Assembly (NCBI GenBank): GCA_964016885.1
Contig: OZ024749.1
Span: forward strand, 3,162,001-3,226,000
Direction: 5' to 3'
Length of the DNA stretch: 64,000 nt
DNA from: Eledone cirrhosa
Taxonomy: Eukaryota
In this document: in pieces, positions 1-64,000 of the stretch
Position numbering within the stretch: position 1 is the first letter of the stretch
How the letters are laid out: each line of letters starts with the position of its first letter
Translations under genes and position numbers: made by a program
The notes under the pieces: generated by a model
Database searches by the model: none
Seen by the model: the letters and a program-made list of their open reading frames with translations, nothing else
What the model was told of the DNA's origin: nothing

Positions 1-1865
1 CACCCTGCCCGTCACCTCGTCCCAGTTTTTGTCCGTCTGGAGATCCGGACCGAACCAGACCCCAAGCAATTTAACTGGTTCGTCCGTCCAGCGCCCGACG
101 ACGCTGTTGGACGGCATGGACCTGCCATTGACCTTCCTGGTTGATCATTGCTCCTGTCACCGCTTCGTATTCCCTTAGTGTAGTGCCGATCGCCTCGATG
201 TGTTTGGCGTTCGACACCACTACGGTAACATCGTCCGCATATGCTCACACGGATCTTCCGCATCCTAGTTCGCACAGGACCCCCCTCAACGTCTCCAGTT
301 TGTGCAGTAATGGCTCGAGAGTCAATACGTAGAAGAGGGACGAGAGGGGACATCATTGGCGGACCGAGCGCATGATGTTGAACGGTTCCGAAAGGTGACC
401 GTTCACTCTCACCACAGAGCAGATGTCGCTGTGCATGGCAGCGATCCAATCTCTGAAGACGGGCCCAAAGCCAGCCGCCCTCAGGACTGCCGCTAGGTAA
501 CGATGGTCGACCCTATCGAAAGCTTTCAACTGATCTAAATTGATCAAGGACCCACCCGTGCCAGGTTCCCTAGCTATCCTCTCTACGATCTATCGCATGA
601 GGTGGAGGTTGTCGTGGATGGATCTGTCGGAAATGGCGCATGTCTGCGCCTCTCCCACCAGACCACCAACGACAAGCGCCAACCTCTTTGCTAGCACCTT
701 GGCCCAAATCTTGAACTCTGTGTTTAGCAGAGTTATGGGCCTAAAATTATCTATGTTATCCCCCTTGTTCGGATCCTTTCTCAGCAGAGCCACAACTCCT
801 CGGCTTACAGAGCTGGGAAAATCTCCAGTTCTGTTGCCAGTTGCAGTAGACGTCCGCCAATAGGCCTCCGAACAAGTATGGCATCTGTACGTAAAGTTCA
901 TAGGGCAGACCATCCAAACCAGGCGATTTACCCCTTGTGCAGCTAGTAATTGCCTCCCGTACTTCAGCGGCTGTTATCGGCTTTTCGCAACACTCCACCT
1001 CAGTGGCCGAATGCCGCGGCAGTCCGTCGAGGTAGTCACTAAAGTCCATCCCTCGATCCGGCCCGCTGCTGCCTCCGAACAACTGAGCGAAGTGTCGCTG
1101 AAAAGCTTCACACATTTGCCCGGGATCGAGTAGCATGCGCTCGTCGTGGTCCACCAAAGACCGGATCGTGGCTTTTATTGCCCCGACGCGCCTCCGCCAC
1201 TCGGGCTTATTGAACGGCTTTCGTCCCCTCGTATCTGAGAGCACGCACCCTAGCTCTGACAACGCAGCATTCCTGCTTTGCATTGAAGAATTGGTCAAGG
1301 GCCAATTTCACCGCAAGTACGTCGGTCGCGATGCCTTTGCTAAGCGCCTCGTCTAATTTTCTAACTAATTCTCCCTCTGCTCTATTTTTCTCTATTGCTA
1401 AAGCCTTACTAAACCTAATGGACTCTATTCTCATTGTTCTTTTCAGAGCAAACCACCACTTGTTGTTGACGATGGCCACCCTCAACGCCCGCTTAACTAG
1501 TTCGCTAATCCGGTCTCTGTAGGCCTTGCGCGCTGGTAAGGACGCGTTTAGCTTCCAGTAGCTTGGTCCTCGTCTATGAAGCCTATCTAAGTCAAGCACA
1601 CAGATCACGAATGTGTGGTCCGTGTAGCTGACTATCTTGAATTGTGGACAGCCTATGCTATACCTATCTATTTCTCTACAAACTACTCTATCTAGATATG
1701 ATATGGATGGCCCTATGCGATTTGTCCAAGTCCACATTGGCACATTCGGGAAATTCCAATCGGTACCTGTCAGACAGTTCAAAACGCCTGAGCAAGATAA
1801 TAAATAACTGAAAATAACAAACCTTTGCGGAGCTCACGATGAAACGATTTACTACGTAGGTCGCA
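1..1865 (-). mobile_element. Tx1/L1-clade LINE, frameshifted ORF2 (APE C-terminus + RT), with short putative 5' end; runs off window start
   Basis: Minus-strand peptides SYLDRV..SYTDH (APE), WKLNAS, GKSPGLDGLPYELY, NFRPITLLNTEFKIWAKVLA, INLDQLKAFDRVDH, VRVNGHLSEPF..VRQ (RT) split across frames. Confidence 0.92.
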
Positions 1866-2081
1866 AATAATAATAATAATAATAATAATAATAATTGTTT
1901 CTACTTTAGGCACAAGGCCAGCAATTACCCAGTGCATTACTGGTACTTTATTTTATCGACCCCGTAAGGATGAAAGGCAAAGTCAACCTCGGCGGGATTT
2001 GAACTCAGATCGTAAAGGGACATAACTATGCTGGAAAGCATGGCGTCCGACCCTCTACTGATACTGCCAATCCACCGCCTT
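1866..2081 (-). mobile_element. tRNA-derived SINE, full length, (ATT)n tail
   Basis: Minus strand GGCGGTGGATTGGCAGTATC (A box)...GAGTTCAAATCCCGCC (B box)...GCCTTTCATCCTTACGGGGTCGATAAAATAAAGTACCAGT...GTAGAAACAATTATTATT; more than 10 copies in the window. Confidence 0.9.
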
Positions 2082-2699
2082 TCATTTATTGGCCACAAGG
2101 GCCGACATAGAGGGGACAATACAAGAGACTAGGACAGTGGGGTTTTACATAAAAATCGAGTAAACAATATGAATAACAATAACAAAGTAACAATAAAAAT
2201 TACCCAATATGGGGGATAACCACCCGAGGTTGACTCAGATACCTCATTAATCCTGAAGCACTCGACGCTTCGAGAGCACCAGGAGAGGGCACCCATCTCC
2301 TTCTCAAATTCACCAACCTAGAGGCGCATGACCAGAGTAGGCCCACTCACACGGGGCATTCTCACCCCTTTCACCCATCTCTCAGCAAAAGTACTGGCGA
2401 GGGGTGGTAGCTATACTTCTATTCTCAACCCTCAACTTCCTTTCCAAGTGAAACTTGAAAAAGTTGTTAGGATTGGCCGAACAGAAAAGAGTCTCTCTTC
2501 AGTCCTTTCAGCTTCGTCCACCATACAACCTCATTTGCTACTGCCACCAGACAGAGGAAAATTGCCTGCCCTTCCTGGCCAAAAGAATGCGGGCGGTCGA
2601 TCTTCACTATGGACTCGGCCGGTAGCCGGTTCCGTTCTAAACGCGACAACAGCTGTTCGACATAACTCCTCAAGTCAGTAATGCACGGACACTGGGCGA
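2082..2699 (-). mobile_element. Tx1/L1-clade LINE 3' end (ORF2 C-terminus + 3' UTR)
   Basis: QCP..LRSYVEQLLSR...FLCLVAVANEVVWW C-terminal segment; minus-strand AATAAA at about 2085-2090. Confidence 0.7.
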
Positions 2700-3411
2700 T
2701 ATTATTATTATTATTATTATTATAGTTGCTTTATCTTGCTTTATATTCATCCGAGTTATCACCAAGTCACAACCAGTGACCTCAAGAGACAACAAGTTCC
2801 GCCATGTTCAACAAAGTACATATTTACACACACATGCATATTTAGGTGTTTAGACTTGTGATGTACTTATATTGACATACTCTTCCTTATTATATGGGCA
2901 GTCGCCATTAGTAGTATCTTTTGTATTTCTCCTATACGCGGGTTTCCTGGGATTCCTAGAGCGCCTACAACCACTGGTATTGTTTTAGTTCTCAATTTCC
3001 ACATTTTTCCAATTTCTATCTCCAGGTCCTTATACTTGCTTAATTTTTCAAAGGTTTTTATAGATACATTCTTGTCTATTGGAACGGACATATCAATTAG
3101 CAGGCATACCCTCTTTTTAAAGTCCTTCAGTATTATAGCAGGTCTATTTGCATCTATTTTTCGGTCTGTTGGGATGCTAAAGTTCCACAAGATAGAGATG
3201 TGATCTGTTTCAAGTATGGGAGGTGGTTGATGGTCCCACCAATTCTTTTGATGGGCCAGGTCAAAATGCTTACACATTATCCAATGTATGTATTGTGCAC
3301 CTCTGTCATGCCTGTTTAGGTATTCGGTTGGAGCTATAGGACTGCACATTGAAATTATATGATCTATCGTCTCTGGTGTTTTTTACATACGCGGCATAAT
3401 GGGTTGATTCC

Positions 3412-3413
<2 letters not shown>
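2700..3413 (-). mobile_element. R4/Dong-type non-LTR retrotransposon 3' fragment, family A (restriction-like endonuclease)
   Basis: ETIDHIISMC, YLNRHD, ILWNF, NRPAIIL..LIDMSVP, EKLSKYKDL, IPVVVGALG; (TAA)n on both sides in element sense. Confidence 0.88.
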
Positions 3414-3442
<29 letters not shown>

Positions 3443-3449
3443 GTTATTG

Positions 3450-4392
3450 TTGTTCTTTGAGTCTCAGTCATTGATGTTAGTTAACTGGAAAGTTTGTTGA
3501 AATGAATATCAAGCCACTACCTGCAGCCTCAGATATTCAGGACGTATCGGAGGGTTCTTGCTGTTCCCAGCAAGCATGCCTTTTGAAGCGTTCCAAAAAG
3601 CGTGGCGTGGCCAATTTTCTTTAACCATCCCTGGAAACTTTGTAGATAGTACCTAGTGCGCCTATGACAATCGGGACCAGTTTGACTTCATGGCAGTTCC
3701 AAATACATTTTACCTCCCACTTTAAGTCCTGGTATCGTTTAATTTTCTCCCTCTCCTTCTCTTGCATTCTCGTGTCGAATGGGCAGGCCACATCCACGAT
3801 CAGGCACAATCTTTTTTCCTTGTCCCAAACCACCAGGGCAGGTCTATTGTGTTCCAGTTTCTTGTCCGCCTGTATCCTAAAATCCCACAGCAACTTCACC
3901 TGATCGTTTTCTATCACCGACTCTGGCCTATGCTCATACCACTTCTCAGAATGTGGTAAATTGTTTACTTTGCATAGGGCCCAGTGGATCACCCTGCCCA
4001 TCACATCATGTCTCCAGCCTTTATAGTGAGTCTGGGCTAGGTGTTTACACTCGGATACAATGTGAGTCACAGTCTCCTCTCTCTCTCTCCGCAGATCCTG
4101 CACAGTGGGCTAGCCTCCTCCTTGTAAATATGCTGTTTCAACCACTACGTGTTGAGGGCCTGCTCTTGCGCAGCCATTAGCATTCCTTCTGTTGCCTTTT
4201 TAAGGTCTCTTTTCAACCAGTTCCATGTCTGTGGATCTCTGAATTCAGTTTTCTCAAAGAAGGTACTGTGAAGGGATTTTTCATGAAGGCTGCTCTTTCT
4301 CCTTGTTGTTATTTCCTCCTTGGACATCCCCTGGTCTATTGTACTGTCCTTCAGTACAATTCTGAGCATTGGCTCCTTACTATCAGTCACAT
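3450..4392 (-). mobile_element. R4/Dong-type non-LTR retrotransposon 3' fragment, family B
   Basis: TEGMLMAAQEQALNT, ETVTHIVSEC, RHD, LLWDF, HNRP..IVDVACPFD, EKIKRYQDL, PIVIGALG. Confidence 0.88.
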
Positions 4393-4395
4393 ATT

Positions 4396-4396
<1 letters not shown>

Positions 4397-4437
<41 letters not shown>

Positions 4438-4464
4438 TATTATTATTATTATTATTATTATTAT
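4397..4464. repeat. (TAA)n abutting (TTA)n: palindromic trinucleotide microsatellite
   Basis: Read directly from sequence. Confidence 0.95.
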
Positions 4465-5031
4465 TGTTTTTGTTATTATGTTGGTGGTTGTTTGCTACGA
4501 CGTGTTCACATCGGCGCCAGACGGCTGATTACTTTGAATTGTTTCAGGATTCCATCAGGACAAAATATGTGGCGGCTCTTGCGGTGCGTGATTCTGGAGG
4601 GGACAGATACCGTCCCAATCGAGTTAACCAGAATAGACAGCGGTCCAGCGTTGATCTGGAGATACTTCTCCAGATCAAACCTGAAAAACTAAGCAAAATC
4701 TCCGAGCAGATCCGCCTTCAAAACGGGACGGTTTTAGAAGAAATGACTGAGGGTTAAAACGCTGCATTCCTTCGGTTGCGGCGTAACAACACACTTGCGA
4801 GCCTTCTGCCTTCAGCTATTTAAAAATGCAAGGGGTCGAAAGGCTCCGCGGCTGCCGACGCCATGGCCTGAACAACAACTGCAACAGCAAAAAATAACAG
4901 CACGAACACCAAATTCTACTGTAGCAGCACCAGCCAAACCAACAATAGCACCGGCAACGGCTACAGAACCACGGCAACCAACAACAACAGCAAACACCAC
5001 CAAGAGTACCAAGGGGCCACTCCAAAATTAG
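4465..5031 (+). mobile_element. Tx1/L1-clade LINE 5' end with degraded ORF1 (zinc-knuckle remnant, Pro/Thr/Ala-rich tail)
   Basis: DLEILLQIKPEKLSKISEQIRLQNG and GCGVTTHLRAFC parallel GLELLIPADQKNVQEIPEEIDLNDG and CVVYRDGTHLKTFC at 29.1-29.4 kb; shared 5' motif GACGTG(G)TTCAYATCG. Confidence 0.65.
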
Positions 5032-5706
5032 GTTTAATTATAAGACCTGCTAATACTTTAGGCTCTATAACTATTTAACAATAAATTCCTAACAGTTATA
5101 ACTGTAAATATCTCATAAATTATATTATAGAAAATGTTGTCAGTATTACAAGTAATTTTGTTAAAGATTACCTTTGTGAGAATATTGAACATTATATGTT
5201 TTCTTTCGCGGGCCTCGTAAATCCTTTAAATTTGTTTTCATAAAACTTCGAATTTTAGAAATTTAGCAGAATTATATTATAACATTAATACAAATAACCA
5301 TCAACTTTTAAAACCTAAAATTTTGATTATTTACCCTAAAATAACATGAAATTTAACCGCCAAAGCTATATATGTTTATGTGTGTCTAAAGAAAATTTGA
5401 GCATAAATTACTCCACTTTGTCTCTCCCTCTCTTTAATTATCTATCAGTTGTCTTCTCAAGTTAAATACTAAATAAATTATAACTCCAGATACGTCTTCC
5501 TCTATAGTTCTATAGTAGTATTTCAAATTTTTAAAACTCTATAACTGTTGCATTAAGGCAATGTGTTACTTACTCACACGCTCTCTATTGATTCTATTAC
5601 GTTTTCGCATGTTCTCAATATTAGGGTATAAATATTGAGTGTTCTCATAAGCTAATCACTACCTTGATTAAATCTTAACCATCTAACATGTCAGGGTGTG
5701 TCATGT

Positions 5707-5788
5707 ATCAATTTATTTTATCTGATGAGGACGTACTCTTTAACTTGATTCAGTACCTCTGAAATATGTATAATAACATTTAATTGAT
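5707..5788 (+). ncRNA. Hammerhead ribozyme-like motif (type I, degenerate helix I)
   Basis: CTGATGA (5722), helix II GGAcGTACT/AGTACcTCT, GAAA (5761), TATG, TA; distal ATCAATT/AATTGAT pairing. Confidence 0.5.
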
Positions 5789-5847
5789 CGCAAGAATATC
5801 TGTTTTGTTAATATTTGAATTAATATTATATATATATATATATATAT

Positions 5848-6052
5848 AATTATTTAGGCCTAACTTACGTAACGAACGCGTAAACTCACAGAAACCCACT
5901 CACAAACATAGACAGACTCATTTGCAAAGGCTGTAAAATGAGAACCGCCCGCCTAGCCAGATGGCGTTATCTTATGGCTAAAACAGCACGACGTGCTGTG
6001 ACCAGCGACGCCGATTGGCGCACGACAGACTAGGTCGGTCAAGGTGATCAAG

Positions 6053-6108
<56 letters not shown>

Positions 6109-6181
6109 CATAGGTATATAAATACCTACATATATATGTGTATATTTATATGTGTCTATTTATATATTTACTCTCACACAT

Positions 6182-6263
<82 letters not shown>

Positions 6264-6417
6264 CTGCTCTGTAGAACAATTGATGTTATTACATTGAGCT
6301 ATTTATCTTACTGGTAATAAGATAGTAATAAATTACTGTCTTTCACTATTTAGGGTTTAAAATATATGTAACTATAAAAAGTTTTAGTATATACATATCC
6401 ATATATAGTATCCTTAA

Positions 6418-6454
<37 letters not shown>

Positions 6455-7460
6455 TATATAATTCTTTGTCTTTCTGTCTGTCTGTTTCCTTACTCATTCT
6501 CAAATGAATCGACCAAATCAAATTACATTTCATAATTTAATAGTCTTAGATCCCAGGATTAACAACATGTAATTTTTGTTTTCATTAGGATTAAAACAAT
6601 ATAGCACGTTATCTAAAATAATCTTTCTATAGTCACCTATATTAAATCACACTACAGCCACGACGACGTCACATTTTGAAAATGAGTTAGTATATGTTTG
6701 TGAGTGGGTTTGTGTGTGTTTACGCGTTCGTTACGTACGTTAGGCCTAAATAATTACATACACATACACTTTCACGTACACATTTGATGAGATAAAAAAA
6801 AAAAATTAAACACACACACACACATACACACACACACACACACACACATCAGTGATGACTGACAAGTATATGTCTGAGTGTATGTGAGTGCGTGTGTGTG
6901 AGTATACATACATTTCTATGACGAGGTGAAACTGTGTGTATATATGAATGTATGTATGTGTGTGTTTTTTAGAAGTTTATGTGAGTGTATGTGTGTCTGT
7001 TCGTGGGTGAAATTCTGTGTGTGTTTGTATGAATGTATGTCTGTGTAAGTTCTTATAAGTGTATATTCGTGTGAGTGTATGTGTATCTCTTAGTATTTTC
7101 ATTTGGTTTAAAAGAATATAACATTTTATTAAACGAACATTTCAAAACACCACGACGACGATGACGTTACATTTAGTATATAAGCGTGTATGTGTTTTTG
7201 AGTGTGTGCATGTTTACGCGTTCGTTACGTACGTTAGGCATTAGTAAAATACAAACACACATCTCTACCTAAATATTTAATCAGATACACAAAGAATTAA
7301 ACACACAGACATCTACACATGTGATGACTGACAAGTGAATGCGTATGTACGTATGTGAGGGTCTATGTGTGTATGAGCATACATACATTTCTATGAAACT
7401 GTGTGTATTTATTATCAGTTTGTGTGATGGTATGTGTGTATGTTCGTGGGTGAAACACTT
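5848..7460. repeat. Three copies of a ~60-bp unit: inverted pair 5848-5910 / 6693-6756, plus degenerate ~490-bp direct duplication (6660-7080 vs 7150-7460)
   Basis: TTTACGCGTTCGTTACGTACGTTAGGC at about 6720 and 7213; reverse complement at about 5858. Confidence 0.7.
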
Positions 7461-8464
7461 TATTCTAAAAAATCCTCTCATGCCTACAGCTGTTCCATTT
7501 GAATTTAAGAGGTTTCAGTTTCCAGTCAAACTAATTTAAAAAATCACAGCGTCAATCCCTGAAGGATCAATCCTTGATCTCTCTACTCTTCTACATGTCT
7601 CACCCATGGCCAACTGTATGCTGGTTGCTCACAAGCTGGAAGCAGCAACAATTTATTCATTTGGACTCCAACAGGAAATTACACGATGATTATTGTTTAC
7701 ACTGAGGTGCTTCAAGATTGACAGATTTTCATTTCTAGCCATTCAGCTAGTATGTGTGTGTATATATATATATATATACACCCACATATATTATATATAC
7801 ATACGTTCAGTCGTTTCCCTACTCACTCAATGCTTTAATTACAACAGTATTCTTAAGTTACACCCCCGCACCCACCCACCCAAAAAGGGGTGGGGGCTCT
7901 AATACGTCAAATAGTGAGAAAAACTATGTGAGTAGAGAATTTGATTCTCATGCACCAGACTAATGCGTTAGTTTCTGCTGACGACAGTTCCTATGGAGCT
8001 GGTGTGTACAGAAATTAATTAATGACATTATGCATTACTTTCTTGGCTAAAAACAACTTCATCAGAGGGAAATTACCCTCTTGGGAACATGTCTCACGAG
8101 CCTACTATCTTGATACGAACTCGCCATTACGGCTGTAAGCTTCACTTTCAGTGTCACATGACAGTGAAGAGGAGGTAAGCTATCAGTGACTATTTCAAGA
8201 TAGGTTGGCACACCTTTTCAAATAGAAAGTGAACCACGAAGCTCGACAATTAATAAAAGTCGAACTATAATAAACACAATGTATAAAATATTCCTGAAAT
8301 GAAGTTATCTGATATGACCAAAATCCCTTCGATCGTTTTCCCACTTTACCATGCACTCAATGTTTTAATTAAGCCACTACCATTAAGTTACTAACGAACA
8401 GGAAAGCAGAGTGCATATACATATATAGATACATGCCTACATATGCACATACACACACATACAT

Positions 8465-8504
<40 letters not shown>

Positions 8505-8657
8505 TGGCTAATAAAGACTTTTGATGTATTGAAGGCTTCTTTGGTTTATTTTTTATAATTCTTCGGCTCTGTTTAATTACATTGAGCTATATCTTATACC
8601 GTCATTTCTATAATATGAAGAGGGTGTTTAACTCCAACACACTCTAGTATTTTAATT

Positions 8658-8700
<43 letters not shown>

Positions 8701-9112
8701 GTGTTTGTGTTTCTCTCTCTGTATCTCGTGAATATAAAACGATTTCAAGTGCTCTTATTTGATGCATCGTGGGACTTATTTAAACGCATTTTAATGGAGA
8801 CAGTTGAATGTTATATTGACTATTAGACTATTAAAAAGTAAAAAGATTACCTCGTAAATCTAAAGATGTGTATATTGTGTGCCTCAGTGTCTACACAGGT
8901 GTTATCCACTTTGGAATATATGTTTCATAGTCTTCTCCCTGTCTTCAATCTCCCTCTTGTTTTTTTCTATCCCTTAAGTTATTTTCCAATGACAGGCTCA
9001 CCTCTGAAATATTTGTTCTACTATATCAGGCATGTTGCTTTCCCATATATACATTGTTTTACACATATATACATTGATATACATACATACATCAACAAAC
9101 ACTCACCCAAAC

Positions 9113-9180
<68 letters not shown>

Positions 9181-9225
9181 TTATTTATTTATTTAGTTAT
9201 GTAATAAACAACATAAGATAATTAT

Positions 9226-9286
9226 TTCATTTACCAGTGGTTTCTTGAAGGCAGATGTTATGTCTGTCTTCTGTCTTCAGAATGAA
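9226..9286 (-). ncRNA. Hammerhead ribozyme motif (type I)
   Basis: Minus: TTCATT-CTGAAGA-caGAAGaCAGA..TCTGcCTTCaa-GAAA-CCACTGG-TA-AATGAA; perfect 6-bp helix I, GUA cleavage site. Confidence 0.7.
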
Positions 9287-9731
9287 TAAATAACATGGTT
9301 GTTTTTATTAAATATCGATTTGAAAACAAAATTTAGGAAATTAGAAAGTGAGGCTGAAAACACGGGCAAAAAGTAATTAGGGGAAACAATATATAAATAA
9401 ATATACAGAACAAAAACATACACACACTCAATCACGCGCATATACGTAATAGTACGTAGACGTATACTTTCTCACTGTACCTTTCCGACGGAAATACATC
9501 ATTCCTATATATACAAATATAAATTAGCGATTATCGTATTTCGGCTTAGGAATTAACGAATAACAACTTATATATATAAATTTGAATTTGTGTTGCTTGC
9601 TTACCGGCACTTCAGTATGTAGGGCAGAGCACTCAACGAAGTGCGCAGGTGAGTCTGTTTCCCCCGGAGTAATTCAAAACAAGAAGTGTAAGAAATCAAC
9701 AGTTTAAAATTAACTTTGTTTATTCATATTC

Positions 9732-9790
9732 GCTGTACTATATATTTCAGTGATAACCATAATTAAATAGCTATGACCTCATTAGGCAGC
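9732..9790 (-). ncRNA. Degenerate hammerhead motif (core CTAATGA)
   Basis: Minus: GCTG-c-CTAATGA-GGTCATAGCTAT..ATGGTTATCACT-GAAA-TATATAG-TA-CAGC. Confidence 0.4.
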
Positions 9791-10266
9791 TAGAACTTGA
9801 ACAGAAAAAAATAGGGAAACAAAATGGTGAAATAGAATTTAGCTTGTAATTCGTTGAAATGTCCAGATCCGGAAAGTGGTATTGTTACTCCAAAGAACTG
9901 GCGGCATATGAACTAGAATGAACGAACTCTGGCATCCGAAGGGCATGCTTTCTTCTCATTGGTCAGATACTGTCGTGACAAGTCAGTTGTCTTTGAAGTA
10001 GGTCAGCGTGCCATAGTTGAATTTAACAATCAGCCATAATATCTGCTTGTAGAGTTGTTTTGGTCCAGTTGACCTATTTTACTCTGGTAGCAGTTTTGTA
10101 GGCAGGTCGGCGACCATCACTCTCTCACGGTAGTGTGTGTGAGGGTGTGTGTGTGAGGGTGGTGTTTACGTGTGTGCGCGCTTATGCATGTATGTGTGTT
10201 CGTACAAAATACACTCATACAATGATATAATATAGACCTTTATATTTTTCGACGTTAAATGTAGAC

Positions 10267-10550
10267 CAGTCATGGACAACCTGCGGCCTGCGAAGCTTTC
10301 TGAATGGCTCGCCGAAGTCACCTTAGCGAAATCTTTCTGATTTTTTTACCCCGACTTTTCAGTCGTAATTTACTTTTCTATATTTTCGAGGAAAATAACG
10401 TGTACGAATTCTGAAGAAATAAAACAAAACAACCTGAATTACAACCCTTTTTTTAAATGTGGGCACGAATGTACATTGGCGCTTGCGGCCCGCCTGATGA
10501 TGAGTCATATCCCATGCGGCCCGCTTCTCGAAAAAGGTTGCCCATGCCTG
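10267..10550. mobile_element. hAT-type MITE
   Basis: TIRs CAGTCATGGACAACCT / AGGTTGCCCATGCCTG, subterminal GCGGCC motifs, perfect 8-bp TSD ATGTAGAC. Confidence 0.9.
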
Positions 10551-10560
10551 ATGTAGACAA

Positions 10561-10668
10561 ATAATTGTTTCTACTTTAGGCACCAGGCCAGCAATTACCC
10601 TGTGCATTACTGGTACTTTATTTTATCGACCCCGTAAGGATGAAAGGCAAAGTAAACCTCGGCGGGAT
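10561..10668 (-). mobile_element. 5'-truncated SINE
   Basis: SINE 3' half; 18-bp TSD CTGATGTAGACAAATAAT. Confidence 0.88.
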
Positions 10669-12656
10669 CTGATGTAGACAAATAATCAACGACAGATGAA
10701 TTGTTTTCCCTGTCTGCCAGGCTTTGCTCAACACCTGGGTATCAGCAGAATTTCTTCCCTTAACATTATTTTTATCCAGCCTCTTCTCCAAGGAAAATTT
10801 CCTTCACATATTATTACAATGCTAATATGCTAAGGAAACCTTTATGTTTACTGTATTTCGTTTTCCCTTTACACAATTGCATGCAGCTTAATACTTCAGT
10901 AAATTAGCTGTCAGAGATTCTAAAACGATTCCCTTCCCAGGTTGATTTATATTTCCACAAAAGTCCTGTCTTAATGTATCCTCCTAGTGTTTTATAATAC
11001 ATGAAACTGATAATCAGCACCACAATGACGTGTGCACATCATAATTATCAGAATATTTTGGAAATTATGAACAACTTGATGTATGGATCAAGTGGGCTTA
11101 AGCTACCACAAATATGTACCATCATTCGTATCATCAACACTATAACATATTTAAGGTTTCCCTAAACAACTCCTCTCGACTGTGTTCGATATTAGATATA
11201 AATCATTCATTATTATGTTGTTTTATGGACACATTTCTCCCAATCCTGACGAAATAAGTAAAATCCTCAACAAAGTATCATACCTCACAAGATGTTTAAT
11301 TCGTAAATACAGACGGAGTACACACTTTTATTTAGAGTAAACATACATGATTGTTAAAATGGGTGAAAAATATCGCTTACTGAATCCTTTTGTTTTCCTG
11401 CTCAAATACTTGTTGGATTGTACATCCACGTATATGATTACCACATAAATAGCTGCAACACATTACTGTTTGCCTACATTATATGAACATATAGAAGCAA
11501 ATATAGTTATCTTACTACTCCTCAAGCAAGAATACAGAATAGTTATTTCTTAATATTATCTATTACATGCCCTGAAACGATACGCTTAGTAACTGCTAAA
11601 AATATAGTAGCGACTTGAGATAGCAAACGATAATCGACCATGTTTTATTCCTTTAGATACGGGGAAAACATGAAAATAACGAAGATCAGTAAACATTGTC
11701 TAGTAAGAGACGCTATTTTGATTATCTTTAGGATAGGCTTCCATAATGGAACATTTCACTGGAGGATGTTTAGTTTGATTCTTGCATTTGTTAAGCATAG
11801 CTTTTATAACATTCCGTGGTATCAGACATTGTATGAGAATACGAAGATTACGAAAATGAATAAACACTTTCAAAAACGAAAATTGTATGTTGTTTTAAGC
11901 TCTATGTATCTATCGTCTTTTCTTGTAGCATGATATTTTGTTGATGTAAGAGATAAGCTCGCAAGTATTAAACACCATATTTGTTTATTTGGGAAATCGA
12001 TGCCTCGACATTTCAATGTTCTGAACATCTCAATATTTGCTTTCCCTCTTGAATAGTATATTCCAGAAACGTTAACACACATATATATTTCTCGGTTGAT
12101 TCGTTATATTATATTTAGAAAGTAAATGGAATATTTTTACTTTCCTTTATCCATTATTGATACTGTGAATTTCCTTGTTGTTATAATATTTCAGACATGC
12201 ATATTTTAAGTATACACTAGTTTCTTAGAATAACTTACAAATAGTTGCAACTGAAGATATATTAAATAAGACGATATTGTACAGTGGGATGCATAAGCGT
12301 GCTTCTGAAACACATTATGCCGAGTTCGATATTCAAGCACACACACGCAGACACACGCGCCCAAACGCACGCGCAACCTCACGCACACACACACACATAC
12401 ACACACATAAACACACACACACACACATATAAATATATATATAATTTAACGAGATATCGTTTAATGTAATCCAAGTAGAGGTTATGAGTACTCTGTATCG
12501 AGGATAGTTTTAACGTTCGGCGTTGTTTGACTCAACACGACGTTTCCTCAAAAGGGTGACCGGTTAAAGAAAGTTCCTAGGTAAACGATTCTTGGAGTAA
12601 TAATAGTAAATGAGTGAAGAATAACATGGAAATCCTTTACAATAGGCTTTATTCAA

Positions 12657-12767
12657 AGTATTAACAATTGTTTCATTAGTCCGGTGTGTGAAAAAACCGC
12701 TGATCGCTAGAAGTCGCGTCACTCGATTTTAATGACAGTCGACAACCGGCCAAATCTTCAGAATACT
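12657..12767 (-). ncRNA. Hammerhead ribozyme motif (type I, extended helix II)
   Basis: Minus: AGTATT-CTGAAGA-tTTGGCCGGT...ACCGGaCTAAt-GAAA-CAATTG-TT-AATACT; palindromic helix III ACAATTGT. Confidence 0.72.
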
Positions 12768-12962
12768 GATCTGTGTACATGATACAGTGCGCTAGTATTT
12801 ATAAATACATGAAAAATAACAAGAAAAAAAGCACTAATAATGGTAACAGGGGCGTGCAGTGATGAGCGGTATACTGGGATGCAGGCGTAAATATAGTAAT
12901 GCTAATAATAACATGGAAAAAAAGAGAAAAAATGGTATGAAAAGATGACATGATAAGGAAGA

Positions 12963-13154
12963 TAATTGTTTCTACTTTTGGCACAAAGCCAGCAATTACC
13001 CAGTACATTACTCGTACTTTATTTAATCGACCCCGTAAGGATGAAAGGCAAAGTTAACCTCGGCTGGATTTGAACTGAGAATGGCAAGGGCCGTAACTCT
13101 ATGCGTCAAAGCATAGTGTCTGATCCTCTACCGATACTGCCAATCCACGCCTTT
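12963..13154 (-). mobile_element. tRNA-derived SINE, full length
   Basis: Same family; TSD ATGATAAGGAAGATAATT. Confidence 0.9.
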
Positions 13155-14314
13155 CCTATGATAAGGAAGATAATTCAGAACATTTAAGGTGACTTGAGAG
13201 TGTAATAAAATGGGGTGAGACGATGGGATAATGGCGATAGATGAATTAAATAGATGAAACAGCGAAATATAAACTAAAAAAGATAATGATAACAGATGGC
13301 TAATTAGGATTGGGGTATTTTGAAGAGTATTATCTTAATGGAGGTGAACATTGATGGTAATGTTTCCTATATAGGTGGTGCTGTGTGTGAGATACGAAAT
13401 GTAGACTAACGTAAGGTAACTTAAAGTGATTATCTAGATGAGATAAGTGAAAAAGAATTAGAGATAAACTAAACGACAGTATATTAAGAGTAGACTGATT
13501 TAAGGTAACTTAAAGGAGTGAGAGATATATGAATGAATACGAGATAAATTCTTTCTTAATTATCTTACATCTAGTCATTGATGAATAAGAGATAAATTAT
13601 TTCTTAATTATCTTACATCTAGTCAATGTTAAAATATTGTAATTGTCACCAAACTTCTTATTCTGTGAATAAACAAACCTTATTTAGTAAGAAAAAAAAA
13701 AGAAAAATTAAGGAAAGAAAGAAGAAAAAGAACGGGAAAGGGAGGGGATGAAAGTGTTCTGGTCTCACAGAAGAGAGTGGAGGACTGAGGGGTGAGGATG
13801 ATTGGGCTTTGGGCCAAGGGCAAGGGGACAGGAGTGCTGAGCCTCGCCGACATGACGGCATTAAACATTGAGAGAATTCTATTTTTCGGATATAACATTG
13901 CTGTGTAAATCAGCTAAGTTCAATGGTACACATAATGTTGTGGTATTCATGACATTCCAAGAGGCATGAGTATTATTTATGAAGAATTGCAATTGAAACA
14001 TTCATGTAAATTTAAGCTGCAATCCATCTGTTTCTTAAGTAGAATGATGTTTTCCGAGTTCATATAATAGATTTTACATATAGACGAGGATATTTTCTAT
14101 TACCATACGATATCATGGCATCTATTGTGTTAAGTGTAATAACACCGCCATTGTAAAATATAAATCACATGTGTGAAATATAATGAAAGTAACTGAAGTA
14201 GAATCCATAATTTTCATAAACTTACTCTCTTAACCGAAATACGACGCTAGAGAATATAGCAGCAAAACATATTTTGACATCGGGATATGGTATTTAATAG
14301 AGCCAGGTACATCA

Positions 14315-15018
<704 letters not shown>

Positions 15019-15590
15019 TAACAGATTAAACTTTAAGGTATATTTCTTTAGGTCGTTTTGGAAGCCTCAACAATGCAGATGGGTAAATCTCCGGGTAACA
15101 AGATCCGGTGGTGAAGAGAGAGATGTAAGTGAATGTAGGTTGACATGTGTAGTGTGTAGAAGAGTGTAGGAAATAGCGTAAAGGATAACAATGATAATAA
15201 CACGAGATAGAGTTACCTTGGGAAAGATTTAATTGTCCATATATATTTCGGATTCATATCCATCAACTGGGGGTGTTTTCCGGGGGGGGGGTTGTCTGTC
15301 GGAAAGGTGTGAAACGTGTCCTCCGCTGTTCGTTGTTTTGAATATCTGAGGTATTCAGCAGAGCGCGTGTGCGCGTGAAATGGGGTCGGTCAAGCAGAGG
15401 TCGGCGGACGAACATAGGTCGGCGGTCAAGCAGAGGTCGGCGGCCGAACAGTGGAGGATATGTTTCGCACATGTATGCATGTAAAAGGTAAACAGAAATA
15501 ACAACACAATCGGTACAGTATATGGAAGGAATATATTAAGTTAACGCTTGACATAGGAGGAAGGTATATATATTTATATATATGTTTATA

Positions 15591-16138
15591 TAAATATAAG
15601 TATGTATACGTAGATACATATATGTATACAGATGTACAGCAGTATGTATTTACATACATACATACACACATATATACATGTTCGTATGGGTTTACTGAAC
15701 ATGTATTATAATGCTCGGTTTGTTTGTAAACAAACAGCCCGAATTATTAGCCGTACAGTGTTCGGCAACCATCGTTGCCATTTTGTTCAACACTGACAAA
15801 GGAAAGTATATACTCTCAAACGTTCAACATTGCATAAGGAAAGTATATACTTTCAAACGTTCAAATGACTGACAGGAAGGTATACGGTGCTGATGAAAGC
15901 TAATAAGCTAGAAACTAATTCATCGTTCCTTTGTCATTGTTGAACAAAATGGCAACGATCGTTGCCGAAAACTGTACGGCTAATAATTCGGGCTGTTTGT
16001 TTACAAAAAAACCGAACATTATAATAAATGTTCGGTAAACCCATACGTACATATATATATATGTGTGCATGTATGTATATACATACTACTGTACGTCTGT
16101 ATACATATATGTATGTACGTATACATACTTATATTTAA
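15591..16138. repeat. Foldback with ~210-bp inverted arms (15591-15804 / 15926-16138), probably PLE-derived
   Basis: GCCCGAATTATTAGCCGTACAG...TGACAAAGGAA vs TTCCTTTGTCA...CTGTACGGCTAATAATTCGGGC; related shorter foldback at 31453-31600. Confidence 0.85.
15885..15925 (+). ncRNA. Minimal hammerhead ribozyme motif in the foldback loop
   Basis: CGGTG-CTGATGA-aAGCT aata AGCTa-GAAA-CTAA-TT-CATCG. Confidence 0.62.
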
Positions 16139-16216
16139 GTATCAGCCGTACTAAGAGTGAGAAATGAAATTTCATTTTTTCCATTCAGGTTTATATACAT
16201 ATGCATATACATACGT

Positions 16217-16293
<77 letters not shown>

Positions 16294-16385
16294 TAAGATC
16301 CGTAGTAAACACCTGACGAAGGGAAACTTTTCTTCACTTGTTTGTGTCTCGATTACCTTCTAACACTATATATATATATATATAA

Positions 16386-16563
16386 AACGAAGGAAATGTG
16401 GTAAGGAACCAGGTGGACCATAACGCAGCAAAGTACTCAATACTTAAGGTAGTAGAGTGGGTAATAGGAACCATTAAGACCCCGACGGCTGAGCTCAAGC
16501 CGTTTTGACGGCTAATTCTGTCGTCGAAACGGCTTGAGCTCAGCCGTCGGGGTCTTACTGGTT

Positions 16564-16568
<5 letters not shown>
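16386..16568 (-). mobile_element. Short (TA)n-flanked foldback element, family FB1, copy 1
   Basis: Hairpin ATAGGAAC..GACCCCGACGGCTGAGCTCAAGCCG / CGGCTTGAGCTCAGCCGTCGGGGTC..GTTCCTAT plus ~75-bp unpaired tail; homologs at 26.9, 32.2 and 40.8 kb. Confidence 0.8.
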
Positions 16569-16617
<49 letters not shown>

Positions 16618-17440
16618 GAGATATCCACGGTATATTGTGGGGTCTAATCTGCATGAAGAACTCAATGTAATCCCTATGTTGAAAATGCTGTAGGTTAATC
16701 CAAAATATCAGATAAAGCGAATACTTACTTACATGAATCTATTCAAAAGCATTAATAATTGTATTCAAAATTAGTAGTAAAGTAGTAGTATGTTTAGTTC
16801 TATGACCTTGTTTTGAGGTAGTTGAAGAAATAACCACTCAGATTGTTTTTTTTTTCCATATGATGTTAAGATGAAAAATATTTCTCTTTAGTTGAGGTCA
16901 TGACCCTTTGAAAGGAATGGTTGAATGGTGTTAATAACAGAATTGCCATAACAAATCTATTACTAAGAAAGGGATTGTCAAATTGATAGTTGAATGTATA
17001 TGGTATAGTGAAGTTTAAACGGTATGTACAAATTAAATGTTGAGTTGTGTTGTATGGAGTTTTTAGATGAATATAAATTAAGGTCATGGCTAGGAAAAGA
17101 AAACTATATAAGATAATGAAATAGTAATACAATATAGTACGGTGTGGTAAATTTTACGTAGTATAATACAGCGTATGATACGCCTTAAAATACTTTCATC
17201 TATGTCTATGTATAAATAATCAAACTCAGATAAATACATGTTGACATAGTCAACACGCATAAATTTCATAGATCACAAAGTACATATGCCCACATGATAG
17301 ATAAAAGTATAGTTATATTGATACTCAACTAAAAATATACATACAGATAAATCGATGCAAACATATACATACATCAACACGTGCACACAATCATATACAC
17401 ATATATTCATATTTATATATATTTACATATACGCACCTAT

Positions 17441-17482
<42 letters not shown>

Positions 17483-17744
17483 GTATCTACACACACATAT
17501 ATCTACACACACACATATAAACACTCATACACATATATTCGCATACATACATATATACATATTTACTCATGCAATTACGGGTGGTTGTGTACCTTGTTGC
17601 ACTTAGTCATTCACGCATAAATCTAAGGAAGCTAAAACATTAAAAGGTAAGAAATAAGCATGAATGTGTATAATTAGGGGAAAGGGGTAACAAATGTTAC
17701 GCCACATAGAAGTATACTGAGTTGCTATTTAGAACATTTAATTA

Positions 17745-18165
17745 GATTTATAGTATTTAAATGTTTTTCGTATACGGTGATTACAAACTATAATCAGTTC
17801 CTGTTTTTACGCAATAAATCGTCCTTAGATTTAGTAATTTCAAAGATCTCTCCGGAACATAACCTGCATTCTCTCCTGTTCCCAAGATATGGAGTTCTTT
17901 GTGGAATGGTGTTCCACGATAGCTTGAAATCTCTTTTTCTCTTGTTATAGTTATTTACTGCTTCATCTAAAGATGTGGTGTTAGCTAGTTCAGTATTATG
18001 AAAACTACTAGCGTGTGCGTAAAATCTTTTCTTAAATGTGTTTGATGTAGATCCTATATATGTTTTATTAATGCACTGTGTCTACTAGTGACTCCAACAA
18101 AACATATATAGGATCTACATCAAACACATTTAAGAAAAGATTTTACGCACACTCTAGTAGTTTTA
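17745..18165 (-). mobile_element. Penelope-like GIY-YIG endonuclease remnant with 5' inverted duplication
   Basis: Minus: KTYIGSTSNTFKKRFYAHASSFHNTELANTTSL...CRLCSGEIFEITKSKD, homologous to ORF 43483-43944; 18099-18165 is the inverse of about 18001-18068. Confidence 0.82.
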
Positions 18166-18183
18166 ACAACGTTATAATTACAA

Positions 18184-18262
18184 ATTTACTGATACGAATC
18201 AAGTTCGTTTAACCACAGAAAATATGCAGTATAACAGTCCACAGGATCCTCAGTCAGCAAAT
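18184..18262 (-). ncRNA. Hammerhead motif, copy 1 of an inverted pair (GAAA->TAAA)
   Basis: Minus: ATTTGCTGA-CTGAGGA-helix II-TAAA-CGAActtgaTTCG-TA-TCAGTAAAT. Confidence 0.6.
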
Positions 18263-18598
18263 GTAGATGCTGTTCACGACACATCTAACCTGTTGGATAG
18301 AGAGAAAGCTAATATACACGCTGCCCAGAGTACGGCAAAATCACGTGTTATTTGCATCAAATAACGGCTCTCATGTATTAGGGAAAAGCTAGACAGAGCA
18401 GCCCAATCATTCGAATTTAATAGCTCAACAATTTGGAGCTCGTTAAGTATACGGGGATCGGAATAAAGAATTTTCCTCTGTTCACAGTAATAATAATATT
18501 AGCTCAAAGAGGAATAGAGAATTTTCTTCTGAGCTCAAATACAAATATAAATATATTACCCAATCCATGAGGTTAGATATGTCGTGAACAGCTTCCAC

Positions 18599-18676
18599 AT
18601 TTGCTGACTGAGTATCCTGTGGGCTCTTATACTGCACATTTCTGGGGTGAAACGAACTTGATTCGTATAAGCAACT
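18599..18676 (+). ncRNA. Hammerhead motif, copy 2 of an inverted pair (core CTGAGTA)
   Basis: ATTTGCTGA-CTGAGTA-TCCTG...GGGGT-GAAA-CGAActtgaTTCG-TA-TAAGCAACT. Confidence 0.6.
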
Positions 18677-18955
18677 TATAGTTATAAGGTTGGGAATTTA
18701 AAACTCTACTTCAGAGATTTTATTCTGACTTAGTTTTTTTCTATTTAATTGCTAAACCTGTAGATATTGTTCTTTATAAAGTAACGGTAAAAATCACTTG
18801 TAATAATTCTTGACACACATCTCACTCTGTAACACAGTTCTCTTGGTGTAATATATTTATATTTGTATTTGAGCTCAGGAGAAAATTCTCTATTCCTCTT
18901 TCAGCTAATTAATATTATTACTGTGAACTGCGGAATACTCTAAATTCGATCCCCG

Positions 18956-19020
<65 letters not shown>

Positions 19021-19050
19021 ATATATATATACATACACACACGCATATAT

Positions 19051-19091
<41 letters not shown>

Positions 19092-19094
<3 letters not shown>

Positions 19095-19430
19095 AAGGAT
19101 AAATATATATCAAATATATAAGAACCGTAGAGCAAATCCGAGCAACGCAGGGCATTCTAATAGTATTTATTAAAATAACAGATTAAAGTTTAAGCAAAGA
19201 ATCGCGGGATCTTCTGAAACTATAAAAAAATCAATCTGTGAACGCAGAAGTAAATATTTCGAAAAACGTTGCAAACCGAAGGAAGATAGGAAGACGATAC
19301 TTTGGGTCGTGGACATGTTCCCTGGCAATGAACGGAATAAAAGCTAATACGTAATTATTTGGAGCGGGTGAGAACAATTACACGCAAAGACAAAACCACG
19401 TTTATAGTATACATGAAGTCGTAGACTTAT
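19092..19430 (-). mobile_element. Solo terminal repeat of the Penelope-like family at 45.5-50.3 kb
   Basis: Near-colinear with 48265-48585 (AAGGATAAATATATATC...GCAAAGACAAAACCACG...GAAGTCGTAGACT). Confidence 0.85.
19137..19163 (+). mobile_element. 27-bp Helitron-like insertion
   Basis: TCCGAGCAACGCAGGGCATTCTAATAG inserted between A and T of consensus GCAAA|TATTTATT; absent from the copies at about 45565 and 48305. Confidence 0.6.
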
Positions 19431-19432
19431 AC

Positions 19433-19470
<38 letters not shown>

Positions 19471-19508
19471 CGCGTAGGAGGCTAGGCTGTGTGGTTAGTG
19501 AGAATGAA

Positions 19509-19997
19509 GTATTAGAAGATAATCGAGACATAAACAAGAAAAGAAAGTTTCCCTTCATCAGCTGTTCACAACGGATCTTGGATGTTTCGGCGCTTAAAAC
19601 AGAACATCGATCTGTATCGCGCCCTTGGCCTTTTATCTATCAGCTCCTCTGTTATTATGGTCCAGCGGGCTTATACCCATCGGCTTAGTCTCACTTGATC
19701 TATTTTCTCTTCGGTTACTTGCATACATGTGCCATTGGCCTATGCTCCCCCTTCTATCGGTTATGTTTACTTCGTATTTTTCGTTTTCTTCTTTTTTTTT
19801 TCTTCTTCCACTTTTCTTTCTTCCGCTCTCTTCACTACCATTTCTTTTCCTATTGGCCTTTTGATAGATAAAATGGCATGGGTGCGCTACGGATAGATCT
19901 TCTATTTTAAGCGCCGAAAGATCCAAGATCTGTAGTAAAGACCTGGCGAAGGGAAACCTTTCTTCACTTGTTTGTGTCTCGATTACCTTCTAACACT
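19509..19997. repeat. Element with ~135-bp inverted terminal repeats (19509-19642 / 19862-19997), PLE-like
   Basis: TGATAGATAAAA..GCGCCGAAA..CTGRYGAAGGGAAAC..GTCTCGATTA in both arms; third partial copy at 16295-16367. Confidence 0.75.
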
Positions 19998-20010
19998 ATA
20001 TATATATATA

Positions 20011-20104
<94 letters not shown>

Positions 20105-20134
20105 GTGTGTGTGTGTGTGTGTATATATATGAGT

Positions 20135-21295
20135 TACATTAATGCCTGCTTCAGTCGAGGCTGACTATAGGTAAAATCCAGTTGTGAGCTCTGCTGGAGC
20201 AGCGTCTCCCGTATCCCAACAGACCTATACGCGAGTGACAGTTTCTGACCCATTGAACACATCTGTATATGATCTCTGGTATTGAATTTATTGCGCTCCT
20301 TTCACTGGGCTCTCCTGTCTGCTGTTACAGTCATCAAACTATCCCCCTTGATTTGAGGAATTGATTCAAGGTGTTTTTCCATCTTAGCCAGTCAGCTGCG
20401 AGGCCCTCCCAGGATTGTGTTGATCTTAATGGCCGTCATATCTCTCTTCACAATGTCCTTGTATCGTAGCCGAGGTTGACTGCAGGCTCTCTTTCCAGAG
20501 GCCAGCTCCTCATATAAGATGTATTTTGGGATGTAGCCAAGGCCGTGGTGTGCACAATTTTTCGCAGGATTTCCGACTTGTGGAGGACAACGTTGGGGCA
20601 TACATGATGACAAGGGTGACATGACCTGCGGTGGTTTTGAGGTGGAGATTCAGATGTCACACTGAGCCGTTATTCCCTGGTTCTACCATACTCAGCAGGC
20701 TGTTCCTCACTGCGAAGCATACTCCATGCACCTTGGGCTTGTCTTTGCCTCTCCCCAGCCAGTAGAACGTGTAGTTTTTCCTTCAGTGTACCCGGCTCAG
20801 ACAGTCACGTTTCCTCGGGTGGCATTATCCACTTTCAGTCTCTTCACCTCAGTGTTAATCACAGTTGTTTTTCTGCAGTCCCTGATGTTCAGTATGTTGT
20901 TGGAAAGGCCAGTCACTATTGTCCGGACATTCCATGTTCCATGTTTTAGAACTGGTGTCTTTTGTTGCTTGGTTATTTTATCTGGTTCAAAGGCAGCTGT
21001 CTGCTGTTAGGATGAATCCTAATCCTCATGCACCTAATGAGGAAAGCAGACTGTGACGGACAGCACCTTACTGGCTGGGGTCTACCCAGCTTGAGGCGGG
21101 CGATAGCTGTCCAGTGAGATCTGAAAATCTCTCTCATCATCGGGAGCAAACCCTGGTGCCTTGTTTTTACGCCAAATAATTGAAGGCTTATCACCGGTAA
21201 CTGCTTCTCCCAGTGTTGTGTCCACGCTGTAGGTGAATCTAGAGTGTCGTTTCCAGGTGTATGGTGCAGGTGGTGTTGATGAGTGATCAATGGCT
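20135..21295 (-). mobile_element. RTE-clade LINE, internally deleted (5' UTR + APE start joined to 3' end)
   Basis: Minus: HGTWNVRT APE start, then GYIPKYILYEELASGKR..QPRLRYKDIVKRDM C-terminus; no RT core. Confidence 0.8.
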
Positions 21296-21754
21296 GTTAT
21301 GTGAGCAATATGTTTATAAAACAGATCTTAGATTACCCCAACTCTAAAAAAACCACTCTTCCTCTCTACATAGTATGTTTTATCTGGCGATATGTTTATA
21401 CAATATACTAACACATAATAGAAGATCAACTCCTATATTTACTCCTTACAACTACTTTTGAAGATTCGTATTCACGGTATTTGGACGTAACACAAATCAA
21501 AATATATACACTTACTCACTCACAAACACACACACACCTACACACACACATGCATATATATATATATATATATGCGTTTGTGTGTGTGTTTGTGTGTGCG
21601 CGTGTGTGTGCGTGTTTGTATGAGTGTGTTTTCTCTGTGTGTACATGTGCGTATGAGGGTGTGAGTCCGTATTTGCACGCATATAGCCACATTTATAACC
21701 ATCAATCTCCCATGATATAAAATCGTTCTTTCTTATATTGACACAACTAGATGC

Positions 21755-22187
21755 AACACACACACTCCCACACATACACATACACACAGACACCACGCAC
21801 ACACACACATACACAGACACACACACAGACACACAGACACACAGATAAACATACAGGCAAGCACACAAACACACACAGCCACACACACACACGCAGAGAT
21901 ATACATACACACATACATGAAAGCACACACACACATACACACAAACACACAGGCAAACACACACACACACACGCAAACACACACACACACACATACATAC
22001 AGAGAGAGAGACACACAAATATACACGCAAACACACACACACATACCCACACATACACATACATACACACACACATAGACATACAGACAACCATACACAC
22101 ATGCAGGAAGCACACATACACACACATACACACAAACAGACAGACATACATACATACACGTAAACACACACACAAACAATCATACAC

Positions 22188-22255
<68 letters not shown>

Positions 22256-22330
22256 GCGCGTGTGTGTGTGTGCGTGTGTGTGTATGTGTATGTGTGTGTG
22301 TGAATATATATATATATATATATATACTAC
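21755..22330. repeat. Degenerate (CA)n/(TA)n/(TG)n compound microsatellite
   Basis: Read directly from sequence. Confidence 0.95.
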
Positions 22331-22951
22331 ATAGAAATCACGTGAACCCGTTAATACATCAGAATTTTATAATCGACTAAAACATAATGACCTCCTTAAA
22401 TGAGAGTTCATCTCTTAATATCAAAAAGCACTTTGAAAAGCTCACAATTATGAAGAAATAACAGGCTGTATTCATAGATTGTGAGATATGGTTAACGTCT
22501 GAAGTAGATTTTGACTGTACATATGAGGTGAAATTATCTACGAATCACTTCGATTTATGTATAAATAGTTACAAATTTATGTCGGAGACGAGAATAGCAT
22601 TGAATGAAATCAGGTTATTTGTGAGTGCACTAAGCCAAGTTTATGGGCCAATAATATTTAGAATCTTAGAGGAGAATATTGTTTCGATTTTAGTAAATTT
22701 GAATCCCTCAAGTAGATATAAATATATATGGTTCTGGATCTTCACATTTTAATATTCTAATATGTAGAACCTGCAAAAGATTATTAGTATTATCACTCAC
22801 AAACAGTAAATTACAGAAATTCATACATAACGATATTTATTCATACAAAGATTGTTCAGGAGAAAACCAGGTTCGGTCTTTATGTATCCATATTTATGTG
22901 GATGTATGTGTAGCGCTGTATTTATATGCATTTAGCGTTGCAATCATACAA

Positions 22952-22992
<41 letters not shown>

Positions 22993-23433
22993 TATATGAG
23001 CGTTTCGTCTTACAAAAGGTGAGAAGATTACATAATAGATACAGTTAGGTTTATTCATTTATTTAAATCTGATCTTTCACCTTTCACGATTCTCTGCTTT
23101 ATGTGTTTCCGCTTTCAACCAAATTCTGATAAACTATCACCGTTCCTGTCTTTGTCTTCATTCAACAGACACTTAAAAAGAAATCTTAGTTATCGATTAG
23201 TGCTGGTCATATTGTATTGGTTAATTACCAAGAGATAGATTGTTGCTAAGAAGTTCAGACAGTTGTTTCTATAGCAGCATATGTTTCATAAGCCTTTGTC
23301 TGTCATGATTACAATCAGTCTGGTTACAGCCGCGGCACCTCATGTATCAGAATATCTAATAACCATAACTTAAACAAACTGTGACTAATATAAACTCTAA
23401 ATATACATTACAACTCCTTACTTTCCTCTAAAT

Positions 23434-23962
23434 GTGAGGTTCTCAAAGTGAGCGGTACCCCTGCCCTCCCCCGAGAGGAATTGTGTAGTTCCAGTGCGGC
23501 TCCGGGGCCTAAGGGGGTTCTGTGTGGTTAGATATGATGCTATAGTATATATAAATATCAAATGATACATATTATATATAAATATTGTAAGATAAAAAAT
23601 ATATAATATTTATTTAAACATAGTATAGAATTGGCAGTATCGGTAGAGGGTCGGACATGCTTTCCAGCATAGTTACGTTCCTTTACGATCTGAGTTCAAA
23701 TCCCGCCGTGGTTAACTTTGCCTTTCATCCTTAATGGGTCGATAAAATAAAGTACCAGTAATGTACTGGTATAATTGCTGGCCTTGTGCCAAAAGTAGAA
23801 ACAATTATATTATTTATTATATATAAATTAACGATTTTATATTTTATTGATTATTTATAGGTTGCGTGTGGGCAGGTCTCTCTCTGGTAATAGGGGTGAA
23901 GGCGCTGAATGTATTACGTGGACATGAGGAGGGCAGGGATTTAAAATATTCGAGAAACTTTC
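23434..23962. mobile_element. Degraded hAT (Charlie-type) MITE interrupted by a SINE
   Basis: Ends GTGAGGTTCTCAAA / TTCGAGAAACTTTC resemble CAGTGGTTCTCAAA; 8-bp TSD CTCTAAAT. Confidence 0.65.
23628..23806 (+). mobile_element. tRNA-derived SINE
   Basis: TTGGCAGTATCGGTAGA..GAGTTCAAATCCCG..GTAGAAACAATTAT. Confidence 0.9.
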
Positions 23963-24039
23963 CTCTAAATCAATATATTCTATTAATATATTAGACGGAC
24001 GACAGAATTACAAATTTGCAGGGAAGGAAAATTTCCTTT

Positions 24040-24195
24040 AAATCGACGTCAGTGCATTAGTGGTACTTTCCTTTGTCGAGTCTGCAAGGATGGAAAGCAA
24101 AGCTAGCTTCGACAGGATTTCAACTGATAAAGCAAAGGGACGTAACACTATAACATATGCCATGTAATCCTTGGTTATACCGATACACCCAATCA
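24040..24195 (-). mobile_element. Old diverged SINE copy
   Basis: GGTACTTT..GTCGA..AAGGATGGAAAGCAAAG..GGATTTCAACT..AAAGGGACGTAAC. Confidence 0.65.
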
Positions 24196-24627
24196 ATAGC
24201 CCTGAAATAATTATCTAATAATCGAAAGTTAATATGAATATTTTTTAACGGACAACAAATAATATATTATATAATACTGTATAATATATGATTTGATATA
24301 ATGTAAATAAGATGAGTTGACTTAGAAAGCATTTGTAAATTTGAATATATAGTTGTGGTAAAAATAATTGAATAAATCGGCTGAATTAACAGAAGCGTTC
24401 GAATAAAACATTACTAGTGAGGCGAAACATAACGGTTATTGCATTATGTGGTTGTAGCAAGAACTAGAAATATCAGTGGAATAGTCTTCATAACAAATAT
24501 CAGTGGAATAGTCTTCATAACAAAAACTACCGTTCCTAAAATGAGAACTGGTAAGAGAGGTTATTATGTGGAACTACGAGATAAACTTTGTTTACAAACA
24601 AACAAATAAAACCATAAATATGTATAG

Positions 24628-24824
24628 TCAGGACCTGACAACTCTCTCTTTCTGACGGGGAGTTCTCCCACCCACTTTTGGGTGTGTAAGGGGTGTGCTC
24701 GTCTTGTGAAAATGGGTATAGCTTTTATTATGTAAAATCTCCCCATTTTGCCTCATTTCTCTCCGTTTTGAGGACCTTTTTTTATGGCACTTCCCGTTTG
24801 GGTCTTTAGAGTGTGGCAGGTCTG
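24628..24824. mobile_element. Possible MITE
   Basis: Imperfect TIRs CAGGACCTGACAACTCT / AGAGTGTGGCAGGTCTG; no TSD seen. Confidence 0.4.
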
Positions 24825-24989
24825 ATCGTGACAACTGTTTTGATATTGTTAATAGCCCTGTCATGTTTAACAGATGCTAAATAATACAATAACCATATCG
24901 GTAATAACAACAGTAACAAGAAAACAAAATCACTTGATCAACCTCAACAGCAACACCAAGTGTAACAATGACAAGAGTACTGATTTTTG

Positions 24990-25180
24990 ATTCCGGCAAA
25001 ATACCAACAATTTTAGGGGAGAGGTAAGTTGTTAGAATCGATGCCAGTAAGTTACTGGCACTATATGATGAATGACAATGCTAGGCTAGGCGGGATTTGA
25101 ACACAGAACGTAAAGTAACGTATCTCTCTGCCACAAAACATGGTGTCCAAAGCCCCACCGATACTGCTAATCCACCACCC
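24990..25180 (-). mobile_element. Old diverged SINE copy
   Basis: GGCGGGATTTGAAC..CGTAAAG..CCGATACTGCTAATCCACC. Confidence 0.65.
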
Positions 25181-25554
25181 CGACAAAGACAACAGTAATA
25201 AAGAGAAAAACTATCAACACTAAACATAAGGACATGAGGAATTGCTATGTAAATAAGCGAAGCAGCCAGGAAAGAAAGGATGGCAAGTGGTGAGTCTTCA
25301 TGTGCCCCGGTCCCCACGCTGCTGGTGGTGAGTCTTCATGTACCCCGGTCCCCACACTGCTGGTGGTGAGACTTCATGTGTCGTTGGACTCACAAGCTTG
25401 AAATATTTCATCTCATCATCTTCTGCCACATCCATCGTGTCCCCTGGCACCACTTCCGATGATGTGAAGTCGGCACACGTTACAACATCAAACTGATCAA
25501 GAATGTTCTTCGGCGTCAACCGAGTGAATTCGCCCGTGAAACATTTGATCCACA

Positions 25555-25750
25555 ACTAATTGAAAGAAGGAGCAACCGAGGCCGTGGACAGCTGAAAAGA
25601 TGGATGCACACAGTGAAAAGCAACGTCGAAGTCCACCTGGGCTGAAGAGTGTTCGGTACCCGCCATTGGAATCGTCATTGGTTAGCGCTTACAGAATCAA
25701 CTGCCCCCAATCGTCGTGCGTGATCTGTATTCGTGAACCCTGCCATGCAA
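25555..25750 (+). mobile_element. RTE-clade LINE C-terminal fragment
   Basis: RGRGQLKRWMHTVKSNVE..LG*RVFGTRHWNRHW..NRRA, followed by a TG tract. Confidence 0.55.
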
Positions 25751-26067
25751 GTGTGTGTGGGATGTGTGTGTGTGTGTGTGCGTGTGTGTGTGTGTGTACA
25801 TGCAATAATCTTGCTAAGAGCATCCCTAGGTTTCACGTCACAGGGAAAGTCATTCTGTAATTACTACCAATTCTTCGATTCAGCTGTCCTTTAAAAACCA
25901 TTAGTCTCCTCTTCATATATTTGTATACGTCTTTCTATTTGATTGATCGTTGGTTACATCTGATTGGTTATTTTACTAATATTGTTTCAGTTTATTGCCT
26001 TGGGGGTTATTTAAATTTCTTCTTTATTTTATAAAATGATTTATAAAATGATTTGTGAAAAAGTAAA

Positions 26068-26182
26068 ATAATTGTCTCTACTTTAGGCACAAGGCCAGCA
26101 ATTACTCAGTGCATTACTGGTACTTTATTTTATCGACCTCGTAAGGATGAAAGGCAAAGTCAATCTCGGCGGGATTTGAACT
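26068..26182 (-). mobile_element. 5'-truncated SINE
   Basis: SINE 3' half; TSD AAAAAGTAAAATAAT. Confidence 0.88.
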
Positions 26183-26504
26183 AGTAAAAAAGTAAAATAA
26201 TAATAATAAAAAAGAGTTAATTTCTCGTGAAAAGCATTTTTTTCTTCGCGGTTCATCGAGTGTATTTCATGTTTTTGCACGCAATCATTTTATTTCTATG
26301 AAATTAAGGCTTGTTTTTATCTTCAATTTGAAGAGCACATTTCCTGTGTATCTAGCTTATTATGTACCAGATCATGATTGGCATAGTGATGTTTGTCTCC
26401 GTTGGATGGTCACAACATTTGACGTTGTCACAGCAAGGGACGCAGCAATTTTAATGGTCTAGTGGCTTTTGTATATTGTTTTTCAATATGTATACATTCG
26501 CATA

Positions 26505-26536
<32 letters not shown>

Positions 26537-26598
26537 TATGTGTGTGCGTGTGTGTGTGTGTGCGTGTGTGTTGGGTGGGTGGGTTGGTGTTGGGGGTC

Positions 26599-26643
<45 letters not shown>

Positions 26644-26815
26644 ATGTGTACAGCTTTGTAAATTCATGATTTGGTCGTCTGATGTTCGGATTATCTAGTT
26701 TTTTGCTTGCATGTGTACATGTGAGTCTATGAACGTATACGCAATATGCATTCTGATGTTAAAGTTTTATTCTACATGTACAGGGTATTTTATTAAAAAC
26801 TTTGCCTAGTATCTG

Positions 26816-26854
26816 CCTCAGACGAGCCCCATTGGGCGAAACATATGTAAGAGC
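26816..26854 (+). ncRNA. Minimal hammerhead motif with CAGACGA core
   Basis: CT-CAGACGA-GCCC catt GGGC-GAAA-CATATG-TA-AG; perfect helix II, palindromic helix III, weak helix I. Confidence 0.6.
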
Positions 26855-26919
26855 TTTATAAAGATATGTTTTAACGGCTTGTAACTCTTTCATTAATATA
26901 TATATATATATATATATAT

Positions 26920-27121
26920 ATAGGAACGAATAGGACCCCGACGCCTGAGCTCAAGCCGATTCGACGGCTAATTCTGGACTAAAATCATTTAGTCCAGAAT
27001 TAGCCGTCGAAACGGCTTGAGCTCAGCCGTCCTACTCGTTCCTATTACCCACTCTACTACCCTAAGTATTGAGTACTTTGGTGTGTTATGGTCCACCTGG
27101 TTCCTTACCTCATTTCCTTCG

Positions 27122-27123
<2 letters not shown>
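26920..27123 (+). mobile_element. FB1 foldback element, copy 2
   Basis: Longest apex: AATTCTGGACTAAA atca TTTAGTCCAGAATT; (TA)n on both sides. Confidence 0.8.
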
Positions 27124-27171
<48 letters not shown>

Positions 27172-27323
27172 CAATATGTAAAGTACTCAATAAATTAGTA
27201 GAGTGTAAACATCAAGTTTGTTATGGAAATGGCTTCTACGGGAAACCATCTGGTATGATTTACTTCGAAATAATTAGTTCTATTCCGATAGAAGTCATTT
27301 ATATATATCTATGTATGTATGTA

Positions 27324-27384
<61 letters not shown>

Positions 27385-27397
27385 ATATATATTGATA

Positions 27398-27656
27398 CTT
27401 TGTGCAGTGCCTTTGCTCACTATAAAAGCTTCACGGCACAGGCATTGCTTTATATCTGGAGATCTCTCTGCATTTGTCGTCACATGGTACCATGGACCCA
27501 GCACTATGTGTCAATAATTGTCACAAGTGTAGTGTTTGTACCAGAGTTTTCAAGTCGCTGGCTGGACTAAAAAGTGACACTCGTTCAGCGCATGTGTAGG
27601 GTTTCTCCTACATGGATATAAAGTAGTGGTCGTACTCGAAAACGTGTTGGCAGCCA

Positions 27657-27658
<2 letters not shown>
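27398..27658. repeat. Unclassified interspersed repeat ending in (TA)n; second copy at 31890-32150
   Basis: Near-identical ~260 bp TTTGTGCAGTGCCTTTGCTC...TTGGCAGCCACC. Confidence 0.85.
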
Positions 27659-27709
<51 letters not shown>

Positions 27710-27726
27710 AGTGTGTGTGTGAATGC

Positions 27727-27787
<61 letters not shown>

Positions 27788-27792
27788 AATGC

Positions 27793-27859
<67 letters not shown>

Positions 27860-27864
27860 AATGC

Positions 27865-27911
<47 letters not shown>

Positions 27912-28007
27912 GGTTTGTTGGTTTACCATTGGATAGAACTGGTCATTCCGTATGGTCAACCTCGTAATGCAACTCACCCTTCTTCGTTTGTATAGTTGGA
28001 GTTAATT

Positions 28008-28270
28008 ATTATAAAATAACAGGAGGCTGGACTGGTGTAAAATCCTTGAAAGGTTTATTGTACTATGATTATCTCAATAACCGGGTTCAGTATGAATCTG
28101 GTGACATCATCAGGTATTCAAAATATAACAAAGGAATATAACAGATAAAATCCATGGGGCTGAAAATAAGAGACAAGATGACGACCGACCATTTAGCAGC
28201 TTCGACCTCGGTCGGCCGCCCAGAAGTGTTGATTATTAAGACTTCTTATGACCATCTGGTGGAGGGGCAC
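28008..28270 (-). repeat. PLE-terminal-repeat-like interspersed repeat with decayed HHR core; second copy at 32920-33165 (+)
   Basis: TTTTCAGCCCCATGGATTTTATC..GAATACCTGATGAT..AATAAACCTTTCAA..CCAGCCTCCTGTTATTTTAT in both copies. Confidence 0.7.
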
Positions 28271-28606
28271 AGTCTTGTAATGTGCTACTACCTCACAGTC
28301 AAAGAAAAATGTCAGCGTTGAAGTCATGCCTCAATCAGGCTGATTAGGCGTGCTAGAAATTGCCGCGAAAAGGATTTTTCAAAGAAAATATATCTGCAAC
28401 AAAGACTTATGGTGGTGGTCTGTATGGTATAATGTGTGGACAGAAATTCCGTTTACCAATTAGAAACGTTAAACTTATGTTTAGAGTTAGAAGATGAAAT
28501 TAGAAAAATAAGGTTTAATGTTTGGATTGTGAGATTTAGTTAAAGCATTTACAGAAGGAGGCTTTTATGAAAAAGTTTTAGTGAACTATAGATGTATTGG
28601 CTGATC

Positions 28607-30121
28607 ATGGCACCTTGGCAAAAATCCTGAACTATATGTTTAGCAGAGTTATGGGTTTGAAATTATCTATGTTATCTCCCTGTACGGATCCTTTCTCAGC
28701 AGCGCCTTCGCTCCTCGGCTCAGAAAGCTGGGAATTCTCCCGTTCTGCTGCCAGTTGCAGTAGACGTCCACCAAGAGGTCTCGAAACAAGTCTGGTATGT
28801 GGTAGCGTAGGTGTCTTAACATTCTGCTTTTTTGTTTGTTTGTTTCGCCCTCTGTTTTTTGGAGGGCGAAGGAAGAGGGTTTAAATATACTGTTTCCCAC
28901 CTCTCCTCCTCACCACAATCTGTCTCCAGTCCTGAAAGGTCGGGGTGTGGAATGTCCTCCACAGGCGTTGCTGTTGGTTGTCGCGTTGTGGATGGTGGAT
29001 GCGCTTGTGCTATGTCTGGTGCGGTGGGCGGTGGTGGTAGTTGTCTTGGTACCGTTGCTGCTACAGATGATGTTGCTGTTGCTGCTACAGTCGCAACTGG
29101 CCTTGCTGCTGCTGTTTTTGCTGGTTGAGCCAGTGGGGCTGGCAGGAGAAGTGGCCTTAACTTTTTAGCCATCCCATGAGGGCAGAATGTTTTTAGGTGG
29201 GTTCCGTCTCTATAAACGACACACATTGGCCTTTTACCTTAAACTTTACGGAGAGGTAGCTGCCGTCATTGAGGTCTATCTCCTCTGGAATCTCTTGGAC
29301 GTTTTTCTGGTCGGCTGGGATCAGGAGCTCCAATCCATATCCGGACCAGTTCTGTTTTATTCTTATCACATCGATCACCTTTGTCTCGTCCTCAATGTCG
29401 GAGAGGACGGCAGCCATCAGCCAAGGAATTTCAATGGCCGGCGGTACTTCGGTCACATTTACTCTTAAGAGCCCTTGTCCGCAGTAACCTGGGACTATTG
29501 TGAGATCGTCGCTCTTTAGTAGAACCATGGAGTGCTCTCTGGCTTCCTGTGGTGTTCCAATAAACACATCACCGGTCCCATATCTTCATCCACGTCTGAT
29601 GTGGGCTTTCTGAGCTCACACATCCTAAGGCCTTTGGGAATGGGACGCGGATGCCGTCTCCACTCGGCGTGTTTTTGAGCTAATTGTACGGTAATATACC
29701 GTACATAGCCGCCGATGTTGCATATTGTTTGATGGAAGAGTGAGGCTGACCCTGTAACCATTTTTCTTTACCATTCGCCTGGCCTCATACAATTCTTCCT
29801 GGCTTAACTCAATCGTTTCGTTCTTCTTCGCCGCTTTCGCAAAAGTCACACTTGGTTTTGTGCTAGTGTTAGTGTTGTTATTGTTGTTCTTGTTATTATT
29901 ATTTTTTGTTTCAGTTGTTGCTGTGGTGGTGGTGTTGGTGGTGGTGTTGTTATAATTTATGTTGTTGCTGTCATGTGTGTTGATTTTAATTTTAATTTCC
30001 GTTGTTTCCGTGGTGGTGGTGGTACGGGGAGTGTTGCCTGTGATGTCGGCCGCGGTTATCGTCATTGTGGTGGCGGTGGCGGAGCTGGAACGCCCACTTT
30101 GTTTTCACGAAATACATGTTG

Positions 30122-30172
<51 letters not shown>

Positions 30173-30496
30173 CTTGCCGTTGCTGCTGCTGCTGTTATTG
30201 TTTTCAGAATTTTAGCATTTCCACTCTATGGACAACCCGTCATTCTGTTTTGCGGACGCATATTTTTGTCCACCAACAAAAATTGGCCCCTGAGGGCATC
30301 AAGTGGAGCTAAACGAACCAGCTCACAAATTTGGCCCCTAAGGGCTTCAAGTGGATCTAAACGAACCAGCTCACAAGTATACTGGTTTACTTAGCTTCAA
30401 AACGATATCAAAATTCCAATGCAAAAATCTTGAATAACAATGAAAATAGAACCAACTTACAGGAGCGATATGAACCACGTCTTGAAAGACTGAACC

Positions 30497-30497
<1 letters not shown>
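28607..30497 (-). mobile_element. Tx1/L1-clade LINE: 5' UTR + frameshifted ORF1 fused to a ~190-bp RT segment
   Basis: ORF1 pieces (SVTFAKAAK, EVPPAIEIPWL, zinc knuckle HLKTFC), then IPDLFRDLLVDVYCNWQQNG..LLRKDP / NFKPITLLN homologous to 700-880; 48-bp tandem duplication at about 30283-30376; begins after (TTA)n. Confidence 0.8.
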
Positions 30498-30571
<74 letters not shown>

Positions 30572-30572
30572 G
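30497..30572. repeat. (AAT)n microsatellite
   Basis: Read directly from sequence. Confidence 0.97.
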
Positions 30573-30847
30573 CGAATAATACGAGTAAAGAATAAAATGA
30601 TAGCAACATTCTGATTCTATTTCATTCGAAGTAACAATATCTGAGTAGAAAAAAATCGCTTTGTATTTTATATTGCGGTGGTTTAATATATTTATCGTAG
30701 AATTATATATTTTTACTACAGACGGAATTTATTTACGTTTAATATCAGCTCAGTATATATAGCAAACACTGCACTTCAAAGACGAAATTTTGTAAATATA
30801 TTTTATAGTGTATTCATCATTCACTCCATCCTATTCACCTTCTGTGA

Positions 30848-30888
<41 letters not shown>

Positions 30889-30951
30889 TACACGCACACG
30901 CACACACACACATATATATATATATGTGTGTGTATGTGTGTGTGTGTATAA

Positions 30952-30986
<35 letters not shown>

Positions 30987-31007
30987 AACACACACACACA
31001 CATGTAT

Positions 31008-31058
<51 letters not shown>

Positions 31059-31059
31059 T

Positions 31060-31197
<138 letters not shown>

Positions 31198-31210
31198 CAC
31201 ACACATATAT

Positions 31211-31283
<73 letters not shown>

Positions 31284-31452
31284 TATATATATATACAGAG
31301 AGAGAGAAAGAGAAAGAGAGAGACAGAGAGAGAGAATAAGGAAATGCAATGGAGTTTAGATGTTAAAGTCATTACCTAATAAGGTTACAATCAGGAGGTA
31401 ATCCTAAATTGAAGTGACAAGGGAACGAACAAATATATATATATATATAAAT

Positions 31453-31600
31453 GGAAAAAAAATTAAACGAAATTTCAGTTCTCACTCTTCGTACGGCAGA
31501 TACTTAAATATAAGTATGTACACGTACATACATATAGGTATACAGACATACTACCGTACGTCTGTATACATATATGTATGTACGTATACATGCTTATATA
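31453..31600. repeat. Short foldback of the family at 15.6-16.2 kb
   Basis: TATAAGTATGTACACGTACATACATATAGGTATACAGAC / GTCTGTATACATATATGTATGTACGTATACATGCTTATA; tail matches 16135-16182 inverted. Confidence 0.75.
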
Positions 31601-31608
31601 TATATATA

Positions 31609-31826
31609 TCGTTGGCGACTAAACTGGCAACCCCACCAAGGTTTCTTGGTGAGGAGGGTGACTTTGGACATCCTGCAGGACTAAAAACAAAACCTGTCAA
31701 AGGGCAAAGGAGCTCTTAAGAGTCAATGGCCATCCAAAATCACCGGGAGAGATGACCCCTTAGCCTTTGTGAAGGCAGAATTCTAGGAGAAGGAAAACTC
31801 TGATATAACACATGCAACCCTGATGG
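31609..31826 (+). mobile_element. Probable RTE-type 5' UTR fragment
   Basis: GC-richer island containing CTAGGAGAAGGAAAACTCTGA, a motif I associate with RTE 5' regions; no ORF. Confidence 0.45.
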
Positions 31827-32153
31827 TATCCAATGATGTTGACTTGTTCTTTTTGGTAAATATCATCTTGGTTAAGAGAGTGGGACTGGCTTTGTGCAGT
31901 GCCTTTGCTCTCTATAAAAGCTTCACGGCACAGGCATTGCTTTATATCTGGAGATCTCTCTGCACTTGTCCTCACATGGTACCATGGGCCCAGCACTATG
32001 TGTCAATAATTGTCACAAGTGTAGTGTTTGTACCAGAGTTTTCAAGTCGCTGGCTGGACTAAAAAGTCACACTCGTTCAGCGCTTCGGTAAGGGTTCTCC
32101 TACATGGATATAAAGTAGTGGCCGTACTCGAAAACGAGTTGGCAGCCACCATA

Positions 32154-32196
<43 letters not shown>

Positions 32197-32201
<5 letters not shown>

Positions 32202-32390
32202 AACAAATAAGACCCCGACGGCTGAGCTCAAGCCGTTTCGACGGCTAATTCTGTCCAGAATTAGCCGTAGAAACGGCTTGAGCTCAGCCGTCGGGGTCTT
32301 ACTTGTTCCTATCACCCACTCTACTACCCTAAATATTGAGTACTTTGGTGCGTTATGGTCCACCTTGTTCCTTACCACATTTCCTTCGTT
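32197..32390 (+). mobile_element. FB1 foldback element, copy 3
   Basis: Apex AATTCTG tc CAGAATT; (TA)n on both sides. Confidence 0.8.
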
Positions 32391-32641
32391 ATATATATAT
32401 ATATATATATATATAAATGAAGTATTTCCGTCAGAAAGGTACAGGGAAACAGAGTGCTCTATGTAGGTTACAGAGCTTATTAGTTATGTAATAAACAACT
32501 TAAGATAATTACATCATATACCAGTGGTTTTTTGACACTACATCAGTTTTCAAGAAACCACTGGTAAATGAAATAATTATCAAAAACAAGATGGCGTAGA
32601 CAGAACAAAGTCGAGGCACAAAAACAAAGAACAGAATCCCA

Positions 32642-32684
32642 GTCACTGAAGAGGTCACATAATGTGTGACGAAAGAACTTTGAC
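32642..32684 (+). ncRNA. Minimal hammerhead ribozyme motif
   Basis: GTCA-CTGAAGA-g-GTCACAT aat GTGTGAC-GAAA-GAAC-TT-TGAC. Confidence 0.6.
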
Positions 32685-32858
32685 AATATATGAACAATCG
32701 TCTGGTTGTGGAACCAACCAACCAACCGGAAATTTATAAATTCCTAAATGTATAAATATAATTTATAATAAACTGAAGTGAAAGCAACTGGTGCGTCTGT
32801 TTCTTATTGGCAACATGACCCTCCCGAAGTATAACAAAATCTTATGTTGTTTATTACA

Positions 32859-32898
<40 letters not shown>

Positions 32899-33188
32899 TA
32901 TATATATTTAGGTGTGAAGCCCCCTCACCAGATAGCCTTAAGTAGGCCGAATGGGCAACACTTGAGGGCGACCGGCTAAAGTGGAAGATGCTAGATGGTC
33001 GGTTGTCCTCGGATCTATGATTTTCAGCCCCATGGATTTTATCTATTACATTCATTTATTATATTTCGAATACCTGATGATATCACCGGATTCATACCCG
33101 ACCCGATCATAGTATAATAAACCTTTCAAAGATTTACACAAGTCCAGCCTCCTGTTATTTTATTATATATATATATATAAAAATATGT

Positions 33189-33219
<31 letters not shown>

Positions 33220-33543
33220 GTATATATATATATTTATATATATATATTAATATATATATATATATATTCATAGAATAAAGATAATCTCAACACTTGAATA
33301 GCTGTTAGAATGACGGCGTCACGTAAAAGTTACCTGACAGAGCAGAAATTAGCCCCTAGTGGTGTGTTTGCCCGCTGATGTTTTAGGAAGAAAGGAGCAA
33401 AGGAAGAAAATCAACGTTACAAAATCACAAAACATAATTTCACCTCTACTGCTCGCAAAGGGTTTGCAGTTTGTCACGACTTAGATGGGACTACGTAAAA
33501 TTGCCGGATACCGTGGCCCATGTTTCATTGCTTATTTCTTTCA

Positions 33544-33575
<32 letters not shown>

Positions 33576-33717
33576 ATCTGTCTCTCTCTCCCTATCTCTC
33601 TTTCTTTCTTTCTCTCTCTCTCTATCTCTCCCTCTTTCTCACTCTCTCTCTCTCTTTCTCTCACTCCCTCTCTCTCTCTCAACCCCTCTCTCTCCTACTC
33701 GCTCGCTCTCTCTCTCT

Positions 33718-33748
<31 letters not shown>

Positions 33749-33754
33749 TCCTTT

Positions 33755-33935
33755 GTAGCAGCGACTTCGTTTCGAACGAAGGCATTTTAATTATTTCCGT
33801 TCGATCTGTCTGTCCGTCTATCTAATGATATTTCTATCACTCATACATCATAATATCAGAAATATTTATTTTCTGTAGCACGAGCCGGAAATTTTATGTA
33901 GTCCTCACAAGTTGAATCGTGCGAAACTACTTTTT
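33755..33935 (+). mobile_element. Possible Helentron/DINE-1-like non-autonomous remnant
   Basis: Hairpin CTTCGTT tcg AACGAAG followed by TCTGTCTGTCCGTCT microsatellite. Confidence 0.35.
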
Positions 33936-34179
33936 TTTCCTATAACATATATATTTCTGTGCATGTATGTTTGCGTGGGTATATGTAAGTAAGTATATGT
34001 ACGTGTACGTTTTTTTATGTGAGTGTAGTTGGATATAATTCGTTGGTGTTTATATAACCATCTGATTCTCTAATATTTGTGTCATTGTATGTGACTCAAC
34101 ATCTATTTTGATTCGTTTATGTTATCTACACTCTAACACATTCTATACCATATCATTTCGTTTCTCTTACTCCTCTATT

Positions 34180-34215
34180 TACATAATGTCGGATTTATAC
34201 ACCACCACATAAACG

Positions 34216-34252
<37 letters not shown>

Positions 34253-34284
34253 TCAAAAGTATATATGTGATTATGTATATATAT

Positions 34285-34322
<38 letters not shown>

Positions 34323-34383
34323 CAAAAGTATATATGTGATTATGTATATATATATATATATATAGCAAAAGTATATATGTGAT

Positions 34384-34430
<47 letters not shown>

Positions 34431-34461
34431 CAAAAGTATATATGTGATTATGTATATATAT

Positions 34462-34516
<55 letters not shown>

Positions 34517-34596
34517 TAATCACATGTATACTTTTGCTATATATAATATATATATATAGGCGTTTATGCGGTGGTGTATGAATCCGACATTATGTG
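34180..34596. repeat. Foldback with ~40-bp terminal inverted repeats around a (TA)n-spaced minisatellite
   Basis: ACATAATGTCGGATTTATACACCACCACATAAACGCCTA / TAGGCGTTTATGCGGTGGTGTATGAATCCGACATTATGT; CAAAAGTATATATGTGATTATGTA x4 plus one inverted copy. Confidence 0.8.
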
Positions 34597-34610
34597 AATA
34601 CAGGAGTATT

Positions 34611-34662
<52 letters not shown>

Positions 34663-34669
34663 GTATATA

Positions 34670-34788
<119 letters not shown>

Positions 34789-35585
34789 ATATATATTTAT
34801 ATGCTCACAGTTATGTTACATAACTCTGAATAATTCTACTTGATATCACATTTAAATTCTCTGTAATATTCATTCATACGAAATCCCACACAGTGTATTA
34901 ATTTTATTCATGCCTAATACAGGATGGGCAGTATATTGTAAAGCTGTTTTTCATGTACTACACTTTTCTTTGAACTCATACGTTAAAATGAGGCTACTTT
35001 TCGCCAAGGTGTTTCAAACAGAAAAAAAAAAAAATTCCTATGACAATTAATATTGAGATTATCATTAACATATTTTTTATCGAATAAACATTGGCACAAG
35101 TCTAACTACACGTATAGACATAACCAAGCATTCATGTGTTTTTCTTTATATCTCAGTATATGGTATAAAATGAACAAATTGATAACGAGATCAATTTTAT
35201 ATGTACCAATACTATTTGCAGTCTCCATATACATATGAAATGTATATAAATATTTATATCATAGTATAAAGATTTTGCGTATATTTCAATATATATATAT
35301 ATATATGTGTTATTTTCTGCTGGCTCTGGATAAACTACGGGTTATAGCTTCGTTTGTAGCCTCATTCTTTCCTTGTAAATTATAGTAAATATCTTTCATG
35401 TTGAATGGAAAATTGACAGATTTGTTGGAACGTCGGAATAGATGTTTTATCGAATCTGTGCCTACTGGCTGCACACTGAGTTCAGTTCAAGTACGGCCGA
35501 GTTTGACTTGCGACGATGCCTTCTTCTTCTTCTTCTTCTTCTTCTTCTTCTTCTTCTTCTTCTTCTTCTTCTCTCTTTCTCTCTT

Positions 35586-35617
<32 letters not shown>

Positions 35618-36509
35618 GCGGCCAAACGTTAAGACCCTCTTACTGCTATCTCAGGTGTTAACCTAATATATTCCTTCCACATACTGTACCGATTGTGTTG
35701 TTATTTATGTTTACCTTTTTTATTTTTTATATTTAAATGCAACAGCACATCTCGCCATTTTGATTCATATGTGCTTCCTCCTTCGCTCTGAGCTGTCTTT
35801 TTTATCTTCCCTTGCAGCTATCCTCATTCTCTCTCCCCCTTCTCTCTCTCCTTCTCCCTCTTACTTCCACTCACCCCCTCTGCTAGTCACCCTCTCTCGG
35901 CTAGCCTCTTCCTCGCACTTTCACTCACTCACTCTCTGCTACTCACCCTCTCTCTCACTTCCCCCATCGTCCCACACTGTACGCGGTCTCTCTTCTCACT
36001 CACATCCGTACGGTTAAGATGTGACTTTGTTCTCCTCGTCAAAATTCGCCTGTTCTTATGTTTGAAATGAATTGCTAGCTTGATGTTTTCATTTGTTTCC
36101 TCTCTTTACGTTGCCTCGCCATTCGTGTTTGTTTGCATTCTTTCTCTTTCTCCCCCCAACTCTTCTTATCCCAATCACTTATTTTAGTTATTGTATCACC
36201 CTAGGCGGAGATATATTGTCTGTAGTAATGCGAAGAAATACCTATGATGCTTAGTAGACAACTGATGATGGATATTCCTACTCCTATTTCTAATTCTTCA
36301 TGTTTTATACTTAAATGCAACAACACAGCTCGCCATTTTGAATCATATATATATGAATAGAAATGGCAGCAAACATCTTGTCTTGGTTTTGTAAATCCAG
36401 ACGACTACATAGCGGTCCAGGTTAGAATACTACAGATCTTGTAGTGTCGAGGAGAGACAGAGATAATTAATGATATGTATATATATATGTGTGTGTGTCT
36501 ATATGTATG

Positions 36510-36550
<41 letters not shown>

Positions 36551-36620
36551 ATACTTATATCTATCGAATATTTCGACAGCGTAATCGCCTAGATACAGTC
36601 AACTAAGCAGAACATAGAAT

Positions 36621-36669
<49 letters not shown>

Positions 36670-36876
36670 ATCAAATTTAAAATACAAGTAAATAATAGGG
36701 AAACATATACCTATGTTTTCTTTAAAGACCCTTTGCTGCAATTGATGCATTTTAGAAGTGCACCCACCATGGCTGTCTGGTTGATAAGGTTCCTCAAGAG
36801 CCCTCTCAAAAAGGACTGTTTCTTGACACGTTCGTAACAAGTGAGAAATTCACAAGAGGCGGAGGGAAAAAATAAC

Positions 36877-36954
<78 letters not shown>

Positions 36955-36966
36955 CAAGCTTTGATT

Positions 36967-37158
36967 ATGAAACAGCGAGAAACATGTTCTTACGCCTTAT
37001 TTGACTGAATTGCGTTGGTCTTTTAGAGGGAATCTTTAAAAATATTTTGAATGGGTAAACGATGAGTTTTGACGTACATGGGAGGGTATTTAAAAATCCC
37101 TACTAACAGACTAACTCTCATTAGTCAAATACGGCGTAAGCACATGTTCCTATCTTAC

Positions 37159-37163
<5 letters not shown>
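36967..37163. repeat. Imperfect foldback between (GA)n and (TA)n
   Basis: AACATGTTCTTACGCCTTATTTGACT / AGTCAAATACGGCGTAAGCACATGTT. Confidence 0.7.
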
Positions 37164-37213
<50 letters not shown>

Positions 37214-37278
37214 TATATGTTGATTTAAAACTGCACTATCCACAAGTGTTTTTTTAACCTTGATATCATGTCTTCCTG

Positions 37279-37345
37279 TTTTATCTGATGAAAACACAAA
37301 TATTATTGCATGATGATATTTGATTATGAAATGCGCCTAATAAAA
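37279..37345 (+). ncRNA. Hammerhead ribozyme motif (type I)
   Basis: TTTTAT-CTGATGA-..CAAATATTAT/ATGATATTTG..-GAAA-TGCGCC-TA-ATAAAA. Confidence 0.65.
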
Positions 37346-37470
37346 TACATGGAACTGTTTTAACCATCTTTTGTTCTTATACATTATGTATACTCCAGTC
37401 CTACAAACTGTAGATTGCTTCTTATCCGATATCTGGGTTGCTTTATTGTACTACAATAAAACTCACCTCC

Positions 37471-37521
<51 letters not shown>

Positions 37522-38239
37522 TTGCGCCAGCATGGATCTAGTCCAGAGTTTGGAACAAGTCATCTACCAAAGCTTTAAAAGGCCATCTAATTGTACACAT
37601 ATACACTTTTATATACGAAATAGAGATATGCAATGCTGTAAAACATGAATATTTATATAAATATAAATACAGTTACTCAAGCTGGATGTAAACAATGAAG
37701 TTTAAGAAGCACAAGAATAACCCAGTAAATGAGGATATATTCACACGCATATAAACTTACATATAATTATGTATAGACATGTAATACTATAAAATATGAT
37801 ACATTGAACGAAAAATCTATAGAGTTTTGTTATAAAATGCTAATTCAATATGTATTGTACTATCATAGTACAAAGGTTGTTTGATACATATGTTGGATAT
37901 TTGCCCTCAGCTATCTTGGTTGTTTTTATAAATCAGTAAATCTCGACTCTATGTCATAAACTGACATATTTCTCATATTTACGTTCATGGGTTCGACTGG
38001 AATTTAACATATTAATCTGCATTTCGAGTATGGCTTAATCTCCTTTAACCGATCTCCCATGTGTTTCTTATACCTTCTTGATCCTGATATTTTCTGTATG
38101 TTCGCTACTTATTAGAATGAGGAGCCCAATCAATGTCAAAATATACACCGGTGCTGTGTTTTCTCCAGTTTCGAATTCATCAGCGACTTTCCAGAGGCTT
38201 GTATTCAGTCTTTTGTACATTATTCTTAGTTAGATTATC

Positions 38240-38890
38240 TTCATCATCATTATCAATCCCTTGACTCTTACTGTCGGGGGGCGGAGATCCTAATGAAAAA
38301 GCAACGTACATTCAAAATAGTCTATCAAGGGCGGCCGTCAGCACAACTAGTGCAGTCATGTACGTCCAATGTTAAAATATTGTCCAACCAGGTTTTTGCG
38401 TTGGTGGCCCCTGCTGCGTCCTCCTTCAACTGTACCTTGCATTATGGTGTTGCAGAGGCTGTTATGTTGTGTAACGTGGCCAAACTATGCCAGTTTGACA
38501 GTGGTGAGGAGAGGTTCCTGGTGAACCACAAAACTATTATCCTTTCTCCACACGTATTCATCAGGTTTACGCTCCCAATAGAAATTTGAAGGAGATTGCT
38601 CGTGCTTTTTTCTCAAATACTTGGATCCGACTCTCTGTTTTTGCCAAAAGTGTCCAGGTCTCCTATCCATATAGGAGGACGAGACTATCAGCGAAGTGTA
38701 CAGTCTGTACTTGGTCTGAAAGCTGATGTTTCTCCTCCATATTCTTGCTAATTTGGCCATCACTGCCATAGCTGCGGCAATCCGTGTGAGAATTTCTCCG
38801 TTGCAGGTATCATCTTTTGACAAGACCGCTCCCAAGTATTTGAAACTGGACACTTCCTCAAATGAATGTCAGTTCATGGTGATATTCACA
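38240..38890 (-). mobile_element. RTE-clade LINE 3' fragment
   Basis: SSFKYLGAVL..GEILTRIAAA..KYRLYTSLIVS; (GAT)n-like tail. Confidence 0.85.
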
Positions 38891-40488
38891 CAGGTGCTAC
38901 TTGTGCACCCTGAATATATTTTATATTTAGAGTATACTCCGTGTGATATTATCCAAAGTGTTCAACAATGCTCTGTCTTTCCCCGTGATCCATTTATCAA
39001 AACATTCTATTCTAAGCTTAAGTATACCATCTTATTGCTATTTGGCCAATATATAACTATACTCCTGACTATATCAATGCTGTGTTCTTCTCCCTGTAAC
39101 AAGTTAGAAACAAATATCTTTCTAGACGATGCTCGGAGAAAATATTTCGAGTATATTTTCAATTTCACTTAATGTAATAGTTTTCCACGACTAGACAATA
39201 ATTATTTTCTAAAATATATTACATAATCACGTAAATGGATATTAGTTGCGATTTGCAAGCGTCGTGTATATATTTGGCTCACTTCCAAAGAGAATATCAC
39301 TAAAAACAGACAGCTGAATTAGCATATTTAAAGAAAATCAATCATCTTCAACATTTAATAAAATGGAAAAGAGGAGAGGAATGCAGTAACTCTATCTAAA
39401 GAAAGACAATATATGGAATTTAATCTTGGCGAAAAGCTCTAAGGCACAGTAAATATAGCTTGGATTATTGTGGAATTAATCAGAGTCAATATATGCTTTC
39501 AACATTATATCATATTAACACATACACACATACACACACACACACATACACGCACACACACATACACACACACACACACGCGCGCGCGCACACACGCACA
39601 CACACACACACAAACACACACACATTTATATATATATAATATATTTAAAATGATATACGAGTTAAACTAAAGATGTATCGCTTATTGCTGTTATTTGTTT
39701 GAAATCTTAAATTCCTAGAAAATGCCATTTTGGTTTATTTCATTTCAGGATTTTAATACTAATCACGTTCAACTAAAAAATATATGTATTATATTTTTAG
39801 TATTTCTACCAACTCTTGCTCGTCCTAGGATTTTAATAATAATCCTCATTTGTTCACAATATGTGATATATTGAGTATTCAAAGCTGCCGTTGTGGTTTT
39901 GTTTTTATTTGGTAACCACCTGCAGACTATATTTATCGTTAAGGGCATTGATCAAATATATTGCCTATTCCCTATAAGGGTACACATTGCTATATCTAAT
40001 AAATCGTAGTTGTTGTTTTGGCGATGGTCAGGTCTGATCTAGCAAACTTCCGGTCACAACGACCTACGGCAAAACAATAACGATGTTGCAATCTTGTTGA
40101 AATCAACAATGCCTTTCATCCTTTCGAGGTCGATAAATGTAATACCCTTCACCCTTCAGTAGTGAGATCGATACTCCTTCACCCACTTCTCTCTCTCTCT
40201 CTCTCTCTCTCCCCCTCTCCCCCTCTCCGTCCTTCAACAAGACGAGACTTGTTGTATATAAACCCACAAATATGGTCCGAATCTTGTTTGCATTCCCTCA
40301 CGTTAGCCTCACAGTAAACTGTCTCTATATTTACCATTTCCCTACAGATCGTCTACAAGTTTCCAGCGGTGTAATTCTCTCATCAAGCTGCATCAAATCT
40401 ACAAAGCTGTTAGTGTTTAATACCAGGTAGGTTGCTAGTAGACTTTAACATAATACACACACACGCGGACACACACAAACACACACAT

Positions 40489-40570
<82 letters not shown>

Positions 40571-40789
40571 CATATATGTGCTTCTGTTGTAGTACTACAC
40601 TATTTTTTATAAGATGAGGTTAGCTTAATGCACTTCATTCATTATAGAGACAATTATTCACTAATAATCTCCAGCTTCTTTGCAAATGTGATATTCTAGT
40701 TCTTACAGGAAAGTTCGTAGAGATGTATATGTGAATAATAATTACTTATCCTTGACTTTGTTAGTTTTTAATATATTAACAATACTGCG

Positions 40790-40930
40790 TTAGTTCTGAA
40801 CTAGTTGACACAACGGCCGGAACTCAGCCGTGGAGGTCCTGACTAGTTTTCTATTACCCACTCTACTACCCTAATTATCGAGTACCCTGGTGTGTTATTG
40901 TCCACCACTTTTCTTACCACACTTCCTTCG

Positions 40931-40932
<2 letters not shown>
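40790..40932 (+). mobile_element. Diverged FB1 copy without the inverted arm
   Basis: CTCAGCCGTGGAGGTC..TATTACCCACTCTACTACCCTAA..TTCCTTCGTT(AT)n. Confidence 0.7.
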
Positions 40933-40986
<54 letters not shown>

Positions 40987-40990
<4 letters not shown>

Positions 40991-41118
40991 TTTCTGAAGA
41001 CAGTATGTATATGTGAAGGTATGTATATTTCCTCTGATAATTTGTAATATTTTTACATAGATCGATATGATATACATAACAACACACATATACATCCTAG
41101 AAACGATCGTAAAATGAT
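40987..41118 (+). ncRNA. Hammerhead ribozyme motif with ~100-nt helix II domain, in a solo ~200-bp (TA)n-flanked unit
   Basis: ATCATTT-CTGAAGA-cAGtATGTATATGTG...CACATATACATcCTa-GAAA-CGATCG-TA-AAATGAT; perfect 7-bp helix I. Confidence 0.75.
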
Positions 41119-41173
41119 GATTTTTTTTAATATACGGAACTTGTTCTTTGTTTTTATTTCATTGTTTTTATTA

Positions 41174-41224
<51 letters not shown>

Positions 41225-41849
41225 CCTGATTAATTCTCTCGTGTGTTTTGCCTTCCGCAATTTTCAATTTGTCAAGCTCTTTAAACGTAGTGTTATTACT
41301 CTAAGGACCCATCCTTATCGAGTGCTATTAAATTCAATAAGGAGTAAGGTAACGTACCTAAGACACAAAAAATTGTACCTCAAAATAGTTCATGATACTG
41401 CAGCTTCGCCCTGAAGAAAAGTCCTAGTATTCTAACATACAGGACTACATGAACAGGACTCTTCAGGAAATCTTTTCATAAAACCAAATGGATTACGCGT
41501 GAAATATCGTAACCGATGTCCTCTTTAAACGGGGCTTACAGTTCACAAGAAGGGAAGTAATAAATGGACAGTTGGCAAGCAAACTTGGTCGCTAGAAATA
41601 GCAGTTCGTTTAGGTCTGTTTTACTCTACGTTGTAGTAATTGTGAAATAAATAATTGCTGATATATAACATACACTTGGCGTATATATGCCTATAAACTG
41701 TCCATTAATTAAAACATTTGCACACTGAAAGAATTAACTTGTCTTAGGTACTTTGCAGTCGCCTCCTTGGAGGAAAAATAAGTATACGAGTAAGTATGAA
41801 GAGTTGCTCAAGATGAAGTGTAGAGTGCATCGTAGTCTTCGTAGCTGCA

Positions 41850-42310
41850 AGATAAGAGGAGTTTCAGTCGCCTTTTGACTCCAACATTGCCAGTTTTCTG
41901 CATAAATTGTTTCGAGAAGAGTATGGGCTGTTATCTTCTGTCCAGTTCACACTCAGGACGACAAATGATTATTTAGTGACCCAGAGAACATTTTTTGCAG
42001 GTAGAGCGAACAGTGACTTTTGAAAGCACTCTGAAACCAAAGACTTGTTTGTCGACACCATTCCCATCAGACCAACCGAAAGTGTACTGGCAGGAACTCA
42101 TTCCATAGAAGAAGTCCAACTGATGGGAAAAAACGAAGTAGTGGTAAGTCATCTAGGATGAATGGTCTCTGGGCTGAAATTTTCAAATATGGAAGTGAAA
42201 ATCTACTTCTTCGTCTAACTAACTTAATCCTAAAATATTTGGGTTGAAGTGAATGTCACACATGACTGGACAGATTTACCAATGGTGGTCTATAAAAACA
42301 AAAGTGTATA
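41850..42310 (+). mobile_element. Old RTE-clade LINE fragment (RT N-terminal region)
   Basis: GKSSRMNGLWAEIFKYGSENLLLRLTNLILK / IWVEVNVTHDWTDLPMVVYKNK. Confidence 0.6.
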
Positions 42311-42791
42311 CATGGCCCTAGCAGAATTAATAAGCCATGACTTTCTGGTCAAGCGATAGCATTACTCGAAATCGAGTTGAAGCCATTATATATATATATA
42401 TACATATATATATATACTCTCTGTTTCTCCCCTTCTAACTTCCTCCCGTCCGCTACGAACCCGATTTTCCTTCTTTCTCACATCGGATTCACTAGCGAAA
42501 GGTCTGTTTCTTACTCGCTCATATATTCACCCAGCTCTACTGACAGAATAACCATGTTGCTTGTGTTTCTTACCATCTTCGGTTAGCTTTCTCCTGTGTT
42601 GTTTACTTGTCTCACTCGCTTTACGCGTTTCAATTGTCCCAATAACTTATTTTAGTTATTGTCGCACCAACGTGAGGTATATGATTTTTAATGCGATGAA
42701 ATACCAATGATCGTTGGCAAATTACTGATGAGGGACTCATTTTATAACATGTAATCCATGTGCAACCATGCAGTATTCTTCTCCCCATATT

Positions 42792-42837
<46 letters not shown>

Positions 42838-42894
42838 GAGAGAGAGATATTAAAACAATGAAATTAAACAAACAACGGTTAATTCATAGTAAAA

Positions 42895-43040
42895 CTCATT
42901 ATGTTACGATCGTTTCTGGGGGGGGGGGGGGTTCTCCGTATGTCCATTCAATTATTGATCTATGTATAATAAATTACAAAATATCTGAGTAAGAAAAAAT
43001 ACATACGTCTTCACTTCCCGCCGTCTTCAGAAATAATGAG
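42895..43040 (-). ncRNA. Hammerhead motif in left PLE repeat, core intact, long helix II domain
   Basis: Minus: CTCATTATTT-CTGAAGA-cGGCGGG...CCCCCCa-GAAA-CGATCG-TA-ACATAATGAG. Confidence 0.72.
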
Positions 43041-43482
43041 TTTTGTTTATTGAAGAATAAAAAAAAACAACGTACATATGAATAAGTAGCGTTTTATAAC
43101 CAGGTTGAGGTTGACCAGTAGTAAAAATAGGAAGAGGCAGTATAGATCCTTAAGTTGGTTGTAGTAGATGAATAAATAAGCAGGGGATGAGGTATCAAAT
43201 GACTTTTGTAACCAGAATATTACTACATAGAACCTGCTACAGCCGCTCACTCACCTCACCAGCACAATACAACATCCTACAACCAACTACCATCTCCCTC
43301 ATCCTTAATAGGGACTAAGAATTACATACACAATCTAACCAATAACTTCCAAAACAACCATGATTCTATTAACGCTATATCCAGTATAATTTCACTAACT
43401 AACATCAATTCGGGCCGCAACCACCCAACCGTAAACCCTTCTCTCCCAAATAAAAAGGTAAACACAAATACAAGCACTATTA

Positions 43483-43944
43483 TTGAGAATATGGATAGCA
43501 CATCTGAAACCCTATATGCAAAATTGTAGAATAAAATATAATTGCCCCTTAAACGGAAATTGCTTACTTAATAATATATTATATAAATGTGTAATCACCA
43601 CTAAAGACTCTAATCAATCCTATATTGGATCCACTTCTATTCCGTTTAAATCGAGATTTTATGCACACACCCACAGTTTCCGAAACACAAAATTAGCTAA
43701 TACCACTTCTTTAGCAGAAGCAGTTAATAATTGTAAAAAGAGGAATATTAAATATAACCTAACTTGGAAGATTCTTAAGAGAGCTATTTCTTATCAAGGC
43801 AATAGAAATTACTGTGGACTGTGTTCCCAAGAAATTTTTGAAATAACTAAATCGAAGGACACTCTATTAAATAAAAAACAAGAATTAATTATAGTATGTA
43901 ACCATAACATTGGAAGGACATTCAAATATTATAAATACAACTAA
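43483..43944 (+). pseudogene. PLE GIY-YIG endonuclease domain (C-terminal fragment)
   Basis: CPLNGNCL, NILYKC...SYIGST, FKSRFYAH, WKIL, CGLCSQE, LLNKKQEL..CNH. Confidence 0.88.
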
Positions 43945-44847
43945 AAAAATATAGAAAATGATATAGGAGAAAAACGTGTGAGTATCTGTGTGTGTGAATA
44001 TGTATATGTGTGTGTGTATGTGTATGCATAAGTGTATGCCTATATATATACGTGTGTATGTACATGTATATGTGTGTGTGTATATAGTATGTGTATGTGT
44101 GTGTGCATGTATATATGTGTATATATATGCGTGTGTATATATATATATATAGTTTCTGCTATTAGAATTAATCCATGGATTAAATCCTATATCTCATCCA
44201 TATAACTGTTTTAAGTAATTAACTATAATTTAGCACTATATATTACATTATTTTCAATAATCTAACAACATTTTTAACTGATATCCATTTAGACCTTCTT
44301 TAAAAAAAACAAAAAAAAACAGATTATAAATGTAGATTCTTATTCGAAAATATAATTCCCTACAGGGAAAACGTCATTCTAACCACTCTAACACAATACA
44401 CTACTTACACAAACTTTAGTTTTTTCTTACCTATATAATATTTTATCTATATTATATCTACATTTTACTTCCATTTGTTTTCATTTATATTCCTCTACTT
44501 AGTATATTATATATTTTTTAGAACAAATTATTCCTCACAACAAAGAAATAACTAACTTTTTAAGATTGTTCTACACCATTCTACTTGATGTAACCCACTA
44601 ATCTCAGTACCCCTTTCCCTCCAACCGTAATCTTCTTTGACCATCAACACTTTCATATACATTATGTCTAAATTCATTTACACTAGCAACTTTCATTTCT
44701 TTTCTTAAATGTCATTTGATACATCATCCCCTGCTTATTTATTCATCTACTACTACCAAATAAGGATCTATACTGCCCCTTCCTATTCTTACTATTGGTG
44801 AACCACAACCTGGTTATAAAACGTTACTTATTCACATTTTTATTTTT

Positions 44848-45006
44848 CGGACGCCATGCTTTGCAGCACAGTTACGTCCCTTTACGGACTCAGTTCAAAT
44901 CCCGCTGAGGTTAACTTTGCCTTTCATCCTTACGGGGTCGATAAAATAAAGTACCAGTAATGCACTGGGTATTTGCTGGCCTTGTGCCAAAAGTAGAAAC
45001 AATTAT
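44848..45006 (+). mobile_element. SINE, slightly 5'-truncated, inside the PLE repeat
   Basis: CGGACGCCATGC..GTTCAAATCCCG..GTAGAAACAATTAT. Confidence 0.88.
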
Positions 45007-45036
45007 TTTTTTTTTTGTATTCTTCAATAAACAAAA

Positions 45037-45177
45037 CTCATTATTTCCGAAGACGGCGGGTAGTGAAGCCGTATGTATTTTTTGTTACTATGGTATTTTG
45101 TAATTTATTTTACATAGATCAATAATTGAATGGAAATACGGGGAAATACCCTCCAGACACGATAGTAAAATAATGAG
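45037..45177 (+). ncRNA. Mutated hammerhead motif in right PLE repeat
   Basis: CTCATTATTT-CCGAAGA...GACA-CGATAG-TA-AAATAATGAG. Confidence 0.55.
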
Positions 45178-45349
45178 TTTTACTATGAATTAACTGTTTT
45201 TTGTTTAATTTCATTGTTTTAATATTTCTATTTTTGAATTATATCGTTGAAAATTTTGTGTTTTAAACTTTGCTTCACGCCAATTTCTACATACGGATTA
45301 CATTGAGTTCTTCATACGGTTTAGATCCTATCATTGATTGGTAGATTTA

Positions 45350-47960
<2,611 letters not shown>

Positions 47961-48218
47961 AGGGGTGTAACTAGGAGTTACTGCAGGTTCAACCGGGAGA
48001 GCACTCGATGTTTAACACTCGATGTTTACCACATAGCATGTATTTCATTTTCTTATAGCATTTTAAGAGGGTCCGTCGAGCTGCGGATTATTGAGTCGGG
48101 TAGGATCGATATAGATCGAACCTTGAGCTGATCAGTGGCGAAACGCGCGTCACCTATCAATAAATGCAATGAAGGAATAATCAATCGTCCTTTTTATCCT
48201 TTCTCTCTCTCTATATAT

Positions 48219-50255
48219 AGTAATAATAATAAATGTGAAGACTAAAATCCAAAGAGGGTTCGATAAGGATAAATATATATCAAATATATAAGAACTCTAG
48301 AGTAAATATTTATTAAAATAACAGATTAAAGTTTAAGAAATAATCGCTGCGTTCACCTTTAACGGGATCTTCTGAAAGTAAAAAATCAATCTGTGAACGC
48401 AGAATTAATATTTCGAAAACGTTGCAACCGAAGGAAAACAGGAAGACGATGCCTTGATTCGTGAAGACGTTCCCTGGCCATGAACGGAAAATGCAAAGAT
48501 AACTACGTCGTTATGTGGAGCGATGAGAACAAATACACGCAAAGACAAAACCACGTTCATGGTATAAATGAAGTCGTAGACTAATATTCTTTTTAGGAAA
48601 CCGAATGATTCTTCGCTTCAGAGTTAAGAATAATTGTTTCTACTTTAGGCACAAGGTCAGCAATTACCCAGTACATTACTGGTACTTTATTTTATCGACC
48701 CCGTAAGGATGAAAGGCAAAGTCAACCTCGGCGGGATTTGAACTCGGATCGTAAAGGGACGTAACTATGCTGGAAAGCATGTCGTCCGACCCTCTACCGC
48801 TACTGCCAATCCACCGCCAGAGCTAAGAATAATGTAAATAAATTAGTAGAACGAAAATGACAGAGGTTATTATAATCATAAAAGTAATAATAACTAAATA
48901 TATACATATACACATGTAGTAGGTACATACAAGTACATACGCGAAAACACCCGCCGTGCATGCATATACATTCGCACGTACACATAAACACGCGCACACA
49001 TACACAAACCTGCGCGACATATGTACCCGCGCACATACGAACGTATGCACCGCATATACATAAAAAATATCTATGTGCGTGTGTATACATATAATTATAT
49101 AAACGTATATCAATATACACATATCAATACGTATATAGCGCACGCACACACACACCTACTAGTAAATACACATATCTTCACCAAACGTACGTCAAACAAA
49201 ACACAACGTACACATATACACACCTTACACACGTGCAAACAAGCATACACGCATGCACACACAAATACAAAATACATATATACACATAACCATATACACA
49301 TATACCACTATATATAATATAATATATACACCTATAACAAATACATGCATATATACTTACTAGAAAGTATATGTACCTTCAAAAAATATACGGGTAAGGT
49401 ATCCTTACCTATAGAAATAAGTAATGGTAATTAACATAAAATATACTTAGCTACCACATCAAGCCGTAAATTATCCGCGTACTTTTCGTACTATCCGTTA
49501 GGGTATAATGTGTGGCTGTAATACAGGAAAGTTTTATGCAATTTGTGTTTACACGCCGAAATTGCCTCAGATTTTTTGTTTAAGATGTGGTTATTTGCGT
49601 AGAGTTTTTCTAGGGCTTCAGCGGCGCAAAGGTCGCATGGTCTTTTATTTCCGTTATAAGATATAGCTCTAGCTAGGATCTCCCAGTGTAACCTATATTG
49701 GGTGTGGTTGTCTTTTAGACTCCAGATATAAGTGAAAGTGACGTCATATTCCTTCTTAAATGATTAAGAAAAGAATGGGTGTGCATGTAAAGACGCTGCT
49801 TCAATCTATTGGCGGTTACTCTATATAGGCCCTACGGGACGTGGGTGTTTCGAACTTACATTTGTAGACAATTTACTGGAGAGGCATTTCCCGGTTAGGG
49901 GGCAGTCAGCCCGAGACCTACAATTACAGTTAGTACTAGCTACAGGGTTGGACGTGTTACTATGGCTAGGTAATTTAGCAAAATTTGAAGCAGTGATGTT
50001 ATGTGCAAGTATTGGAGTCGTAGAGTAAGATATTTTAATGGTATTTCTATGAAAAAAATTATTATGTTTATGTGCTGAAGGGAAATTCTTCTTAATAAAG
50101 GAGAGAATGTTCTTAGCTAATGGTGTGGCCACCTCCATATTATATGGTTGGTTATACCATATAATGCGTCGGGTTCTATTTTTCCTGGTCTATGCTCATA
50201 CTTAGTTTATGCTACTTTATGCACAAATCCACTCTGGGCAAGAGCCTTATTGTAA
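48219..50255 (-). mobile_element. Second copy of the same Penelope-like family, opposite orientation, frameshifted
   Basis: MEVATPLAK..IKISYSTTP..CNCRSRADCPLTGKCL; colinear with 45860-47890 including the TG-rich 3' UTR. Confidence 0.92.
48631..48817 (-). mobile_element. SINE, full length, inside PLE 3' region
   Basis: Family motifs; TSD CAGAGYTAAGAATAAT. Confidence 0.9.
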
Positions 50256-50893
50256 CAAATGTGTTATGGCGCATAGACAATATTGCTGCATACATTTTAT
50301 ATTGCTTTGAAAGTGTTAGAGGGACATATCAAACAGAGATATCAATATGGTCATTTACGTGAACATTCAAGATAAACTTTCAATTGTTGAAACATTGTAT
50401 CTGAAGTGTTTCCTATTATACATTTAGTTGTTTACCTATCTACACACACACACACACACATACAACAAACACACGCACACACACAAACACGCCCCCCCCC
50501 CCATATATATATATATATATATCCCCCTGTCTTAATATATATATATATAACAGAAATTGTTTAGAGAGGGAGAGAGAGAAAAAAAGAAAGAAGTGTGATA
50601 TCTGGATACTTACTCTGTGTAAAATCATATGCATGTATTTATCACTGAGAGTAGTTTGAAATATATATTTGCATAGTTCGCTCAGAAAGCTGGCCCTGTG
50701 TGGTTTAACACTACAAATCACAGTTCTTCTCAAACAGAATAATTATGGATAACATTTCGGTGCTTTGTACAGACAATGCCCACAACATATCCACACAAGT
50801 AACACACACACACGTGTGTGTGTGTAGGGGGAGTATGTGTGTATATCCGTGTTAGTGTGTGTATATATATATGTATACACACACACACAAATA

Positions 50894-50959
<66 letters not shown>

Positions 50960-51739
50960 GACACACACACACACACACACATATATATATGCATGGAAAC
51001 GCATAGACTCGGACTAGAATGCAGATATTCACTGTCAATAATTTTTAATATAAATCATGCTGTGATGTTCATAGAAACAACCAATGACAGATTTGACCGT
51101 GGAAAATAGATATATAATGTTTAATTCATTTGCCCGTCTGCACATGGCGTTCAACTACGATTTCAGTAATATTTGCACGCAACATTTAGCTTCAAATATT
51201 CTGCGGCCTGAACTCTATCTGGAAAGCTATCAAGAAAAACAGCGACTGCTGGTCATTGCCAACTTCTCGTGATCAAAGACGGACAAGTCGTATTCAACGT
51301 ACTGAAGGCACTGTAATAGCATTACTGTTGTTAAGGCGGCGTTCTCTTAGAAATGATACTGCGTAGAGTAAAAGTATTCGGTATATTTTAACTTCTATAT
51401 TGCGATTTAGATTCAGGCTGTACTCTAATATTATATACTTCGTCACAGATATAAATATCGAAGTATGAGGAAAAATTCGACACTCCTGTGGGGCTCTTTT
51501 TATAGCATGGTTACGAATCGCTGCATCATTGTGCTCGAACATTTTAGGATAAAATCTATGTGAAAAGCTGTCCGAGTAGTGTCTCTTTTCTCGTGATGTG
51601 GAGGTAATCTCATTGCCTTGTTTGATGGCCTCATATCTCGAATTGGATCATTAAAATCCTGTTACATTTCAAACATTTGGAGTACTGCGTTGTTTTGAAT
51701 CCAACATTCCACCTTTCTCAGATGTTTTGGATATAATAT

Positions 51740-52365
51740 CTCTACATCCGGGGTGGGTAAAATTGCCGACATCCATGGGCGAGTTGTCTCCAGCGGTCTC
51801 TGTCCCTCATTATTGCTGCCAAGGGCGGTGAATTGGCAGTATCGATAGACGGTTGGACGCCATGCTTTCTTGCATAGTTACGTCCCTTTGCAGTCTGAGT
51901 TCAAATCCCGCCGAGTTTAACTTTGCCTTTCATCCTTACGGGGTCGATAAAATAAAGTACCATTAATGTACTGGGTAATTTCTGGCCTTGTGCCTAAAGT
52001 AGAAACAATTATTCCTGCCATGTCATGCGTCTCCAACATACCAGTATCTGTCCTCAGGGCATCAACATATGTTAACTTCGGTCTTCCTCTTCCAGTGTGT
52101 CCATGCAGGGGCTCCCAGAGGAGCACTGAGAGGAGTGTCAACTTTGGATCTCGGTGAGCATGTCCAGCTAACCTCAGTCACCTCTGTGTCTCTTTTGAGC
52201 TGACCTTTGGGAGGCTCCCGTACAGCTCTGAGTTCTTCATCCTCAGTTCAATGTTCAGAGCCATCCTCAGCATTCTCGTGTAGCACCCATCCACCATTAG
52301 AGTGAGTATCTTGGTCAGCGTCCAACTCTCAGACCCGTACGGCAGCACAGACTCCACTACAACAT
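51740..52365 (-). mobile_element. RTE-clade LINE 3' fragment split by a SINE
   Basis: VESVLPYGSESWTL..DGCYTRMLRMALNI, GRGRPKLTYVD; continues past the SINE as AAIMRDRDRWRQL. Confidence 0.85.
51822..52010 (+). mobile_element. SINE, full length
   Basis: Family motifs; TSD ATTATTSCTGCCA. Confidence 0.9.
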
Positions 52366-53189
52366 AATGCAACGAACATTTATATTGTTATGATTCTTCC
52401 CGCCATGTTGTTTTAATGAAGGCTGAATCGATTTAGATGGCGAAATTAACGGTCATGTTTTCGAAATAAAGAATAAATAAAATTAAAAGAGAGAAATCTA
52501 AATAGCCGACAATTCCTTGTAGACATACGATGTGTTAACGTCACCACTTATTAACTAAAACTGATTAATGGACTTCTATATCAGTAGCTGGAGAAGCACG
52601 CTGGCGGGGACATCATCGTCTTTAGCTAGAGTGACGATCCAGTTAAGACGATATTGGTGGGTGTCTTAACGGATCTAGTGCTAGATAAAGTCAGATCCGA
52701 TGTTACAACCCTGCTGACCAGTTTTAATAAGGGATAGAGAATGTGTAGACCACAATTTATTATTTCCTCATCACTGTCTCTTAGCCCATACATCTTGAGA
52801 TCATATAGATCAAGATCTTCTGTAGTAAGTCTAAGGCATGCTGAAGATGACTAATCTTACGTTTCTTCTGGTATTAATTGCGACAAAGGAGTAGATGGGA
52901 TCAACATTAAATTATACAGATTCGTCCTCGCTAAAGTTTACATTTCAAAAATTATTTAATTACTTTATTGAAATACCAACCTCCTAGGTGTACAGCCATC
53001 ACAGTTACACGTACAATATTTACAATTTGCGTTGTATTTCATTACATATATTCTATCCTTGTGGGTCAGAAACTAAATATGTGGTGATCGAACATGATTC
53101 AATTAATCGATTGTTTCCATAATCGACGTACCCCCAAAGAAATTGCTGGCCTTGAGCCTATAGTAGAAATTATTATTATTAACATTATT

Positions 53190-53489
53190 ATTCTTTGAGT
53201 CTCAGTCATTGATGTGATTTAACTGGAAAGTTTGTTGAAATGAATATCAAGCCGCTACCTGCAGCTTTATATATTCAGGACGTATCGGAGGGTTCTTGCT
53301 GTTCTCAGCAAGCATGCCTTTGAAGCGTTCCAAAAAGCGTGAAGGGGCAAATTTTCTTTAACCATCCCTGGAAACTTTTTGAGATAGTCCCTAGTGCGCC
53401 TATGACAATCGGGATCACTTTGACTTCATGGTAGTTGCAAATCCTTTTTACCTCCCATTTTAAGTCCTGGTATCGGTTAATTTTCTCCC
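53190..53489 (-). mobile_element. R4/Dong family B short 3' fragment
   Basis: REKINRYQDLKWEVK..PIVIGALG; same 3' UTR as 3450-3530; (TAA)n flanks. Confidence 0.88.
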
Positions 53490-53513
53490 TTATTATTATT
53501 ATTATTATTATTA

Positions 53514-53545
<32 letters not shown>

Positions 53546-53924
53546 GTTATTATTATTATTGTTGTTGTTGTTATTTGTTATTTTCATTATTTAAAGCTGT
53601 GAAATTTGCTGTTAATTATCAAATCAATGAAAAGTAGGAGACATTGGTTAAAATTAAATCTGTATTTCTTTCCTCGTTTGGTTAACAATTAAATTTATTA
53701 TCCAGACAATACACCTGCAAAATATTTACACTGGTACTCCTTGATATGTATTGCCATCATCTGTTGGTTCTCCATCGCTTATGATGGTGAGCATTCAGTT
53801 ATTCGATCAATTATGCTACCGATGTGTGACATTGTGTGTTAAATGGCTGAATATACACATACACTTAACGTCAATTCTCAGACCAAAATAGTGTAACAAT
53901 TCACATCAGTATTCACATCATGCC

Positions 53925-54230
53925 AAATTGGACTTAGTGGTTAGGGTGTGTGACTCATGATCGTAGGTTTGTGAGTTCGATTCACAGTGCGTGTTGTCTC
54001 CTTGTGTCAAGCATATATTTCACATTTCACCACTCCTCTTAACTGACATAATTGTGTTGTACCTGTAATGTAAAGTGCCAGGCCATATTGCACATTCTAT
54101 CACACTAAATCTATGTTGTGGGTACATATCTGTGGAATGCTCAGTCCATTGAACGTTAATTTTACATGGTATGTGTTCCTGTTCTCGATGGAGTTGAACA
54201 CTTAAAGTCGGAACCGATGGAGGTCCAAGG
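53925..54230 (+). mobile_element. Old tRNA-derived SINE of a second family
   Basis: TGGACTTAGTGGTTAG (A box), GAGTTCGATTC (B box), TGTTGTCTCCTTG..CAAG body. Confidence 0.55.
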
Positions 54231-54851
54231 GATATTTAGTTCAAGTTTATTACGAGCGACGGGGAAAATCTTAAACCATGGGTCGGCTCTCGATTAAGAT
54301 GATACCAATCAGTTATTTGTTCAATTATATCACATGTTAAATTATGGTTAAGCAATTAAGAAGTTCAGAAATAGCGTTTCCTTGACGTAAATCCACAGTT
54401 TGATATATAAATCTGCGAATCAGTCATACAGACAGGTTGAGCAACACTGATAAAATAAATATTATGGCTGGTGGGAGCTCCATTCTTTTTGATGGGAGCA
54501 TTCCATTTGTTCTATAATTTATATTACGTCCTCGTTAAGTTACAGTGTAAATAGCTGGGAATTCTACAGACACGCGTTTCCCTAATGGACATTTTCAATT
54601 CGAATGAGCCGGAAACAATACGCATATTTAACAAAGTCCTTCATGTTGCACTTGCGGTTTAATGCAAGAAACATCACACGATTCTTTTGTTGCATGTATT
54701 ATACAAACTACACGATAACATTAAATTGTAATGTTTGGGTGTTCCAAAGACAGACTTGTGAGCCGATAATGTTTGTGATAATAATCCACAGAAATACATC
54801 ACTGGTTTTATGATAAAGAGCTGATTGTTTTAGAAGTTTATATTCATTAAT

Positions 54852-55008
54852 GGCGGTGAATTGGCAGAGTAATTAGAACGCCATGCAGAATGCTTCATGG
54901 GGTTATTTCCGGCTCTTTGCTTTCTGAGTTCAAATCCCACTGAGGTCAACTTTGCCTTTCACTTTTGAGGTCAATAAAAAAAAAGTACCAGTCAAGTACA
55001 GGGGTCGA
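54852..55008 (+). mobile_element. Diverged SINE subfamily copy
   Basis: GGCGGTGAATTGGCAGA..GAGTTCAAATCCC..GCCTTTC..AAGTACCAGT. Confidence 0.8.
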
Positions 55009-55621
55009 TTCATCCTCTATATCTCTTTATCATTTACTCTCTCACACTTTCTATCTTTCTCTGTAATAAATCTGCTGTTCTCAGGCTTTGAGCGGGATGG
55101 ATTCCGCCAGGCTTAAAATGCCCAAGAAACGCCGCACCTCAATCCGGTACTCCTACAATTTTGTCAGGAGTTACGGCACCATACTATATTCATCTAAAAC
55201 CTTCCATAGTATCGTGTCAGCAAGTGTGTTAATTTAATCTGCAATTCCCTAAATTAATAATGCATAATTTAGTTATATTACTAAATACCTTTAAATTCGG
55301 GAATATATCCAAAATGATGTTAACATCATAACCAGTGTCTTTCGTTAGAAATACTGTAACGAAATCTTTAACGTAATTAACGTGATTCATTAGTGTGACA
55401 ACATACTTAATTACAACGTAACCAATCCTTCTCGGTGTCGACGACGAGCAGCCTATACCTAGCCTGTGTTAGGTTGACTATGTCAGAGATATGCAAACCA
55501 TTAATGTAATTCTTAGGACACAATATAGCGTAAAATATATCAACAAAAACGTTAACAAAAGTAAGAAAGCATTCAATGATGTGAACATCAAACAACAATA
55601 ATATGAACAATACCGATGACC

Positions 55622-56606
55622 TCAACAACATCAGCAACAATAACAACATCGACTCCAATAACAACATCAGCAACAATAACAACATCGACTCCAATAACAA
55701 CATCAGCAACAATAACAACATCGACTCCAATAACAACATCAACAACAATAACAACATCGACTCCAATAACAACATCAGCAACAATAACAACATCGACTCC
55801 AATAACAACATCAACAACAATAACAACATCGACTCCAATAACAACATCAACAACAATAACAACATCAACAACAATAACAACATCAACAACAATAACAACA
55901 TCGACTCCAATAACAACATCAACAACAATAACAACATCGACTCCAATAACGACATCAACAACAATAACAACATCGACTCCAATAACAACATCAACAACAA
56001 TAACAACATCGACTCCAATAACAACATGGACTCCAATAACGACATCAACAACAATAACAACATCGACTCCAATAACAACATCAACAACAATAACAGCATC
56101 GACTCCAATAACAACATCGACTCCAATAACGACATCAACAACAATAACAACATCGACTCCAATAACAACATCAACAACAATAACAACATCAGCAATAATA
56201 ACAACATCGACTCCAATAACAACATCAACAACAATAACAACATCAACAACAATAACAACATCGACTCCAATAACAACATCAACAACAATAACAACATCGA
56301 CTCCAATAACAACATCAACAACAATAACAACATCAGCAAATATAACAACATCGACTCCAATAACAACATCAACAACAATAACAACATCGACTCCAATAAC
56401 AACATCATCAACAATAACAACATCGACTCCAATAACAACATCAGCAAATATAACAACAACAGCAACAGCAGCATCGGCAACAGCAACAACAACAACAACA
56501 ACATCAATAGCAACAACAACAACAGTAACACCAACATTAACAACAACATCAACAGCTATAACAACAAGAACAATAACAACATCGACAATAACAACAACAA
56601 CAATAA
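55622..56606. repeat. ~1-kb AAC-derived 18-bp minisatellite
   Basis: AATAACAACATC + GACTCC / AACAAC / AGCAAC, decaying into (AAC)n. Confidence 0.95.
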
Positions 56607-58262
56607 CCCAAGTCAACAATTCTAAGAATTGAAGGCTCACCAAATTCGTTTGATTCTGATTGAAATCTATTCCAGTCGCTACAGTGATTGTGACTCATCC
56701 GGTTCGATAAATAACCTTTAGCTAATCGATCAACTCTCATATATAATTGTTCACCCTTCTTTTGTTGCTTGGTGGATCACACACGAACAGATAAATATCT
56801 TGCACTTCATGTACTGAGATGTTAGTTCTCGTCTTTATTTTACTGACACATATTTTGTTCAATATAGCTACATTGTTGTTCAATTAAGTAATTACTAATC
56901 GTTCAGATTATATAACGAAATAATTCCAAACTAGATAATCCCGTCATTTTATAAATCTAGCTCTATATCACAATCAAGTTATATTTGTAATATTCACCAA
57001 AATATAATCTCCTCTCTATTTTATTCAATGTACATCATTTTTTTTTTCTTTCTTTGGTTTATCCAGAGTTCATTGCTGGTATATATCACACAACCTACCA
57101 TAGTGCGGGATGTATGATGAAGAGCGTTCCAACAGCGACTTCCCATTGTTTTATTCGAAATTCTGCCATCTACTTTAGGTATTGAGTACTTACATATTTA
57201 CAATGAAGGTAATTTAATATCATTTATCTCTTACAGTTGTGATCCAGCATGATCTAAAATGTAAGAATATTCCAGCTCACAAAATCCAATCTTTGTGTAT
57301 ATACATTGAGATTATTTCTTTATGGCAGATATGTTAGGTCGTGGTATAAAACGCTTCGTTATATGTCCCGAAACTTTGCCCTCTGAGATCGACTAATACA
57401 GAAGCCAAATTAGCCTTTGATCCTTTCAAGTGTTTGGTGAATCAACGGAATCAATCTTTAAATTTGATCGACTTCCGTCCGTCATACTATGTGTGTGTAA
57501 AAGGAAGGAAGGGGTTGGTAAAAAAAACAATAGGAAAACAATTTGATACGCTGTGTGTGAGATTATGTATATGTGTGTGTTTCTGTACATGTGTGTGTGT
57601 TTGTGTGTATGTAAGTGTATTTGTGTGAATGTATGTCTGTCAGTGGGTATTTTTGTAAGTGTGTGTGTGCGCGTTTATATGTTTTATATACACATACATA
57701 TAGATATATGCGTATGCACATACACACACGCACATATATATACACATGCACGTCAGCGTGCTGAAAACAATTCTAGTCGTTAACAAGTGGGATATGATGT
57801 GTTGCAGCAGTTCTTATCCGATTTCAAATCCCAGCTTCTGACATCGGAATGTGTATTCCAAACGTCGAGACAAGCTGATAACATCAGAAATGATTCACCT
57901 AATTGAAACTACGTTTCTTTTATATTTTACTTATAATTGTTTCATACAATCTCACGATTTCAGAGTGTATGATGTGATCTGAATTTGATTAACTAGTTAA
58001 TTTTTAAGTAGAGTCGTCACGTAAAGTCTCCATCGAAATCTCCCTTATTAACCAGTGTCCAGAATAGAAATGAATACAACTGAGATATTGGCAGTTTATT
58101 TTGGGAAGCCTCATATTTCCACCGCAAATTCCTAGTCCATTCCAGCTTTCAAAAACGAGTTATATATTCACAGAAAATAATCAAATTTAAAGAATCTAAT
58201 ATCACATGATTTACAGTGACGAAAATCTGTACTTGCTCAGTTCTTGCCCACTCACACTCTCT

Positions 58263-58330
<68 letters not shown>

Positions 58331-58612
58331 CTCTCTCAAACACACACACACACACACAAGACACACACACAAGACACGCACAAGATACACACACATATTC
58401 CTCGCTTAACAGGTTTCTACGAACACCTCCTCCTCCCTCACATATTATATCCCCCTCTCCTCTCTCTCTATATATATATACATATACATATATACATATG
58501 TGTGTGTGTGTGTGTATATATATACACATATTTGGCTATACATGTATACACACACATACGCACATATATATATATATATATATACATACATACATTTGTA
58601 TGTGTGTATGCA

Positions 58613-58652
<40 letters not shown>

Positions 58653-58661
58653 TAATTATTT

Positions 58662-58848
58662 GTGGATTGGCAGTATTGGTAGAGTGTCGGACGCCATGCT
58701 TTGACGCATAGAGTTACGGCCCTTGCCATTCTGAGTTCAAATCCCGCCGAGGTTAACTTTGCCTTTCATCCTTACGGGGTCGATAAAATAAAGTACCAGT
58801 AATATACTGGGTTATTGCTGGCCTTGTGCCTAACGTAGAAACAATTAT
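58662..58848 (+). mobile_element. SINE, near full length
   Basis: GTGGATTGGCAGTATTGGTAGA..GAGTTCAAATCCCGCC..GTAGAAACAATTAT. Confidence 0.9.
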
Positions 58849-59067
58849 TTATTCAAATGTTTTTATGTTTGATTATTTAATCATTTGTTTGGACGTTAAA
58901 ATATCTCACCAATGTCAACCGAGAGTCAGATTTAAATGAAAGGATATTGGATGATAGCTGATGGAAATGATCGTTTGATATAGTGACTGAATACAGAAAT
59001 AAATACCAAATAAGGCGTCAGCATATAATACTGAATTTGTTTTCATATATATGCATGTGTAGATGCA

Positions 59068-59110
<43 letters not shown>

Positions 59111-59161
59111 CCGCATATATACATACGCATCTGCCATTCGCTCTTTTTCCTCCCCATCTCG

Positions 59162-59292
<131 letters not shown>

Positions 59293-59428
59293 CTGAGAGA
59301 GAGGAGGTTTTATATAAATATATTATATATGTATATATATATATATATATATATGTATATGTATATATACATATATTTAAGTATGGGTATATATATATTG
59401 GCAACATGACCCTCCCAAAGTATAACAA

Positions 59429-59489
<61 letters not shown>

Positions 59490-59903
59490 ACATATGTAGA
59501 CGTTACATGGGATGCTGTATTGATATATGGGAATCTGACGTTAGAATTAGGATGTAATAATTGAAAGTTTCCTTTATCTAAATATATATAGCATAACACA
59601 TTGACAGGGTTCGAGAAAAATGACATAGAGGGTGAGTAGAAGAGTCAGGGAGAGAGTGAGTGAGAGAGAGTGAGAGAGTGAGAGGGGGGGGGAGTAAAAT
59701 ATATGATAAAAAATAAGGAAATCACCATTTAATATATTGTAGATTTTGACAGCAGTTGCTGGCAAATGTTAGCAAATGTTGCTACTGATACAATCTACTG
59801 GGTTATTTTCAAATTAAACATAGACGAACACAAGCTGAAATACATACATACATAAATGCACACATCCACCCCTCTCTCTCTCCCTCTCTATCTCTCTCTC
59901 TCT

Positions 59904-59962
<59 letters not shown>

Positions 59963-60811
59963 TATACATTTATGTGTGTGTGTGTATGTGCGTTTGTATA
60001 TACATATATGCACATATACATGCTATACACAGACACATATATACACGTAATATATATTTTATTAGATTGAATGCCAAATAAGATCGGGAAAGGTCGGGTT
60101 ATTAAATAAAGCATGAAGGAATTTGTTTTTCTTCCAAAAAGTAAACAATAAACAAATAAAGGATAGAAATAAATTAACAAAACAAAAAATACACCGAAAT
60201 AAAAAAAAGATATGTAGCAGATAAATATAAACTCGAACGAAAGTGGTCTGTGAAATATATAGATACTCGTGTAAATATATATTCTATAAGAATACATTTT
60301 TATGGAGAAAAATATATATAAAAAAAACAAGCAATAAGTAAGCAATGGAACGATCTCTGGCACTAAGGTGAAGACATACGCAGCAAAATATTTTTGGAGC
60401 TAAGCGCCAATTAATTCACGATTGTTATATATACACATATATCATTCCGCACTGGTTACTATTAAGACCTTCGTCCCCTGAAAACCGGTATTCTCTTCGG
60501 CAAATCTGGATGATGTCAGTGCTCATGAAGAAAGGGCTACTTCCGATGGAATTGCTGACGCAGCAGTTCCGCACTGCCTGCTGTCTGTAGCTTGCTGAAG
60601 ATTTGCAGAGATTGCTGTTGAGCTAAAAATGTAGAGTTTTCGTATGATTATTTTCTCTTTCGTTTTCGGTATTGGGCGATGGGAAATTTCTCGGTAATCT
60701 CTACGGTCCTGTCGGTTAAATTTCTTCTTGAAAATAATGATTACTTGATCATCATTGAGTGTTTGTAATAGATTTTCTCGCTAACAATATTCCCTAAAGA
60801 TTTGTATGGGC

Positions 60812-61515
60812 CTACAGCTGCATTTATCTTGCTTTATGTTCATACGAGTTATCACCAAGTCACAACCAGTGACCTCAAGAGACAACAAGGTCCGCCCTGT
60901 TCAACAAAGAACATACATACTCACACACGCATCTTTAGGTGTTTTGACTTGTGATGTACTTATATTGACGGAATCTTCCTTAGTATATGGGCAGTTCCCA
61001 TTAGTACTATCTTTTGTATTTCTCCTATACGCGGGTTCCCTGGGATTTGCGATAAGTAATCATTATACCCCTTAGGTATCATTCCCAGAGCGCCTACAAC
61101 CACTGGTATTGTTTTAGTTCTCAATTTCCACATTTTTCCAATTTCTATCTCCAGGTCCTTATACTTGCTCAATTTTTCAAATGTTTTTATAGATACATTC
61201 TTGTCTATTGGAACAGACATATCAATTAGCTGGCATACCCTCTTTTTAAACTCCTTCAGTATTGTATCATGTCTATTTATATCTATTTTTCGGTCTGTTT
61301 GGATGCTAAAATTCCACAAGATTGAGATGTGATCTTTTTCAAGTATGGGAGGTGGTTGATGCTCCCACCAATTCTTTTGATGGGGCAGGTCAAAATGCTT
61401 ACACATTATCCAATGTATGTATTGTGCAGCTCTGTCATGCCTGTTTAGGTATTGGGTTTGAGTTATAGGACTGCACATTGAAATTATATGGTCAATAGTC
61501 TCTGCATCCATTTTT
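60812..61515 (-). mobile_element. R4/Dong family A 3' fragment
   Basis: 183-aa open RLE domain, colinear with 2724-3375. Confidence 0.9.
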
Positions 61516-61535
61516 TCATTTATTTATTTATTTTA

Positions 61536-61573
<38 letters not shown>

Positions 61574-61617
61574 ATATATATATATATATATTTTTTTAAT
61601 ATGTTATTATTATTATT

Positions 61618-62021
61618 GTTGTTCTTTGAGTCTCAGTCATTGAGGCTAGTTAACTGGAAAGTTTGTTGAAATGAATATCAAGCCAATACCTGCAGCCTCA
61701 TATATTCAGGACGTATCGGAGGGTTCTTGCTCTTCCCAGCAAGTATGCCTTTTGAAGCGTTCCAAAAAGCTTGGCGGGGCCAATTTTCTTTCCATCCCTG
61801 GAAACTTTTTAAGATAGTCCCTAGTGCGCCTATGACAATCGGGACCAGTTTGACTTCATGGCAGTTCCAAATCCTTTTTACCACCCACTTTAAGTCCTGG
61901 TATCGGTTAATTTTCTCCCTCTCCTTCTCTTGCACTCTCGTGTCGAATGGGCAGGCCACATCCACTATCAGGCACGATCTTTTTTCTTTGTCCAAAACCA
62001 CCAGGTCAGGTCTATTGTGTC
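61618..62021 (-). mobile_element. R4/Dong family B 3' fragment
   Basis: NRPDLVVLDK..IVDVACPFD..EKINRYQDL..PIVIGALG; (TAA)n flanks. Confidence 0.9.
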
Positions 62022-62025
62022 ATTA

Positions 62026-62065
<40 letters not shown>

Positions 62066-64000
62066 TATTATTATTATTATTATATATATATATAGTTCTA
62101 GAGTAAACCAATCTTAAAGAGAGAGATGGACATAGGAGAGGAGAAAAGAGATGGGTAACGTCTTCCTTGTGAATTTTGTGGTCGTGTTTTGCTTAACTAA
62201 TGAATATATATGTATATATATATATATTCATCTATATACGGAGACTATTTATACTGTCTCGTTGACCACTTCAATAATTTTATTTTGTCGTGTTTGTCTT
62301 TTCTTTTTTTCTTTGTTGATTGTTTCCGGTAACTTGAAGACACATTTTGATTTGGAGAACTGAAATATTATTTTTCCTTTAAACAGGTAACGATTTAATG
62401 AGGGAAATAAAATACCAAAATATCCCATTAACTAAGACTCTTGAGAATATGTACCACGTGCTACAAAATGGCCTATTCCACTATAATTTCCTTCTCTACT
62501 TATTTGTACCACTTGAATATAGCTGCGAGACGTCATAAGCACACCACTGTACTATGTCGTTTGAATTAAGTGCTGCTATTCCTATTGGAAATGAAAATAA
62601 TTCAGATATTTTCAGTCACGTTACAAGAACAATTTCCAAGTTGCTAAATTTCAAATTGTTTGACGTTCGTACATTCGTGAAATTGGAGCATTTGCACAAA
62701 TTCTCTTTAGTACAATTTCATAGGATTCGTACCTTTGTGGTTTTAATAGTGTTGTTCTTGTAGTTTAGCCGCAAGTGAGCTGCTAAATATTAGACATAAG
62801 ATTAAGGTTATACAGTCCGTGACTATTACAGTTCTTTCGATAAATACATGCTTTTCTGTATCATTAAATTATTGCTGATGAAGTCAACGAGCTTTTAAAA
62901 TCGAATATATAAAACGTTCGAATGACATTCATGAAGATCCATGTTTTCTTCCATTGCATGGTATAATGGAAATCAAATATACTTTGCTAAATCCTTGATT
63001 CTAATAGAGCATTTTGACCCACATTTCGTCTCCGGTAACTATACTATGATTCCTAGGATCAGCACTATAGCACACTTTCCACAAGTAATTTCTATAAGGA
63101 TTATGATTAGGTTATACTTACCCGAGGAATACGAAGCCACTCATGAACGAAATTAACATATGTCTATATGTTAATTTAGTTCAGCGAGACCTTGTAATGA
63201 ACATATATTTTAAACACGGATCGGTATGATGTTAAGCAAGAGTTGCTCGGTGTTTATTTGTTTTAGAAGTTTCTGTCTACTAAACCCAAATTGCCAGTTA
63301 TATATAAGCCCGAGGTTATGGTATTAAACACTTGCTTAAGACATATTCAATTGTATTGATAAGCCATCACACTCTAGTTATTCAACATTGACGTAAACTT
63401 TTTACTTTCTTTCTGCTCTTATTTTCCAAATTTAACTCCTATAAAAATACCCTTTAAAAGTATAGGATGTATAAGACATATTTCTTGCTGTTGCCAAAAT
63501 GTAATATTGAGGTTACTTTATGACCACGACTGTTTTCGACATGCCAAGATGTGACAATTTTGTTAAAATGGTTCGGAAGCTATTTGCAGTTACAACCACT
63601 ATTTTATTATTTTCGCAGCGAAACTAAATAACTTTTTAAACATACTTCCAAGCTGTAATAACCGTTAAATAAACTGTCATACACAGGTAATTTATGACGA
63701 TGGTGCATGTCGTTTCAAATTATTACTTTATCGGTCCAATATGGTTGTATAATTGGAAATTGTGCGTATTTTCTTTTCATTTCTTTAGATATTCATTTTG
63801 CGTTCGACTCCGAAGGACATAAAGAGATAGGGAGTATATATATAAGAAAGTGTAAAAACAAAAAGAAACAACTAATAAGAACTAGTAGAGAATGTATTAG
63901 ATAGCAATAATTGATGTCATGTCTGTGATGTTATATGTGGGATACAAAAATACAACAAAGCTAGGCAAGGTGAAAGATCACTATTTAAATATATATATAT

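Follow-up and report, generated by a model that had tools for sequence, protein, structure and literature searches.

A solo hammerhead unit between (TA)n microsatellites in Eledone cirrhosa: a very probable Penelope-like retrotransposon end with a long helix II arm

What is a unit of about 200 bp that consists almost entirely of one hammerhead motif, carries a helix II domain of about 100 nt, and lies alone between two (TA)n runs? The locus belongs to a 64,000-nt stretch of Eledone cirrhosa DNA (contig OZ024749.1, positions 3,162,001 to 3,226,000; here called the window), which is microsatellite-rich animal DNA. The original prediction described a stand-alone, atypical large-domain hammerhead with a conserved loop that could bind a protein or make a tertiary contact. 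The atypical large-domain reading is supported; the unit itself does not stand alone, being almost certainly a truncated end from a 3.5-kb retrotransposon of the Hydra clade. Features are listed in Table 1, and relative positions are counted from hammerhead C3 (40994 = 0).

Table 1. Features of the unit and of related loci in the window
Feature	Positions	Strand	Remark
(TA)n target microsatellite, 5' side	40932..40988	.	final AT common to element
Family A subfamily A1a pLTR, 5'-truncated 3' end of (almost certainly) a Hydra-clade Penelope-like element	40987..41180	+	
Helix I 5' arm ATCATTT	40987..40993	+	begins at -7 from C3
Hammerhead core CUGAAGA (DNA CTGAAGA)	40994..41000	+	
99-nt helix II domain, predicted interrupted rod	41001..41099	+	
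Apical block with conserved internal loop	41036..41063	+	
GAAA, palindromic helix III ACGAUCGU and helix I 3' arm	41100..41118	+	
Element-encoded U-rich stretch	41119..41180	+	stops at short 3' end, +184 from C3
(TA)n target microsatellite, 3' side	41177..41221	.	
Distant-family hammerhead, 80-nt helix II	12656..12767	-	same loop, UCG-[AGUG]/[CAG]-CGG
Family B inverted pLTR	42850..43120	-	hammerhead core intact (43024-43030)
Family B linker and GIY-YIG endonuclease fragment	43462..43944	+	CxCX5C altered; CxxC, CxH present
Family B direct pLTR, long tail	45000..45355	+	core mutated (45047-45053)

The 194-base unit differs from the majority sequence of its subfamily by five substitutions and one insertion. 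The predicted (TA)n start, helix I, intact core, and GUA site are all present, and CUGANGA, GAAA, NUH, and helices I to III together make up a type I hammerhead. GAAA lies at 41100-41103, the palindrome ACGATCGT at 41103-41110, and the last base of GUA at 41111, after which cleavage is predicted; the helix I 3' arm, AAATGAT, follows at 41112-41118. Helix I does form the 7 bp originally described, although its first AT could belong to the microsatellite and helix I of the parent element is 9 bp. Within its 5' arm (40987-40993), TCATTT is presumably initiator-like. The foot of helix II is a C.A mismatch in families A and B rather than the Watson-Crick pair G10.1-C11.1; mismatches at 10.1-11.1 are known among active or published hammerheads. 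An Rfam search of the unit returned no hammerhead at the gathering threshold or at E<=10, and the unit strand folds better than shuffles (z = -2.9). Helix III has a computed energy of 0.0 kcal/mol as a monomer hairpin and -10.0 kcal/mol as a duplex, and cleavage via the palindrome would probably depend on dimers. The 41k copy is single, so its palindrome has no partner, and it has lost the C.C mismatch of its family. This insertion is an ordinary dead fragment. No pointer to tandem or circular forms of the unit was found.

The identity of the parent element emerges from longer copies. A DNA search with the unit gave 1,870 candidates, of which 40 were scored; the best of these are 95-97% identical to the unit, and most of the scored copies extend upstream into common sequence, including a 3' UTR. 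In one of them (L006) a GIY-YIG frame stops 710 nt upstream of the unit, and longer copies carry a reverse transcriptase (RT). A nearly full-length copy (L101) reads, in order, the ~125-nt "tail" as 5' UTR, a long broken frame, the 3' UTR, the hammerhead, and the tail. Near-full copies encode RWR, DKT, YRDD, CxCX5C, CxxC, and CxH. The protein marks of the Hydra clade are defined in section 11 of PMC8557442, and the element carries them: RWR and SDKT in L101, L282, and L283 agree with the clade's RWK and DKG-to-DKT marks; the linker CNCRIKRNC together with CRLC and CNH matches CxCX5C, CxxC, and CxH; and a single open reading frame encodes RT followed C-terminally by a GIY-YIG endonuclease (EN). 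Insertion into (TA)n, the pLTR, the tail, and inverted 5' copies, all traits of the clade, are likewise found. Nematis and Neptune were rejected in favor of Hydra on these section 11 marks. A Pfam search gave GIY-YIG below threshold only (E 0.069) and no RT match. The unit is almost certainly the terminal 3' part of a young Penelope-like retrotransposon of the Hydra clade (RT plus C-terminal GIY-YIG), the clade being assigned from motifs and a by-eye comparison with Hydra-1_Obim. An exact 25-nt word occurs 315 times and a 29-nt word 417 times genome-wide, giving at least 315 copies. Viral contigs contained no relatives. A plus-strand, N-rich RT-EN frame of 1115 aa (L120), from another Penelope-like lineage, adjoins one family A insertion.

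The hammerheads at 42.9k and 45.0k, to which the unit had been likened, belong to one truncated family B copy, forming its inverted and direct ends on either side of an endonuclease fragment. Family B is a sister family of A; the endonuclease DNA is 75% identical between the two, and a piece of the 3' UTR is 66% identical. The shared TTTGTAAT..TACATAGATC block and the differing basal helix II stems are both real; the block is also present at 45.0k, although the core there is broken (CCGAAGA, GACAC). At about 44840-44990, the family B copy has a repeat, which we take to be SINE-like, inserted in its 3' UTR, and the same repeat splits a hammerhead stem elsewhere (L076). The window also holds three Hydra-type endonuclease fragments, at 45782-46612 (+), 49518-50183 (-), and 17800-18063 (-), which are 33-59% identical to family A; a hammerhead scan behind these fragments found no intact copy. 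Further repeats are a 36-bp tandem array of 27 copies at 55585-56625, in which several frames are open and N-rich or T-rich, and decayed LINE-like fragments at 756-1833, 2867-3382, 38230-38868, and 60960-61523.

Both boundaries of the unit recur in the family. When 99 family A copies were anchored on one word, the 3' end fell near +184 in 61, near +311 in 37, and elsewhere in 1. The short T-rich tail noted originally does exist but is element sequence, stopping at the family's short 3' end, and +184 would be a first RT start site. The ~125 nt from +184 to +311 double as 5' UTR for the next copy; the two fixed 3' ends resemble the tail of the anole element, for which two start sites were shown in vitro (PMC11167929). 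In L159, L161, and their relatives, RYTC..GARY arms begin about 6 nt past both +184 and +311. When L159 was folded, the hairpin expected beyond the short end was not recovered, though family copies visibly carry ACTC..GAGT-like arms.

At the 5' side, reference mapping places the ends of 43 of 153 family A copies at -12..+7, a count that includes both arms of inverted pairs. This corresponds to 0.019 ends per nt versus 0.0008-0.002 elsewhere, about ten times the flanking rate; five ends at -40 are reference-edge artefacts, and all-against-all mapping is confounded by inverted pairs. The peaks lie at -7 (7 copies), where the unit in the window begins, and at -4 (9 copies). Family B shows 11 of 27 ends at -8..+1, and a family with a 36-nt stem shows 13 of 31 at -70..-65, distant from the ribozyme. 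One tandem-loop family has a weak hot spot (3 distinct ends at -44/-43 among 30), and family F4 has no 5'-end cluster among 29 ends. Seventeen copies genome-wide share the exact (TA)n junction of the window (A1a 8, A1b 8, mixed 1; long tail in 4); because they are split over subfamily states and both tails, these solo copies arose independently. Longer copies also occur: 11 of 30 ORF-side copies extend past -7 into the preceding 3' UTR and therefore need read-through, circles, or jumps. There is no peak of ends at the cut site, within 3 nt of which only 1 of 30 downstream-anchored copies ends, in line with an uncut RNA as template.

We lean slightly toward the 5' hot spot being an RNA start at which the cDNA runs off. 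With respect to promoter-like sequence, AGACG lies at +28 relative to the A at -7 in family B (by eye), a 7/8 match to RGACGTGY; the corresponding DPE-like match is 4/5 in family A (by eye) and absent in the 36-nt family. An extra G, a sign of cap copying, is found at about 2 of 16 5' joints at -7/-4. Alternatively, the hot spot could be a mechanical stop, produced by RT pausing or by cDNA annealing through self-complementarity, with no RNA start. The hot spots overlap the short palindromes CATATG and TTCWGAA, about two-thirds of the family A hot-spot ends are inverted joints, many of them head-to-head through these palindromes, and most copies read past the site, as would fit such a stop; so would the lack of a hot spot in F4. 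We nevertheless consider a purely mechanical stop the less likely account, because, of the 43 hot-spot ends in family A, about 13 (by eye) join (TA)n or unique DNA directly, 17 copies share one exact junction, short and long 3' ends use the same site (11 of 32 for the long form), and the peaks of all three families fall on the A of TCA. An origin by poly(A) cleavage may apply to families A and B, in which AATAAA lies 20 nt upstream; other families carry AATAAA downstream of the ribozyme, so this origin is not general. More precisely, AATAAA is found 3-15 nt past the cut site in most long-stem families and ~20 nt before the core in A and B. We could dismiss a splice acceptor at this site, since A2 and B lack the CAG.

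The helix II domain, read as a loop in the original prediction, is instead predicted to be mostly paired. For A (99-102 nt) and B (102 nt) alike, the majority sequences of the subfamilies give one and the same interrupted rod on folding (z -6.5), which runs from the C.A foot through 2 bp, a mismatch (C.C in the family, U.C in the window), 11 bp, a loop, ~12 bp, a loop, 3 bp, and the motif loop to a 5-bp hairpin. As had been proposed, stem pairing is kept with different sequence: across 28 real copies, four of seven basal helix II pairs and one helix I pair change on both sides. In these copies 95.8% of cells pair, versus 27-54% in slid controls; the shuffle control of this pairing test is inflated by the relatedness of the copies. 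The apical pairs yield no covariation because they hardly vary. The proposal that the loop motif is conserved beyond its flanks also holds, since the apical block is identical between A and B at 27/28 positions, as against 25/31 upstream and 46/57 downstream. Lower in the rod, the two families carry differing loops. We conclude that helix II is likely a rod carrying a selected loop module.

Such long arms are abundant. Genome-wide there are 19,529 matches in which CTGANGA and GAAAC-NNNN-GTH-type ends are separated by 76-104 nt, versus 121 in a reversed control, and sampled loci form 37 clusters of long-stem motifs. Shorter stems of 12-62 nt are also present; the 36-nt-stem family (L326-L355, G000 C1) has 21,366 exact 29-mer matches, and many of its copies form short pairs that meet head to head at -69/-70.

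Across these families the internal loop recurs. In the window it reads GAU-[AAUU] (41039-41042) opposite [UAG] (41058-41060)-AUC, and its general form within the rod is a 4x3 internal loop, A-N-U-K opposite Y-A-G, closed by C-G, U-A, or G-C. The motif was first spotted by eye and then tested post hoc in the same families, using 17 of the 37 clusters after 16 near-duplicates and 4 likely chance or decayed clusters had been dropped. The signature is present in the predicted structures of 11 of the 17 families, and the runner-up signature in 2; in 150 runs each, the best of any signature was 5 in dinucleotide shuffles and 7 when unpaired bases were permuted. A tandem loop, defined by spacings of 10-14 nt on the 5' side and 9-13 nt on the 3' side, is found in 10 of the 17 families; in 500 shuffles no signature exceeded 5, and this one reached no more than 2. 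The observed 5' spacing is 10-14 nt, with 11 nt in 8 of 13 hand-registered families (row R286, which has a one-base offset, was left out of the register). Families A and B carry a single copy, and the N position varies among subfamilies (A, G, U). When the structure constraint is removed, the motif test is not significant (7 of 16 lineages versus a shuffle maximum of 8 and mean of 5.8). The domains are 53-72% identical to one another in gapped alignment, and shuffles 54%. For six carrier families, frames sharing 34-41% identity with family A lie 0.5-1.2 kb upstream, and no upstream frame was seen for the remaining carriers, of which few copies were examined; since the families are related, descent contributes to the recurrence. 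The loop recurs in distant families as well, which also supports the proposed conservation. The bulged-G or S-turn motif is AGUA opposite GAA with non-canonical pairs; the recurring loop has the same 4x3 size and U.A, and its end pairs differ.

What might such a loop do? A dimeric protein would fit its invariant bases and its spacing of one turn, and we give roughly even weight to its being a protein docking site; the docked protein would most likely be the element's own RT-EN. The anole ribozyme cuts only with its protein in vitro, with the binding site not located in the available sections of PMC11167929, which predict the anole protein to be a dimer. The arm would probably tune folding or cleavage and be dispensable for mobility, since short-stem families spread well. 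A branched family with a 94-96 nt helix II (L011, L232, L297, L397) lacks the loop motif, and no upstream ORF was found in the copies of it that were tested.

The main rival is a purely structural role, in which the loop is a self-contained module that keeps the rod stacked and breaks up long double-stranded RNA against editing or dicing, with no specific protein involved. Cephalopods show heavy A-to-I editing. Internal loops recur about one turn apart (3' distances from GAAA of 14-19, 24-30, and 38-39 nt), and the differing lower loops of A and B would also be expected of such a module. However, breaking a helix does not need a fixed A, U, A, and G, and tandem loops on one helical face suit a dimeric binder, so we regard this role as possible but doubtful. 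Still less probable is docking of the loop on helix I, or on the ribozyme of a dimer partner, so as to speed cleavage. Natural hammerheads do use contacts between stems I and II (PMC3088659, as far as its available text goes), and the palindrome favors dimers; yet the loop lies 15-39 nt up the rod at a height that varies by family, helix I has only 3-14 bp, and the mismatch at pair 4 would be better placed for such a contact. The tertiary contact suggested originally, if of the classical loop1-loop2 kind, is likewise unlikely because the motif sits 38 nt up the rod. Finally, a non-autonomous origin, with a SINE-like or retrozyme-like unit spreading from its own master, is very improbable, even with 17 copies sharing a junction and retrozymes deriving from pLTRs (bioRxiv 10.64898/2026.07.22.740005, in part), because the solos make up ~4-5% of the family, are not tandem, and are split over subfamilies and both 3' ends, the short form ending before the tail sequence past the start site; a SINE-like family with its own master is thereby largely refuted.

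Returning to docking and an RNA start, the explanation that we favor overall, and hold to be probable, combines RT priming, run-off, and a rod with a docking loop. The RT protein of the element would nick (TA)n DNA and prime at the internal start site +184 on RNA from an upstream pLTR, copy through the uncut ribozyme, and drop off the RNA 5' end at the 5' edge of the hammerhead, leaving a solo unit. Longer copies would come from read-through, circular RNA, or a jump, and the loop of the long rod would serve as a docking site for the element's protein. Penelope has an internal promoter (PMC2377424, promoter-related text). A bolder version, which we offer only tentatively and think rather unlikely, makes the hammerhead arm a dedicated RNP arm: one or two loops, spaced by one turn, would bind a dimeric, telomerase-related RT and switch the ribozyme, and an RNA start at the ribozyme edge, with priming 190 or 320 nt downstream, would yield strong-stop-like cDNA that inserts alone or jumps on to copy the entire element.

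Penelope-like elements retain a hammerhead that cuts poorly, and a loop conserved in families with proteins ~35-40% identical offers binding and cleavage assays a well-defined target. The fixed 5' boundary allows a direct test of the RNA start and bears on the origin of pLTRs, solo ends, and head-to-head pairs. Because Rfam misses ~20,000 such motifs, with stems longer than in the literature consulted, in one genome, animal hammerheads are probably undercounted.

Comparison with known systems separates what is familiar from what is distinctive. The clade, its association with ribozymes, the tail, and solo ends are already known. In the C-terminal EN+ Hydra clade (Craig et al. 2021, PMC8557442, relevant sections), the tail is 30-40 nt, versus ~125 nt here, and the 26 Hydra rows of File S2 have 12-26 nt between CUGANGA and GAAA, versus a 99-102 nt helix II with a recurring internal loop. 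Relatives on metagenome contigs have 23-25 nt stems in the 13 of 27 loci in which a motif was found, several being duplicates. From these lengths, the long arm appears to be lineage-specific among the hammerheads compared; at ~100 bases it is 4-8 times as long as in published relatives. In the literature that we searched, neither a 75-105 nt stem II nor such a loop is described; the "long helix II" of PMC13725137 is 6-8 bp, and the main text of a 2026 octopus repeat paper does not mention ribozymes. The minimal hammerheads of Penelope-like elements (Cervera and de la Peña 2014, PMC4209133, in the sections available) are also type I with a palindromic helix III and likely dimeric, occur mostly as single motifs from truncated copies, and have an extra base after A9, but their helix II is 6-8 bp with G10.1-C11.1, whereas here it is ~33 bp in five segments with a C.A foot. 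Non-LTR retrozymes (PMC7229834; bioRxiv 10.64898/2026.07.22.740005; both in part) are likewise short, pLTR-related, and type I; they are tandem non-coding repeats with one ribozyme each, whereas the unit belongs to a coding element and occurs dispersed, as single copies, and membership was rejected. Poseidon PAc of the green anole (Frangieh et al. 2024, PMC11167929) shares the AT-rich target, a tail delimited by two internal RT start sites, a template that is mainly uncut RNA, and a ribozyme that is protein-assisted in the PAc assay; it belongs to another clade, and the sections of that paper available describe neither a long stem II nor a 5'-end hot spot. In Drosophila virilis Penelope (Schostak et al. 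2008, PMC2377424, as excerpted), transcription similarly starts within the pLTR, with an Inr and an RGACGTGY downstream element, but there the start was mapped, whereas here it is putative, and no intron is seen here.
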